A stretch of DNA of 63,903 nucleotides, counting the filler, from Licmophora abbreviata (Eukaryota): the NCBI GenBank assembly GCA_900291995.1. It is 12 parts of 12 records of this genome, joined end to end, with 100 filler letters (N's around TTAATTAATTAA, not from the genome) between each part and the next. Parts side by side here need not be neighbours in the genome. Positions count along the whole stretch, not along the records: positions 1 to 12,069 come from OLMU01004446.1; positions 12,170 to 13,250 come from OLMU01004448.1; 10 more parts are not named here. The stretch is one strand, 5' to 3'. How positions within the stretch are numbered: position 1 is the stretch's first letter; every line of letters begins with the position of its first letter. The notes beneath the pieces are model-generated. The model saw only the letters and a list, made by a program, of their open reading frames with translations. It had not been told where the DNA came from and ran no database searches. Both the position numbers and the translations under genes were made by a program. Of the stretch, positions 1-63,903 are shown in pieces.

Positions 1-2848
1 TACTTCCCTTGAACAGGATGACGTCGCCGAGGAGAAAGTACAACCCCAGCCTCCGGCAACCAAGCAAGCATCAGCGTCTGCAATTGATGTGGACGTCGAC
101 CTCTCACAGGACAAGGACACTCCACCCGCGCAGCCGCAGCCCATTTCTGATGAGAACAAGTTGACACTGGAAAACTATTCGTCGCTTCGTTCCAAGTATA
201 CACGACGGGTGGCGGAGCTTATGGAACGTGGACGGCAAGGAATCGAGGAAGAAAACTTTGCTGAACTTAATTCTCCTGCCAAAGCCGCGACGTCTGTGGA
301 CGTAGGCTCTACAGAGGACTTTCCCGACGAAGCATTGCCAAGTTTGTTGATCCTTGTGCAAGAAAGGTACGTCGCACAATCAGTTTTGCGTGCCCGTTTA
401 GCTGCGATCGTTTACTCATGTCGCCGAATCTCTACTCTCTTACTACAGCCACCTTCCTCTCTCGGAGCTTTGCGCCACTGCCCTAACTCAGCTCGAAAGC
501 ATCTTTCCGAGCGGCAAGTTCTCTTCCGAATCAGTTGCCTCGAAGATCAAAATCGTGGCGACGAGAGAGTCGTACATTGCGCATCCCGAAGTCGCCTTGG
601 GCGAACAGCAAACGAATGCTGCGGTAAATGTCTTTGAGGACACGAGCGCGGATCGCATGTGGCGATGGGAAGTGACGTCGTTGGAGCTCCTACCTGAAGC
701 AGTCATCCCTTTGGTGAAAAAGGCACGAGCCGCACGTCGCAAAATTCGTGCTCATTTTAGGGCCTTGTGCAAGCTGCTGGGGTCGCTTCACGATGCGGAC
801 AAGCTACTGCGCGATGCAACGACTGCTACGAACAAATTGGACACGGTCACGGCCAAGATTAGCAACGAAGAGGAGAAGGTACTCAAATATGAACGGGAGG
901 AGGAGAAGCTTCGCCTAGCGGAAGAGGCCAGGAAAATGAAGGAAGTAGTCAAGAAGCAGAAGGAGCTGGAAAAACAAAAGGAGAGGGAGCTCAAACAACG
1001 AGAAAAGGAGGAAGCACTGGAACAGAAGAAAAAATTGCAAGAGCAGAAAAAGAAGGAGGCACAGGAAAAGAAGCTCGAGGCCCAGCGCAAGAAGGAAGAA
1101 GAATCACAAAAGAAGGCGGACAAGGCAGCGAAGGAGCTGCAAGAGAATGAAGAGGCCCTCAACAAGCAGCGGTCAACCTTGATGAAATTCTTTGCCTCGG
1201 GCAAGTCGACGACGCCCCCGAAGAAAACTCCTGAGCCCGTGAACTCTCTGGAAGTCGTCGCGGCATCGACAGTCGTCGAGACTGACAGGTTCTGGAGCAA
1301 GGTGAATGCGGGCGATCGAGATAACGCTTCACCTCTATTTGGCAGTCTTTCGGATCTTGCTGTTGCCTCGCGGAAGCGACGATCACGTCATGTCCCTGTG
1401 TTAGTCTACGTGACAGTATCCACTGACGAGAACCCGTTCAACGCCCCGGCATATGCTGAGCCACAGACCGTTTATGTCTCCAACAAATACAGGTTCTTGA
1501 GTTTCGTTGAGGATTGTCGTCCAGCATATCATGGCACGTGGAGCAAGAAGAGTACCGTGGTTACGGGCGCCAAGCCTTTTAGTCAAGATACGGAGTTTCT
1601 GGACTATGAGGTTGACAGTGAAGCCGAATGGGAAGAGGGCGACGATGAAATCGGCGAGGACTTGGAAAACGACGCGGATGACGATGATGACGGCGAAGAG
1701 GAGGCACGTGATAGTCGTGCATACGACTTCCAGGATGGATGGATGGCCGCAGATGACGATCTAGGCGACGAAGGTGAAGAACTTGACGACGAAACTAAGG
1801 CGCTACGCAAGAGGAAAATGCAATCGTCGGACGCTGACGGCGAGAAGCAACCTGTCGTTGAGCAAGTCGCCATTCGTGTCGTTGCTCCTATGGTGGGAGG
1901 CGTTCCCTTCTCCGACTCCCAGGCGGAGGGAGTCGGTTGCATCGACGGTGTCGATGGAATGCAAGCGCAGGATATGTTGTCGGCTCACCGCGCACACACC
2001 TTGGAATCTGAGGACCTCTGTGTAGATGCTTTCCCACCCGCTCTTCTCGAAGAAAATGCGGCGCCACCACAGAAGACAGACTCTGGTAACAATGGGCAAG
2101 AGATGTCTCGTGACAACCTCAAGGTCTTTGTTGAGTTTGTCCACCACTGCACCTTTCCATCTAAGGACCGCATTGTCGAGGAACTGCGCGTGACACATAA
2201 GAATGTGACTTCGAGCCGAGCTCAGGCTACTCGAAAGCTCGACTCCATAGCGGTCAAGCGACGCAATCCCGTCGGGGGTGTCATTTGGGACGTGAAACGC
2301 GAGATTCTCGAAAATCTAGAAATGGATGAATTGCTGGTAAGTGCGTGAGAACTGTCAACAAAGTAGTAGTGTTTGCAACTCTCACCGTTGCGAATCGACA
2401 TCATCGGCAGAAAATGCAACTTCCAGAAGAACCGAAAAAGATCGTCGCCAAGAAGAAAAGCCCATCTGAATCCGTCTCGGCAACGAAAAAGACAACACCA
2501 AAGACGGACGCCACCAAGCCTAGCAACCGCAGCTCTTCGTCCAAGAAGAACCAAAGTGGATTAAAACGCAAAAAGGAGTCGAGTGTGGCAACTAAAAAGA
2601 AGACACAAAAGCTGGATCCAGTCAAGGCGAACAGTCAAAGTGGATTGAAACGCAAGACCGGCTCGAGTTCGGCAGCAGAAAAGACGGCACCGAAGTCGGA
2701 TACCGACAAGACGAACAACCGTAGCTCTTCCTCGAAGACGAGCCAAAGTGGATTGAAACGAAAGAGCGACCCAGGCGTGTCAGAGGCGTCTGTAAAGCTT
2801 TTTGCGGGCTTCCTCCAGAAGCGCCCCAAGAAGCAACGGGACTCCTGA
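1..2848 (+). CDS. CHAF1A: Chromatin assembly factor 1 subunit A (p150/Cac1/FAS1-like), 5'-truncated by the window edge; exons <1-366, 449-2336, 2411-2848
   Basis: K/E/R coiled coil, PIP-box-like QRSTLMKFF, CAF-1A motifs RPAYHGTWSK and LDYEVDSEAEWEE, acidic ED tract, C-terminal winged-helix-like segment. GT-AG introns at 367-448 and 2337-2410 join the ORF pieces in frame. Confidence 0.9.
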
Positions 2849-3148
2849 AGTAAATAACGCAAACTTTAGGTACCGTACACTACCAGTCAAAGAATAAGGA
2901 GCGAATCTATGTGCTTCCAACCTGTCAATGAGACAAGCTAATCATCATACTGGTGCTTGTAGTAGTTTCAAGATCGTTCTCTGTTACAGATAGCTTTTTC
3001 AGTTACGAGCTTATGCCGCTTCCTCCATGCAGAAGACCTATGTGGTCTTCTTCGTTGGTTTGTGCTTCTTGTCGCGTCACGCTTCACTCATTGTCGGAAT
3101 GCGTGTAGGGATAGTGTTGTCTTTCGTTTGCTGCAATTCCAGTACCAA

Positions 3149-4201
3149 TCATTGCATCTGATCCGTATCACTTGTTTCCTCCCCAAGCGTCGGTAGCTCG
3201 TCCATGGAATCGTATTCATCTAGTGCTTCCCGAATGTTCTTGACCGCCACCTCATCCCCCCGCTCCATGGCAATGCGCAAGGCACCCGTCAATTTGTGAA
3301 TTTCGAACCCTCGTGCAATGTTGGACTGCACGCGTTCCGACGACTGCCGCAAGTTGTCAACCGTCGTGTACATGGGAAACCTGTCTCGTACAGCTTCTTC
3401 TGAGTCTAGATATCGAATGCTTGTTTCTTCGCTCGGCGAGGAGAGTAGAGTCAAGGGTGCCCGGTACCTCAATGCCAAGGCCAGACACAGAAAAGCACAC
3501 GAGGTGTCCGGATCGTACGTGTAACTGACTTCTTCCAAGAGAATTGGCGAAAATGAAAAGGGCCCAGTTTTCGGTCCAGTGCACTCTAGAATGAATGAAT
3601 CCTCTACAAGCTGCACTTGATCCAAAGTCACTTTTGGCAGTCGCAAACGAGATCTTTGCCATTTGTTCGTGTCGGCGTAGCTCGCAATATCCTCGGGCAG
3701 TTCCACCAAATCCGTAATTTCGCTCACGTCATTCTCTTCTGCATACAGGACGGCCGGTTGCGAAAGGACTTCCGGTGGAAGAATCGGCGTGGCCATGTCG
3801 ACGCCGTTCAGGAGCTGAATGAGTGTCAGAGATTCCGCGGACTGTGCCGCCGCGGCATCCTGAGGATCCGATGTGATCTGAATAGGCCAGTATCCCTCCT
3901 GAGGGACCTGCAGAACAACCCAAAAGCCGTCCGGTGACACGGAGACTCCCACAATGCGTAAGCGACGAATTGGCGGAGCCGAAGGCTGTCGACCGGAAGG
4001 ATCGGCATCGGGCGACGACGAGCTGGCCAAATTCGGATCTCGTCGAATGTAGGGCTGATTTTTCGAGACGGTTCTTCGAGGAAGCGAAATCCAAGCTCTC
4101 GACGTAGACACTAGACACAAAAAACATGCTAGAAGTAGCCTTGTAATTCTGGAACCCGTCCAGTCGAACGGCAGAGTGGACATCCTCATCGTCGTTGCCA
4201 T
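3149..4201 (-). CDS. Probably plastid-targeted protein with a bifunctional-nuclease (DUF151/BFN)-like domain and C-terminal UVR-like helical hairpin
   Basis: Signal peptide ending SRA-W, beta-rich IVGVSVSPDGFWVVL...WPIQI segment, LALALRYRAP motif, C-terminal KLTGALRIAMERGDEVAVKNIREAL. Confidence 0.55.
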   Translation of the reverse strand: MATTMRMSTLPFDWTGSRITRLLLACFLCLVSTSRAWISLPRRTVSKNQPYIRRDPNLASSSSPDADPSGRQPSAPPIRRLRIVGVSVSPDGFWVVLQVPQEGYWPIQITSDPQDAAAAQSAESLTLIQLLNGVDMATPILPPEVLSQPAVLYAEENDVSEITDLVELPEDIASYADTNKWQRSRLRLPKVTLDQVQLVEDSFILECTGPKTGPFSFSPILLEEVSYTYDPDTSCAFLCLALALRYRAPLTLLSSPSEETSIRYLDSEEAVRDRFPMYTTVDNLRQSSERVQSNIARGFEIHKLTGALRIAMERGDEVAVKNIREALDEYDSMDELPTLGEETSDTDQMQ

Positions 4202-4510
4202 GGTGGTCACACCATTGCGCGGTCGACGGCGCTTACTATTTTGTGATCAGAATTCCACATTCCAAAAGTGAGATGTCTCGAGCTCCCTACGAGCTCTCAT
4301 TCGAGATCGAGTTCCCGCCTGTCATCACACCACATAACTGTTATATTTGCGCATGGATAAAACGAAATATTCTCTACACGAGCCAGAAGCTGAAAATTCT
4401 CGAAAGGCGCTTCCACAACTGACGATGATCCAGCAATGCTGGGTCCGTGGGCGACGTGGTGATACGTCTTCTTACTAATCAATCTTTGCTGCAGTAAGTG
4501 TACCATCACG

Positions 4511-6259
4511 ATGTCTACCATACAAGGCGTCCTGTCGTCGGTGGAGGAACGCATGGACGCGCCCTGCGGTTCTGAAACGTTCCAAGAAGAGCGAGTTGGT
4601 GGCGGTGCTTCGCGCAAAAATCGGAAAAACGTCATGGCGCAAGCCGGTCGGAGCAAGTCTGGAATCTGGGGACCATCGCATTCGGTCGACTCGGAGGACA
4701 GTAGCAATCACATTAGGATGAAGCATAGTACACTGGACAATGGGAACGACCGAACCGCGTCTACAAAGGAAGAATCGGGCAGTCTGTCGACACCGTCTCC
4801 GACACGCCCGGCGGACTCTCTTCGAGTGCAAAAGAGTGCTCTTGACAGACTGTATGAGTCTGCGGCCGCTGCTGTCAATGTCATTAGTCCCTCGACTCCG
4901 TCACAGCAGGATCCAGGTATACCGCGGGAGGTTGGGGGAGAACAGGAAGAAGCGAGCAAGGAGCTGTTCCCTTTCATCAATACGGACGTTGTGAGACAAC
5001 AGACGGAAGCATGGGCTCTCATGTTTCAGGACGCCTGCCGACAGTGCACTCCTGACGAAAGAACCTACCGGAATAACATTGTATCATCTCCCGAACCAGC
5101 CGTTCAAGCCAGTCGCTCTCAAGAGACTGGATTGGGAATCTCTCGCATGGTGCCTCCGGGACACGAACAACAGACTTCTCCGCTGGCGAAACTCTTCAGC
5201 AGCGCGACGCGCCAGCGATCCACTGAATCGTCCGGAACACCGGCATCGCGACGTCGGCAACGACATGTGGAAAAGCAGCAACGACTGAAACCCTCGGCGC
5301 CTCTCCCTCTTGACACACTGGAGGTCGAACAGGATGAGTTGGTCTTGGAACGTACCATTAGCGAACTCACCATGAAGAGCTCCTATGGGGAGGCGACGGC
5401 GAAACTGTCTGATACTCGTCGGATGGCATACTATGCAGTGGGAAAGCATCACAAGAATGCTTCGTCCAAGCGAGTCGGCAATCGGCGGTGCTACTTTACG
5501 GGCAAGCTCATTTTGGGAGGATCGCCCTTTTATGCTGGCAGCGTGCAGCAGGGCTTGCGCACGCTGGTGGTGTTTTGTCTGCCGAGCGCGCTGGGACTTC
5601 CCGAGGGAGTGGATGCGCAAATGTCGGACATGAAACGAGCCACGAGTGCAAACTCAATGGCAACTTCCAAGAGTGGAAAGAGTCAGTCGTCGGGAATCGT
5701 GGCGCTCCCCAGACTGCTCAAGAAGGAGCTCAGTTTACGTCGCAGGCATACTAGCAGCGCAGAAAGTACCATGAACTCGATGTCTAGAATTTCATCCTCG
5801 GACGATACTGGTATGAGCTATGAAGAAGACTACGACCCCAACTGGAACCTGGACCGTGACTACTTGCTACGTGTACTTCCACCGCCAAGCCAGAAGCTGC
5901 TGAATTCCATGGCAGACATGTACCCCGAGCAGTACCAAACCCTACCAGTTCAAGTGCGGTCTCCCAATTGTTGGAGGCTTTTCGTAAAGTTCTGCTTCTT
6001 TTCTGGTCTTCCGATAGCAGAAGGCGAGATGCACTACAAAGTAAGAGACGAAGTTGTGAACGAAGCATATGACGGAGAAGAAGTCACACTGAGCCACGAA
6101 GTATTGGAGGCTGTCAATGGAGACAGCGCCGAAATATTGAGACTGCCCAACAAGAAAACCTTCAAGTACTTGCGAAAGCATTACACGCAGCAATGCGGCA
6201 AACTTACGGAAGCCGTCTTTCGACGAGAGAGCTGGGAGGTCGCTCTACCGGAGATTTGA
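4511..6259 (+). CDS. Hypothetical protein, 582 aa; disordered N-terminus and globular-looking C-terminal half
   Basis: Long ATG-initiated ORF with high-complexity blocks (RRMAYYAVG, RRCYFTGKLI, FYAGSVQQGLRTLVVFCLP, KFCFFSGLPIAEGEMHY). Confidence 0.8.
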   Translation: MSTIQGVLSSVEERMDAPCGSETFQEERVGGGASRKNRKNVMAQAGRSKSGIWGPSHSVDSEDSSNHIRMKHSTLDNGNDRTASTKEESGSLSTPSPTRPADSLRVQKSALDRLYESAAAAVNVISPSTPSQQDPGIPREVGGEQEEASKELFPFINTDVVRQQTEAWALMFQDACRQCTPDERTYRNNIVSSPEPAVQASRSQETGLGISRMVPPGHEQQTSPLAKLFSSATRQRSTESSGTPASRRRQRHVEKQQRLKPSAPLPLDTLEVEQDELVLERTISELTMKSSYGEATAKLSDTRRMAYYAVGKHHKNASSKRVGNRRCYFTGKLILGGSPFYAGSVQQGLRTLVVFCLPSALGLPEGVDAQMSDMKRATSANSMATSKSGKSQSSGIVALPRLLKKELSLRRRHTSSAESTMNSMSRISSSDDTGMSYEEDYDPNWNLDRDYLLRVLPPPSQKLLNSMADMYPEQYQTLPVQVRSPNCWRLFVKFCFFSGLPIAEGEMHYKVRDEVVNEAYDGEEVTLSHEVLEAVNGDSAEILRLPNKKTFKYLRKHYTQQCGKLTEAVFRRESWEVALPEI

Positions 6260-6556
6260 TTTGTTGTTGTTGTTGTCGTCGCCATGGCGCTAATTGTAGT
6301 ACAGTGTTTGATTCGATTTCATGTAGGTGCTGTCGTTTGCTTGTCGAGGCCGCGCTGTCACGCAAGAACGACAAGTGAAAAGCTGCACAACTCGCTGTGG
6401 AAATAAAGAACACAGAGTATGAAGCAGCTCTACCAGGTAACGTAACGGAGTTAAGTTGCTCTAGAGCTACCAGGGCTGCTTTTTGACTTTTCGAGACACA
6501 TCCCACAGACAATTATCATACTGTAGCACAACGTAGGCCCAACGCCGACGTTCACC

Positions 6557-9500
6557 TTATACACTTTGGTCGTCAACAGATTCAGAAGGCGGTTCTGTCT
6601 TCGAGGCTTTCTTCTTCAAGTCACCTCGCTCCTCCGCACTTCGCAGAGCCGATAAACTTCGAGCGATCGCCCAATCTGCGGCATCACTCGCTGCCATATC
6701 TGTTGGGAAGAGAACATAGTACAATCGCTTTTAGTCGTGACATCGAAACGATAGTGCACCCGGCATTTCACAAATACACGTACCTGTTGAACCTTCCGTT
6801 TTACTTTGCTCGGCAATTGCCATCCATATTTCTGCTTGAGCAAGGGCATCATGTTCCTCCTTGAGTGCCTTGTCCTTATCAAGGCTGGCATAGCTGTCCG
6901 TATCACTAACTTTCGGAGCGGCTGCCTTTCTTCCTGGAGTTTGCTGGGAAGAAGCCTCGGTCAATGACTCTGCGTCGGCCTTGCTGAAACGACTCGCTGC
7001 GGTAACGACACCAGTCCAATCACCACGGTCGATCATTTCATCGAGCTCCTTCGCTCGCTCGGCATTTACGCCAGATGAGGCCAGTCTTCTTGCTTCTGCC
7101 AGGCGCTCATCGTCTTCCACAAGATTGCTCATCTCGCCAGAATTTTCGGTCGTCTGGCTAGCGTCACCCATCATAGCAGCAGCTTCACCAACAGCCTCCC
7201 AGTCTCCAGCTTCGATTGCCAGCTCAAGCGCAGTCCTCCGCCGCTTGCCACCACCGGAGGGCCGAGACGAGCTCTGTGACGTAGACAACGATGGCGAGGA
7301 GGCAGAGCCTGGGGAGGAGCCACTTCCGCTTCCATGCGAAGCCTCATCTCTCTTCTTGGAGCCTGCTGTTAAGCCAGCCGCTACACCAAGAGCAGCTGCA
7401 ACTCCAGCGCTAACACCAGCGGCGGCAGCTGGGCTGAGACCAACCTCTTCGGTAGCTGGAACCGCAGCTGCTGCAGCCGCTGAAGCGGCAGCAGGAGGAC
7501 CTGCTCCTTGCCTCGCAGAAAGTCGCGCTTCACGTTTGGCGGTCTTCTGTCCAGCGACACGTGCCTTTTGTGCCACAGCTCGCTCCTGCATAGTTCTCAG
7601 GGTCTCCACAAGCTCTTCTTCGCGGCCCTTGAACTGTGTCATCATCTCATCAACATTGTCAATCTCCTCAGGGACGACTCGTCGAACAAGGCTTTCGACC
7701 TCGGCCCGAATCTCTGCTCGCTTCTGAATCTTACTTTGGCTTTCACTTGTTTCACTAGCAGAGAATGCCGACGAGCCAGGCCCCGTACTTGATCTGGATC
7801 CTGATTGAGACTTGCTGCTCCCACCAGAGCGCGACGCGTCCTCTTCTGCGGCCTCGAACTTGGCGGCAGCGAGCACAACGCCTTCCCAGTCGCCGGCGTC
7901 CACAAGGTGATCTAGCTCCGCAGCTCTTGCAGCATCAACCGACGAAACGTTAGATCCTCCAGTCGACGACCCAGTGTTTGATCGACGGCTGCGAGAGGAC
8001 TGCGACTGCGAGTCCGAGCCAGCGGCGAGAAGGGCGGCAGTGGCGCCCACTGCAGCCCAATCGCCTGCTTCAATTGCTGCATCAAGATCGTCACGCGAAA
8101 CGGTTGGGAGGCCAGGAGGTTCACCCTCGCCACTGAGACGTAAGAAAAACAGACACAGACAAGTGGCATGAGTCAGAAGGGGGCACAAAGGCGAAACAAT
8201 TGGTGACGAGCACGAACTTACGGCTTTCCCTTGCCATCACGCGACATGGCACTGGCAACACCAATAGCTGCCAAAGTTGCACCGCCGGCAACTGCGACGC
8301 CAGCTCCACCACTACTGCCTCCATAGTCGAGCGACTCATCGGCACTACCCGTGTTGAGGCTAGACACGCCGGCACTTGATGACCATCCGCTAGACCCAGC
8401 ATTCGAGGAAGATTCTGCGCTTTCGACTCCAACCTCGCGTTCGCCTTCATCGAGCGTGTCAAAAGCTTGCACTGAGCTCTTTTTGCTCCTCTTCCCGTAA
8501 TCGGCCTCCGAAGCACCCAGCTGGGACGCCGCTGCGGCAGAGGCTCCACGGCCAGTGCTTTCCTGAGAGGCTAGAGCTTGCTGACTTGCAAAAGGATCTT
8601 CCTTCTCGTTTCCACGGCGGCGCATGACAAAGAGGCCAGCTGCCGCGAGTACACCAACAACTGCTGCAACGGCGATTCCCGCGGTTGCACCACTGCTCAG
8701 CCCACCATCATCGCCAACAGGCGTGGGGGAAGGCGTGGCTTGGCCCATGTCACTTCCTTGAACGGTCACTCGGGTGTTTGCATCCAACGATACCAGTGCA
8801 TCTTGAAGGCGCCCCTGGTTGATGGCTTTCTCTAGCTCGGCCACGTACAAATCACTGGTCGCGTCCTCATCTTCGTCCGTGGCAAGTGAGATGGATGCCG
8901 TCACGTCGTGGCAGCTAGTTGTATCAGGCAGTTGGTCGGAGCACTCTGATAAGCAAGGTGCAGAAGAGACACAATAGTTAGGAAGACTGAGCGTTTTATC
9001 GCAGTTCGAGAATTTACAGTTGGTACTCACCCTGGTCAATAAACCCCGTCACCGTTGTCGGCAGCGAAACCTTCACCACAAGTCTCCGCCGTATGCGGCT
9101 ACCATTCGGAAATGTCTCGCCTGCCACCTCTACAGCCAAACTGTCCATGGCTTCCTCGAGGAGGGCGGTTTCATTGGCCATCAAGGGGGTTGCTATGCCG
9201 TCTCCAACACTAATCAAGTACGACGTTGACACAGGCACCAATGGGATGCCGGAGGGGGCGATGCTTGGAGACTCTGTGGGAGGAGGTACGGGTGTCGGCT
9301 CTGCGGTGCTCGGTGAAAGGCTTGGTTCCGACGTTGTCGGCGCAATAGTCGGCGACCCGGGCCCAGGGCTGGGACGGTCCGACGGCGATGAACTTGGTGC
9401 AGCTGTCGGTACTTCGGAGGGAGGTGTAGAAGTAGGAGCGTCCGTGGGTGTCTCTGACGGAGCAAAGGTGGGTGCATCTGTAGGGTTGACAGTGGGGCCT

Positions 9501-10038
9501 GCTGAGGGTGTTTCCGTGGGTAGTCCGGTCGGAGAGAACGTTGGGGATTCCGTGGGCTCTGGAGACGGCGCAAACGTTGGCGCAAACGAGGGTGGTATTG
9601 AAGCATTGGCTTGTTCCACAGCGCGAGAAGTCGTTTGGCACACCGTGAAGAGATACGCCGCTTGTTCGTCCGTCGGAGTCTCGTCCGGGCCTGTCCCTAG
9701 GTTCGAGATGTGAGCGTTCTCTCCAACACAGCATCCATTTCCTTCTGCAACCTGGCAAAGACAGGCCAAGGATCGGAACGTAGCTCGAAGCAGGGGAGGC
9801 AGATCGTTGAAGTCGTCTGCGGGCGGGCCTGCATAACCAAAGCCTTCCGCCACAAATATGAACTCGTCGGCAACAATCCGTCGATCGCCGTCTTTATCAG
9901 CGTCAAAAAGAATTGGGTAACATTGTTCTGGGTCGACAAATGGGCCAACTTGCAGCGGTGACGAAGGAAACTGGTCCGCTTTCACCAGGCCAGCGCTAGC
10001 ATTCCCGGAATCAACAGCAGCCATACCAGCCGCATCAT
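6557..10038 (-). CDS. Type-I membrane protein: signal peptide, Cys-rich/EF-hand-like domain, P/S/T-rich linker, TM helix, cytosolic GDW repeats. Exons ~10038-9031, 8945-8222, 8132-6784, 6699-6557; apparent 1-nt frameshift near 9988
   Basis: GT-AG introns at 9030-8946, 8221-8133 and 6783-6700 join the ORF pieces in frame. DADKDGDRRI EF-like loop, TM helix GIAVAAVVGVLAAAGLFVM followed by RRR, stop at 6557-6559. Confidence 0.8.
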
Positions 10039-10985
10039 TGTCGGGGATAAAATAAGGTCTTCCAGACACTTTAAGTAGACTTGATTCGACTGAGAGACAC
10101 AAAGATAAAATGGATTGAACTCCGGAAAACCTGAGATTGTTCAACTTCTCCAAATTCGGAACGGAGACTCTGCAATTCAATGCAGAATCAATCAGGTTTC
10201 ACTCGGTCGCTTTGAGACTTCAATAGGTCGTTTCTGTGACCTAAACACGACCAATGCAGCTAAAAATGATCGCTGATACCGTCGCGGTCGCAATATGGAC
10301 AACAAAAGCAATGGTGGTCCCGCGTTGCAGGGGCTCTTGCACTTTTACACTCCACAAATTTGAGAGAAACACGCGCCCTTTTTGCGGTGGACGATTGCAC
10401 CGTTTTACGTACGATTGGTAACAGTTTCCGTTGAAGCATACTCAGCATACTCAGGTTTGAATGATATAGAATTTTCTGATTGAAGCAATAATGATACTCA
10501 TGGCTTAGTACTGGTAAATCTTGCCACACGAGCTCTGTCTCCATATGGCGCACCTCGCAGACGGGACTGGTACGTCTTCACACGACTTACAAGTTTGAAG
10601 CCTCATCGGCGCGGGTGTGAGCACGATCGATCGTTCATTGATTGCACCGGCGCGTTTAGAAGTTGCAAATCAAATGGTGTACTGGTACAACACTCTAGCT
10701 CGTAGTGAAGCACAACAGGCGTAGCTAAGTGCTTGGATGGAATGAACCTAGCCGACGAGGTCATCGTATCGGAAGCAGCTAGGGGGGGTCTCTCTACTAG
10801 CTAGTAATCCCATCTTCCTTAACTATGATACGGTTACCCGTTGCACGGCGTAGATCCGCGTTCAGCAAGCGCTCCTTGTATAGAAAGGTAGATTCTAGGC
10901 ATGCGTTAACGGGACAAGCTAGTAGGACACATTTCTAAACACACAACGGTAGTAGACAGACAAGCTAAGCCCGCTGTCGCCACTA

Positions 10986-13223
10986 TTATGAGAGGTAGAT
11001 CACAATGGCACTGACATTGTCGGAAGTGCCTTTCTCCAGAGCCATGGAGCATAGCTCCCGCGCAGCTTCATCGGCACTCAAGCCACTGCTGCGAAAGTAT
11101 GTTACGTCTCGACCAACCTCGTCATTGTCCATGACTTCAAACAATCCATCACTAGCCAAGACTATGACACCATTTTCAGTCGATACTGTCGTGACATCCG
11201 GGTCGCTGATTATTCCCATTGAAGTGGCAAATGGTCCCTCGAGAGATCGACTAACAGCGTACTCATAGTCGCCAACAGGTAGGAACCATCGTGATAGACT
11301 ACAGGCTGGCATCGAGTATCCCTGATCTTGTCCACGCTCGAAGCGTTCTATCTCGACCTCAGGCGAATGGTCCCGAGTAGCAAACACGACGCTCCCTTCA
11401 CTGTTCACTAGTAAGGTACGGGAGTCACCGCAGTTCAGAACAGACACCTTTCCTTCTTCCATGGCTACGACAGTCGCAGTGGTTCCAGCAACCAAGGAGG
11501 TTGAACCTGTGCTGGCCGTCAAGGTACCCTCCATCTCATCGTAGTCGGCGGTACACTCGTCTAGCTCGCATCCATCGCGATAAGTGGTGCAGGTAGCATC
11601 CCAAGCGGCTTGTAAGGCTTGGGCAACATTCTTCTGCCTACGAAACTCCTCCATGGCCAGAAAAGGCATGAGCTGTTGCGCCGCGTGTGATGCCGCAGTC
11701 CCTCCGTGCCCGTCAAAGACAGCAGCAAGCAAGACTTCCTTCTCGTCGTGCATTTCTTGCAATATGAACGCATCTTCTTGAGCTTTGCGTCGACCTTTGA
11801 CCGACCAGGCACCTTGTTCCACAACACGAGCGTGGCTCGTCGTCGTTTCTTCGAGGGCCTTCGGCGCCTCCCGGATTGACCGTCTATCAAAGTGCAGCTT
11901 GACGTACTTGGCGGAGGCGGGCTGCTTCTCGAGCTGTGCCAGCAAAGAAGGGGCATGTCAGAAGACATGCTCTCGCAACTCAACGACGAGCGTCAAACGT
12001 CACTTACCATTTCCAAGACCTTTTCAAAGCCACTGCTGGCAAGGGGGAGTTCGCCAACTCCCTGCAGTCNNNNNNNNNNNNNNNNNNNNNNNNNNNNNNN
12101 NNNNNNNNNNNNNTTAATTAATTAANNNNNNNNNNNNNNNNNNNNNNNNNNNNNNNNNNNNNNNNNNNNACATGCTCTCGCAACTCAACGACGAGCGTCA
12201 AACGTCACTTACCATTTCCAAGACCTTTTCAAAGCCACTGCTGGCAAGGGGGAGTTCGCCAACTCCCTGTAGTCGGTCTCCGATTTCGAATATTCCCATC
12301 TTGGCAGCCTGACTGTCCGGAACAATTTTCTGAACAAAAACATCGCCAGACTGAGCGTTCTGTGTTGCCTCCTTCCACCGGAGATCCTCAACTTCTTGAT
12401 CGGCTTCTGCCAAGATCAGTCCCAATGGTAAAGCCCGTCGAAAGGTGGCAACATAGTGAAGCGGTCGAGGGCCCATGGCAGGTCCTTCCGAAGGAATCTC
12501 GCAAGTTTGCATGATTTCCATCACCGAGGCAAAGAAGGGACCGTCCGCCAGCTCTTCTCCTTGACGAATCTGGCGGAATCTAGTGAGTGCAGGGCTGGAA
12601 GCTATTCTCTGCTCGGGGTCCTTTCTCAACATTTCGCTCAGTAGTTTCCAAAGTCCCGGCCGTTCCCCAAAATACTCGAGCGCCTCCTGCAATCCAGACG
12701 GACGAACCTTGGAAGACAGCTCTCTCGACAACCAAGCATCGAGGTCGCAATTGGCATCTTCGACTTGCTGGTGAAAGCCCGCATCCATACGTTCGTCTAA
12801 AAAGTTGAAGATCAACTGACAAATAATCAGTGCAGCTGAAAACACGTCAAACTGAAACGGGGCGCTGTGTGCAGTGATAGGTGTGCGTATGGGTGTGTGT
12901 CAGAGGACAGCCATCGCAACTCAAACAACATGAACAACGAGCGAACAACAAAGTACGAACCGATCGTGACGGATAAAGGTTTCTGGTGCTGCGTATATGG
13001 GAGAGACTGCCACACGTCCTTCATCTTCAAGTCCCACCCGTTTCTTTCCTCCCCAAAACTTGTTGGACTTGATCGGATCCATGTCGGCTGTCGGCGGGAG
13101 GAAACAGAAGGAAAGGGCAATGTTGGTATCACCATCACGCAACGACCCCCCTCTTTACTGACGACCTCGAAACGGCGTTCTTCCACACGTACCTGCAGAC
13201 CCAAAATCAATCAGCACCAGTGA
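10986..13223 (-). CDS. STN7/Stt7-like protein kinase (C-lobe visible; N-lobe lost in gap) + PDZ-like domain + PP2C phosphatase. Exons 13223-13193, 13087-12961, 12864-12213, 11933-10986
   Basis: Spliced reading LVLIDFGSAADM...SPIYAAPETFI...FDVFSAALIICQLIF...MLRKDPEQRI. PDZ-like PLGLIL...VQKIVPDSQAA...IGDRL. PP2C motifs QEDAF, VFDGHGG, NCGDSR, VSRSL, LASDGLF, GTSDNVS. All introns GT-AG. Confidence 0.8.
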
Positions 13224-13717
13224 CTGCACAGAGGTCACACACAGAGAAGGNNNNNNNNNNNNNNNNNNNNNNNNNNNNNNNNNNNNNNNNNNNNTTAATT
13301 AATTAANNNNNNNNNNNNNNNNNNNNNNNNNNNNNNNNNNNNNNNNNNNNCGAACAGCAACACGGGCAAGGTGAGCAGCGCTGCTGCCGATGAAGAGAGA
13401 CAGATGACGACGAGAGAGATATCGAGAAGTTAAAATGGGAGAGCGCGACGGACCTCGCGACTATTGATGTTCGACCGAGTTATTAGAGGGAGACTTGAGT
13501 GAGTCAAGTCTCAGGACGTCGCGGAAAAGCCAAATTGGACAAAGGGTATACGTCGTTACGTCGTGTCACATCGACACGTTAAGCCGGGGTCTCAAAGTTG
13601 CTAGCCTGCCTTTCCATCCTTACCTAGTCTACAACTATTCGCTGTCTGGGACAAACCTGAGGATTGCGAAAGCTTGACTCTGATACAGATCCCCAATGAG
13701 CCAGGAGGTTGACCCAA

Positions 13718-15295
13718 TTACACTCGTCCATCAAGCCACGTGTCGATCAAAGTTCTGGCCAGCACACCTTTGGGTGGTATCAGCAGCTCGATGCTAGGAT
13801 CCGCTTGTATCGCTGCTTCTGCAACTTCTCTTCGCATGACGGCACCCGGTACGGTCGCGGCCATCCCGACTTGGGTCCTATCGAACCATGTCGCCTCGAC
13901 CAGTTCGTCTCTATCAATGTCAAGAGCTTGCGCCTCGTCCGCTGTCGCCGAAAATCCAATCATGATGCTCTGAGGAAAGGGCCATGGCTGGGAGCCAATG
14001 TAGTTAACAGAGGACTCGTCAATACGAATGCCAGTCTCTTCATAAACCTCTCGTGCGACTGCCTTTTCGAAAGTCTCGCCAGCTTCCACGAATCCGGCAA
14101 GAGCCGTGTGCATTCTCGCGGGATGGCGAGGAGACCGAGCCAACAGGACACGTTCCTTGTCACGACTCATGATCACGGCAATCATGGAGGGGTCCTGGCG
14201 AGGCCAGGACTGCTGGCCGCATCCGGTACATTTACGACTCGTGCCTCCGTCAATCAGATTGGTAGCAGAACCACATACCGGACAAAAAGGTGCTCGGCGT
14301 TGCCATTGTGCGAGCGCTGTGGCATGTAGGACCAGTTCGTTGTGAATGGGAGATAGCAAGGGCGCTCCGGTTCGCGTATCCCCAAAGTCGGCTCCTCCTG
14401 AGACTTTCGCGGCTGCCGCGCGGACTGCGTCCGGGTCGCTGGCATGCAGATCGACTCCAAAAACAGCTTCTTTGCTATCAAGCAAACCAAGGAACGTCGT
14501 GACTGATTCTGAACCAGTCTCCTGGCAAATAGAATCTACCTGTTCCTTACTTAGCTTAGCCAGTTCCCAGCCCTCGAAAAATAGGGCCTGGTTACCCTGC
14601 AACACAACGTACTTGGCATCCTTTGCAAGTTCGTCAAGTCTTGCTGGGTTGGAGCGCAATTGAGTGGCGCGGTCCAAATGTCTACCAGATGCCTCTTCCT
14701 GCGCTAGCCCTACCGAATTGAGAAAAGCGGAGTCCGCAATGCCAGTATGCAGCGCGTCAAGGGCTAGATCAGCTGCCTTGTCAGCAAACAGCCGCATATT
14801 CTGTACGCGGTCGGCGTGCGTCGACCGTATCACGTCCTGTTTGACAACTTTGACACTACCGTCATAATCTCGAGCTGCAATCGCAATCGCTGCAAAACCT
14901 CGGTCCAGCCCGTTCGGTCGAAATGTCGGACCCGCTGCTCCTCCTTCTGCAATCGCAAAGTCGGTTCCAAGTTCTTTGCAGAAGGCCACTGCTGTCTTGC
15001 TCGTCCAGTCCAACTTGGAGCGCACATATCGATCGGCATCACTCTCAGCTCCGCCATTGGACTCAAGCGGTGCCACCAGGGCATCATGCAGTTTGCCATC
15101 ATTCAACAAGAGGGGCTTGGCGCGGCGGGTATTGTAGGCCACGGACCCGCCAAAAAACACAGAGGATGAGCCCGGCACGGCCATGATGGACGCGTTGATG
15201 AGGCCACCGCAACAGCTTTCCACGACTGTACATGTCGCTTTTTTGTATTTGAGGGCTGAGACTAGCCGCAAGAAGCTAGGAGAGGTAAGGGACAT
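13718..15295 (-). CDS. Fusion of a CinA/PncC-like (NMN deamidase-type) domain and NudC-type NADH pyrophosphatase (Zn ribbon + Nudix)
   Basis: N-terminal VESCCGGLI, VPGSSSVFFGG, AEGGAAGP. C-terminal CPVCG...CTGC Zn ribbon, Nudix box GFVEAGETFEKAVAREVYEETG and NudC signature SQPWPFP. One uninterrupted 525-aa ORF. Confidence 0.88.
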   Translation of the reverse strand: MSLTSPSFLRLVSALKYKKATCTVVESCCGGLINASIMAVPGSSSVFFGGSVAYNTRRAKPLLLNDGKLHDALVAPLESNGGAESDADRYVRSKLDWTSKTAVAFCKELGTDFAIAEGGAAGPTFRPNGLDRGFAAIAIAARDYDGSVKVVKQDVIRSTHADRVQNMRLFADKAADLALDALHTGIADSAFLNSVGLAQEEASGRHLDRATQLRSNPARLDELAKDAKYVVLQGNQALFFEGWELAKLSKEQVDSICQETGSESVTTFLGLLDSKEAVFGVDLHASDPDAVRAAAAKVSGGADFGDTRTGAPLLSPIHNELVLHATALAQWQRRAPFCPVCGSATNLIDGGTSRKCTGCGQQSWPRQDPSMIAVIMSRDKERVLLARSPRHPARMHTALAGFVEAGETFEKAVAREVYEETGIRIDESSVNYIGSQPWPFPQSIMIGFSATADEAQALDIDRDELVEATWFDRTQVGMAATVPGAVMRREVAEAAIQADPSIELLIPPKGVLARTLIDTWLDGRV

Positions 15296-15539
15296 GGCAA
15301 TACAGGAAGGTTCCGTCCATGTCGCCAGAACACTGTGATGTNNNNNNNNNNNNNNNNNNNNNNNNNNNNNNNNNNNNNNNNNNNNTTAATTAATTAANNN
15401 NNNNNNNNNNNNNNNNNNNNNNNNNNNNNNNNNNNNNNNNNCGACAGGTCTACCTGACGACTATGCAATCTTGAATCGACTCCATCAGCCTTGACGCAAG
15501 TTCTCAAACTGGGATTGCAGCGGTACTGACTCAAATTAG

Positions 15540-17237
15540 ATGATGGAATCGGAGATCATTCGGAGGGGGAAGGTGGTATCTGTAGACATCATGAATGTGA
15601 AATCCAGCGGCAGCATGCGAATCGAGATGTCGCTTCTCGCGCGATGTTGTAAACAGGCTGTACAGGAGAAACAATGCTTGGACGATCAATTGCTTCTGTA
15701 TGCTCCAAAAGAACTACTCGTAGACGACAATGAGCGAATCAGAAGGACTGTTCGGAAGAAGAGAAGGGGACGATTTCCGTTCTTTCGTGGGGACATGAAA
15801 GCACCTACAGCGCTGGACGAGCTCACGGTACATCCGATGCTACTACTGCTGATGAGCAAGGCGCTGAATTGCGACCATCCTCGGCTGCTGGATGCGTACT
15901 TGACCACCATTCATGGCGAGTCCGATAATATTCAGAGATACGCGGGCGGAGATGCTTCTGTTGCTGATCGGAAGCGTGTACCAACTGTGGTGGTGCTGAA
16001 CCTGACGTTGGATGCTGACATCGCCAATCAGACTGTGCAGTACTGTCGAGTGGAAGGTGCGTCTGGTCTTCTCAGTACAAGACCGTCTCTGAGAATCCTA
16101 TATCACAGTGGCACTTCAATGCAGTACATGCCGCATGGTTTCATAAGATATTTAGAGCATGCGGAGGCATGGATCAGAAGTCTCAATTGTGGGCAAAGAA
16201 CCGCTCTAGGCTTTCCATCTCCCAGTGACGAGTACTGGAGGGACAACAGTAGCTTGCAGCAGGTCGCGTTGCGGTACCCTGGAATGAAATTTGACCTATA
16301 TCGGACAGCAAGTGTAACGTCACCGATACAACAGTCGATTCCTGCACCGCCAGATGGAGCTGTTTCGACATGCGACCCAAACTTGACACATCGTGATTCG
16401 GCGCGTTGGATCTTTCCTGAACGGGTTCTTATTGATAACAATGACATGGTTGTACTCTCGGACCAGGAGATACGGCAGTTTCGAGACAACGGGTACTTGT
16501 TCCTCGAAGGCATTTGGCCTCAGAGGCTGATAGATGACGCGGCCGAGGCTGCGCGAGAGCTTTGGCCGGACAAAGTAGGTACTTCGCAAAGTCCAGACTC
16601 GCCTTTTCAGTTTCCTTTTGCCGCCGGCTCGCGACTCCGAGATATTACACTGTACCGGCATATCTGGAGTGTGGCATGTCAGCTGCTTCAAGTGGACAGG
16701 AAAGACTTGCGCATCATGCAATCCGCATGTTTCAGTAAGCGAGGTCCTCCCAGTGAGGATGCGGCGAGTGATCCCAAAGTCGGTGACCCGTTTGTAAATG
16801 GGAATCAGCCCATGCACCAAGACTTCGGTAGCAATACGCTACTCGTTCCCGCAAGGTCCAAGTATTGTTGGCAGGAACCCGAGGAGGTGCAGGGAATCCT
16901 CTACTACAACGATCACAAAGGGGTGGATGGTGGGACGGCGTTCGTACCTGGGTTGTCTCATACAGGCGCCGATCCGGTTCACAAGGGATGGCTACCGGAT
17001 AATATGGAGAATGATCCGCGACCAGCTCTGTATCGTGCTGAACGAAAGGTAGCATACTCGAAAGGGTCGATTCTTTTGTTTCAGCTTGGAACATGGCATC
17101 GAGGGACCCCCGTCGCAGCCGGCGCCATTCGACGCGTTCAGCATTTGTGTTTCAAGAGGGCAAATGCAACCTGGGTGGGAGGCTCGGCAGAGTTCGGACA
17201 GGCCGATGGTATTTTTGAGGGTCTTCCTGTCCCATAA
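15540..17237 (+). CDS. Fe(II)/2-oxoglutarate dioxygenase of the PhyH family with a degenerate PhyH-like N-terminal half
   Basis: QFRDNGYLFLEG start motif, HxD (MHQDF), GGTAFVPG, distal His (WHRG) and RR motif. Intronless ORF. Confidence 0.75.
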   Translation: MMESEIIRRGKVVSVDIMNVKSSGSMRIEMSLLARCCKQAVQEKQCLDDQLLLYAPKELLVDDNERIRRTVRKKRRGRFPFFRGDMKAPTALDELTVHPMLLLLMSKALNCDHPRLLDAYLTTIHGESDNIQRYAGGDASVADRKRVPTVVVLNLTLDADIANQTVQYCRVEGASGLLSTRPSLRILYHSGTSMQYMPHGFIRYLEHAEAWIRSLNCGQRTALGFPSPSDEYWRDNSSLQQVALRYPGMKFDLYRTASVTSPIQQSIPAPPDGAVSTCDPNLTHRDSARWIFPERVLIDNNDMVVLSDQEIRQFRDNGYLFLEGIWPQRLIDDAAEAARELWPDKVGTSQSPDSPFQFPFAAGSRLRDITLYRHIWSVACQLLQVDRKDLRIMQSACFSKRGPPSEDAASDPKVGDPFVNGNQPMHQDFGSNTLLVPARSKYCWQEPEEVQGILYYNDHKGVDGGTAFVPGLSHTGADPVHKGWLPDNMENDPRPALYRAERKVAYSKGSILLFQLGTWHRGTPVAAGAIRRVQHLCFKRANATWVGGSAEFGQADGIFEGLPVP

Positions 17238-17307
17238 TTGTTGACAAGCAAAGGTATCTCCTAGCTAACAAGGTCGAAACGAGGCATCATTTCTGGTCTC
17301 CACAAGT

Positions 17308-18513
17308 CTATTCGCCGCCTGGCAGCTTAATACCTACGATCGCGAGTAGGATGGTAAAAACCAAGGCACAAATACCAAATGCCCACTCCGTAGTCAAATG
17401 GAACCACGATACCCTCATGCGAATCGGGAAGTCTCGAATTCTCGCGCCCAAAGTCTGGGCCGTCTTCGCGAGAACTCTGGATTGCGCAACCGCATCATCG
17501 TGGACAGATCCATACGTGGAGGCAGCATAGTTCTGCTGTGCTTCCGCTGCAATGATACTTAGTAGCTTCGCAACTCGTTCACTGGCATAATGAACATCGG
17601 CTGCCGCTAGAGTGACCTGGAGGATGCAACAAGCGAGCACGAGAAGAAGTCGCAATACTGCTAGGTGGACCCCATCCCAGTGTTTCACCTCTCCAGAAAA
17701 GACGTCATCCAAGGATGAGGCCATTTCAATTGCTGCAAGCAGAATGATAAAGAGACCAAGAACACCGGTTTGTGCAGATAGCCGTTCGGCGTCAGCAAGA
17801 ATATCTTCGTAATTAGCACGAGTTTCGCCAAGCTGTTCGAGTAGCACACCAGCAGACCGCGTGTCGACGACCCTATGTTCGAGTTTGTGCTTTTCGGCCC
17901 AAACACGTAAGGCAATCACTCGATAAGCCACTGCGAGGAGGAGGAATCCCACAATGTACAATAGATCCTCGAGTGAATCCGCCAAGACAAACAGTAGCAA
18001 GGCAGGCACCGACAATCCTCCCTGCGTTGCTTCCAGAATGTCGTCACTCAGACACGAGGAAAGGACAGAAAACGTCCCGATTGCGACATGGACGATAATG
18101 GCGGTATCTCCTCGGGCGACACGAAACGATTGCAAAGAGTGAGGAGAAGTCAACAGAGCTACATCTTGTCCAGCTTCCGAGTCAGCATCATCGTCCCTCT
18201 GAGAAGCATGATATCTTCCCAAGGCAGTTTCGACAGGGGAGAGCAGCAGTATTGCTAATCCAGCGTAGCTCACTCCAGAGTCCAAGACGAAAAAGGCAAC
18301 AAAAGAGACCCAGGCGGCCGTCCCATTGAGAGCAATGTAAAAGCAAGCCACCATCACCGTCACCGCGAGGACAGCCATCCAAGCAACCACGCACGGCAGA
18401 TTCTGGCGACGCAGAGCAGTTAGCAACGACTGACTTCGTACCAGACGACCCCATCCCTCCAGCCATAGAAATATACGAATAATACGGTTCTCGCTGTCAT
18501 CCTCATTGCCCAT
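17308..18513 (-). CDS. Polytopic membrane protein, about 7 TM helices; possible gustatory-receptor-like/7TMIC ion channel
   Basis: 401-aa ORF with seven hydrophobic segments, long amphipathic helices between TM4-TM5 and TM6-TM7, and a final TM at the extreme C-terminus. CDS is well supported; family call is inference. Confidence 0.6.
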   Translation of the reverse strand: MGNEDDSENRIIRIFLWLEGWGRLVRSQSLLTALRRQNLPCVVAWMAVLAVTVMVACFYIALNGTAAWVSFVAFFVLDSGVSYAGLAILLLSPVETALGRYHASQRDDDADSEAGQDVALLTSPHSLQSFRVARGDTAIIVHVAIGTFSVLSSCLSDDILEATQGGLSVPALLLFVLADSLEDLLYIVGFLLLAVAYRVIALRVWAEKHKLEHRVVDTRSAGVLLEQLGETRANYEDILADAERLSAQTGVLGLFIILLAAIEMASSLDDVFSGEVKHWDGVHLAVLRLLLVLACCILQVTLAAADVHYASERVAKLLSIIAAEAQQNYAASTYGSVHDDAVAQSRVLAKTAQTLGARIRDFPIRMRVSWFHLTTEWAFGICALVFTILLAIVGIKLPGGE

Positions 18514-18938
18514 GGTCGCTTGTGATGCGGAGCACTACCCGTCCGTGCCGACGCGGGCTTGCATTGTGGAACGCGGAGGGTCGGGCCAACACAACATTGA
18601 ACATACCGAACCGCTCCGATACCGCGGTAGANNNNNNNNNNNNNNNNNNNNNNNNNNNNNNNNNNNNNNNNNNNNTTAATTAATTAANNNNNNNNNNNNN
18701 NNNNNNNNNNNNNNNNNNNNNNNNNNNNNNNCTTGTCTAGAGTAGTGTCTTCTAATAAGCAATGCGCATTTTGGTGACCGTCGTGCCTTCCATCATCTAT
18801 TCGTGATTGACCAGGCACCGTGTACGAGTAGGACCTACGATAGTTTTCGCCCGAGAGTAGCGTTATGTAAACTAGATCCTGCACCTGGCAGTATGTATAT
18901 CTGTTGGTATAGTAGTACCAGTAAACTTGTCACGGCCT

Positions 18939-20423
18939 TCAGTTCTTCCCTGGACAAAGAGACGAGACTGCTTCCCACAAATCTGAACGTAAGGTACTTG
19001 TATTGACAATCAAATTTGATTGAAGAAACTCCCTTTTTGGACACTCAGCCTGCTTGTCTTCGCATCCTCGTTCCATGAGTTCGACCAGTCGCGTGTTGTT
19101 GTGAGGCAGATGTCCAAGCGAATAGATGTATTTTTTAACAAATGCCTGGCCATTTAAGAAGAGATCTTTGTTGACTTCAATTGAGCCTACCTCAATGATG
19201 GCAACTTCAGAGCGACTGAAAATCATGTTTGCTAGATGCGCTCCATGGCATGATATCAAAATATCAAAAGATTGAAATAAAGCCACTTGCTCCATGAAGG
19301 TAGATTCCGAGTTTATCGAAACAACGGCGAGCGGCATGTCAGAAAATTCGCTTACAACCCTCTTGATATCGTCCATGTTGACAAGCAGCCTTAGAGCTGT
19401 TCCGTCTGTCCTTTTCCAAACCGCAATGCGCAGGCGTCTTGCACACTGTAATTTCTCACCGCCGGACACCACCTTGGATTCTACCAACTTGCGCCATTCA
19501 TCCACAACGGAAGGTGGGTTCGGTCCGAAGTAATGCCCTCTAGAGAAGGGCTCCTGGTACACTTCAGTTCCACATAAAACAACATCGTACGTTTTTACAC
19601 CTGGTATACCAAAAGGAAAGGACGTACTTTTGTTGAGAGGCTGGAAAGGCAGGTACATGCTGACTTGATCTCTCGGACCTGTTACAAGTCCTCGAGAAAA
19701 AGCGTGCTCCCACAAGTGGTTGCTGATGGTATCTGCCCAAGTCCAGTGAGGGAGCATGCACTGGCGATACAGTAGCAGATCAAAATGGAGTGATGAATTG
19801 GAGTAGAACCCAGTTGACGCAGCAAACAGCTTCCCGTGCCCCATCATGAAGTGCGCTGGGTTCACCCTTCTCATTGCCTGCCGCTGACAATTCATAGTAA
19901 AGACTTTGTCAGCAAAGTAAACGTTCTTGAGAGTGCGATACTTTTCAAAAGGAACCAGCCACGGTTTTCGTTCGTCCAGCACGGAGCCAAAACTCTCAGT
20001 GAATGCGTTCCAGTCAATAGAGGATTGATTTGTGAGAGGGTCCGGTACGTCAAAGACCATCATGCCATCGCGTCGAGAGAAACAGACATTCGAGAAGTTG
20101 CAAAGCCCGTGATCTGTGCAACCATGAAACTTTGGAGCTGGAAATTTGTCTGTTCCACGCGCCGTTGAAAGCTTCGTAAGGTAAGGCGAGTGCAACGGGT
20201 CCATCAGGGCTGTAACATCATCGTTCATCTGCTCCTTGGCCATGATCCAGGGAGGCTCCTCTTTGTCGTGAAAGTCATGCGGCAACAACCATTGACGATT
20301 AGCAAAGACAATCCACTGTCCTGCTGCGAAGGCAGCAATAGCAATCAGTGCGCCAATCCCGCGACACCTCCGAATCCCCCTTGAAAGTCCACTACCGAGG
20401 AATCGATTTCTCCCACCAGCCAT
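18939..20423 (-). CDS. Glycosyltransferase family 61 (DUF563-type), type-II membrane protein
   Basis: N-terminal TM anchor, CNFSNVC motif, MTFMEQVALF-like segment followed by DILISCHGAHLANMIF and AIIEV. Confidence 0.8.
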   Translation of the reverse strand: MAGGRNRFLGSGLSRGIRRCRGIGALIAIAAFAAGQWIVFANRQWLLPHDFHDKEEPPWIMAKEQMNDDVTALMDPLHSPYLTKLSTARGTDKFPAPKFHGCTDHGLCNFSNVCFSRRDGMMVFDVPDPLTNQSSIDWNAFTESFGSVLDERKPWLVPFEKYRTLKNVYFADKVFTMNCQRQAMRRVNPAHFMMGHGKLFAASTGFYSNSSLHFDLLLYRQCMLPHWTWADTISNHLWEHAFSRGLVTGPRDQVSMYLPFQPLNKSTSFPFGIPGVKTYDVVLCGTEVYQEPFSRGHYFGPNPPSVVDEWRKLVESKVVSGGEKLQCARRLRIAVWKRTDGTALRLLVNMDDIKRVVSEFSDMPLAVVSINSESTFMEQVALFQSFDILISCHGAHLANMIFSRSEVAIIEVGSIEVNKDLFLNGQAFVKKYIYSLGHLPHNNTRLVELMERGCEDKQAECPKREFLQSNLIVNTSTLRSDLWEAVSSLCPGKN

Positions 20424-20715
20424 GACGGAAAGTTTTTGCGAAACCTTGTCAAAAGGCGCCTGTATGATTACCAGGTACCATGGTAGTCTAGTCAACTCCT
20501 CCTTCGCACAACCGTGTCACCCGACACCGCGCCGGTCCCAACAGTGTGTGTGATTTTTGTGTAGCCGTGAAAACAAAAGCTACGTGGAGTTTACTGAGCA
20601 ATGATATGATANNNNNNNNNNNNNNNNNNNNNNNNNNNNNNNNNNNNNNNNNNNNTTAATTAATTAANNNNNNNNNNNNNNNNNNNNNNNNNNNNNNNNN
20701 NNNNNNNNNNNAGCT

Positions 20716-22062
20716 ATGGGAAAAGTGCAGGACGAGTATTCGCACTTGTCGGCGTCGGTGAGGAGTTTTGTGGAGCAGGGACAACGCCTAAGTGTACGCG
20801 ACACCCAAGGTGACACCACGGTCATGGCCCAAGTCTTCAATCTCGTGAAGAATCTAGTCGGTGCTGGAGTATTGGCGCTTCCCAGCGGTGTGGCGGCCTT
20901 TGCCAATGCCCCCTCTGCGGTGCTACCTGCAGTGGTGTGTACGATTCTGATGGGAGCAATATTTGGATTCTACTTCTTGTTGATCGGGAGGGCGTGTACC
21001 CTGACCGACTCGGCGACGTACCGAGAAGTGTGGGAAGACACGATGGGAGATCGCGGGGCAGTCTTTGTGGCCACCGTCAATATGCTCAAACCGGCGCTTG
21101 GAAATCTGGCGTATAGCATGATCTTGGCGGACACCTTTCGATCACTCTTTGAAACGATTGGGTTCGATTGCTCGAGAACGTTTGCGTTGTTTTTTATTTC
21201 AATAGTGGTGCTCTTGCCGTTGTGTCTGCTGAAAAATCTCAAGGTCCTTGCGCCCTTTAGTATCATGGGGACGTTGGGTATCTGTCTTGCTGCCATGGCA
21301 ATGGGGGTGCGCTACTTCGATGGGACCTACGATATTGAGCGGAACGGGGTGTTTGTTGCAGATCTATCGGACAAATACAAACCGTCATTCGGGGGAGTTG
21401 GAGCAATGGGTGCCGTGTCACCGCATATTCTCGTGCTCGTATGCATGCTTTTTGAGGCATTCGTGGCACACTACAACTCTCCTCGTATGTATATGGAACT
21501 CAGGGATCGCACCGTGTCGAGATTTCAGGTCGTCGTAGTGTATGCATTTGGCATGGCTAGTGCTATCTACGTACTGTTCTCTGCCTTTGGCTACCTAACC
21601 TTTGGGGCAAGTTGCGATGGCTACATCCTTAACAATTATTCAACCAATGACAGGCTGGCCACTGTTTGTCGCATCGCAATTGCATTTGCGATCCTCCTCA
21701 CATACCCCGTGGTATTCATTGGCTTCCGGGATGGCGTTCTGGATCTTCTTCGCACACCCATGGAGAAAGAGACTACACGTTTTCTCAACATATTGTCAGT
21801 GCTGCTGCTGATGCTTGTGACTGTGATTGCTGTGTTTGTCCGTGATCTAGGCATACTGAACGCTGTGGGAGGTGGAACGCTGGCGACCGCCTTGGTCTTC
21901 GTTTTTCCAACCTTGATGTATCGAGCGGCGGTGTATGATTACTATGACGGGTCCCCTCCTTCCCAGTTTGTACAAGAAGTACGATTCACGATCGTGCTAA
22001 TGTGCTTCGGTATAATCATGGGTGTCATCGGTGTCTGGGTTGCTCTCACCGGTACTGAATAG
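20716..22062 (+). CDS. Amino acid transporter (AAAP/SLC38-like); 5' end abuts a gap
   Basis: FNLVKNLVGAGVLALP, PLCLLKNL..LAPFS, AFVAHYN, FGYLTFG, ILNNY motifs; about 11 TM segments. Confidence 0.9.
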   Translation: MGKVQDEYSHLSASVRSFVEQGQRLSVRDTQGDTTVMAQVFNLVKNLVGAGVLALPSGVAAFANAPSAVLPAVVCTILMGAIFGFYFLLIGRACTLTDSATYREVWEDTMGDRGAVFVATVNMLKPALGNLAYSMILADTFRSLFETIGFDCSRTFALFFISIVVLLPLCLLKNLKVLAPFSIMGTLGICLAAMAMGVRYFDGTYDIERNGVFVADLSDKYKPSFGGVGAMGAVSPHILVLVCMLFEAFVAHYNSPRMYMELRDRTVSRFQVVVVYAFGMASAIYVLFSAFGYLTFGASCDGYILNNYSTNDRLATVCRIAIAFAILLTYPVVFIGFRDGVLDLLRTPMEKETTRFLNILSVLLLMLVTVIAVFVRDLGILNAVGGGTLATALVFVFPTLMYRAAVYDYYDGSPPSQFVQEVRFTIVLMCFGIIMGVIGVWVALTGTE

Positions 22063-22165
22063 GCATTGAGGAATCAAACGCACGCTCACTGACGCTGCTA
22101 AAGTACATCGTTCACTATAAGATGTGTCGAAGAGGAAAGTCACACGTCCACTCTGAAACTCGTTG

Positions 22166-23649
22166 CTAGTGCGTGCGTGTGTCGTCGTCGATTCGGAAAG
22201 CACTGCTTTTGACTAGCCATCCTTGAAAGGGATGTGTCGAGAAGACAAGGTCTCGCAGATTGTCCTTATGGTGTGCCTTCCATTCCAGATAGTCTCCTTT
22301 GCCTGTGCACATCACGAGATTGCTCGCCCTTGACAACCGGGATGTCAATCGCTGATAATCATCTTCGGACTTCGGCTTTTTGCCCTGCCGAATGCCTCGA
22401 GCGCCCACAACAATCTCTGTCTCAAGGGGAGTTGAGTTCTGCCAGTTCAAGCTAAATCCGCATGGTGGGGATGACAGTTTCGAACGTTTTTGAATTGGTT
22501 GTTGCTCATCGTACTTGACCCGTCGGTGCTTATTCTGTTTCGCAAAATCTGTGACAGCTTTTCCTCTCGCATACGTCGCGTCGACTACATGCATCGACGG
22601 CAGGCTTAATGCAATCTGCTCCACAACCTTAGTTTGTTGCTCGGTTAATAGGTTCTCCCGACCATGTATCTCCTTCATAGCCGCTTCAGCTCGCTTCAGA
22701 GTAGCCCTTTCTAGAGCTCCACGTTGAGCTTCCATTGACACTGCTCTCGGGTCCCTGCTTACGCAAACTGACGAAAGATGAATTCGCGAATGCGACAGAT
22801 AGCTCAGCAGATGATGATTCTCTCCCTGTAGTCCCAGAAGACACCATCGCAGAAGCTTGTCAGAACATGCCATTGAGTGGCTGCGCAAATGGACTGGCAA
22901 ATTCGAACGCCCAGCTTTCGTCCTCAATACCCCCAAGGCTTGTTCTTGTGGTTCCCGCTCAATGGTCCCTCCCGGTAGTAGAGTGCTCTCAGTGGATGTG
23001 TGTTGCTCACTTATACACGAGGCGGCCACCCTCTTGGCGCCCGTAAATAACTGCGTGTCGTTCTGTAGAGGGTAGATGGAAGCGTCGCCGCATGGAGAAT
23101 CGCTAATGTACAGGTGTAACGAAATATCTGGTCTGAGCCGAAAGGCTTTGCAGTCGATGTTTGCGTCCTGGAGGGGCTCAAGAAGACTCTCATTGTTGTT
23201 ACACTCTGATGGAATCGCCGTTGAGCCACGTTCGGCTGCTAGAATTTCTTTCCACAGCTCTCTTACCAAGCCTCGTCGACACAACACTTCGGCGTGCCCA
23301 TCTCTTAGAACCCCCCCTCAGGACCAAGCACAGTGCACTTGGATCCTGTCGCACAAGACACAACCCAGTGGCGCTGTCNNNNNNNNNNNNNNNNNNNNNN
23401 NNNNNNNNNNNNNNNNNNNNNNTTAATTAATTAANNNNNNNNNNNNNNNNNNNNNNNNNNNNNNNNNNNNNNNNNNNNGATACCTTCCTCAGTGATGACG
23501 CCCTCCGTCTCATCATCCGTAGTGTGGTGCTGATGCGCGACAATGGCCGCATAGACGGTCCATTCGTCTTGAGTCGGCTTTCCTGCCGTCCCTAAACCTT
23601 GATCATAGTGACGCAATGCGCACATTGCGATGGCCTCAGGGTCTGTCAT
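22166..23649 (-). CDS. ADAT1: tRNA-specific adenosine deaminase 1 (ADAT1/Tad1, A_deamin family), interrupted by an assembly gap and an apparent frameshift in a G7 run
   Basis: GKP...EWTVYAAIV, VVSCATGSKC, DGHAEV, PCGDASI, RTKAGR, MACSDKLLRW, SLNW and SRLSR motifs. No dsRNA-binding domain. Confidence 0.8.
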
Positions 23650-23951
23650 GGAGCTTACACGAGGCTTGTTTTCACATCAGTCTCATCATGGTGTTGCATT
23701 CATTGATGTGCTGCTGCGTTCGAAGTTAGTTTGTTTCCCCTCGTGACTGGTGGAAAGTCCTGAGTCACGAGTGTCGGGTGGATGCACGGACGCTCCTTCA
23801 AACAACGCAGTGCGTCGATAACTGCGGCGGCGACCATCGCCGACCATGACACCTTGCCTCTTGAACACGAACGATCGCCCGATCCCACACACTCCAGCTT
23901 CCAGCGAAGCCTTTCTCAATTTTCTCTTTCCATTTTATATTGCTCATCGTC

Positions 23952-25577
23952 ATGGCAGACTGTGGAGCAGCTGGAACGGCGCTAGATAGAGCGGTGCGAG
24001 CAGCAACCGGACATCAGTCAGGCAGCAATGGGAGTAAGCAAACCGTCGTGAATCTGCTAGGCCATGTCGGAACGAGTGAAGTTGCGGGGAGCATGCCCTT
24101 GGCTCCTCCCTCAAGTCTCGTTATGCCCAGCAGTACAGTAACACCTGCTGGTGCGGTGGGTATGAGACCCAGTCTTCCAATGATGGCGACAAGACCTGTA
24201 GAGAACGGTGGGATGATGGATCACGCATGGGCTCAGCAGCGACATCCACCACCGCATGTCATGCAGCAGCATCCGCGAATGATGCACCCTAGTTTGCAAC
24301 ACCAGCAGCATCACCATAGTGGTATGATGATGATGATGCATCAACAGCAGATGATGCAACAAATGCAGCAAATGAACGCTTGGATGAGTCAGCACAAGGC
24401 ATCTCGCGATGTCAACGGTGCAACCCAGAAACAAGACGCTGATGTTTTGAAGGCTGGAGGGGGCAGTCAAAAGCAACCCGATCTGGAATCGTGGTACGAA
24501 GGTTTGGAAGAGGACGCACTCCATGAGGGTGGCGTACAGGGAGCCACCATTGAAGAGCTTGCGGCCGCGTGGCAGGCTGCAGAGGCTGACTACTACGACG
24601 ATGCCGTTAATCTTGCTGCTGGGGTTGTGAATCAGGACGATGATGCGACCCTGCTGTACCCTTACACTTTTTCCGAGGAAACCGTGGATCCGCCCCAGGA
24701 TATGCGTGACTGGATGAAGGAGGGCGTGGAGTGGTTTGATCAAGGACAAATTGCCAAGGCGATTAGTTGCTTCGAAACGGAGGCGCGGCATGTGCACCCT
24801 GACAATGCCAGGGCATGGCATATGTTGGGGAAATGTCACGCAGAGAATGACGAAGATCGCAAGGCAATCGCGTGTCTGGAGAGATCCGTAGAGAGGGATC
24901 CTTACAACCCTCAGGCACTGCTAGCCCTGGGAGTGAGTTATGTAAATGAGCTCCATCCTGGTCGGGCGCTGCAAAACCTCAAGGCGTGGATCACGCACAA
25001 CCCGCGATATGCTGGGCTGGAGCTCGACGATGACATGTATGGCAGCGGCAATAAGGAAGACAATGAGAGTGAGTTTGACCAGGTTCAACGACTGCTGCTG
25101 CGGGCTCTGGAATACGGAGAGGACGGAGATGGCGATATTCAAGAGGCTCTCGGCGTCGTGTACAACGTCAGCAGGGACTACGGGGCAGCGGTCGAGGCAT
25201 TTCGAAAGGCGCTAAAGGCGAGAGGCGAAAGCGATTACTCTCTCTGGAACAAGCTTGGTGCTACGCTTGCGAACAGTAATCAGTCGGATGCAGCGCTCCC
25301 CGCTTATCATCGGGCGTTGCAGCTGAAGCCTAAATACGCCCGTGCTTGGCTGAACATGGCCATATCGCACAGCAACCTACAGAACTATGAGGAAGCCGCC
25401 CGGTGCTATCTTCAGACTCTGAGCTTGAATCCTGCTGCAGTGCACTGCTGGAGTTATTTACGGATCGCTTTGTCCTGTTCTGAGCAGTGGGATTTGATCC
25501 CGCTTGCAGCAGCCCAGGATCTGAAGGCTTTCCGAGACCAGTATGATTTCGTAGTGCATGACAGCGCTACTAGCTAG
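23952..25577 (+). CDS. PEX5: Peroxisomal targeting signal 1 receptor PEX5
   Basis: N-terminal Cys (MADCG), Q/M/H-rich linker, TPR domain with HAENDEDRKAI, ALGVSYVNE, LWNKLGATLANS and YHRALQLKPKYARAW. Confidence 0.93.
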   Translation: MADCGAAGTALDRAVRAATGHQSGSNGSKQTVVNLLGHVGTSEVAGSMPLAPPSSLVMPSSTVTPAGAVGMRPSLPMMATRPVENGGMMDHAWAQQRHPPPHVMQQHPRMMHPSLQHQQHHHSGMMMMMHQQQMMQQMQQMNAWMSQHKASRDVNGATQKQDADVLKAGGGSQKQPDLESWYEGLEEDALHEGGVQGATIEELAAAWQAAEADYYDDAVNLAAGVVNQDDDATLLYPYTFSEETVDPPQDMRDWMKEGVEWFDQGQIAKAISCFETEARHVHPDNARAWHMLGKCHAENDEDRKAIACLERSVERDPYNPQALLALGVSYVNELHPGRALQNLKAWITHNPRYAGLELDDDMYGSGNKEDNESEFDQVQRLLLRALEYGEDGDGDIQEALGVVYNVSRDYGAAVEAFRKALKARGESDYSLWNKLGATLANSNQSDAALPAYHRALQLKPKYARAWLNMAISHSNLQNYEEAARCYLQTLSLNPAAVHCWSYLRIALSCSEQWDLIPLAAAQDLKAFRDQYDFVVHDSATS

Positions 25578-25649
25578 TGGCTGGCTACGATATAAAGAAG
25601 CCGCGATTCTCATGCAGAAAGAAGAAGTAGTTAAAAACTCAATACGAGA

Positions 25650-27944
<2,295 letters not shown>

Positions 27945-28447
27945 GATAGAACGATTGTTTCGAGGAAAAACGAGGCCACACACGCGATGCACCGGGGACC
28001 TCCTTCACTATGAACTTTCTGGAGCTCGCTAGTAGATGTCATACCAGAACGACGTATGTGGAACGCCGATAAAATATAAAATTGATTGCACAACATCAAG
28101 AGTTACTGCCACGTGGAACGCTACAGATGGGCGACATTGCCGGATGATGAGTTGAGTCGATCGATTCGACTCATTCAAAGGTCGTTTCGCGATCGGCGTT
28201 GCGATCTTTCGACCTTCTCCATGGGCGTTGAGTGCTCCTCGTGAGAATAGAGGCGAGCCCTCCTGTTCACGATGAATGATCCATTACGTTCTGCGTCCGC
28301 ATGCTAAGTGAGTGTGCATCCTGCATCGCCTTACAGGGATCATCGCTAGTCGAATGATTCGACCCGAATCCACTTTTTGGCGCCCCGCGCAACAAAAAAG
28401 ATATCGCGATGAACGCGATGAGGCTCCAAACTCTTCGATTGTAGGCC

Positions 28448-30208
28448 ATGAGAAAGATACGAGTTTTTGTTTTACTCGGTCTTGGTTGGAAGGCGAGCTG
28501 CTTCACTACAGAGCTCCACTTTCTATCCAGAGAGACTCTGAGTAGCTCTGAAGGACACGAAATAATCTCGAGTCGGCGTCTTGCAACAAGCACGATTCTA
28601 GACGCGTCGGCCACCGGGCTGGTGTCAGGGACTAGGAACGATATGGTAGCAAACGAAGCCAAAGAAGAAGACAAAGGTCGGATCCACTCTGCCGTCTCTA
28701 GAGTCTTCACGTTGATCCGCCCACGAAAAATAATACCGTATGGTCTGGCGTTTGGGCTTGGGGTTCGAGTTGGTGCGCTTCGACAGCAGTCCCTGGCTTC
28801 TACTTCCGAACTGGTGACGCCAGTGCGAGGTACGATTCGGCGCTTTCCTATTCTGTCGCTTGTACTCGTTGCCGTAGCCTTCCGTGATACATGGAGTCTC
28901 ATTCCCAGCTGGGCTAAGCCTGGTTTGTTGAGACGTCGTTCCTCGTCGACCGCCACGGAGGATGTCGATCCCAATGATATGACATCGGTAGGCAACATTG
29001 CCACCAAGCTCGGGGCAATCTACCAGGTGGCAACTTCCAAATTGTCATCGTTGGCACTGGGCCGTCGAGAAGCATATGCAGCATTTCTAGCTCTCTTGTT
29101 GACTACGGGACAGATCAAGGAGACGGAAGCACATCACCGTGACGAGCTCTACCACGAGTCAGGAAAGGCGGCAGATCCAACGGAAGTACTACAAGACATG
29201 GACGAAGCCTTTGAATTTGCGGACTGGGCCTATGATGAGTCTCCTCTTGGTACTCTTCGTCAGAATCTAGATCGTTTGGACTTTAAGCTACTGAAACATG
29301 ACAAGACGGCGGAGCCAGGATACGTTGGGCACTACATCGCAGTCTCGAAAAAGAGAAAGCTATTGCTTGTTGGAGTCAAGGGAACTTCCAGCTTGGAAGA
29401 TATGCTCACGGATTGCTGTGGTAGCGCGATCTCGTATGACCTTCCTGGACCATTCATTGAAGGCGGAGACACGCAAATCCGGTGTCACGAGGGAATCCTA
29501 CTTTCTGCGGAGCGTCTTGCAAACGACATACAACCTTTTCTGGAGGAATTCGCCTTGCCCACCGACTACAATATGCTCGTGACTGGCCACAGCCTGGGGG
29601 CCGGTGTTGCGGCACTGCTCATGGTCCTTCTTCGGGCGCGCATTCCAGAGCTTCGCGGTGAGCAGGCAAGCCGCGTCCGCGTGCTAGCATTCGCGTCTCC
29701 TCCTGTGCTGTCGTACGACTCGGCCCTTGCGTGTGAGCCCTTCATTACAACCATCGTGAACAACTCGGACGTCATTCCGCGCATGTCTTTATCGAATGCT
29801 TTACGTATGGCAACTCTGCTAAGGTTCATTGATACGAGACTAGAAGAAAAGGGAATGGATGTTCAGAAATGGAAAGGAATGGAGAATTTCGTGCGGATGC
29901 TGGTCAAAGGAAAGGAACGAGAAGCGATCGTCACAAGCAAAGAGCTTCGAGATCGTACGAAGCGCTCCTTCGACGTTGTTGATCTACGAGATCCAGACCA
30001 CTTGTATGTTCCAGGTCGCGTGATTCACTTGTACGATACTTGGTCCAAAGGTACTGAGATAGGAGCAACTGATATGACCGCCGACCGCGTGCACGTTTCC
30101 GATGGGTCCTCCAATGTGCTCAGGATGATCGAATTGGATTCAAGAATGCTCTCAGATCATATGTCAGACGCCTACCGAGGCAGCCTGAAATCCTTGCTGG
30201 CTGCTTGA
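28448..30208 (+). CDS. Class 3 lipase (DAG-lipase-like) with hydrophobic N-terminal segments
   Basis: VKGT..LEDMLTD, CHEG, VTGHSLGAG nucleophile elbow, FASPP, DVIPRMS, MLSDH. Confidence 0.9.
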   Translation: MRKIRVFVLLGLGWKASCFTTELHFLSRETLSSSEGHEIISSRRLATSTILDASATGLVSGTRNDMVANEAKEEDKGRIHSAVSRVFTLIRPRKIIPYGLAFGLGVRVGALRQQSLASTSELVTPVRGTIRRFPILSLVLVAVAFRDTWSLIPSWAKPGLLRRRSSSTATEDVDPNDMTSVGNIATKLGAIYQVATSKLSSLALGRREAYAAFLALLLTTGQIKETEAHHRDELYHESGKAADPTEVLQDMDEAFEFADWAYDESPLGTLRQNLDRLDFKLLKHDKTAEPGYVGHYIAVSKKRKLLLVGVKGTSSLEDMLTDCCGSAISYDLPGPFIEGGDTQIRCHEGILLSAERLANDIQPFLEEFALPTDYNMLVTGHSLGAGVAALLMVLLRARIPELRGEQASRVRVLAFASPPVLSYDSALACEPFITTIVNNSDVIPRMSLSNALRMATLLRFIDTRLEEKGMDVQKWKGMENFVRMLVKGKEREAIVTSKELRDRTKRSFDVVDLRDPDHLYVPGRVIHLYDTWSKGTEIGATDMTADRVHVSDGSSNVLRMIELDSRMLSDHMSDAYRGSLKSLLAA

Positions 30209-30362
30209 ACATACTCTACAGTAACATTTCTTGACGCCTCAGGATTCAATTTATTCTTTGTAGAATTACGCTCGTCTCCGAATCAAAACGAGAATAGAGT
30301 TCCACTTTTCAGAGACTTTGTATCGGTGAGAATCACTAGAGTACATTGCATTTAACAATCCC

Positions 30363-32782
30363 TTACATGGAATCTAGCATATAATGCAGCTGCTCCACGA
30401 AGCGCTGCACATCTGCACCGTCCACTTCCACCACGTTGCTATCAAAGCTGTCGAATCGAAATGTGCCCTTCATCGTCTTGGCCGAAAGTTCGAAGTTCTG
30501 TCCGAAGCGATTCTTGACAAAGTCTCCAGTCCTTTCCGGGTATTCGTATCCGACAACGAGGTAGGTGTTGGTCTTCGGCTTTTCCGCAAGGAGGACCAAT
30601 GGTCGAGACTTGTTTCCAGCCCATTTTCCGTTTTCGCGATGCATATCCATCAAGTAGTGAGCCAGCTTCGTCAACGCGAGTGGTTTGGCAAAGATATGAT
30701 TTTGGTCTGTCTCCTTGCCAGACGGTCCGTCTTGCCCCGTACAGGTAATGTACGCGTAGCGAAAGTGACGAAGCCTCGTAATGGCGTTGCGGTCCACCAA
30801 GCTCACCGCAGTTGCCATGATTGTCTTCTGCAGCGACATGGCCAGTCGGAGACCNNNNNNNNNNNNNNNNNNNNNNNNNNNNNNNNNNNNNNNNNNNNTT
30901 AATTAATTAANNNNNNNNNNNNNNNNNNNNNNNNNNNNNNNNNNNNNNNNNNNNCCCGATGCCGGTGTTTCCGGACATATTCCCACCATTCACTAGGTTG
31001 GACACCGCGTTGCCCTCGCTGAGAATCATGTTCGGCGTCGAGCTGCAGTTGAGGGCATCATAGGCAATATTGAAAGCTTGGAGGGTCTCGCGCTCCTCGC
31101 TGTCTTCTTCCAAGGCAGCGTCGCCGTCCTTGGTCGGCGAAGACTTCGTGGCGGGGGTTTCGCATTCCAACAGAGCTGTGACAGCATACGACATGTCACT
31201 CGCAGACATGAGCGAGTTGTAGCCTGTGACACGTTTGAAGCAAGTGAATTCAAACTTATCCAGTCCGTAGTCCTAAATGTGGAAACGAGCAAGATGAGTT
31301 CACGCGGTACAGGTGGGATCAGTACAACATCTTTCGTCGACGTACATCCGCAAACGTGGTCAGTTTATCCCGAAGAGACCGCCGAACTTTTGGTTCCATG
31401 AAGGCATATGGCTGGCGGCATTGTTCCAGGGGGCATCCCATCTTCGCCAGCAGCTCGTGGAAGCGAAGCATTCCTTTCTTGGTCCATAGCTGAAGTTTGG
31501 TTGAGACATAGTTCGAGTGGACCATACCTTCATACAAAGAAGTGTGACGGAGCAAAAAGAAACGAAAGTCCTGTTCCGCAAGGACCCTCCCATTCTCGCT
31601 CAAAGTAATACTTGTCAGGTGTCGATTATCGTCACGGTTCGCCGCACCTGTCAAGTGCTCAGCATAAGTCGCCGTTTCCAAGCGATGGTACATGTCGTTA
31701 GGAAAGAGACGAGTGCAGTACCCCTTTAGGCTTATGGCCAGCGTAGTGTACCCGGCCACGTCCAAGCGTGAGTGCAAGTAGGCATCGGTGACTCCAACAC
31801 ACGCCAGCCAGAGTAGGTTTCCCTGATCCGCAAAGCGAAGTTGAGTAGAAAGCCGGTACGCGACATATGCCGCTGGAGAGCCGTAGAAGCTTCCACCTGA
31901 ATAGTACATGCGGAGCCGATTGCGACGTTGGCGATGGAGTTCGCGAGGGGAAAGCATGAGAGGCTCGTCAGGAGAAGTAGCGTCGTCAGGTTTCTTGGGT
32001 TCGTCCGTGCTCTCGGTGTCGTCATCGTCGTTACGGTCCAGGGATTCCTTCGTAGTCTCACTAGAGTCATCTGGAAAGTCGCCGTGCTTCTTCTTGCGGC
32101 GCTTGGTATTTCTGGGAGAGCGAGGCGGCTCGTCGTCCTCGCCGTCGTCGTCCCCGCCGTCGTACCCAAGATCTTCTGGTGCTGGCGGAGGCCTTACCCC
32201 GGAAACCTGATGGTCGTCAAATTCAGCATCTTCTTCTTCTTCCGGGTCGTCTTCGAACGTCTCTTCTTCCTCCTCTTCGCTCTCGCTGTCACTATCCTCT
32301 TCTTCACTACTGGTACTTTCGTTGCCACTCAGATTGTCGCCATCACTCGGCACATCGTCCGTTTGCGTTTCATCCCAAAACAAGACAACATTCTGTCCCG
32401 CATGGACATTGGCAAGATGGAACGGACGACGACAGTCCATAACATAGACTCGCGTGAGAGAGGACAGTCCGTGTTCGTCAAAGAGTCGCGTCAGGTTGCG
32501 GGAGGCGCCCAGATTCAGCAAGACGAGTGCTCGGAGACCGTCGTGTTGTTGTTGTTGCTGCAGTACCTGGTGAAGTGCAGTATAGCTGGAGCAGGGACGA
32601 AGCTGGTAGGTAATGTTGTCGGAGCGAAGCATGAAGCTGAGAACGCGAGCGGCGGCCATGGCATCCACGTCGGCATTACAGAGAATCAAGACGGAGCCTC
32701 CGTCGCTGCTTGGATCGTCGACTTGACAGTCCTTGACGATCTGGTCGTAGCCGAGATGCCAATTGTCTAGCTCAAGAATCAT
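30363..32782 (-). CDS. CDC45: DNA replication initiation factor CDC45; intron 31345-31273, gap at 30855-30954
   Basis: ADVDAMAA, MDCRRPFHLAN, long acidic insert, LLRHTSLYEGM, KLQLW, LAKMG, SASDMSY, KNRFG, FDSFD. Confidence 0.93.
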
Positions 32783-34427
32783 GCTGGAGTGTAAAAGCAA
32801 GTGAAAGGAGAGACACAGACGAGTATAGAGACGACGTTCGTCCCCTCTCGCTCGATGAGGCAATGCTCCAAACTTCGGGGTGCGCCATTTTCAAAAGGCA
32901 AACTGCAGTTTGTACCAACTCTACAGACCTTTACGTGAACCAGCATGTTGGCAGTCGCGCGGGAGCGATTATGACCAATATATATATTCCGTCATGTAAT
33001 CCAAGATAGAACTATCTTGTCCAACTGATGTCTAATGTTCTCGCTTGGCGAACAGTTACTTATCGTCCCCGTAAGATCTACTGGATACACATACACAGAG
33101 CATTGGCTGGCATTCCCAAAAATTTCGGCAACACAAAATCGAAAAGGCGGCAGCAGAAAAAGTACATCGTCTGTTGGAAAAAGGAGCTCTGAAGAACAAG
33201 TACGAGACGACAAGTCCNNNNNNNNNNNNNNNNNNNNNNNNNNNNNNNNNNNNNNNNNNNNTTAATTAATTAANNNNNNNNNNNNNNNNNNNNNNNNNNN
33301 NNNNNNNNNNNNNNNNNTTACGCTGTAAACCCTTTGTCGTAACGCTTGAGGAGATCGAAGGATTGTGCGGTAGAGTCGATCTGGTGAGTGAATTGTCGTA
33401 CTGGAACGGGGCGAGCAGTAACGGCGTCACGCGCGTTTTGCTAGTCTTGTGGGCGTTCGACTACTTCATCAGTAGCTCTTCCAGCCATCATCGTGCTTTC
33501 CAAACGCGGGAATGGTTGCGTCACTCGTTTTGGGTTGTATTCCCCGCAATCGATCGCTATCGGGCCGCTCATTGTCACCCCTCTCCACCTCTCACATCAC
33601 GTTCCGGTGCGTCGCTTGTCTCTTGTACTTTTCTCCTATAGATTCTACGTGTGACGTCACATTGAGCCGAAATCAGCGAGTCGGGCTCGCAGATTCTCGC
33701 AGAAGTATCCATCTGTAGATTTCTACCACGGAACGCTGGTACTGATTTCTTTCGACGCTTTCAGCTCTGTAGAATCTTACTGGAGGTCACACGTGTACAC
33801 GCACGTAGGCGTTCTACAGGGACGTTATTGCTACGTGGTGCCACATAGGCCGCTGTACGGAAGGGGGTTCGCAAATCGGCTTTTCGATAACGGAACCGCG
33901 AGCACGCGACCACACATCCTCGGCACCACCTGTAGTCTTGTGGTGGAGTGCTTCCTTGTTCGCCCTCGTTGCTTGCTATTCAGAGCACTCTTGTCCTGTG
34001 GAACAACCGCGGTGTGAATAGACTACTGTGTGAGCTGTCCAAGAGGTATCTTGATCGAAGGGACAAGTATCGGCGATTTGTCGACTCCGTCCAAGCACGT
34101 CATTTTTTCGATCGCTAAGATTTGCTTCAGGGGCTACGTAGGAACCAGTACCGGTGACCGTAGACGTTGTTTACCTCAGTCCGTCGGAGCCAGTCACATT
34201 TTGCGGTGTGGTCGGAACTGATATTTGACGGAGACTGCTCATTCTCGGGCAGCCTGTCGCGTCACTCCTTGGTGGACTAGTCCTTGATATCTTGTGCTTG
34301 GAACTTTCGACTTGGTCGTTTGCCGAACGACGACAGTTCATCGACCGAAAACCTCGATTTCCGTTGAAAGCCGTTGCTGCCTTGTCGACGTTTGGAACGT
34401 GCATAGGTTGTGCTCGCACGACATACA

Positions 34428-36002
34428 ATGAGCAAGTGGCTGAAGAAGGGAAATTATCAACAACACGAAGATAACGGAAACCACCAAGAACACTTTACGC
34501 CTCCCGCAACGACGACGACTGCTCCAATGTCTACCCCGACGACCGCTACAACCCCAACTGGCTATGCATCGCGACCGTCAGCGCAGCCTCACATTGTTTC
34601 TTACGGTGCTCAATCACAAGGAGACGTTGCTATGGATGTGGATGGCCAGGATGAGCGACGCGGTAGTAGGAATCGCCAATCGTCTCAGGTTCATCAGTAC
34701 GCCCACGGTTCCAATGGGGCGGCGACGAATGGCAGGGCTCGACANNNNNNNNNNNNNNNNNNNNNNNNNNNNNNNNNNNNNNNNNNNNTTAATTAATTAA
34801 NNNNNNNNNNNNNNNNNNNNNNNNNNNNNNNNNNNNNNNNNNNNCGTCAGTCGAGCGCTGCTCCGCTGCAGTATCACTACCGACCGCAAGCGGCAACACC
34901 TGCCGCCGCTGCGACCAATTCTCCCGCACAGCAGTTCTCGCCCCCTCAGGCGCCGCCGCTACAATACAAGACGCCTGCTACTCCGTCTCCCTCGGAAACC
35001 ATCCAGCCTAGCTTCCCACCTGCAGCAGTCACTTCAGACTCTCCTCCGCAGTCACAGCCAGCTCAACGGCGCCCGGCGTACTTGCTTCATCGCGACTTAG
35101 TGATTGGAAAAGGATCTTACGGGCAAGTCTGTATCGCGTCCCGGGGCGAGCCAGAAGGCCACTCGTCGGGGCGGTCGGGCAAGCGAAAGAAGTTTGCGTG
35201 CAAGTGCGTCATGCTTCGGAATGATCCAAAGTACATTTCCAAGCTACAAGAGGAGGTGAATGTGCTGCGGGAGCTTCGTGGGCACACCAATGTCATCCGA
35301 CTTTACGACGTCTTCTGCGTCGACAATGAACTCTTTATAATAACTGAACTCGGTCGAGGTGGTGATCTGTTTCACTTGCTTACGACACATCCAAAGCACG
35401 GTGTGACTGAGTCGTACGCTGCCAAGACGGTGGCGGAGATGCTGTCGGCTGTCGCCTTCCTTCATTCGCGCAGTATTTGCCATAGAGATCTCAAACTGGA
35501 GAACTGGGTGTTGGAGTCGGGCAAGGATGTATGGAGTCCGCTGAAGCTGATTGACTTTGGTCTGTCGACGCACTTTAATCCTGGCCAAAGGCTGAGCCGT
35601 GTCGTGGGGTCGTCGTACTATGTGGCACCTGAAGTCTTGAAGAAGTCTTACACAGAAGCTTGTGACCTATGGAGTCTCGGCGTTATTGTATACATGCTTC
35701 TGAGTGGAGCGCCTCCCTTTTATGGAAAGAACGACGAAGCGATCAAAGCCTCTATTGTACAGGGAGAGTACTCGTTTCCTCAAGAGCTCTTTCGCGATGT
35801 GTCGGACGAAGCCATGGCGTTTGTTTCCACTCTTTTATCTTACAACATAGAGTATCGATACACGGCGGGTCAAGCTTTGACTCATCCATGGCTGGCTAGC
35901 AATCTTGATCCGGAATTGCTGCAGAAGACTAAAGACGGTGCGCAGGGAATGGGTGTCCTGCCGAGTGACCCAAATGATAGATTGGAACCCATGCAACTGT
36001 AA
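34428..36002 (+). CDS. CAMK/CDPK-like Ser/Thr protein kinase with a low-complexity N-terminus (spans gap 34745-34844); no EF-hands visible
   Basis: GKGSYGQV, FACK, HRDLKLEN, IDFGLS, VGSSYYVAPEVL, CDLWSLGV; ORF ends shortly after HPWL. Confidence 0.88.
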
Positions 36003-36132
36003 ATGAATCCATACGACTATTTTAAAGTAAACATCTATGGAATCCATTGTTCGTTCTAGTTTCGTTCTATTTTAGTCCACTGTCTATATGTTGTAGGAAA
36101 TGGAGGTAGCATCGGAACGACATCGGCCTCGC

Positions 36133-36849
36133 CTACTGCTTCTTGCCGGTCGTGATGTTGTCGATATGGCCTCCCACACTTCCATCTCTTTCACAGATAC
36201 GGTCAACAATGTATGTTGCCACATCGGCGCGGTCGACACTAGTGGTTGGAGCTTTCTCCGCATCACCAAACGTTACAACTCTGCCTGGGGTTGGCTTGTC
36301 GTTCGTCAACCCGGTGGGACGCACAATCCATGTTCGATCGATCAGGTCCTCATCGCCGAGGAAGACAGCCTCCTGACCCGTGTGATCCACCAGGACGTTA
36401 CGTAGGTGATATTCAATCAGTCGGCCGAGACCCATGCCGACCTTGATGCGGCTATTTCCGGCACCAGAGCTGCTGAGCACGACGACCTGAACGTCATCTT
36501 GCACATCAGTAGTATGCAAGCTTTTGGCTAGTGCCGACGCGGACGCAGTGCGAATGTCGGATTTTCCAAGGTCGCTCCCAGATCCAATACAGACTACAAC
36601 GTGCGTGGCCTTTGTTGAGACGAGAGCTCTTGACAAATCGGTGGACTTTCGAGCGTCCCCTTTCTGAATTGAAGTGATGGCGTCTACGTACTCCGAGGGT
36701 ACCTTCGTCGGATCGCGACAAAAGACATGAACTTGAGGATTGGTGGGGTTCTCGTGTCGCGACGGGTGAGCAAGAAGCTGTTTCATGACTTGTTCACCAG
36801 TAGGGCCAGTGGCGCCAATGAGAAGGATAGACTTGGGGCGAGAGGGCAT
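36133..36849 (-). CDS. NAD(P)-binding protein (NAD_binding_10 / flavin reductase BLVRB-like), copy 1
   Basis: LIGATGPTG Rossmann motif, DHTGQE, WIVRPTGL, VDRADVA. Confidence 0.88.
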   Translation of the reverse strand: MPSRPKSILLIGATGPTGEQVMKQLLAHPSRHENPTNPQVHVFCRDPTKVPSEYVDAITSIQKGDARKSTDLSRALVSTKATHVVVCIGSGSDLGKSDIRTASASALAKSLHTTDVQDDVQVVVLSSSGAGNSRIKVGMGLGRLIEYHLRNVLVDHTGQEAVFLGDEDLIDRTWIVRPTGLTNDKPTPGRVVTFGDAEKAPTTSVDRADVATYIVDRICERDGSVGGHIDNITTGKKQ

Positions 36850-37262
36850 GGTGCTGATGAGATGTAGTCAGATGTTGGTTGAAAAGAAAGTTTTTCGGTG
36901 TTCGTTGATTTTGTGAGCTGAACAGACTCGTACTCGTAGGCTGTTCCTGGTCGTTCGGCATCTATTGGGTGTGTTCGACCATGTTCCCGCGACATTTTAT
37001 CCGCGCTTTCGCGCCAAACTTTGAGAATGCGAGCTCGATAGGAAAGAAACATCACTTGAAGCTCGTAAGTGCATAATGTGCCGGTACCGGTGCGTACATA
37101 CGACCACAACGCGAAGGTTGATGGTTCAAAGCTGCCGCCTTCTATGCGGCGATGAACACCCTTTCTTTCACTTGTGTCTTGCTCGAGGCGGAGTATGCCC
37201 CGTTTTATGAGTCGTGAGGGTAAACAGTGTCCAGTATGAGCTGGCATCCGTCGAGCGTGCTC

Positions 37263-38318
37263 TCATCGCCGTCTCTTCCCTTTCTTCGTTTTTCCTTGCT
37301 TTCCACGTGCTGGATTCACACCATCCTTCTTTCTCGTGATATGTGGTGGTTTGTCACCTCGTGCCTCGACCTTTAGAACGTCCTTGATTAACGTAATCTC
37401 ATCGTTTTGTTGTCTCTCTCCTATCCCCAATCTCGTCAGAGTGGAAGGCTGGCTCAAGACTACCGTTTGCGCAATCGACAGAAACGCGTTGGGTATCCAA
37501 AAGCAGTGCACCGATGCAGGAACATCAATCAGAACAAAAAACGCCGCTCCACGAAGTGTACGAAGGAACCATCGCATCCTAACCGACTGCTCCATGGGTC
37601 GTCCCATGTGGTCAGCATCGAGCTCTCCCATGGCGAAGAATGAAGATGCCGATAGAATCGGAAGAAAGCGCAGCGGGTCAGGCTCGGCCAGATCAACAAA
37701 CCACAATAGTCCTCCAGTACTCATTTCGTCTGGATAGTAAAATCCCATCCATCTAAGTCCATACCATATGCCAACCGTAAGGGTTAGCGTCGCAACTGGC
37801 AAAACAAATCGTTGGCTTGGCTTGTAGCCATAGCTCGCATACAACGCTTCGACCGCATTTCGGGTGGCTCGCTTCTGCCGATGTAGTGCTTCCAGTTTTG
37901 GGAGCACTAAATCACGTCGGCTGTTGTTCTTAATAGACTTGATCACGAGGGGGGATAGAGCCAGGCGTCCCGCAACCGTTATGGCGCAGATGGAAGTCGC
38001 GTAAGAAGCGCCAGTCATGTCATGCGTGAGATGGACCATATCCATGACGTACTGGCCCAAATTATACCAGCTCATGGGTTCACTAGGAGTATGCAGTAGT
38101 TTGGAAGAAGAGTGAAAGTCGCGTCGGTGAGGTGCGGCAGCACACCGAGTTGAAGTGACAGCCAGGGAGCATCGGCTTGCACGGCATCTGATGGTCCTCG
38201 CCGAGCTCGTCCAATTGGCAGGTTCTCTTCGCGTTCGAAGCGGAATCTCCTGAAAAGATACCAAGTGTCTCACGGTAGAGATGGAGCGGTGACGCAGAGG
38301 CTGCGAAGAAGCCTTCAT
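37263..38318 (-). CDS. Mitochondrial Oxa1/Cox18/YidC-family membrane insertase, divergent copy
   Basis: Arg/Ser-rich presequence, HDMTGASY, TVAGRLALSPL, GGLLWFVDLAEPDP..LPIL, PASVHCFW, basic C-terminal tail. Confidence 0.82.
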   Translation of the reverse strand: MKASSQPLRHRSISTVRHLVSFQEIPLRTRREPANWTSSARTIRCRASRCSLAVTSTRCAAAPHRRDFHSSSKLLHTPSEPMSWYNLGQYVMDMVHLTHDMTGASYATSICAITVAGRLALSPLVIKSIKNNSRRDLVLPKLEALHRQKRATRNAVEALYASYGYKPSQRFVLPVATLTLTVGIWYGLRWMGFYYPDEMSTGGLLWFVDLAEPDPLRFLPILSASSFFAMGELDADHMGRPMEQSVRMRWFLRTLRGAAFFVLIDVPASVHCFWIPNAFLSIAQTVVLSQPSTLTRLGIGERQQNDEITLIKDVLKVEARGDKPPHITRKKDGVNPARGKQGKTKKGKRRR

Positions 38319-38705
38319 AGTGGTCAGGCGAGAAGCTACGAAAGCAGGCGACCTGTCAACTATCAATGAGATGAGGCATTCGACGCGTTGATGACAGCAT
38401 CTTTTTTTCCGGCCCGCGCGTCGAACAGGTCCTGGCGTTGATCACAGTTTACGAGCTCGCGCGCTCCATGCCAACGTCGTCCTGAGCGCGAAGCATTGAA
38501 GCCGCGAGGACGATGCTTGCCATGGTATCGTACTGGTACCCGACCACCAACGATACCTTGAAGGGTTTATGGTCTCTGAGGATCAGGTGCAGTACCGCTT
38601 GACATGGAAAATTAGGCTACAAGAAACGGCTTGGGTTTGAGCTTTCAACGATATGATAACTCTAGCCAAACTTCCTATAGGTATCGCTTCACTGTGTCGC
38701 ATGCA

Positions 38706-39485
38706 CTAAGCCGATAGCATCTCAATCTGCGTTCCCATGCCCATGTCCATCCCATTATACTGCTCGACAGCCTTCTTGGCGGACTCGGTGTCCTCAAACG
38801 TGACCTTTCCTGTTAGGATCGGAAGGTCTTCAGACTCAATGCACTCGAAGTCGGCAATCGCACCGACGGCCTCCAAAGTCATCTTGCAAGCAGCCTCCCC
38901 CATGTTCGCTGGAAATCCACTGAACTTGACCGTCGGACCATTGACAGGAGGTGGCGCCGTCAGAGCCTTCTGAGTATTTCGCAAGAGACCCTTGTAGGTA
39001 CTGCCATACCGCTTCGTCGCCAACTCAGGATCTTGCACATACTCCTTGATGACATTCTCCGCGTTGTGATCACCCTTGCCCTTGAGCTTGTTGTAAAACT
39101 CCTCGAATGCAGGTTTGGTGTACATTGCTTCTTCAAACTTGGACGAGAACGATGTGGGCTTCTTCTTTTCTTTTTCGGATCCGGGCATTCGACCAGCCTT
39201 GCGCAGTCGCATCTCGACCAGCATGAGTCGGACTTCCATTTCGTTCATCGTGGGGGGTGCTCGAATACCACTGGTCAATAGTTCTTCTTCCACCTCTTCG
39301 TATGTCAGAGGCTGAACATTTGCAAACTCTTCCCCCACAACGGGATCGTTGTAATCAAGTGCCATTCGCATCGCCGTCCGAGAGGTGCGTCGCGATGCGT
39401 GGGCAGGCACCCAGGCGGACACCGAAGGCAGAGCCATCGAAACAAGGACGGCAAACGCTGCGACTCGCATACTGAAAGAATACAT
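38706..39485 (-). CDS. Plastid-targeted RRM-domain protein
   Basis: Signal peptide with VSA-WVP cleavage motif; C-terminal RRM-like fold (VKFSGFP...GKVTFEDTESAKKAVEQYNG). Confidence 0.8.
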   Translation of the reverse strand: MYSFSMRVAAFAVLVSMALPSVSAWVPAHASRRTSRTAMRMALDYNDPVVGEEFANVQPLTYEEVEEELLTSGIRAPPTMNEMEVRLMLVEMRLRKAGRMPGSEKEKKKPTSFSSKFEEAMYTKPAFEEFYNKLKGKGDHNAENVIKEYVQDPELATKRYGSTYKGLLRNTQKALTAPPPVNGPTVKFSGFPANMGEAACKMTLEAVGAIADFECIESEDLPILTGKVTFEDTESAKKAVEQYNGMDMGMGTQIEMLSA

Positions 39486-39790
39486 GATGACCTTTCCAGC
39501 GAGACCAAGGATCAGGGTGGGGAAGTATAATGAGGGGTGCGATGGTGGCAACGAACCTCTGACGTGCTGATGCCAACTTCGAAGCCGCGAAGCACATCAA
39601 CGCGCGGCTCGCTTCAAGATTGTACGGCTGATGTGTCGTTCCACGCGGCGGACTGGCATGCGACATTGAAGTTCAGATGTAGTCGAATGATTCGACTACG
39701 ACGTTGGCTCAACTCGAAGTCTGCTGGTCGGCTACATTCTCATCAAGCTAACATCCCGTTTCTAGTTTGACAGAAACTAGATCCTAAACG

Positions 39791-41722
39791 TTAGAAGGCT
39801 CTGCCAAAAAGAGCCATATGGGTGGCATCCTTGCCCGAGTAGAAGCATTTCTTTCCATCGGCCTCTCCATTGTCATTCGAGCCGAGCGGATAGCATCTTA
39901 TGGTCGCCTTACACTCTTCCTTGATCTTGTCTTCATTTTCAGCGTCACATTTCCAGGGAACCAAGAACAGTCCAGCTCCAGGGTATCCGGAAGCTTCGTC
40001 TGCTTCCAGAGCAGCCTTCATTTCAGCGTAGGTGGCACCCTCTGTGATTCCGTCCCGTAACCTTTGATTGGCAATATCGAACAATGACGCCTGCATTTCG
40101 TCCAGTCCGATATTGGCCGTCGTGGACGCTTCCGCCAGGTCCACTGATTGTTTCTCGTTCGAGTCAGCTCCAGCACGGTACTTGAAAATGCACACCCCCT
40201 TTGTCAAATCCCGGGGACCCAACTCAATGCGAAGTGGCACACCCTTTCGCTCCCATTCAAAGTATTTTGCCCCGTTACGAACGTAGTCACGATCATCGAC
40301 CTTCACTCGCAGTCCCTTGGCTTTCAGCTCAACGACAAGACTATCGAGTGCAGCATCCATTGCAGCCTTTCCCTCTTCATCGTTCTTCTTGGGTGCGATA
40401 GGAACAATCACTACTTGTACGGGAGCCACACGAGGCGGCAGTACCAATCCAGCATCATCGGAATGGGTCATGATGAGTGCTCCTAATAGGCGAGTTGAAA
40501 CGCCCCACGAAGTCCCCCAAACATCCTGCTGTTGCCCGTTCGTGTCTTGAAAAGTTACATTGAACGCCTTTCCAAAGCTCTGGCCAAGAAAATGAGATGT
40601 TCCCGACTGCAGTGCCCACCCGTTTTGCATTAGAGCTTCGATTGTAAACGTCTCTTCGGCTCCGGCAAAGCGTTCAGACGGACTCTTCACACCGCGAACA
40701 ACCGGCAAAGCCAAGAGCTCTTCGCATAGACTGGCATAATTCTCCAGCATGGATCGGGCATCATCTAGCGCTCCCTCGGCTGTGGCATGCGCCGTGTGTC
40801 CCTCTTGCCATAGGAATTCGGACGTGCGTAAGAAGGGGCGTGTTCGCATCTCCCAACGCATGACATTGGCCCACTGGTTGATCTTGAGTGGCAAGTCTCT
40901 GTGGCTGTTGATCCATTTTCGAAACATGTACCAGATCATGGTTTCCGAAGTTGGACGAATAATAAGAGGATCTTCCAGCTCAGCGTCCGGGTCGGCAATC
41001 AATCCATCTTCCCCCGCAGTCAGGCGATGATGTGTCACAACGGCACATTCTTTGGCAAATCCATCGACGTGCTCTGCTTCCTTGGACAGAAATGACTTCG
41101 GAATCAGGAGAGGGAAGTACGCGTTCTCAGCGCCATGTTCTTGGATCCGAGCATCCAGATCTTGTCGTACGCGATCCCATAGAGACATGCCCCATGGTTT
41201 GATCACCATGCAACCCCGAACTGGAGATGTTTCTGCCAAGCCCGTGACCCGAATCAAGTCGTTGAACCATTTCGAATAGTCCACCGCCCGAGCCGTAATG
41301 AAATCAGATTCTTCCTTTTCGTCGTCACTTTCCATGCTGTTCTTAAACTTTTGTTGTTGAGGTTTTGACTGTTTCTTTTTCGGTTTCGTCTCGACTAGCG
41401 AGGGATCTAGTTGAGCCTTCAGCGCCAGGAGTTCCGTCACGAGAGGAGCGACCGCCGCCTTGTCGGCGCCTCCTTCTTTCAAGGCTCGAATTTCGTCCCC
41501 CTTACTCTTGATCTGCGCTTCCAGCTGAGTTTTTTCCGCGTCAGTTGCTGAACTAAAGAGAGTTATTTGGGGAAGCAATAGCCTACTGGAAGGGTTGATG
41601 GCTAGGACAGGCGTGTTGCGTCGAGGAGAGGGGGCGACGAAAGCTCTGGCACCTCGCAAGGCCAACGCTCCGACGACCGTCCTCATGGCGAGCGATCCAA
41701 GGCTGCAGGATCTTGTCCTCAT
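39791..41722 (-). CDS. proS: Organellar prolyl-tRNA synthetase (eukaryote/archaeal type) with N-terminal WHEP-like domain
   Basis: ARA-FVAP presequence, KGDEIRALK...VTELLALKAQL (WHEP), IRPTSET, QWANVMRWE, FLWQEGHT, QSGTSHFLGQ, TSWGVSTR, C-terminal FGRAF. Confidence 0.95.
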   Translation of the reverse strand: MRTRSCSLGSLAMRTVVGALALRGARAFVAPSPRRNTPVLAINPSSRLLLPQITLFSSATDAEKTQLEAQIKSKGDEIRALKEGGADKAAVAPLVTELLALKAQLDPSLVETKPKKKQSKPQQQKFKNSMESDDEKEESDFITARAVDYSKWFNDLIRVTGLAETSPVRGCMVIKPWGMSLWDRVRQDLDARIQEHGAENAYFPLLIPKSFLSKEAEHVDGFAKECAVVTHHRLTAGEDGLIADPDAELEDPLIIRPTSETMIWYMFRKWINSHRDLPLKINQWANVMRWEMRTRPFLRTSEFLWQEGHTAHATAEGALDDARSMLENYASLCEELLALPVVRGVKSPSERFAGAEETFTIEALMQNGWALQSGTSHFLGQSFGKAFNVTFQDTNGQQQDVWGTSWGVSTRLLGALIMTHSDDAGLVLPPRVAPVQVVIVPIAPKKNDEEGKAAMDAALDSLVVELKAKGLRVKVDDRDYVRNGAKYFEWERKGVPLRIELGPRDLTKGVCIFKYRAGADSNEKQSVDLAEASTTANIGLDEMQASLFDIANQRLRDGITEGATYAEMKAALEADEASGYPGAGLFLVPWKCDAENEDKIKEECKATIRCYPLGSNDNGEADGKKCFYSGKDATHMALFGRAF

Positions 41723-42263
41723 TGAGCTTTACTTGAACCTGAAAAGGAAAGCAGCGTCAAGGTCAGTGTCAGTCGCATAGGAGTGCCCAATCGATGCGGC
41801 TGCAGCATCAGATAGTAACCATCACAACATTGAACATGATTCATGCGTCATCTTTTCCATCATCATCAACCACACACTACGAGTAGGTTACTACGCGAGC
41901 CATCGAACACAAGTTGGAGTGACGGCCAGACTCTTGAAAGGTGAAAAAGAAAAGAAAGGTCAACACAGGCATGCCTTGCCATGTTTCATCACTCCGTATC
42001 CCAATACCGGTACTCGACTCACTCTAGGTGTCATATCATAGAGGTACCCCGTACTGAACGACGATATCCTACTGTATCAAAAGTTACGAGCAGAGATGCA
42101 ACATCGTAGTGGAGAGGCCTTACTAGCCGCTATTTAGAACCAAGTGGCGTCTTCCTTGTATTCTCTAGGAGTATTATTTACATCGCCAATTGTAGGTCAC
42201 ATTCCTCTATCAACCAGTACTGCTCGACCTTCTCCGTGTGTATAGCATAGACACAAGCAGCTG

Positions 42264-43247
42264 CTAGACTTGCCGTTTATCTTCAAGTCCCAGCTCAACA
42301 AAGCTCTGCTCCCACTTATTGAGCAAGGGTCGCCACAGATCGACGAGCCGTTGCAAGTCATCCAGAATCACCTGCTCCTGTTCTTCGCTGTCCAGCTGTT
42401 CTTTTTCGTCTCCCACAAACTTGGCCAAGACGCTCTGCCTTTGCTTCGGCAGATTGGCAGACAAGAATGTCGCATAGAGTTTCTGCAGGGCCCATCCATG
42501 GTAGGGTCGCAGTGTATTCTGATAGGCACTCAACGCCGAAGCCTTGGGGTCCATGCCTTTCACTATTCCCTCGTACCAGTCGGATTGAAACTCTAGACTT
42601 CGACGAATCCACAGTAGTCCCATGGCCCCTGAAGGATCCTTCAATGCGAGGCTGACGGTAGCATGCTCGTCGCTGACGTGACACTCACGCTGATGAACAC
42701 CCTGATCACGTTCCGTCTGTAACAGAGACTTCATGCAAGAGACATCCCTCGTACGCTTGGATGGTTTGTAGGACAGCAGTCGTTCCGCCTTTTGAAGATT
42801 GTCGGCAAAGTTGCTGGCAACTGCTTTGGGGCCCGTTTGGCGCAGAACGTCCGAAAATACACGGCATGCCTCCAAAAGCGGTTCCATAGGAATCGACAAG
42901 CCTTGCTTGGAATGACGGTAATAAGATTGCAACACATTCTCAAAGGACTGAGTCACTTGACGGAGGTGCGTCGTCGTTGTTTCCGATACAGAGGCAGGCG
43001 GTGCGCCGATTCGACGGCGCACGAGAGTAATTGGGTTCGACGGCGCTGGCAAGGAAGGGAAGACTCCGATTCGACGACGGACGAGAGTCATGGTATTCTT
43101 GAAACCGTCACCTCGGCGACGAATTTCGGGTGCACCCTCAATCGAGACCAGAGAACAGGCGATGAAGAAGACAAATAGCCTCGGGCGAGTGAAAGGGGGC
43201 ATGCTTCGTGATTGTACCCAAGCAATCACGGAGGACACTCTCTCCAT
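42264..43247 (-). CDS. Glycolipid transfer protein (GLTP) domain protein with N-terminal hydrophobic segment; start uncertain (43247 or 43203)
   Basis: NFADNLQK, SGAMGLLWIRRSLEF, AYQNTLRPYHGW motifs. Confidence 0.85.
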   Translation of the reverse strand: MERVSSVIAWVQSRSMPPFTRPRLFVFFIACSLVSIEGAPEIRRRGDGFKNTMTLVRRRIGVFPSLPAPSNPITLVRRRIGAPPASVSETTTTHLRQVTQSFENVLQSYYRHSKQGLSIPMEPLLEACRVFSDVLRQTGPKAVASNFADNLQKAERLLSYKPSKRTRDVSCMKSLLQTERDQGVHQRECHVSDEHATVSLALKDPSGAMGLLWIRRSLEFQSDWYEGIVKGMDPKASALSAYQNTLRPYHGWALQKLYATFLSANLPKQRQSVLAKFVGDEKEQLDSEEQEQVILDDLQRLVDLWRPLLNKWEQSFVELGLEDKRQV

Positions 43248-43748
43248 GTGTACAGTGGGCCTGAAGAAAAAGAAGATCAGTTCAGCCAAAGGGTTGAATT
43301 GAAGCGACAGACAGGAAGAGAAGAGAGTAGCAGTGGACAAATGCGACCACGAAAGAACTTCTTCTCAGATGTCATTGCACTGTGGCAATACAAGAGAGTG
43401 ACGAGAGTGACAACGCTGTCAGCATCATCGTCCGTCAGAATTCTGTTGTTCGAAATAGTTTGAAATTCTGAAATTTTGCCCTAATTTGAAACTTTGGGCG
43501 CTTCTGGTGACATTTTGGATAGTTTCTGAACTGCCCAAATGTGTCAGTCTCAGACGCCGACCAGTGGATGATTAGAGGCGAGTACTTCCGGATTCTATCT
43601 GCTTGAGAGTGAGTCTCCAGTTCCGATAGGTCCCCTTTAGCTCCCAATGAATCTAGGTTTCCGCAGAAATGCAATCTTTTGGTAAAGCTCGCCGGTACAC
43701 AAGACCTACAAGGTATGATCGTGTTTCAAAAAATCTGGAATCGATGGC

Positions 43749-45176
43749 CTACAAAGCCATAGCAAACTCATGCACCATCCAAGCGACAAACGTAGCCACG
43801 GCAGCACCAAGCATGATCGCTCCCCTTGTGAGAAATGGTGTGACAATACTGGCAACTTCAGGTTCTCCAACTATTCGGACAACTTCTGGGTCACAACGAA
43901 ACGATCCTTGATCGGATTCCCGCGCGAAGCCTATCTCGACCAACTTTGCAGCTTGGTCAAGCGTCGGGCCATTCTGAATCTGCGTTTGAAGTTTTTCTGA
44001 AGCTTGGCGGTAGCTCGCGTCAGTCAAAATACGCTGTATGGCTTGCTTCAATGCTGCCGGTGTTGCTTTGTCTGGTTGTACGACCACAGCCGCTCCTGCA
44101 TACTCGAGGCGGGCGGCGACGCCGGGTTGATCATTGGCGATTGGCAGCGCCAACATGGGCAGTCCATATGAAAGCCCTTCTAGAGCCGTGTTCATTCCTG
44201 CATGAGTCACAAGAGCCGTGGCTTTTTCCAACAGCTGGAGCTGTGGAGCATAATCGACTAGAATAGCTCCCTTTGGTAACGAGCCCGTGAGCGTGGCACC
44301 GCGGCGACCGAGGGACAACACGAGCTGGACTTCCTCCAAGTTCATACAAGCCTCTGCCAGCTTTCGATACAGTTCTTCAATACGGTTCTGTATGGTACCT
44401 AGGGAAACATAGAGGATTGGGCGCCCGTCCAACAAATCCCAAGGAAAGGTACAAAACTCTTGGTCTCTGTTGGGCTTGTGCCAAGGCGTCGTGTGGACAA
44501 AGTTCTTTGGAACGTCCTCATACGGAAAATCGACACTGCCTGGTATTTGGGCTAACCAGAAGCACGGTGCCTCCTCTTTATATGTGCTCTGTAAAACAGG
44601 AAGACCGTTTGCCCGGCGGTAAGCATCCGTCTGGATACGAATGGGTCTGGTAAGGGCCATAAACACCAGCCAAGCAATAGTGTTGCGAAGTCTTCCAAGC
44701 CAGGAGTACCCCGGCTGCCAGGGTGTAAAGCAGGGTGGTGCGAGCGGGTCTGGGAAGAAAGTCAGGGCATTACTGATTATGCCGAATCGAACGTTGTGAA
44801 GTTCGGCAATGGATCCACAGGGGATAGAGATTTCGTCAATAATCAGGCCGTCGAATTTCTGTTTCTGCAGAATGGAAGGGACCTCCCTCAATAACAATTT
44901 ATCGACGTCCAATGCTAGCTTGATGGTACGTTTTAGTGCATGTGCACCATGAGACCGTGCAATCTCTTCCAGGGCAGAAGCAATGTCCTGTTGCTCTGCT
45001 TCGGATATGTCAAGCGGGGCAAACTCTAGCCCGGCTCGTTTCGCGTACTGACCCGCAGCCGGTATGGATATCAGCGTTACACGATGGCCGCGCTCTTTCA
45101 AAGCCTGTCCGAGCGTTGTTCCGGGGTTGCAATGGCCTGGAACATCGGGAAGGATCAGTCCGATGTGAAGCACCAT
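43749..45176 (-). CDS. GT1 UDP-glycosyltransferase resembling bacterial MGT/CrtX type, with C-terminal TM anchor
   Basis: PGHCNP...ALKERGHRVT, FPWDLLDGRPILYVSLGT, YAPQLQLL...THAGMNTALEGL..GLPMLALP...DQPGVAARL. Confidence 0.9.
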   Translation of the reverse strand: MVLHIGLILPDVPGHCNPGTTLGQALKERGHRVTLISIPAAGQYAKRAGLEFAPLDISEAEQQDIASALEEIARSHGAHALKRTIKLALDVDKLLLREVPSILQKQKFDGLIIDEISIPCGSIAELHNVRFGIISNALTFFPDPLAPPCFTPWQPGYSWLGRLRNTIAWLVFMALTRPIRIQTDAYRRANGLPVLQSTYKEEAPCFWLAQIPGSVDFPYEDVPKNFVHTTPWHKPNRDQEFCTFPWDLLDGRPILYVSLGTIQNRIEELYRKLAEACMNLEEVQLVLSLGRRGATLTGSLPKGAILVDYAPQLQLLEKATALVTHAGMNTALEGLSYGLPMLALPIANDQPGVAARLEYAGAAVVVQPDKATPAALKQAIQRILTDASYRQASEKLQTQIQNGPTLDQAAKLVEIGFARESDQGSFRCDPEVVRIVGEPEVASIVTPFLTRGAIMLGAAVATFVAWMVHEFAMAL

Positions 45177-45490
45177 GGTGTTGTAGCAACCGGAGTGATA
45201 TTGGAATGAGGTGTGAGGAGCGAGCGAAGGAATTTTCGAATTTTCTATTTTCATTTTTCCGGATTGAAAATTCGGGGTTGACGTCATGTTCCGGACGCGG
45301 GACTGAAATCACTCTCAAACGTTTCTCGTAGAAAGGCGTTGAAGCCATCTAAATGTAACCATTGAGAAAGAGCCCTTATCATCAATGCAGGCGCTGAGGA
45401 GTGTCACTGGCAGGAGAACAGAATTCTGAAGTCTTGTGATGGCAGGTGTCATTTTCGCATTCTCGTGATGAGTGATGAGAGAGAAACACC

Positions 45491-47362
45491 ATGAGAACGG
45501 CTACCCTTCGCTCTTCCCGACGACTACACCAGCTTTCGCGGGTAGTCACAGCCTCCTGTAGGCACTCGCTATGTCGCTGGCATCTCTCGTTGTCCGTGGT
45601 TTCGTCGCACCCGCTCTCGTCATCGGCGGTGGTTCGTCCCATGCCGTTCGACGATGACGACGAGTCTGAAGAACAACGGCCGTGGACGTCTATCCTGCCA
45701 GAGCATGCCATACGGACCTTTCCTCGGAGTCATGTTGTCTCGCCGTTACAGAAATCTGAAGGACCAAATACGTCTTCGGCTGATGGAGGGGCCCGCAGTG
45801 AAGAAGTAGTCGAACGCGTGGTGGTTCGGTCCCAGTCGTCTCCGAGCGAGCTCATGTATACTGGCGATCATGCCGTACCAATTACATCAACATTGCACAT
45901 CGTAACCCCTGAGGAGGACACACCACGAGGGATATGGCCTATTTTCCGAATTATGGTGAGCAGCATAGACAGACGCTGGTGGGGTGACTAGAAAATGAGA
46001 ACTGTTTAGTCACGAGTTCTGAGGAAACGAAACCAATCGAATCTCTCTCACTGTACGACTCCTCTCTATATTACTTTCTCTTAACAGGACGAAGATGGTC
46101 ACTTTCGAGATTCTAGTATGGATGGGTACGAGTCTCCCGGGGAAAGGGAACACAAGAAAACGCCGGTTTCTCCTAAGGCTTTCGCTTTGCCGTCCCCAGC
46201 ACACGACGACCTTGAGGGACTACGTTCGTGGCTGAAGACCCAGCATTCTGTTCATGCCCATGAAATTGAAGCCTCTTCCCTACTGCATCGGGCAGCTCAT
46301 GAGTTTTCCGACTTGGCCACGAAGAATCCTCTGCTACGAGCCCATCGACAAATGCTACGTCTAAAGGAGATGGACTCGCTGTTGCAGAACGCGCAACGAC
46401 AAGGTCGCATTTCATTTTACATGACGTGTCGTGGCGAAGAAGCCATTCACATGGGAGCGGCGTCTGCACTGGAACTGGGAGATGTAATTCTGGCCCAGTA
46501 CCGGGAAGCAGGACTCCTCATGTGGCGAGGTTTCTCTTTAGAGCAGTTTACGAACCAATGTTTCTCCAATGATGCGGATGTCGGAAAGGGTAGACAGATG
46601 CCGGTTCATTACGGCAGTCGAGCACTCAACTACCAAACCATCTCAAGTCCTCTCGGAACACAGCTCCCTCAGGCGGTGGGAGCCGCATACCGTCTGAAGC
46701 TACAGAGTAAACCTTATGTCGCAGTTTGCTTCTTCGGAGACGGATGCGCTTCTACCACAGACTTCCACTCGGCGCTAAACTTTGCCGCCACACTGAATGC
46801 TCCTGTGGTATTCGTGTGCCGCAACAACGGCTACGCTATTTCTACTCCTGTTACGGATCAATACAAGGGTGACGGTATTGTCAGTCGAGCACCAGGGTAT
46901 GGCATGGCGGGTCTACGTGTCGACGGCAACGATGTGTTTGCCATGCATGCTGCCGTGCGCGAAGCCAAGGCGTATGCCTTGGAGCATTCGGCTCCTGTAT
47001 TGGTGGAAGCCATGACGTACCGCCAAGGGCATCACAGCACTTCCGATGATTCGACGCGCTACCGCAGCTCAAAGGAAGTTCAGGACCATTCCATCAGCGG
47101 TGATCCAATTGTCCGATTGAATCTGTTCCTCAAGAACATCGAGTGGATGGACGACGAAAAGATACACTCGATTGGGAATGAAGAGAAGTTGGCCGTTTTG
47201 ACAGCTATGGAAAAGGCTGAGAAACGAAATGGCCCCTCTTTGGAAGATCTGTTTGAAGACGTCTACGATGAAGTCCCGAGACACTTGCACTTGCAGGCCA
47301 AAGAACTGGAAGCCCACATTGCCAAGTACCCTCAAAGATATAGTTTGGACAAGCACCATTAA
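45491..47362 (+). CDS. BCKDHA: Branched-chain 2-oxoacid dehydrogenase E1 alpha; exons 45491-45955 and 46088-47362
   Basis: AQRQGRISFYM, QYRE, GRQMPVHYG, ISSPLGTQLPQA, FGDG, CRNNGYAIST, TYRQGHHSTSDD. GT-AG intron 45956-46087. Confidence 0.95.
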
Positions 47363-47555
47363 AAGCCCAGATGAGCGAGTGTCATAGTTTCATGGTGCTG
47401 GGCACAATGAATCGAATGTATACATACGACACAGCAAAACATAGAACAGGGAAAACAGACCACAACTACTAAGTAGTCTAAAGATGAATGTTGATCACAA
47501 GTCACTCTCTACACAAATTACTCTAAGTTGCATCAGCGATGCCCGTTCTACGATC

Positions 47556-48254
47556 TCACTGCTTGAGGTTCTTGGGAGTCGTAATGTTGTCAATTCGGCC
47601 GCCCGGCTTGCCATCTCCCTCACAGATCTCCTTCACAAGGAACATGGCCACATCGGCGCGATCGATATGGACGGTGGGGGATTTGTCCGCATCGCCGAAA
47701 GTGACAACCTGGCCGGTGGGCTTGTCGTCCTTGAGTGCTGTGGCTCTGACAATCCACGTCTGATCCGCCAGCCCGCTTTCAAGAAAGGCTGCTTCTTGTC
47801 CAGTATGATCCGCAAGGATGTGTCGGAGGTGATATTCAATCAATTTTCCGATCCCCATGCCGACCTTGATGTGAGAAGTTCCTGCACCCGTGCTACTCAC
47901 GATGACGACTTGCACATCCTCCAAGCCGCTTGTTGTCTGTAGGGCGCGGGCCAAGGCCTGAGCCGAAGCCGTACGAATGTCTGTTTTGGAAACATCGTCG
48001 CCGTTACCAATGGATACGATCACGTGAGTAGCTTTTGTCTGGGTCAGAGCTCGTGCAAGGTCACTCGACTCGCGGGCATCCCCCTGTTGGATCGAAGCAC
48101 AGGCCTTGACGTAATCGGGTGAGACCTTGGAGGGATTGCGACAGAAAAGGTGAACTTGAGGTTTCGAATGATGAGCGATGAGCTGCCTCATGACTTCTTG
48201 GCCGGTGCCGCCGGTGGCTCCGATAATGAGAACGGACTGGGTGTTGTTGGACAT
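47556..48254 (-). CDS. NAD(P)-binding protein (NAD_binding_10), copy 2; paralog of 36133-36849
   Basis: IIGATGGTG, IKVGMGIGKLIEYHL, DHTGQEA, IDRADVA; colinear with copy 1. Confidence 0.88.
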   Translation of the reverse strand: MSNNTQSVLIIGATGGTGQEVMRQLIAHHSKPQVHLFCRNPSKVSPDYVKACASIQQGDARESSDLARALTQTKATHVIVSIGNGDDVSKTDIRTASAQALARALQTTSGLEDVQVVIVSSTGAGTSHIKVGMGIGKLIEYHLRHILADHTGQEAAFLESGLADQTWIVRATALKDDKPTGQVVTFGDADKSPTVHIDRADVAMFLVKEICEGDGKPGGRIDNITTPKNLKQ

Positions 48255-48357
48255 GATTGGACTGTGGTGTTTGTTGCTGGTTTCTGATGATGAAACTGAT
48301 TTGTTTGTTAGGGGAAGCTGTTTTGTGAGCAAAATATAGCTTCATCTTTGTCTCCGC

Positions 48358-48404
48358 TCGGGATCCTCCAGGAACATGGGATGGTCGGGATCCTCCAGGA
48401 ACAT
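48358..48404. repeat. Perfect 20-bp direct repeat TCGGGATCCTCCAGGAACAT x2 (period 27) in a divergent intergenic region
   Basis: Identical copies at 48358-48377 and 48385-48404. Confidence 0.9.
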
Positions 48405-48839
48405 TGTTAGCGTATTGCAATGACATCACCTTCCTGTGAGCTTCACGAAAAGGTATCTTTTTCACTTTTTCGACGTTGTTCTAGCTGTCTTGGATGACTG
48501 CATGAATACGCGAGTTTCGTAAGAAATACGATAGCAGGAATACAAAAAGACAGGCATTCGTGTATTCATATATCACTTTTGTTCCTGGATCTTCTCTGTC
48601 TCTCAAGCGTTGCTAGCGATGAACGCGTTTGGTATGATCCTTCCAACTTCATGACTGTTGCGCTGGGGAGTGCAGGTTTTCAGGAATGAGATGACTTCAC
48701 AGACCTCAGACCTCGCAATAAGAAGTCGAGTGAGTCGAGTCAAAATAGGTCTGAGCTGGAGGTGGACGAAGAACGGACGACGATCCATCAGCGACCGACC
48801 ACTGGGAACTTATCCAAAGAAGGCAGCCACCATGGGAAA

Positions 48840-50393
48840 ATGACGGGCGCACGATGCATTCTGGTAGGGCCCTCTTGTGCGAGACGGACCTTAGCACGAA
48901 ACCACCCCTGTTTTGGGAGTACGATTGCTCGATTTGTTTTCGCGGAGGAGAATAGGCGAAATGAAGTGCGGCAGCGAGCTTGCCGTCTTTCCAGCGTTGC
49001 TACGGCAAGAAAAGGGTCGAGATTGCCTTATACTCTCCCTAGTCCCTCAGACCTACGCTCTACCCAGCTTTTGAGTACTCGCTATGTGTCCACTTGGGAG
49101 TCACTGGACAATCTCTCAATCTGGGGCGGTACCGGTGTCATCCTGACGACAATCCACAGCATGGGCTTGCCGTACTGGTCGGGCTTTGTCGTTACCAACG
49201 TAATTGTCCGGACGACCCTAGTTCCGTTTGTCCTCCACTCGGCTCACGTAGCTGCTCGATTTGCAAAGGTAGCACCGGAGGTTCAGTTTCTTGTATCGCT
49301 CTTCCAGAACGACTTGAAAAAGCATCAGGAACAGGGCGCGAGCAAGCAGCAACAACGGCAGCTCTTGTGGACCACCATGAAGACACTACGTGGGATTTAC
49401 AAGTTACACCAAATCAATCCTTTGGCAGTCTTCATATCACCCATCTTACAGATTCCCTTCTTTTGGTATGCGTCTATTGATCTGCGTAAAATAATCAATG
49501 GTGGGGATCCGGAGCTGGCGAACCAGCTAACGGAATCGGGTTTCCTCTGGGTGACAGACCTCACGGATCCTGATCCATGGTACGGACTTCCCATCCTAGG
49601 CGGGCTGCTCCTGTACTACAATGTGGAAGTGGCTGTGGGAACAAAGAGTCTATCTGGAGAAACAGCCTCGCAGAGTAACATTGTTCGTATCATGAAGGAT
49701 GGTTTTCAATCATTAGCAATATTCATGCCATGCTTCATGTCTCATTCTCCGGCGGGCATGCAGATCTATCTGGCCACAAGCTTCCTTTTCACACTGGGAC
49801 AGGGCTATGCACTCCGCAGTGATGCTTGTCGCGCGTTGGTGGGTCTGCCTTCAATGAAGGCGCCCAAACCGGAACCTCAGATTGCCAACGAGTTCATCAA
49901 GTTGAAAGAACAGGAACAAAAGGCACGGGAGGAGAGAGGCGATGGAGACCTATTGGGCGTAGGAGTACTGAATCCAGGATACGAAGGATCTTTTGCAGGA
50001 ACGAATCGCACCAGTACTATAGTTGTCAGCGGCGCCGATGGTCGGACTTCGAAGGGGATTCCAGAGAAGTTTGTACCGCCAGCGCTGCCCAGTATGATTC
50101 TGGCGAAGAATATGTCGTTAATAGGAACGGGTGGAATCCCGTTCATACACGGCGTCTCGGCGCCCCCAGATCAACTCGAAAGTGATCAGGAACGCTTCGA
50201 ATCTGCAGAAACACTGCCTTCGAAGGAGCAAGAGTACCTACAGGAGGCTCCGCTGGACGTCATGGAGGCCGCCAATCAGGGTCTGGCCTCCCCGATAAGA
50301 ATGGCGCCTGAAGAAAAGAAGGAAACGCGAAAGTTCAGCGCCAAACGCTTCGAACGGAAGAAACGCGGGAAAAAGAGCAAGAAGAAGAGATGA
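48840..50393 (+). CDS. Mitochondrial Oxa1/Cox18/YidC-family membrane insertase
   Basis: Mitochondrial-type presequence, HSMGLPYW, VRTTLVP, LQIPFF, GFLWVTDLTDPDPWYGLPIL, PAGMQIY, basic C-terminal tail. Confidence 0.9.
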   Translation: MTGARCILVGPSCARRTLARNHPCFGSTIARFVFAEENRRNEVRQRACRLSSVATARKGSRLPYTLPSPSDLRSTQLLSTRYVSTWESLDNLSIWGGTGVILTTIHSMGLPYWSGFVVTNVIVRTTLVPFVLHSAHVAARFAKVAPEVQFLVSLFQNDLKKHQEQGASKQQQRQLLWTTMKTLRGIYKLHQINPLAVFISPILQIPFFWYASIDLRKIINGGDPELANQLTESGFLWVTDLTDPDPWYGLPILGGLLLYYNVEVAVGTKSLSGETASQSNIVRIMKDGFQSLAIFMPCFMSHSPAGMQIYLATSFLFTLGQGYALRSDACRALVGLPSMKAPKPEPQIANEFIKLKEQEQKAREERGDGDLLGVGVLNPGYEGSFAGTNRTSTIVVSGADGRTSKGIPEKFVPPALPSMILAKNMSLIGTGGIPFIHGVSAPPDQLESDQERFESAETLPSKEQEYLQEAPLDVMEAANQGLASPIRMAPEEKKETRKFSAKRFERKKRGKKSKKKR

Positions 50394-50603
50394 AAGTCTA
50401 GAACAGTTTGCCCTTATGATATAGAATTCCTTCGCCGTATGGTAGAATACGCTGTACTACAGGATGCCGAGTCAGATGCCTACTGGTACACGTACAAACA
50501 GAGCGGTACAGCACAAGGTCCTACAGTGCGGCAGTTGATTGATTCTTGGTCGAGAGACCTTCTCTAGTAGCAACAAACCTCCTCGCGATGTTTTGCTTGG
50601 CGC

Positions 50604-53600
50604 CTAAAGGTACATATTCATGAGCTGAGGGAGATGATTTTTCTCCTTCTTGGAAAGCTCGCCATACTCGTCGTTCCACTCGTAGACTCGAGCCAACTCT
50701 CGCCCTTTCTCCGAAACACTCCGTTTCAGCTTATTGAGAGCTCGCTCAAAGTCATCCATCGTCACTGGCCGCAGCCTTTGAAGTAAGCCCTGTGTGAGGT
50801 CCTCGACAAAGTTCCCAAGACTTCCCTCGTCAAGCAGCCGAGCCTGTTCGTGGCTTATCTGAACTACAGCCTCACGACACACCTCCTTGATATCGGATCC
50901 AGTGTATCCATCCAGACGCTCCGCAATCTGGGTAAGGTTGACGGCAGGGTCGACACGGTTCTCCGCCAAGGTCACTTCGAGTATTTCAGTTCGAGTCTCC
51001 AGATCAGGGAGATCAACGAGTATACGTCTCGGAAATCGCCGAAGCACTGCCTCGTCTAGATCAAAAGGGCGGTTGGTGGATCCAATAACTACGACGCGAT
51101 CGGAACCAGCTTCTCCTGCACCATTCGTGCCTGAGTTCAAACCATCCCATTCGCTCATCATGGTCGTCTTGACGCTGGTAAGGGTTCCGTGCGCCGAGTC
51201 ATCTGAGCTTCCTTCCCGACTGGACAGCAACGAGTCAACCTCGTCGATAAAGATAACGCAAGGGGCTAGGCGTCGGGCAAGTGTAAAGACTGCCTTGGAA
51301 TTTTTCTCTGATTCGCCTAGCCACTTATTCTCAATAGATGATGCATCCACGCTCAAGAAGCTGGCTCCTCCTTCTGTTGCAACGGCCTTGGCAAGCATGG
51401 TTTTTCCAGTACCAGGAGGCCCAAACAGAAGGACTCCCTTAACAGCCTCTCTTGCGATGCCTTCACTGTACAAGTGAGGGAACTTGAGGGGGTAGGTGAT
51501 GCTTTGTCGCAAGAGCTCCTTGACGTCAGACAGACCTCCAATCATATCGTACGTCACCCCGATGTCTTGGGGAGACACAACCTGCGATATCAGAGCTCGC
51601 TCATGCTTGTCCTGCGCCAACGCCATGATATCATCTCGGCTTCTGTGGGCGGCCGGAGAGCCCGCGACTGAGAGACCACCGGCCGGCGAGGGACTGATTC
51701 GACAGATGGCTGAAAGAGCAGCCTCCAAACTAGATGGATGAAGCATCTTTATTCCTGATTTCATTTTGGAAGCCTTTGAAGCATGAACTGGGACCTTTTT
51801 CATTGTCTCCTCGGCAGTCTCCACAATACCATCATCGGTGACCAGTAGCTGGCTGAGAGAGACGTCGATGTCTAGCTGCAGATCATCCTCGAGCGTCTCA
51901 TTTTCTGACTCCTGTTGGCGCCGACTCTTTCCCGCCTCTAACTCCACAGCACATTTGATGATCTCTTCCATATCATCGCTAACACTGCGAACGCTTAGCA
52001 TCTGTCGTAAGGCGGATCCCGCCCCCCGAGTACCTGTATGCCGCTCGAGAGACAGAGTACGATGCTCAAGTTCTGAGTTGAGCGAACGTCGGTTGTGACG
52101 GAAGACAACGGCCCCTCGCTCTCTGGTGACCCAGCCGTCCCATGCCTTTGCTCGAACAGGGTCTGATGGTGCCTGGATGGGAATATGGCGACAAAGCGAC
52201 TCGAGCTGCGCCAAATGGCGCTCTGACTTGCTGCTTTCTGGTTTTGTCGAGGAGCTCTGGGCACTTTTGGCCGCAACCATTGCCGCTGCTGCCGTGCGCA
52301 CACGATCTCGCTGCCGTTTCCGTGCTAGCTGCTCTTCGTCGCCTTCTTCAGTCGAGTCCCCGTCGTTGTTATTGAGAATCTTCTGAAACCAGCCACCGGG
52401 TGGTTTTTGGCTTCCCGGAAGCTTGCCGCGGTTCATGTGGCTAGGAGGAGGTGGGACATACACGCTCAGCATAACTCCTTGACATTTCGGATCTGTCAGA
52501 GCCGGTGCAGCGCGAGCTAGATTCTCTGCGATGCCTCGGCGGAGATTTTCGTTCTGCAGTACTTGCCGAAACGACTTGTGAAGCTCTGGCGATAGTCCAG
52601 ATGACTCGTCCTCGTTCATCTGCGCCAGGCGATCCAGTAATTCGTTCATTGCCTGTTGAAGAGCTTGCTGGACGACCTCCGGGGGCGGACTGATCTCAGG
52701 AGTTGGTGTCTGGGCGCTGGGAGGTAGCATTGGATTCCCTCCCATCGCAAACGGCGACGACAAGCTCGCATTGAAGAACTGGGGTGGCGGCAAAGGCATG
52801 CCTCCATTTGTCTGCATTTGCTGTTGCAGTGTGTGAGCCCAACGCTCCAGCTCGTCCTTCAAGGGCGAGTCGCCTTCCTGGTTCTGAAGACGCTCTCGTG
52901 CCTGCATGGCTAGCATATGGGGAAAAAGGTTGCCAGCCTGAGGCTCTGCAATTGCGCCGAGGATTCCGGGGGTTCCACTGGGGTCGACCGTGCGAGCAAG
53001 AAAGATATTGAAGCGACGTGAGCCATCTGGGTCATTCTGTCCGGATGCGTTCTGATTCTTTGGGGCAAAGCCAAACCATGGCGCCGCACCTGCGCGATTA
53101 TTGCTGTAGATATCGGAAGCCTCCATGCCGTGGCTTTGCGAAGTGCCAGCACCGCCACTCGAGGGCACAGGCTCGTCCGGCAGGGTGACGGTCCTCGCAT
53201 CTATACCCTTCCCCAAGACAATCATATGGACACTATCGGCTGAGGTGCACTCTTGCATCAACTGCTCCATTGCCGATTTACTCTTGAGAAGTGATTTCGA
53301 CGTCTCAGTACGAACAAAAATCACAAGAGGCAGTGGCTTTCCACTGGTACTCTTCTTCGCTGGTTTAATGCCGTCCTGCCATTCCTGTTCCCACTTTGTC
53401 ATATCCTGGCAGCTCGCCACGGCTCGTTCGTCATAAGGATCATCTAAGCCAGATGTCAAGTCCCGTTCCAAACATTGAGCCACAGAGGCGCCGCGTCCCG
53501 ACGCAAAACTTCCCTCTCGTGCCTGCTGCAACAGTGACTCCAGCAGGGCAGCCGACTTTGAATCATCTGACACCTCCTTTCGAACGCTCGACAGGACTGC

Positions 53601-54788
53601 ATCGTCCAGTATTACCATTCCGCAGCCTAAAGAGTGCGCCTGCAGCGTTGTTCGCGTGAAATCAGAATACCGCGTTTGTAAGTCGACTGGATCATGATTG
53701 ACAAAACACGTTTAGCATACGCAAATACTCACCAAAGCCATCATGACAGTTTCCTGCATAGAAAGGGTGGCCGTCGTAGGACTTTCAGTGTTGTAGAGAA
53801 CTACGCCACTCGACTGTGGCGCCGCTTGACGCCATTGGGGCTGCGTGGCCAAGGACAGTGCCGCCTGCAATGACTGTGAGGTCGCTGGATCCAAAAACTT
53901 TCGTCGGCTCGACTCATTCCTTGTAGTGCTATTCTGTAGTTCTTGAAGTAGACTGGCGTACAATGTGCGCCGATCCAGGCGATGGGATGAGGCGGACGCA
54001 TGTGATTCCACATGCGACAGAGCCTTGGGTGCCGGGGGTAAGTAAATGTGAGGGAGCCAGGCTTGGGCATGCGTCCGTCGTGTCGTTTTGGCGGAGGCCG
54101 TCTGCGCCTTATTATCGCGTCGTTTCTGGCGTGGACTGCGAACACCCACTCCTCCTCCACTGCGAGTGGTAGAAGAAGCAGCTTCATCGTCGTCTTCCTC
54201 GTCGCGCATCTGCTGCTGCACGACTTCCACTTCAACTTGGACTTGTTCCTGCGGTGACGCCTGAGCCTGAGGCTGCTGGGGCGACAAAATTTCTTCAAGA
54301 TCCAACCAGTCTGTGTCATCCGTCTCTTCGTCATCCTCGTCATCCGAACTATCCGAGTCCGGATCTCCTACCGCATTACTCTTTTTCCCATGCGACTTGA
54401 CCCCGACCGTGGCATCATCATCATCATCATCATCATCATTGTTATTCGTGGCAGACGCGGGACTGTTCGTTCTCTGTTGCGAAGCAGGTGTTTGCTCTTG
54501 CTCGTCGTCAGCATCCGTGTGGTCGTCGTGGGCCTCGTTGTCCCGTTGTTCCATCGCTGCCACATACTTTTCCAGAGTCTTCTCGTCGCCTTGCTGCTTC
54601 GTCTCGGTGCGACTACCGGCACGACCTCCTTCGTCGTTCGGCGTGGCGGCACCGCCTCTGGCAATCTCTTGTCCCGAGAACGTGGCCGCATGATGCCTCG
54701 GCCGAAAGCCGTGGGTCACTGATATCGACAACAGCAACAAAGCGGTCAATGCAGCTGATTTCCTCGTGTTTTTCACCGTTCTTGTCAT
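50604..54788 (-). CDS. Msp1/ATAD1-like AAA+ ATPase with long N-terminal extension and signal peptide; exons 54788-53733 and 53639-50604
   Basis: Walker A GPPGTGKT, pore loop KWLGE, Walker B IFIDEVD, SRH STNRPFDLDEAVLRRF, C-terminal WNDEYG. Intron 53732-53640 gives MAL|AHSLGCGMVILD. Confidence 0.9.
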
Positions 54789-55197
54789 GCTTGGAGAGTT
54801 CGACCTCTAGACGACAATTCAGACTTTATGAAATTCAATCCTCCAAATTTCCAAAAGAGTTATATACAAACTGGAACTTAGACGTCAAACTTAGGTTGCA
54901 ATAGGGTATCGCACTCTCCTTCTCTCTTCTGCAGAACATACGCCTCACTGAAGCGAGAAGAATGCCGCCGTCGTCGCGTCCTTCTCGTCAGAACACGACA
55001 CGCCGCGTGTCGGCAGAACACGGCCGTGTCATATCGCGCGCTCGTTAGGTTCCACGTGGAGGGTGGTACCCGACCAATGACAAAAAACACATCACAATTC
55101 ACGAGGAACGAATACACACCCGCCTTGCGTGATAAGAACGATAGTCTGGAGGGTGTCACCACCATGGCCATCCGTTTTGATCGCCACTACTCGCTTC

Positions 55198-56680
55198 ATG
55201 GCGAAGTACGGGAGTAGCCGCAAGCATGGAGGAAACAGATTTGTGTTGTGGCTGGGAATTTGTTCGATCGCTGGATCGTTCACCATGTACAGAGCCTCCT
55301 TCTTTGAGCCGCTCGATCTACCTCTCTATGACGCGGCATTGCCCTGGCAAGACCCCTACAGTGATAATACGACAGCTGGAGAGTACGGGTCGTTGGTCAT
55401 CCGAGAGGATTCGAATCGAACTTCGATACAGATTGGCACGGATAGTTCGAATTCGAAAGCTTCTACGGACCGGCTTGCTTTTGGGCCCACGGACAAAACC
55501 AATGACACTGTAGGAAAGTCCCGACATCTCGCACCGTTGCTCCCCACAGATCGCGAGTTTTACACCGTTCGTATCAATACTTGGAATCGACCTGAAAATC
55601 TGTACATTTCGCTGCACCACCATGCCTCGTGCGAAGGAGTCGCTCAGATTCAGGTCGTGTGGTGCGATAGTCAGGGTGAACCGCCAGCCTATCTGCAGAA
55701 CATGGCAAAGGTCGTGGTGGAACGGCACTCTGTCAATTCTCTCAATGAGCGCTTTCATGTCATGACTCCCCCTCCGACGCTGGGTATTCTCAGTATGGAT
55801 GACGATGTCTTGCGTCCGTGTGAAGCTCTTGATGCAGGTACGTGCTATGTATGTAAACCATGCTCGGTGCGCGGTCGATTGTTGTACCCTCACCATTGCA
55901 TCATTGTATGCGTTTGTCGCAGGCTTTTTGAAGTGGACTCAGAATCCAGAGCGTCTCGTGGGTTACGATGCAAGAGCGTATGCTCGAAAGAGTGACGGGG
56001 CTTGGAGGGTGCGTGCATTGCAGCGTATCTTCTGTCTTTCGCTTACCTCATGAACGCAATATATCTGTAGTCTCATCTGTGCGTGCTCCGCTTTTGTTGT
56101 GCATTTGTTTCAACAGTACCGCTACCCTTTTCTGGGTGACTACAGTATCGTCTTGCCGAGATTTTGCTTTTTACATTGTGGTTATCTAGAATCTTACTCT
56201 TCAAATTTACCAAGGGATATTTACAGACATGTTGAGGAATGGTTCAACTGTGAAGACATTGCCATGAGCTTGTGGGTCAGTCATCTGACAGGTAGCAAGC
56301 CACCGCTGTTGGCAGATGGCTGGGCCATGGGAGCCGTGCTCGAGTTGGAATCAAACAACTCGATTAGTTCTACAGTTGCAGGTCATAGGAGAAAGCGTGA
56401 CAGGTGTCTCGATAGCTTTGCAACCCAGCTTGAGCTCAAGGACGCTCTGGAAAATGTTCCGATTATTCAACCAGAGAGTGATAGATTATCAGGACATTTC
56501 GAAGATGTCGAACACGTTGCACGGCTATTGACACTGCTTAAAAATGTGACAGAGTGGAAACATAGGCAGAACACATCTAGAAACTGGATGACAGCGAACA
56601 TTGGTGTGCTCAAGTCGACCGTGAAGGATCGAGTGATTGGTCTGCGGGAAGCTTGGCAGCGAGAACGAGATGCGGGGTGA
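55198..56680 (+). CDS. Glycosyltransferase family 64 (EXTL2-like); exons 55198-55837, 55923-56008, 56117-56680
   Basis: Type-II anchor, NSLNERF, ILSMDDD (DxD), PERLVG, YSIVL, NCEDIAMS; two GT-AG introns restore the frame. Confidence 0.88.
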
Positions 56681-57405
56681 AGCTTGTAAAGTTCGCCGAC
56701 AACCTTTGAGGCTGCCTAGCCCTGCAAAAGGAACCGTCTGCTGCTCGCTTTCTTGTATGCGTCAAACTCGACTGATCCCTAGGACCGCCGCGAATGAGAG
56801 CGAGACTGCGTGGGATACACGCTGCCACTACCGTAGCGATGATGCAGTCAACATGTTTGATGCCACCATCTTTGAATATTGAGTGCTTGAAGTCATGCAT
56901 TCCTACTGCAGCTTCATGTCGGGCATAGTAAGGTGCGAATGCTTTCAGGCGAAGGGAACGTAGGCTAGGACAGTTCTACAGCACATTGTTAGATTAGAGC
57001 CCCTCATATACGTTCCAATCGATAGCGTACTTGCCTCTGCCGATTTGAAGTCGGTGAGAAAAAAGTCGAAAATAATATTTTCATCTTTCAAAATATGGAA
57101 AAAATGAAAAAATGAACTTCAAAACGNNNNNNNNNNNNNNNNNNNNNNNNNNNNNNNNNNNNNNNNNNNNTTAATTAATTAANNNNNNNNNNNNNNNNNN
57201 NNNNNNNNNNNNNNNNNNNNNNNNNNAAATATGGAAAAAATGAAAAAATGAACTTCAAAACGTTCCACGTGGACGGTCATCATCGGCGGTCATTCTTGCC
57301 GCCACGCATCGTGCCTTGCGCCCCTTTGCTGACCGGCGCCATCATCATTGCTGCTCCATTGTCGCCCTTGTTTTGCCTGATCCTAGTCTTCATAAACGTT
57401 TCAAT

Positions 57406-58098
57406 ATGAAGTTTGCAGCACTTGCTACCCTGTCGACCTTCCTGGTCGGATCTGCCATGGCTTCGGAGTGCGAAGGTTCGTATTTCCGGCGTCTGAGTTT
57501 CGAATCGTATCGATCGGTTGTGGAGGTCGCGCGAGATGAACATTGCAGGCGGTGCTTGGTCGTGCGGAAGCGTTGAGATTGCGGAAGAGTGTCGCTTCTT
57601 CCCTCTGCATAGTTCCAATCGTTTCCTCCTTCTAAATCTGCTCTTTGCGCTGTTTCATTCGTTCCGTCAGTTTGTATCAAAGTCATGGATGATGTAAAGG
57701 CCGCTCTCCCGAAAGAGGACGCGCGCAAGAAGCCCGCCATTGAACAGGCCCTTGGAGACTACTGCGCTAACGAGGACGGCAAGCTGAATGCTCGTGAGCG
57801 CAAGATTTGTTATTATGTTGATCCCATCAAGCGTGATATCTCTCAGCCATTTAGTACCGGTATGCCCACGTTGAAACTGTGCAAGAGAATTTCCCAGACC
57901 AATCCGGAGATCTGTACGGTCAAGTTTCCCGTCAAGACAGAAAAGATGGAGAAACAGGACATTTCTAAGTTGCGGGTCAAACAGCTCAAGGCGATTCTGT
58001 CTGAACGAGGAGTGGAGTGCAAGGGGTGTGTGGAAAAGGAAGAGTTCATTCAGCGAGTTATGGAAACTGAGGACTTGGCTGTGGAACATGAGCTGTAG
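57406..58098 (+). CDS. MANF: MANF/ARMET-like ER protein; exons 57406-57475 and 57671-58098
   Basis: Signal peptide, ECE|VCI, saposin-like cysteines (KICYY, LC, EIC), SAP-like KLRVKQLK..L...CKGCVEK, C-terminal HEL. Confidence 0.9.
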
Positions 58099-58327
58099 GA
58101 TGCGATGAGAGAAGCACGGAACAAGGGGTAGAGACGAATGTATGAACAGGAGACGACATGTTCGGTGGTTGATACTAGTAGCTGTGTCATGGATGTTCGG
58201 AACACCAGTCTATCGCCCCTTGCTAAGGTAACCAGTGTTGAAAGTAGATACGATACACGTTATTGTTACGCAAAAATCCCTCCCAGACAAGTTCGACAAG
58301 AAGAAACCTTACCCCGATTCTACTGTC

Positions 58328-59823
58328 TCAATCCCAGTTGTCTGGATTCGTGAATGTGTCGACCGTCAACGGCAGATCTTCATCCATAAAGTGATGACCA
58401 TACAATTGCATTTCAAAGGCTCCCTTTATCTGCTGCCGGATCCATGCATCATCGACGTCATAGAACGCTTCATTCTGCTCCATCCGCAAATAGGGGGCGG
58501 GGCCGATCGTATCGTGCAGTTTAAACCAAATAATGTAGCATGGGTCATACAGCGGACAGTTCTCTTCGGTTCTGCAGCTCAAGCTTCGCGGCGCTTGGGA
58601 ATCGTGAATGCAACAAAATGCATTATAGCAGTCATCGAAGCACTGCGAGAAGGAAGATAATGGATTGTACTTGTCGCAGTGCGCAGGCAATTGGGGATCT
58701 GGACAAGGAAGAGTCCCAGTGCTGCTACACTTGACAAAGCCTTCCATATCAGCTACAGGTGAAAAGGAAGGGCCATCGGAAGGCGCAGTCGCGGTTCCCA
58801 TCGCTGAAGGTACTGCAGACATGTCGAGCGTCGGGCCGGGAGTTTGCCCAGGAGCTGGTGGAAGAGTTGGTGCAGGTGATGGTACAGGTGATGGCACAGG
58901 TGTTGGCGCAGCCGTTGGCGGGGAAACTGGTGCAGGAGTCTGTCCGACCACTGGGGCGAAAGATGGGCTCGGTGTTGGGCCAGGCGTGGGAAAGTCAGTT
59001 GGCCTAGAAGTTGGTGGAGCAGTGGGAGGTGGTATAGGAAGCGGTGTGGGCCCGACTGGGGCAGCACTCGGAGCTCGAGATGACTCGTAGGTGGGTGCGG
59101 CGGAAACCGAAGGTGAGGAGGTGCCGTCGTGACTGTTTCCGTTGCTGCCTTCCTTTTTCCCTGACTTGCTCTCACTTTTCGCACTCGATTTCTTGCCCTT
59201 GCTCTTGCCCTTGCTCTTGTCCTTGCTCTTGCCTTTGCTCTTGCTCTTATTTGTACTGCTTTTACTAGTCTTCTTTCCTCCATTGCCATTGTCGTCTCGT
59301 CTCTTCGGGCGTGTTCGCGGTGCGCGTTTTCGTTTCAGTTGACGTCGAGATGTGCCGGGATCCAATTTAAACTCGGATTCCTCATCTCCTTCTGATCCAC
59401 GCAGGGAGATACTGGTGGGGTGCTCCTTTACTGTATCTTTATTTTGATCGTACCTCTCAAATCGGGTGGGCCACTGAATGGAATCCCCTAGACTCTGGAT
59501 CTCCTTGGCGATTTCGTATATTCCGCGTCGCTGCTCGGACGGAAGAGTAACAGAGAGCACATGTGAGATTCAAGTACTGCCCAATACTATTTGCTCCGTG
59601 AGTCCCTGTCTAACAATAGAATAAATTCGTTGCCGACACTTACAGTGTTTGAGTCAACTCCTGACGCGTCGAGGAAAAGGTCATTCCCAGACACAGCATC
59701 TTGTCGTTCCCCACGGCGAGCAAGCTCCTCGGTCGGTCCCGAGGTTCCTGTTGCAGACACGAAGCCTACCGGCGATCCCAATATCGCAGCAGCGACCAAA
59801 ATCCCTCGTCTAGAATTGCTCAT
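58328..59823 (-). CDS. Secreted protein with RXL site, K/S-rich block, P/T-rich linker and Cys-rich C-terminal domain; exons 59823-59644 and 59530-58328
   Basis: Signal peptide MSNSRRGILVAAAILGSPVGFVSA; GT-AG intron 59643-59531 is in frame. Confidence 0.8.
59192..59247. repeat. Coding 12-bp tandem repeat (CTTGCCCTTGCT-like) encoding (KSKG/KSKD)n
   Basis: About 4-5 imperfect units visible in sequence. Confidence 0.8.
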
Positions 59824-61031
59824 TTTTTCGTCGTCGTCTGGTCGGTTGCAGGGGACACAACACGACCAACGACAAGGTGCAATTTGTGGGATTGATGTTG
59901 GCTTTTGACGACAATTTTGCAAACGCCCTGCAAGCTTCTAAAGTGGGATTCCAGTAATATTTTGTATACTTCTTTGTATAGTATATTTCATCCGTTAGCC
60001 GTTTCGCTACTGTCGCTATGACTTCGATATTAGAATACCTAATGTCTGATTATTTGTGATATAAGCAGTTCTGTACTACCGTCACACGTGAAATGTACAT
60101 ACGGCAGATGTACAAAGCCAACTACCATGTACACCTCAGTAGAAGTGCTACGGATTGCATTCTTAGAGCCTGTCGTACAACCTACACCATTCCAGTACTG
60201 GAATCTTTGAGGCTTCCAAATTTGAAAACCTTGGAGCTTGTTCACTTTTTGTGTTTCTGCATGCACAACACACGCCGAGACTCTTACAGTTTTTCGGTTT
60301 GTACGCCAAAAAGGTTCTTCTGTCATCGATTCGTATCCCATGTAAGATGAAAAGAATATTGCTACACCTTGTGTTCACTGTTTGACGAACTTTCCTGGAA
60401 GAAATCTCCACAGATCGCTCGTTATACCGCCATTTGTGAAAACTTGTCCCGATTCGTCGCGTTTTTCCATGTTTCGGGTCTCTCGACACTTTGCAATAAG
60501 ATATTCTCCTTGAAAGCGAACGTGTAATCCCTCTTATGATAAGAGACTGTGTGGTGACGAGCGCACGCTCCCGGTTGCGATTGTAGCGTCGCTGTTGCGC
60601 TAGTTGCCGTCATGGTGAGGCGAGAAAAAGTGAACGAGATTGCCACCGGATGGGGTTTCGAGGAGAGCACGTAGAACTCTGTAGACTCTGTACCTGGCGC
60701 ACCGTTTCCCGGCCATCAGATGCCTCGGAAGAAGTATACAACTCCTCAGGACTGAATAACTGAATATTTCCTTTCTTGATTTCGCCGAAATGATTGAGTC
60801 GAGCTAGTCAAGAAGGATCGACTCATTGGACTTGAATTTTCACTTCCTTCGCTAAAAGAAACCTATGATACATTTTTTTCATCCCACCCCTCTGTGGTTC
60901 CAGTGCATATCCTAAGTGCCGGCAAATAGTTCTGATCCTTCTGGATAATGTTTGCTCACTTCTTTTTACATTACTGTCCCTCTCCATGCCAGTAGTAAAC
61001 GAACGGAACACCGCTGCCTTGTCAAAAAAGC

Positions 61032-61736
61032 ATGTCAGACGAAGAAGAAGTCCCCGAAGTAGACGCTGCGGAGGAAATCGAAGAGGAGGAAGAAGGAGAA
61101 TTCGAACTGGGGAGTCAAGGTACGCTCTTTCGTGTCTTGTCAGATGCTATCAGGCGAACTAGTAGCGCCTTGGAGAGTGGTGGTCATAGGAAATCTCACC
61201 TCACTGTTTCTATTGACTCCAGATACCGACGAAGAAGAATTGGATGACGATGATGATGAGAACGACTATGACGATGACGATGATGAGCTTGGACAGGACG
61301 GAGTACTAGGGGGTGAGAACGATGATGAGGACGACGACGACGAAGGTCTCTACGATGAGGACGACGATGATGACAGTGATGATGGGGAGGAGCTCGGAAC
61401 TGCTGCACTACTTGGCCCCGATATCCGGTAAGTGGTCGACGCCACGTTGATTGTTGCAAGAGATATGAGCATATCACTGATCATCTGTTCCTTTACGTCT
61501 GGATCAGGGACGAGCAAGATGCGGCTGTAGACTTTGTGCCAAGACAAGGAGACGACGACGATGAGGATGATGTGGTTGAAACCGACGACGAAGAAGAGGA
61601 TGACGAAGATGAAGAAGCGATACTGGACGATGATGATGATGATGACGACGACGAAGATGATTCGGCTCCCCCGGCGAAGAAGCAAAAAGTTGAAGAAGAC
61701 GTAGAAGGGGAAGTTGACAACGAAGACGATGAGTAA
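61032..61736 (+). CDS. Small, extremely acidic protein with a basic NLS-like motif; exons 61032-61119, 61223-61427, 61508-61736
   Basis: Introns 61120-61222 and 61428-61507 (GT-AG) join three D/E-rich pieces in frame; PPAKKQK near the C-terminus. Confidence 0.85.
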
Positions 61737-61800
61737 TACCATGAGAATTTTTTTGCTATCGTACTCTAGAGTAGCTGTACTCTCTACTGGGATGATCTAC

Positions 61801-62593
61801 TCATCTCATGACTCTATATACTCGCATCTCTTCCTTTTCGTATACCACCTCGGCATCCAAAACATTTTCTCTGCTCCCTTCTTTCGCTGTGGGCAGCTTG
61901 AATCGATACGACAACACGTGCGTCCCAACGAAGCACTCTCGCGCCAACTTTTCGCTCAGTGGTCGCATCAACGGGGTTACCCCAAAGATCATTACAGTAC
62001 TGGTATCGGCTGGAAGTCTAGAAAGAAAGAAGTCGGAACGTCGAAACTCAGTTTGTGCTCGGATAGATCGCGGCCATAGAAGATATCGTCGAAAGTGCGA
62101 TATCAAGCACAGCGTCCAATTCAACTCGTAGCCTATCGCTTTGGCAAACGACCCCAAACGGGCTGCCTGAAAGACGGCTTCCCCGTCGCCACTCCCCAAG
62201 TCCACAAAGACGCCTTTACGAGAAGCCAAAGGTATACTCTGAAGAGCACTTTGAATCTTGTGTTTCGGAGTCGCCATGTACGGTAGGGGAGTTCGGAGAA
62301 CGACAAATGGTGCTGTGAGGCCGAGCGTGACTGCTACNNNNNNNNNNNNNNNNNNNNNNNNNNNNNNNNNNNNNNNNNNNNTTAATTAATTAANNNNNNN
62401 NNNNNNNNNNNNNNNNNNNNNNNNNNNNNNNNNNNNNTGGTGCTGTGAGGCCGAGCGTGACTGCTACAAACAGGCCGGCGGAAGCTGCTGCGATCGCCAG
62501 CGAATTGGAGGTCTGCATCGATGGATCGGCACTCGTTGTTGTTCCCGACGATTTCATATCGTTCGGAGAGCTATTCGAGTGCCTCGACGTCAT
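61801..62593 (-). CDS. FAM173-like (ATPSCKMT/ANTKMT-type) class I lysine methyltransferase; crosses a false gap
   Basis: N-terminal TM helix, then LPYMATP, FVDLGSGDG, GYELNWTL, VMIFGV..LM..LSEKL, VLSYRF. Confidence 0.82.
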
Positions 62594-63136
62594 GACGTGG
62601 TCACCAGACGGCGTGGTTCAGAATTACGGTCGACCATCACCGCTAGAAGCCAGAAGAGACTAGACATTGATGGCTTTGTCGATGTTGTACTTTTGAACTT
62701 GATGCCCAGTGTTTGCCGACGCAAGGTTCGATCTTCCCTTCTGAATTCAGAATTCACCACTCATCCGAGCAATGCACTCCCATTTCAAGACAAAAAGCGC
62801 GCGGTTTCGTTGAGAAGCGAGCCGGGCTCGCTTGGAAGAAAATGGATGTTGAATGTTGGTACTCACAACTGTGTAGATTTCTACAGAAGATCTTAAGATT
62901 TTAGGCGTCATCGTGCGTCTGCAGACGATGGACATATCACACAGCACTGCGGCGCAGCGTGAACCGGGAAGTGCTCTTGACAACGACGATTTGTCTTCTC
63001 GCAGGTGATAGCGTGGATACGGCTAGTGTCAAGTTGATCGAGACGAGACGGTCAGAGCTATCTTGGTGCTCTAGAATATCGAAAAGAATCGGTTCTTGAA
63101 CTCTTGCTGTTTTTCGACCAGTACCGACTGCCAAAC

Positions 63137-63889
63137 ATGAGAATCCTTACGGCTCTTCTACTCTTGCCTCTGAGCGAGGCCTTTGTCGCTCCCTCGGGTG
63201 GGATCGGAGACTCCTCTACGCAGCTTTCCATGGCAAGGTACAGGCCGCCAGTGGTGGAGGAGGCTTTGCCGGATACGTCCTCTATTTTGGACTCTGTTCC
63301 GAACGTACCGGACGCCGTGCAGAGTATCACGGATGCTTCCTCGACAAGCTCCCGTGCAGTGCAGGTCCCGACTCTGTCCGAGTACCTCAAAGATCCCAAC
63401 TTTAACTTCCAGGTTCGACCTGCCTCCAGTGGCGCATCCTGGGACGAAACGGTTTCTAGAGTCGGTGAGAAGTTTCTCGTCATGAAGCAGAACTTTCTTA
63501 CTCTATTTGGCATGGATGGTGCGGATATTCCGAAAATCAACATTCCGAGTATGAGGATGCCGTCCGTCGACTTGAAAGCTGCGAATCTTGGTGACGGTGC
63601 TGACAAACTGCTTGAGAGCTTGAACGTTCAAGAGTATGGTACTTGGTACCTGGCAGGAGCTGCCTTTCTGCTTGCAGCGAGGCAACGCTCCGCTGGCGCG
63701 GGAGCCGCAAAGAAGCAGTATGAAGGCAAACTGGCAATCGCCGAGACAAAGGCCGTGCAGGCAGCCGAGGCGGCATCTGTGGCGGCGAAGGGTGCCACCA
63801 TGGCAAAGAAGATGGCCAGCAAGGCTGACGTCAAAACTGGGGAGTATCTGTTGGAAGCGACGAAGGTTAGGGCTATGGAAGTCGAAAAG
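63137..63889 (+). CDS. First exon of a plastid-targeted hypothetical protein, continuing beyond the window (absent from the supplied ORF track)
   Basis: MRILTALLLLPLSEA-FVAP presequence; open frame to a GTGAGT donor at 63890. Confidence 0.75.
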
Positions 63890-63903
63890 GTGAGTTGGGC
63901 TTT

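Follow-up and report, generated by a model that had tools for sequence, protein, structure and literature searches.

Does a single diatom polypeptide combine a protein kinase of the STN7/Stt7 type, a PDZ-like domain and a PP2C phosphatase? An initial annotation of a 63,903-nucleotide stretch of Licmophora abbreviata DNA (assembly GCA_900291995.1; hereafter, the window, at its full length) proposed such a fusion at positions 10986 to 13223. We examined the structure of this gene, the conservation of the fusion among relatives, the kinship of the two enzymes to the plastid kinases and phosphatases of the green lineage, and the probable location of the product. TAP38/PPH1 and PBCP are the PP2C phosphatases that oppose STN7 and STN8.

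Gene structure and two assembly faults

The gene lies on the minus strand and comprises four exons separated by three GT-AG introns, as had been proposed; all three introns were located. The spliced exons form one open frame of 594 codons that ends at a TAA stop codon read in the sequence (10986–10988). This frame aligned to ten homologues with zero breaks at the junctions, and also aligned unbroken to diatom proteins of 800–1000 residues; the closest homologues share 64–68% identity with it. The reading order is kinase subdomains VII to XI, a divergent PDZ domain and a complete PP2C domain, and neither a stop nor a start separates them in the window. No Pfam match was detected in the plus-strand ORFs overlying the gene, and no Rfam family was found within positions 10000–14000.

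The partial exon A (13193–13250) runs from the end of the catalytic-loop region to DFG (..LCVTSVQSLVLIDFGSA) and ends in phase 1. Intron 1 (13088–13192; 105 nt, GTACGT...ACAG) is followed by exon B (12961–13087), which carries the activation segment to APE (ADMDPIKSNKFWGGKKRVGLEDEGRVAVSPIYAAPETFIRHD), and this junction restores LIDFGSA/ADMDP as in homologues. Intron 2 (12865–12960; 96 nt, GTTCGT...ACAG) also has an alternative in-frame pair, with a donor 6 nt downstream and an acceptor at 12852, which would remove three residues; the 12865–12960 pair is preferred because the spacing in homologues favours it. Exon C (12213–12864) encodes the kinase C-lobe, a linker and most of the PDZ domain. 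Its first part (12552–12864) covers subdomains IX–XI (FDVFSAAL, FHQQV..CDLDAWL and GLWKLLSEMLRKDPEQRI), its kinase-to-PDZ linker (12468–12551; DGPFFASVMEIMQTCEIP..) contains a family-invariant Cys and has an end of low pLDDT in both models, and its last part (12213–12467) encodes the N-terminal four fifths of the PDZ domain (RPLHYVATFRRALPLGLIL .. GELPLASSGFEKVLEM), including a PLGL carboxylate-binding-loop motif. Intron 3 is 279 nt long as assembled (11934–12212; GTAAGT...ACAG) and divides the PDZ domain at KVLEM/LEKQP, a split noted previously, across which the homologues again align with no break. Exon D (10989–11933) begins with the last PDZ strand (11880–11933; LEKQPASAKYVKLHFDRR) and continues into the PP2C domain (10989–11825), with GRRKAQED, FDGHGG, NCGDSR, SDGLFEV, SDNVSAI and the C-terminus ..VIYLS.

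The assembly is faulty at two points in this gene. The first is the gap at 12070–12169, which is false, as first noticed: the same 105 bases are duplicated on its two sides (11965–12069 and 12170–12274); 12274–12170 and 12069–11965 are identical at 104 of 105 bases, and the sole difference is a synonymous CTA/CTG change. Removing this gap together with one of the duplicate copies leaves an intron 3 of 74 nt, which approximates its true length. The N-free stretch 12170–13250 is covered by only two contigs, 183 and 168 bases long and both derived from a single run, neither of which bridges or overruns the ends of the stretch.

The second fault is the gap at 13251–13350, which consists of two 44-N runs around a 12-base linker. 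The initial annotation delimits the gene at 13223, which calls for one correction. The frame remains open beyond 13223 as far as the gap edge (13250), and the nine codons in this interval align ungapped to the stretch preceding DFG in homologues; exon A therefore probably starts inside the gap rather than at a CAG acceptor at 13224. The tblastn alignment of homologues begins at 13244. The missing sequence, approximately 215–245 codons judging from the homologues, presumably lies in this gap and comprises the presequence with the start codon as well as the kinase N-lobe as far as the HRD loop. The G-loop, catalytic Lys, αC Glu and HRD..N loop are invariant in 46 of 46 relatives, and the copy of this region that belongs to the window presumably falls in the gap. 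When the N-terminal halves of homologues were searched against the whole window with tblastn, no match to the kinase N-lobe was found elsewhere, and the only kinases detected were two unrelated ones at 25.6–27.8 kb and 34.8–36.0 kb.

We considered the possibility that the locus is a decayed or truncated copy with a dead kinase half, in which the gap hides nothing or an unusual residue at its edge is real. Only approximately 370 bases separate the gap from the stop codon of the upstream gene, and the N-lobe is not among them; moreover, the gap-edge codon that aligns to the catalytic-loop Asn, invariant in relatives, reads Pro, perhaps through an error at the contig end or because of an intron. 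However, the frame extends for 594 codons without a stop or frameshift and is evenly conserved across kinase, PDZ and PP2C, and for the other, neighbouring gap of this gene an assembly fault could be demonstrated. The length of the gap is uninformative because all 11 gaps in the window share a fixed 100-base form. We accordingly regard decay as very improbable.

Conservation of the kinase-PDZ-PP2C fusion

The PP2C domain of the window matched PF00481 with 96.3 bits (cut-off, 20.3) over profile positions 7–255 of 255 and contains the metal-binding motifs RRKAQED, DGHGG, GDSR, SDGLFEV and SDNVS, in agreement with the original description of a PP2C with metal-binding Asp motifs. The PDZ domain scored 13.9 bits against PF00595 (E 0.072), which is below the Pfam cut-off of 23.2; the assignment is supported through homologues, which score higher at the matching position (27.3 bits in the relative P0143 and 25.5–36.5 bits in ten more). 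At E up to 0.1, a PDZ domain was detected in 25 of the 46 proteins in the family alignment. In the structural model of an 838-residue relative (pLDDT 87.4, pTM 0.79), the PDZ region (pLDDT 76–93) contains strands at 442–448, 455–459, 482–487, 504–508 and 534–540 and helices at 492–496 and 518–527, a predicted pattern that fits a PDZ domain. The PLGL motif of the window (12428–12417) is a candidate carboxylate-binding loop of the Φ-G-Φ type. Foldseek returned only PP2Cs among the matches listed for the 838-residue model, and this list is uninformative regarding the PDZ domain because PP2Cs filled it.

Among 151 family proteins, 83 contain both kinase and PP2C motifs. The PP2C is missing from 61 of the 151 database models, as would be expected if the fusion were a gene-model artefact, with kinase-PDZ and PP2C being adjacent genes or separate transcripts; a search for RNA runs of this species yielded none. 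However, in 51 of these 61 models the truncation coincides with the read-through of a conserved intron: in 34 this is the intron equivalent to intron 3 of the window, and in 17 it is a second one that directly follows RRxxQEDxF. Many kinase-only database models are thus explained as intron read-through truncations. In addition, four MMETSP transcripts marked as complete, from four diatoms (P0032, P0061, P0080 and P0121), contain both domains, and the window frame itself runs through from one domain to the next. Because intron 3 lies within the PDZ domain, two separate genes would also cut that domain in two. An artefactual fusion is, in our estimation, extremely unlikely, and we conclude that the three domains belong to one polypeptide, as originally proposed.

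In an alignment of 46 relatives, both Pkinase and PP2C matched in 46 of 46 proteins, and the invariant columns include the catalytic Lys, αC Glu, HRD-Asp, Asn, DFG-Asp and the PP2C Asp and Gly motifs. The named family matches were diatoms throughout. Among 12 long and more distant representatives, 11 contained kinase, PDZ and PP2C, including one protein each from Chrysoparadoxa australica and Rhizochromulina marina. Judged by these sequences, the fusion is a conserved ochrophyte family that encompasses diatoms and two other ochrophyte classes. Our literature search, which missed most subscription journals, found no publication that describes a protein combining kinase, PDZ and PP2C from diatoms or stramenopiles. 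Weak ABC1 matches were observed in 39 of the 46 family members, and ABC1 is the label published for LSK of Phaeodactylum (Phatr3_J50052); the family may be related to this soluble plastid kinase, for which a light-acclimation phenotype has been published.

Combinations of the two enzymes occur elsewhere. A plant kinase/PP2C protein carries both in a single chain. Phytophthora infestans possesses four ePKs with a PP2C accessory domain (PMC3019232, table), which likewise place both enzymes in one chain; unlike the diatom family, they belong to the AGC, CAMK and OTHER groups, and neither they nor the plant protein have a PDZ domain in between or are stated to be plastid-directed.

Relationship of the kinase and the phosphatase to the STN7/Stt7 system

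The kinase motifs that can be read directly in the window are LIDFGSAAD, SPIYAAPE, FDVFSAAL, DLDAWL and GLWKLLSEMLRKDPEQRI. The kinase exon pieces alone gave no Pfam kinase match, and they align full-length to proteins that match Pkinase (PF00069) with 66–96 bits. Searched alone against solved structures, the window C-lobe returned no kinase at E up to 10, and in the ESM Atlas the kinase part matched generic kinase clusters only.

Is this kinase STN7/Stt7-like, as initially annotated? When the modelled kinase of the relative P0004 was searched with Foldseek, the Micromonas Stt7 homologue MsStt7d (4ix3) ranked first (E 5.7e-12; next, 2.2e-10), and VIA comparison of the same model with 4ix3 gave a Z score of 29.0 and an rmsd of 2.9 Å over 297 residues (next entry, 23.1). 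The profile scores agreed in both directions: a Stt7-family profile scored diatom proteins at up to 102 bits, compared with 80.8 bits for the best other solved kinase, and a diatom profile scored Stt7-family ORFs at up to 97.9 bits, compared with 73.6 bits for the best other solved kinase. The two families also share an Ala-rich G(S/A)AAD stretch after DFG/DLG and the C-lobe patterns F(R/H)(R/Q)xL..(Y/F)DL..W and GW/LW..L..M, and the thylakoid kinases Stt7/STN7 and Stl1/STN8 resemble the diatom family in being plastid-directed Ser/Thr kinases, the location of the diatom family being predicted.

These features would be compatible with a true STN7/Stt7 orthologue that has a TAP38/PPH1-type phosphatase as its fusion partner and drives state transitions in diatoms. 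However, two genuine Stt7-family ORFs, used as positive controls, matched 4ix3 alone, with 99 and 120 bits respectively, and the Stt7-family profile scored MsStt7d at 220 bits, whereas the diatom proteins did not exceed 102 bits with that profile and neither the diatom kinase nor its profile listed MsStt7d among the top 60 solved matches. The DLGAAADLRxGxNY activation-segment motif of the Stt7 family, used as a query, fetched at least 120 loci, and its core was invariant in 19 of 19 aligned ORFs; where the Stt7 family has DLGAAADLR, the window reads DFGSAADMDP. The Pro/Ala-rich insert of approximately 30 residues between APE and helix F in the Stt7 family is also missing in the window and its family. 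A hydrophobic anchor, scored in relatives at a KD19 threshold of 1.6 and situated approximately 50 residues ahead of the G-loop, was found in 12 of 26 Stt7-family ORFs and in none of 40 fused relatives, and 5 of the 26 Stt7-family ORFs have a Cys pair before the kinase. The diatom family differs from Stt7 in having neither this anchor nor the Cys pair, in an extra helical N-lobe insert with two conserved Cys, and in the PDZ and PP2C domains fused behind the kinase.

In a quick tree with only two outgroup kinases, the diatom family formed a clade of its own (99) that joined other PDZ-bearing kinases (SH-aLRT 91), with the Stt7 family outside; an AU test with these two outgroups left a direct grouping of the diatom and Stt7 families unrejected (P = 0.127). 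The PDZ kinases in question, represented by P0144, are proteins of approximately 480–520 residues from other algae, which have the same type of kinase followed by a PDZ domain and an N-terminal hydrophobic leader, but are without a PP2C. When P0144 was searched against the library, 5 of the 148 scored proteins among the best 150 of 25,466 significant matches belonged to the Stt7 family.

The phosphatase was compared in the same manner. Among 53 solved PP2C matches, the window domain scored 70 bits with PPM1B, 59 bits with HAB1 and 29 bits with TAP38, whose two entries (4yzg and 4yzh; 29 and 28 bits) matched over 72 residues only and ranked 51–52; PBCP was not present in this list. HAB1 and ABI2 also headed the structural matches listed for the PP2C region in a relative's model. 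By sequence, then, the window PP2C is not particularly related to TAP38/PPH1. TAP38/PPH1 and PBCP share with it the PP2C fold, the metal-binding Asp motifs and a presumed plastid location, and differ in that they are stand-alone proteins of the green lineage, whereas the diatom domain is fused. Two publications further report that diatoms are without STN7/STN8 homologues and state transitions (PMC3525998, PMC10089185). We therefore consider an STN7/Stt7 orthologue paired with a TAP38-type phosphatase very unlikely. The description as STN7/Stt7-like is partly supported, and denotes distant kinship only: the top structural match and the reciprocal profile scores sustain it, and the motif, the insert, the anchor of relatives, the list of best sequence matches and the separate clade in the quick tree do not.

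Targeting and a putative phospho-switch

The initial annotation also placed the protein in a plastid setting. We screened 101 relatives that begin with Met and have 40 or more residues ahead of the G-loop, using a simple script rather than a trained predictor, in which the aromatic pattern can fall inside the hydrophobic core. With this test, a hydrophobic N-terminal core was present in 86 relatives, and in 78 it was accompanied by a small residue and then F/W/Y just behind the core; no second hydrophobic segment before the kinase was detected in any of 40 fused relatives. Bipartite presequences of diatom plastid proteins carry an ASAFAP-type motif, in which a signal peptide is followed by Phe, Trp or Tyr at the cleavage site, and A/S/G-F or A-W behind the hydrophobic core is reportedly the diatom pattern for stromal import. 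A plastid location is thus supported by the N-termini of the relatives, and for the Licmophora protein, whose N-terminus presumably falls in the gap, we infer it from them.

A real family that acts outside the stroma, in the periplastidial compartment, the ER/secretory path or the cytosol, would accommodate the 15 of 101 N-termini without a clear hydrophobic core and the 23 of 101 without the aromatic pattern in our home-made test. However, A/S/G-F or A-W recurs just behind the hydrophobic core in most members, and we consider such a location unlikely.

Taken as a whole, the locus is probably best explained as a nuclear diatom gene of a soluble ochrophyte family that encodes a plastid-directed kinase-PDZ-PP2C phospho-switch and represents a separate STN-type branch. 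The product would be a soluble protein consisting of a bipartite plastid presequence, a Ser/Thr kinase, a PDZ domain and a PP2C phosphatase, and would be imported into the plastid stroma, as suggested by relatives, in which Phe or Trp follows the signal peptide. Through its PDZ domain the protein may dock on a partner, either at the partner's C-terminal tail or at an internal motif, and from there kinase and phosphatase might together determine how far the same local targets are phosphorylated. Alternatively, the PP2C might reset the activation segment of the kinase itself, by analogy with the pairs of SnRK2 and clade A PP2C (e.g. SnRK2.6 and HAB1, 3ujg), in which the PP2C sits on the kinase and resets its activation loop; unlike the diatom protein, those pairs are two separate cytosolic or nuclear proteins under the control of a hormone (abscisic acid) receptor. 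The outcome would be a phospho-switch in one protein, with a kinase that belongs to a separate, anchor-less branch of STN-type plastid kinases and is not an STN7/Stt7 orthologue paired with TAP38.

More tentatively, it is possible that diatoms and other ochrophytes, although described as lacking STN7/STN8 homologues, hold a plastid-directed sister lineage of STN7/STN8 that lost its anchor and became hard-wired to a PDZ domain and its own PP2C, and that this lineage serves as a writer/eraser of phosphorylation in red-lineage complex plastids, with both functions in one protein, for example in light acclimation. The use of protein phosphorylation in diatom plastids is largely unknown, and this family, which is probably plastid-targeted and has a kinase nearest to Stt7, gives knock-out and phosphoproteomic work in model diatoms a concrete candidate. 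With a kinase, a docking domain and a phosphatase in one chain, it also provides a test case for how opposing activities on a scaffold set the level of phosphorylation.

Gene structure and assembly around the fusion

The minus-strand gene was read through exon A (13250–13193), with its frame open from the gap edge, exon B (13087–12961), exon C (12864–12213) and exon D (11933–10989, followed by TAA), which are separated by three GT..AG introns at 13192–13088 (105 nt), 12960–12865 (96 nt) and 12212–11934. The 594 spliced codons are stop-free, and the alignment of the spliced protein with 10 relatives is unbroken at every junction, including KVLEM/LEKQP within the PDZ domain, in agreement with the single frame and the intron-split PDZ domain proposed in the initial annotation. 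The gap at 12070–12169, inside intron 3, is false: 105 bases at 12274–12170 recur at 12069–11965, with 104 identical and one synonymous change in a Leu codon, and the true intron 3 is therefore approximately 74 nt. The duplicate has the appearance of a failed merge of two contig ends, which may represent two alleles. All 11 gaps in the window are built alike, with a run of 44 N on either side of the 12-base linker TTAATTAATTAA; gap length therefore gives no clue to what is missing, and one or more of the 11 gaps is false.

The kinase part, previously limited at 13223, extends further: nine codons above this position are in frame and align without gaps to the stretch preceding DFG in the relatives, so that exon A probably begins within the gap at 13251–13350. 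The codon at the gap edge encodes Pro vs an invariant catalytic-loop Asn in the relatives, at a contig end where an error is possible. No counterpart of the relatives' N-terminal halves was found anywhere in the window. Directly upstream of the gap (13351–13429, minus strand), a frame with a signal-peptide-like hydrophobic stretch (..SSSAAALLTLPVLLF) enters the gap and is akin to the leaders of the closest relatives; it has no in-frame ATG, and the 130 bases adjoining the gap contain no ATG at all.

The upstream neighbour is a 540-residue minus-strand ORF (13718–15385) with CinA, rudimentary NUDIX-like, NADH pyrophosphatase zinc ribbon and NUDIX matches, which runs into the gap at 15342–15441. 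A 394-residue minus-strand ORF (9014–10198) contains a long Pro/Thr/Ser-rich repeat region with a weak PT repeat family match. Plus-strand ORFs over the gene had no Pfam match, and no Rfam family was found in 10000–14000.

Domain content and extent of the family

Exon D encodes a complete PP2C, which covers the whole profile with 96.3 bits (cut-off, 20.3) and has the motifs RRKAQED, DGHGG, GDSR, SDGLFEV and SDNVS. Its best solved relative was PPM1B (70 bits), and structure comparison placed HAB1, ABI2, OsPP2C50 and PPM1B closest to the PP2C part. TAP38/PPH1, the PP2C that opposes STN7, came 51st of 53 matches, with 29 bits across 72 residues; we therefore regard the window phosphatase as an ordinary PPM rather than a relative of TAP38. 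The window PDZ domain alone gave a hint only (E 0.072), and a PDZ domain was detected at the same position in the relative P0143 (27.3 bits) and in ten more distant relatives (25.5–36.5 bits), against a cut-off of 23.2 bits. It was also matched at E up to 0.1 in 25 of 46 aligned fused proteins; the PLGL loop motif is kept in the window, and the AlphaFold model of the closest relative showed the expected strands and two helices with good confidence. Of the kinase, the window covers the region starting shortly ahead of DFG and running through the C-lobe, and the 46 relatives show no variation at the G-loop, Lys, αC Glu, HRD, Asn or DFG.

An exon C search restricted to longer proteins yielded 91 relatives, and the region of the family protein P0003 from DFG to the end retrieved 103 family members and one outlier in a further search. 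The named relatives are all diatoms (Seminavis, Nitzschia, Fistulifera, Pseudo-nitzschia, Cylindrotheca, Amphora, Astrosyne, Ditylum, Thalassiosira, Conticribra and Skeletonema); the top identity to the window is 66–68%, so the protein of Licmophora abbreviata itself is absent from the searched collection. Kinase and PP2C motifs occur together in 83 of 151 family proteins, and the two enzymes are joined in four MMETSP transcripts annotated as complete. Among 61 kinase-only models, 34 stop a few residues past ..GFEKxxxM with a V-S or V-R tail, the expected product of read-through into a GTA/GTR intron at the position of window intron 3; 17 stop just past RRxxQEDxF with a G tail, and 10 end otherwise. 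Most kinase-only models are therefore shortened gene calls. Two intron positions are common among diatoms, in the PDZ domain after ..EM and after RRxxQEDxF (tails in 51 of the 61 shortened models).

Beyond diatoms, a whole-library search found Pkinase, PDZ and PP2C in 11 of 12 long representatives, of which one belongs to Chrysoparadoxa australica (PX clade) and one to Rhizochromulina marina (Dictyochophyceae). P0144 and others, of approximately 500 residues, carry kinase and PDZ without PP2C. Automatic database names for the family include "linked kinase-associated serine/threonine phosphatase 2C", "protein kinase GAF family protein" and "cGMP-dependent protein kinase". Judging from these sequences, the single kinase-PDZ-PP2C polypeptide first proposed for the window is a family and no accident. 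Kinase-PP2C fusions as such are already known, four being listed in the Phytophthora infestans kinome table (PMC3019232); a search of full texts, with most subscription journals outside its scope, turned up no account of a kinase-PDZ-PP2C protein from diatoms or other stramenopiles.

Relationship of the kinase to the Stt7 family

The kinase had been described as STN7/Stt7-like. Members of that family were fetched with DLGAAADLRxGxNY, which we take to be a motif of STN7; its back-translation found at least 120 metagenome loci, many with long intron-free ORFs carrying the G-loop and HRD. For the two of these ORFs that were checked, the Micromonas Stt7 homologue 4ix3 was the only strong solved match (99 and 120 bits), and a profile of 19 ORFs matched it with 220 bits. 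By contrast, 4ix3 did not rank among the best 60 solved matches when the query was the kinase region from diatoms or a profile built on 25 kinase-PDZ models; CIPK24, GSK3, MELK and MAPKs led these lists, and the window C-lobe alone matched no solved kinase. In the family, DFGSAAD stands in place of DLGAAADLR and the insert after APE is missing, and the hydrophobic anchor approximately 50 residues before the G-loop in 12 of 26 Stt7-family ORFs (KD ≥1.6) occurs in none of 40 fused proteins. These differences argue against close kinship.

Distant kinship, however, was indicated by profiles and structure. The Stt7-family profile scored complete diatom proteins at 90–102 bits and P0144 at 110 (best other solved kinase, 80.8), and the diatom profile scored Stt7-family ORFs at a maximum of 97.9, a median of 74.4 and a minimum of 42.8 bits (best other solved kinase, 73.6). 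The two profiles aligned over 277 columns at 26% identity, as one pair only with no further family for calibration, taking in the C-lobe F(R/H)(R/Q)xL..(Y/F)DL..W and GW/LW..L. With P0144 as query, 25,466 significant hits were obtained among 1.84 billion representatives, and five of the 148 further proteins scored from its best 150 were Stt7-family members (201–444 bits by the family profile). For a template-free model of the relative P0004, 4ix3 was the first match in Foldseek (E 5.7e-12 vs 2.2e-10 for the next) and in VIA (Z 29.0, rmsd 2.9 Å over 297 residues; next Z 23.1).

A quick tree of 77 kinase domains was rooted on two unrelated window kinases, an SNF1/AMPK-type kinase (25653–27809, minus strand; Pkinase 250 bits, with adenylate-sensor and KA1) and a CaMK-like kinase adjoining the gap at 34745–34844 (34845–35999, plus strand; Pkinase 204 bits). 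The diatom clade (support 99) has P0143 as its sister (96), all PDZ-bearing kinases form one group (91) that other algal kinases adjoin (92 and 93), and the Stt7 family falls outside it; holding diatom and Stt7 kinases together, a grouping chosen after the tree was seen, was not rejected by the AU test (P = 0.127). We read the family as probably a separate branch, not an orthologue, within a wider STN-type kinase group. Two papers (PMC3525998, PMC10089185) describe diatoms as having no STN7/STN8 or STT7 homologues.

The best 150 hits of P0144 also included further algal kinases (P0240–P0299) with a DFGSAA(A/D)M signature (100–135 bits by both profiles), and in some of them the kinase is followed by EF-hand or WW domains (P0250, P0281). 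They suggest that the STN family is surrounded by a broader kinase group, so far undescribed.

Probable targeting and possible mode of action

A crude script was applied to the 101 relatives that start with Met and have 40 or more residues ahead of the G-loop. It found a hydrophobic N-terminal core in 86, of which 78 had a small residue and then F, W or Y shortly behind it, although an aromatic residue within the core can be scored as well. On visual inspection, ..A/S/G-F.. or ..A-W.. stands directly behind the core in most of them, a pattern that reportedly marks diatom plastid import. No second hydrophobic segment occurs between residue 31 and the G-loop in any of 40 fused proteins, and the mature protein is accordingly expected to be soluble. 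LSK of Phaeodactylum is described in PMC10089185 as a soluble, ABC1-like plastid kinase restricted to unicellular algae; weak ABC1 matches were found in 39 of 46 family members, and a link is only a lead.

Both active sites are conserved in the family, the PDZ domain has its binding loop, and the model reached a pTM of 0.79. The simplest reading is a soluble plastid enzyme docked by its PDZ domain on a partner, where kinase and phosphatase would share their target sites nearby. The PP2C might instead reset the activation segment of its own kinase, by analogy with clade A PP2Cs, which reset that of SnRK2. Conserved Cys residues, found next to the αC Glu, within the linker and within the PP2C, could, as a guess, make the protein redox-sensitive. 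As for the plastid phosphoregulation originally envisaged, the state-transition reading is unsupported, but the fusion is real, its kinase is distant STN kin, and the relatives' N-termini make a plastid role likely.

Follow-up and report, generated by a model that had tools for sequence, protein, structure and literature searches.

NudC-type enzymes cleave NAD+, NADH or 5'-NAD-capped RNA to AMP (or 5'-phosphorylated RNA) and NMN(H). Among those of known structure, E. coli NudC (5iw4/1vk6), M. abscessus NudC (8zb3) and mammalian NUDT12 (6o3p/6scx) were used here for comparison; NUDT12 reportedly carries N-terminal ankyrin repeats where the protein described below has a CinA-like domain. The catalytic glutamates of E. 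coli NudC are E174, E177 and E178 (PMC6856373), and the motif SQPWPFPxS, located downstream of the Nudix box, has been described as the NADH-pyrophosphatase signature (PMC6856373, PMC5389931).

In bacteria, CinA has been connected with the reuse of products of NAD breakdown (PMC3680494, PMC4246079), and PncC is found fused to the ADP-ribose pyrophosphatase COG1058 (PMC3680494). In A. tumefaciens CinA, activity was abolished by alanine replacement of S31, Y58, K63 or R145 (PMC5384747), and PncC has been defined by sequence blocks that include YxNxxK (P-III), G(A/V)VS (P-IV) and (S/T)GIAGP (P-VI) (PMC3855486). According to the latter paper, CinA at times occurs joined to additional domains, and these cases were left out of its analysis. 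For the PncC side of the comparison we considered the A. tumefaciens (2A9S), E. coli (YgaD) and T. thermophilus (CinA, 4CT8/4UOC) proteins.

The window, i.e. the whole 63,903-nucleotide stretch of Licmophora abbreviata DNA that was analysed, is made up of 12 contigs with 100-nt N/TTAATTAATTAA linkers between them. ORF translation identified one unbroken frame on the minus strand at 13718..15295, with an ATG start, 525 codons and a stop codon, in which a CinA-like domain is followed by a NudC (Table 1). The first-pass annotation had proposed an intronless ORF joining these two domains. The frame is indeed uninterrupted and colinear with its relatives across 99-100% of its length, which is the sense of “intronless” here, while its strand had to be corrected to minus; the joint architecture was recovered alike by Pfam, NCBIfam and Foldseek, and all the motifs quoted at that stage (ESCCGG, YNTRRAK, AEGGAAGP and DRVQNMRLFA) are present in the translation. 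The gene is alone on its contig, so that the window supplies no genomic context for it, and only 46 nt of contig, open in frame, lie upstream of the ATG. A tblastn search of the window found no second copy. The PhyH-like 15540-17237 and 12198-12845 ORFs of the window are on other contigs and are therefore not part of the gene's context.

Table 1. Features of the CinA-NudC gene of L. abbreviata, with positions counted along the window.
Feature	Position	Strand	Evidence
Gene-bearing contig, 1,991 bp, with artificial 100-nt linkers on either side	13351..15341	.	Contig boundaries
Whole ORF: CinA-like domain, linker, NudC	13718..15295	-	Translation, Pfam, NCBIfam, tblastn
CinA-fold domain, residues ~5-185, AExGAxGP subfamily	14741..15283	-	PF02464, Foldseek, pLDDT mostly >90
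ESCCGG, residues 26-31; Ser27 (codon AGC) = AtCinA Ser31	15203..15220	-	HMMER alignment to 2a9s
YNTRRAK, residues 54-60; Tyr54 = AtCinA Tyr58, Lys60 = AtCinA Lys63	15116..15136	-	HMMER alignment to 2a9s
AEGGAAGP, residues 116-123; aligned to T. thermophilus CinA ATTGVAGP	14927..14950	-	Sequence alignment
DRVQNMRLFA, residues 162-171; Arg163 ~ AtCinA Arg145	14783..14812	-	Motif position only
Inter-domain linker, residues 186-205	14681..14740	-	pLDDT <50 at 194-203; length differs among relatives
NudC N-terminal rudimentary Nudix-like domain, residues 206-331	14303..14680	-	PF09296 sub-threshold, Foldseek
NudC zinc ribbon, residues 333-361: Cys338, Cys341, Cys356, Cys359	14213..14299	-	PF09297
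Nudix catalytic domain, residues 372-478	13862..14182	-	PF00293, E 1.3e-18
Nudix box, residues 401-423	14027..14095	-	Alignment to E. coli NudC
NADH-pyrophosphatase signature SQPWPFPQS, residues 435-443	13967..13993	-	Identical to E. coli NudC
C-terminal NudC helices, residues 479-525; ~28-residue family-specific insertion before LLIPPKG	13721..13861	-	NF001299, E. coli NudC comparison

Judged from their sequence, the C-terminal 320 residues constitute a complete NudC-type Nudix pyrophosphatase, as had been proposed: the Nudix-like N-terminal domain, four-cysteine ribbon, Nudix box and SQPWPFPQS were all found, and these features, together with a match to the NAD(+) diphosphatase equivalog NF001299 (215.4 bits, cut-off 158, residues 302-522), are those expected of the NudC type (EC 3.6.1.22). 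The zinc ribbon was recognized by PF09297 (Zn_ribbon_NUD) with an E-value of 5.1e-8; both its CxxC pairs align with those of E. coli NudC, and among 100 relatives Cys338 does not vary and the remaining cysteines show at least 90% conservation. The Nudix box GFVEAGETFEKAVAREVYEETGI aligns to that of E. coli NudC, to which it is nearly identical, and conforms to the pattern Gx5Ex7REUxEExGU; in the same 100 relatives no substitution of Glu416 or Glu420 was seen, and the conservation of Glu419 reaches 90% or more. The SQPWPFPQS residues, too, are either invariant in these relatives or at least 90% conserved. Although the NUDIX-like family PF09296 (residues 228-331) scored 20.4 bits, slightly under its cut-off of 22, it lies above the cut-off in relatives, and the Foldseek alignment to NudC/NUDT12 (~300-340 columns) includes the fold of the NudC N-terminal domain. 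Residues 206-525 thus share the three-part build of the solved enzymes, which were matched at E 1e-36 to 1e-31 by PDB sequence, with the Nudix box, CxxC pairs and SQPWPFPQS aligned residue by residue, and at E 5e-26 to 1e-18 by the AF2 model in Foldseek. This model has helices at 489-498 and 512-521, and the NF001299 alignment reaches residue 522. The diatom protein differs from the solved NudC-type enzymes in its N-terminal CinA-like domain of ~190 residues, found in none of them, and in the ~28-residue insertion preceding the LLIPPKG helix. A peroxisomal PTS1 was considered and rejected, as the C-terminus (...LDGRV) has no PTS1-like end.

The N-terminal domain is a member of the CinA superfamily: PF02464 was matched at 68.3 bits (E 7.4e-19; gathering score 23.5), and the AF2 model of the whole protein (pLDDT 92.8, confident in both halves) retrieved the CinA structures 5kvk and 2a9s with TM scores of 0.81 and 0.78, respectively. 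The ES(C)xGG and G(A/S)S elements of PncC are kept, and the essential AtCinA residues Ser31, Tyr58, Lys63 and Arg145 are matched by Ser27, Tyr54, Lys60 and Arg163, of which Arg163 is likely, by motif position only, to be the equivalent of the phosphate-binding Arg145. Also retained are the residues by which solved PncC structures bind the NMN phosphate and ribose (Gly42/Ser44, Tyr54, Gly119-Pro123, Arg163). An N-terminal targeting peptide was discarded, since the fold begins at residue 6 and the starts of most relatives fall within ~3 residues of the Met; the contig ends 46 nt upstream.

Despite this likeness, the domain scored far below both curated PncC models, reaching 26.9 bits where NF002975 (nicotinamide-nucleotide amidase) requires 212 and 37.4 bits where TIGR00199 (PncC_domain) requires 68.9. 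None of the three PncC blocks is intact. In YNTRRAK a one-residue insertion and the lack of Asn at +2 break the canonical YxNxxK spacing in the alignment to 2a9s, G(A/V)VS is absent from the ORF translation, and (S/T)GIAGP has become EGGA(A/S/T)GP, with Gly118 in place of AtCinA Thr105 and Glu117 as an additional acidic residue. What the protein does contain are all five blocks of a Glu-bearing subfamily, i.e. AE(S/T/G)GA(A/S/T)GP, DR..NM..FA, ES..GG, PG(A/S)S and GG.V.Y; by its sequence, the N-domain belongs to a distinct CinA subfamily, provisionally delimited here and separate from canonical PncC. AEGGAAGP and DR..NM..FA had been noted as variants of the (S/T)GIAGP canon. They do differ from it, yet they are subfamily hallmarks held in common with bacteria and not a one-off decay.

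The AExGAxGP...DR..NM..FA blocks recur in proteobacterial proteins of ~160 aa, annotated as single-domain “CinA family / PncC family amidohydrolase” (e.g., WP_295524789.1 of Novosphingobium sp.). The set compared here comprises Alpha/Betaproteobacteria, Binataceae and Methylomirabilota, with Bradyrhizobium and Rhodopseudomonas loci, and provides the best non-fusion matches of the N-domain profile, at 80-92 bits compared to 15-33 bits for solved canonical CinA/PncC. The equivalent of Glu117 is present in 16 of 16 bacterial subfamily members. These are stand-alone proteins (~160-166 aa) that lack a Nudix partner and have Arg at the Lys63 position, in some members also Gly at the Ser position; the helix preceding the Glu strand is shorter than in the diatom N-domain (20 vs 27 residues, counted from the conserved Tyr up to the Glu). 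NF002972, a CinA-fold family named “2-oxo-tetronate isomerase”, was among the weak matches of the bacterial members. The diatom N-domain profile found three bacterial loci, and a profile built from six closer sequences gave 594 matches, of which 80 were retained for examination. Longest-ORF calling around these 80 loci yielded 242 neighbouring ORFs, the commonest being Amidohydro_2 (nine loci), followed by HlyD, Rieske, DNA methylase, M20 peptidase, MutY and ABC transporter neighbours. With this crude ORF calling, poor in high-GC DNA, no NAD-related neighbour and no conserved partner hinting at a substrate were seen at the 80 loci.

The same CinA subfamily precedes another Nudix pyrophosphatase, of an NADH/ADP-ribose-type family, in Euglena gracilis, Gymnodinium smaydae and Effrenium voratum. 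The partner in these fusions is not NudC but NUDT7/NUDT6-like (PF18290 + PF00293), its closest PDB entry being 4zb3 (Arabidopsis Nudix hydrolase 7; E 1e-32). The Glu117 equivalent is found in all twelve, while the position of Ser27 is mostly Ala (Ala 7, Ser 3, Gln 1, Thr 1).

Both CinA and NUDIX domains were present in 116 of the 120 best relatives retrieved by database search and in all 120 of a second listing, and the named carriers among the matches listed are all diatoms or pelagophytes. The fusion is thus widespread in these two groups and not unique to L. abbreviata. The first-pass annotation had allowed that it might be both widespread and already described; only the former holds, as no published description of a CinA-NudC fusion was found by full-text literature searches or by text search within PMC6856373, PMC5389931, PMC3680494 and PMC3855486, although the JGI automatic annotation of some relatives already reads “NudC/PncC”. 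The N-domain matches the NudC half in conservation, their mean pairwise identities being 0.597 and 0.572, respectively. In a word-indexed search, 18 of 18 short relatives of the N-domain looked like truncated diatom-type fragments, and no stand-alone bacterial relative was among the matches. Given the very short contig, from a fragmented assembly, one might suspect a chimeric contig or read-through of two adjacent genes. We rejected this explanation as extremely improbable: the same architecture, colinear over 99-100%, recurs in over 100 independent sequences of genomic, metagenomic and complete MMETSP transcript origin, four of the relatives being MMETSP transcripts tagged “type:complete” with both domains, and the AF2 model is confident in both halves.

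Within the fusion family, Glu117 and Arg163 are present in 121 of 121 members, Tyr54 in 117 of 117, Glu26 is invariant, and Lys94 and Cys106 are invariant residues specific to the family. Three divergent CinA-NudC representatives (P0160, P0165 and P0172) have Gln at the Glu117 site. Position 27 is split almost evenly: among the 103 relatives whose alignment covers the site, 51 have Ser and 52 have Gln. In the tree set of 109 members the corresponding figures are 56 and 53; the Gln27 sequences form a monophyletic clade that arose by a single change, whereas Ser27 is found in 56 of 56 Ser-group members, pelagophytes included. The nucleophile-position Ser emphasized by the first-pass annotation is therefore present here, but is replaced by Gln in a whole clade. 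Position 60 is Lys in 93, Gln in 10 and Arg in 9 of 117 sequences; in the 51 Ser-type sequences it is Lys 39, Arg 7, Gln 3, Leu 1 and Gly 1. In two listings of the 120 best relatives each named species had one type only, with Ser in Seminavis, Nitzschia, Cylindrotheca and Amphora and Gln in Mayamaea, Fistulifera, Corethron and Pseudo-nitzschia. The Gln clade shows no loss of domain conservation (identity 0.604 for the CinA domain vs 0.625 for NudC). As this clade keeps the domain as conserved as the NudC half, the family-wide role cannot depend on Ser27; taken with the other departures from PncC, this indicates that the subfamily can fulfil its conserved role without a Ser/Lys dyad.

The best reading of these data is that the gene encodes a predicted two-module NAD(H)-turnover enzyme. 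The NudC half would release NMN(H) from NAD(H) or NAD-capped RNA, and the N-domain would receive it; because the Ser27/Lys60 pair is kept, the N-domain probably hydrolyses the amide to NaMN(H), for the Preiss-Handler route. We give a probability of about 0.4 to the proposal that the pyrophosphatase is active on NAD(H) and NAD caps and that the N-domain would bind the NMN(H) so formed and, in this Ser-type protein, probably deamidate it. A functional link between the halves is favoured by the retention of the fusion among the relatives listed, by the joining of this CinA subfamily to a second Nudix family and by the bacterial fusions of PncC with COG1058. The linker would keep the two modules close without joining them by a sealed channel, as its disorder in the model (pLDDT <50 at residues 194-203) suggests. 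When the N-domain (residues 1-193) was docked to the NudC half (residues 205-525), with no alignments used, the score was 0.02 and the mark 0.34, which favours neither contact nor its absence. The protein is probably a homodimer, since NudC and CinA are both dimers. Compared to bifunctional bacterial CinA of S. oneidensis and T. thermophilus, which likewise joins a pyrophosphatase and a CinA-fold domain in one chain (PMC3680494, PMC4246079), the diatom protein has a Nudix/NudC fold instead of the MoeA-like COG1058, so that the fusion partner is indeed unlike the COG1058/MocF partner of bacteria, as had been pointed out. The domain order is reversed, with CinA first, and the substrate expected is NAD(H) and not ADP-ribose; the two reactions are not consecutive in bacterial CinA but could be so in the diatom protein.

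Several findings speak against the deamidation step, and the caution already voiced about deamidase activity proved well placed: the domain fell short of the curated PncC models, the blocks are altered, and Lys60 is Lys in only 39 of 51 Ser-type sequences, besides the 53-member Gln clade, the Ala of 7 of the 12 NUDT7-type fusions and the Arg and occasional Gly of the bacterial subfamily at the Lys63 and Ser positions. Furthermore, eukaryotic NMN adenylyltransferases usually take NMN directly, which makes the need for a deamidase questionable. The CinA-like domain might instead be non-catalytic, binding a 5'-phosphoribosyl compound such as NMN(H), NaMN or ADP-ribose and tuning NudC by feedback or product sensing, or adding a second dimer interface, with no deamidation. 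Consistent with this, the residues suited to bind phosphate and ribose (Gly42, Ser44, Tyr54, Gly119, Ala120, Gly122, Pro123 and Arg163) are invariant while the catalytic-type positions 27 and 60 vary, the Gln clade is equally conserved in its two halves, and the occurrence of one type per named species suggests that either type suffices, although this pattern comes from two listings of 120 best relatives and may be incomplete. Inactive CinA paralogues are also documented, namely E. coli YfaY and YdeJ and fungal CinA (PMC3855486). We nevertheless consider a purely binding role doubtful, given that Ser27 is retained in the L. abbreviata protein and throughout the Ser group, in most cases together with Lys60, and that the invariant Glu26 and Glu117 near the pocket are more typical of chemistry than of mere binding.

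Those same glutamates would fit a domain that is catalytic without deamidating NMN by a Ser/Lys mechanism. With Glu117, and possibly Glu26 or Lys94, it might catalyse a different conversion of the Nudix product or of a related nucleotide, such as a Ser-free, water-mediated amide hydrolysis or a reaction cleaving or isomerising NMNH, ADP-ribose or ribose-5-phosphate derivatives. Glu117 directly precedes the oxyanion-hole Gly and is conserved throughout the family as well as in the bacterial and NUDT7-type members, Lys94 and Cys106 are family-specific, and the subfamily profile sets the bacterial members clearly apart from canonical CinA/PncC; the NF002972 match indicates that the CinA fold is not tied to one reaction. 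The Gln of P0160, P0165 and P0172 in place of Glu speaks against such a chemistry, as does the lack of a conserved partner at the 80 bacterial loci examined with crude ORF calling, and we regard it as rather unlikely.

A broader proposal is that the N-domain is not PncC, but a Glu-bearing branch of the CinA fold present in Proteobacteria and complex-plastid algae, which may have been recruited at least twice to Nudix enzymes cleaving NAD(H) or ADP-ribose, the partner being NudC in diatoms and pelagophytes and a NUDT7-like enzyme in euglenids and dinoflagellates, and which may occur in bacterial CinA+NUDIX clusters as well. It would then act as a Ser-independent NMN(H)-processing or -sensing module controlling the destruction of NAD or NAD-capped RNA. 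We put this forward tentatively, as a possibility that the sequence comparisons leave on the unlikely side. If it is true, the Ser-to-Gln clade would be a natural mutant series for dissecting the role of the N-domain. The natural Ser/Gln split offers an experimental handle for telling enzyme from sensor. The subfamily has matches in at least 594 bacterial species as well as in algae, and databases call its members “NMN deamidase” without evidence. The fusion extends the tendency of NAD-recycling enzymes to join dinucleotide pyrophosphatases (COG1058-PncC, Nudix-NadM), and, being conserved lineage-wide, it serves as a “Rosetta stone” tying the CinA fold to Nudix-generated mononucleotides. Diatoms account for a large share of ocean photosynthesis, and to our knowledge hardly any work has addressed how they turn over NAD or metabolize NAD-capped RNA.

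The fusion gene lies alone on a contig of 1,991 bp (13351-15341), and its product consists of a CinA-like half and a NudC half. Pfam assigned the CinA family (PF02464, E 7.4e-19) to the protein, which also passed the NCBI equivalog model for NAD(+) diphosphatase (215 bits, cut-off 158). An AlphaFold2 model built from 100 relatives (mean pLDDT 92.8, pTM 0.73) shows two predicted well-folded modules and a flexible linker, residues 194-203 between the halves being its sole disordered stretch. According to Foldseek, the N-terminal domain matches CinA structures (5kvk, TM 0.81; 2a9s, TM 0.78), while the C-terminal 320 residues match M. abscessus NudC, NUDT12 and E. coli NudC (E 5e-26 to 1e-18). The motifs quoted in the first-pass annotation, which had proposed a CinA/PncC-NudC fusion performing consecutive NAD-recycling steps, were all found where it had placed them.

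Coordinates of the fusion ORF, its C-terminal domains and the spacers of the window
Feature	Position	Strand	Remarks
Fusion ORF	13718-15295	minus	single uninterrupted frame, ATG start, 525 codons
NudC rudimentary Nudix-like N-domain (PF09296)	residues 228-331		Pfam, slightly below cut-off
NADH-pyrophosphatase zinc ribbon (PF09297)	residues 333-361		Pfam
NUDIX (PF00293)	residues 372-478		Pfam
Spacers	12070-12169, 13251-13350, 15342-15441 and eight more sites		identical, 100 nt

The window is composed of 12 contigs (1,081 to 22,282 bp) linked by spacers of 44 N, TTAATTAATTAA and 44 N, present in 11 copies against 0 expected by chance; contiguity across them is artificial. Because the contigs were joined artificially, the ORFs next to the fusion gene are not its genomic neighbours. 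One of these, on the next contig (15540-17237, plus strand), encodes 565 aa, with PhyH (phytanoyl-CoA dioxygenase; E 8e-10) as its C-terminal domain and 300 N-terminal residues without a Pfam match. Only 46 nt precede the ATG of the fusion on its contig, the frame being open up to the contig end, and the chosen start is supported by most relatives starting within ~3 residues of it and by helix 1 beginning at residue 6. An out-of-frame ATG 25 nt upstream (15296-15320, minus strand) opens a 14-codon uORF overlapping the main ATG.

CinA and NUDIX domains were both found in 116 of the 120 best full-length relatives, the other four being shorter models (419-446 aa, 79-84% coverage), and in all 120 proteins listed in a second search with the most divergent member as query. 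All named sources among the relatives listed are diatoms (Seminavis, Mayamaea, two species of Cylindrotheca, Fistulifera, two species of Nitzschia, Amphora, Corethron, Thalassiosira and Pseudo-nitzschia delicatissima) or pelagophytes (Pelagomonas calceolata and Chrysophaeum taylorii), and two diatom clusters of the same architecture (56 and 54 members) are present in the ESM Atlas. Complete MMETSP transcripts account for four of the relatives, showing that related species transcribe the fusion as a single ORF; that it is an artefact is highly improbable. Since it is lineage-wide, present in public databases and auto-annotated there (the JGI pipeline labels some relatives "NADH pyrophosphatase NudC / NMN deamidase PncC"), the fusion is not a singular discovery. 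The possibility, raised at first pass, that it was already widespread and described thus holds for the former part only, as no published description of a CinA-NudC fusion was found in full-text literature searches or in the text of the relevant papers. As a domain combination it is new, within the known kind of NAD-recycling enzymes fused to dinucleotide pyrophosphatases. The ESM Atlas also yielded, as leads only (score 0.78), bacterial CinA and NUDIX clusters of ~300 aa from Chloroflexota and Verrucomicrobiota. In another protein, P0172, and its cluster members (1,010-1,016 aa), CinA covers residues 33-169 and NUDIX 463-574; in P0172 the Ser and Glu motifs are replaced by EGCTGG and AQNGATGP, and NUDIX is followed by ~440 residues without a Pfam match at E<=1e-4.

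In the alignment to E. coli NudC, both CxxC pairs, the Nudix box GFVEAGETFEKAVAREVYEETGI and the NADH-pyrophosphatase signature SQPWPFPQS are in place, in agreement with the earlier view that the NudC is complete, and in 100 relatives each of these positions is either invariant or conserved to 90% or more. E174, E177 and E178 of the E. coli enzyme are reported as catalytic, and its signature as contacting nicotinamide (PMC6856373). Judging from these residues, NAD(H) or NAD-cap pyrophosphatase activity is very likely.

The CinA half failed both the PncC equivalog (26.9 bits vs 212) and the PncC_domain model (37.4 vs 68.9). In A. tumefaciens CinA, activity was reported as fully lost in S31A, Y58A, K63A and R145A, with ~6% of the efficiency left in T105A (PMC5384747). 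Profile alignments equate Ser27 with S31, Gly42/Ser44 with G46/S48 and Tyr54 with Y58; the residues binding the phosphate and ribose of a mononucleotide in the CinA pocket are conserved. Lys60 corresponds to K63 only with a one-residue insertion, by which the canonical YxNxxK becomes YNTRRAK; compared to ATTGVAGP of T. thermophilus CinA, AEGGAAGP has Gly118 in place of T105 and an extra Glu117 before it. Arg163 in DRVQNMRLFA is likely the R145 equivalent, based on motif position. The G(A/V)VS block, described as canonical for CinA (PMC3855486), is absent from the protein. The four "essential" residues are thus present, yet three classifying blocks depart from the canonical form, and the caution expressed at first pass about deamidase activity was justified.

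An N-domain profile (A1, built from 11 sequences) was run against 1.84 billion cluster representatives; 7,122 proteins reached E<=1e-3 and 59 reached E<=1e-30. Among the 67 of 150 listed proteins covered by a Pfam scan (short fragments omitted), 16 combined CinA with a NudC-type Nudix and twelve with PF18290, with or without PF00293, the remainder having CinA alone or other partners (sulfotransferase, metallophosphatase, ArsC). Examples carrying CinA of the same subfamily are P0224 (sulfotransferase + CinA, 458 aa), P0235 (calcineurin-like phosphoesterase + CinA, 489 aa) and P0276 (CinA + ArsC-family domain, 279 aa; cluster members on megabase-sized contigs). The top non-fusion matches among the proteins listed were bacterial (~160-166 aa, 80-92 bits), whereas solved canonical CinA/PncC chains reached only 15-33 bits, and no solved structure was assignable to the AExGAxGP subfamily. 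The bacterial proteins have AE(S/T/G)GA(A/T)GP and DR..NM..FA in common with the N-domain, and Arg at the K63 position; they barely passed TIGR00199 and were far from reaching the PncC equivalog. Besides a "CinA family protein" from Novosphingobium, the group takes in loci of Bradyrhizobium, Rhodopseudomonas, Betaproteobacteria, Binataceae and Methylomirabilota (594 matches, 80 kept), where a crude neighbourhood survey revealed no NAD-related conserved neighbour. The motif variants pointed out earlier are therefore noncanonical but subfamily-wide rather than peculiar to this protein, and by sequence they mark an uncharacterised CinA subfamily, apparently without any characterised member. NCBIfam NF002972 (a 175-position CinA-related equivalog named "2-oxo-tetronate isomerase") matched 12 of the 13 scanned bacterial members weakly, and its name is a hint of non-deamidase chemistry annotated on the CinA fold.

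In the 121-sequence alignment Glu26, Tyr54, Glu117 and Arg163 are invariant, while position 27 is split between Ser (51) and Gln (52) among the 103 sequences covering it, and position 60 is mostly Lys (93 of 117, with Gln in 10 and Arg in 9). On a FastTree phylogeny of 109 full-length proteins (the 100 of alignment A2, that is, the 121 minus 21 incomplete rows, plus 9 divergent representatives) exactly one Ser/Gln change is needed: 53 Gln proteins form a single clade (SH-like support 87) and 56 Ser proteins the remaining grade, including the Licmophora protein and the outgroup pelagophyte. Within A2, position 27 is invariant in each group (Ser 48/48, Gln 52/52), and N-domain conservation matches that of the NudC half (mean pairwise identity 0.597 vs 0.572 in the Ser group, 0.604 vs 0.625 in the Gln group). 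The Ser27 codon, AGC, is three substitutions from either Gln codon. As Naviculales and Bacillariales occur in both groups, the split cuts across the species tree, and old paralogy with differential retention is the best reading of it.

In Euglena gracilis, Gymnodinium smaydae and Effrenium voratum, the same CinA subfamily precedes another Nudix family, an independent second partner, the C-terminal part of the Euglena fusion being nearest to Arabidopsis Nudix hydrolase 7 (4zb3, E 1e-32) and NUDT6. NUDT7 is an ADP-ribose/NADH pyrophosphatase. The Ser position of the twelve CinA-PF18290 fusions is occupied by Ala in seven, Ser in three, Gln in one and Thr in one, whereas all twelve retain the Glu of xExGxxGP.

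We favour a reading, with a probability of about 0.4, in which the NudC half would cleave NAD(H) or NAD-capped RNA and the N-domain would receive the released NMN(H), which in the protein bearing Ser27 and Lys60 would be deamidated to NaMN(H). This deamidation is kept as the leading hypothesis rather than a conclusion, because the contrary evidence is substantial: the failed PncC models, the variable Lys, the Gln clade and the Ala of the sister fusions. A non-catalytic N-domain, with a sensing, regulatory or dimerisation role, would accommodate the replaced Ser and is rather less likely than deamidation; a different, Glu117-dependent chemistry would suit the constancy of that Glu and is slightly less likely again.

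In bacteria, both PncC and NadM have been described as fused to ADP-ribose pyrophosphatases, of the COG1058 type for PncC and of the Nudix type for NadM (PMC3680494), whereas the partner is NudC in the Licmophora protein and a NUDT7-like Nudix in Euglena and dinoflagellates. This recurrent pairing (NudC, NUDT7-like, COG1058, NadM-Nudix) argues strongly that the CinA fold acts on, or senses, products of dinucleotide pyrophosphatases, and the fusion draws attention to the uncharacterised subfamily.
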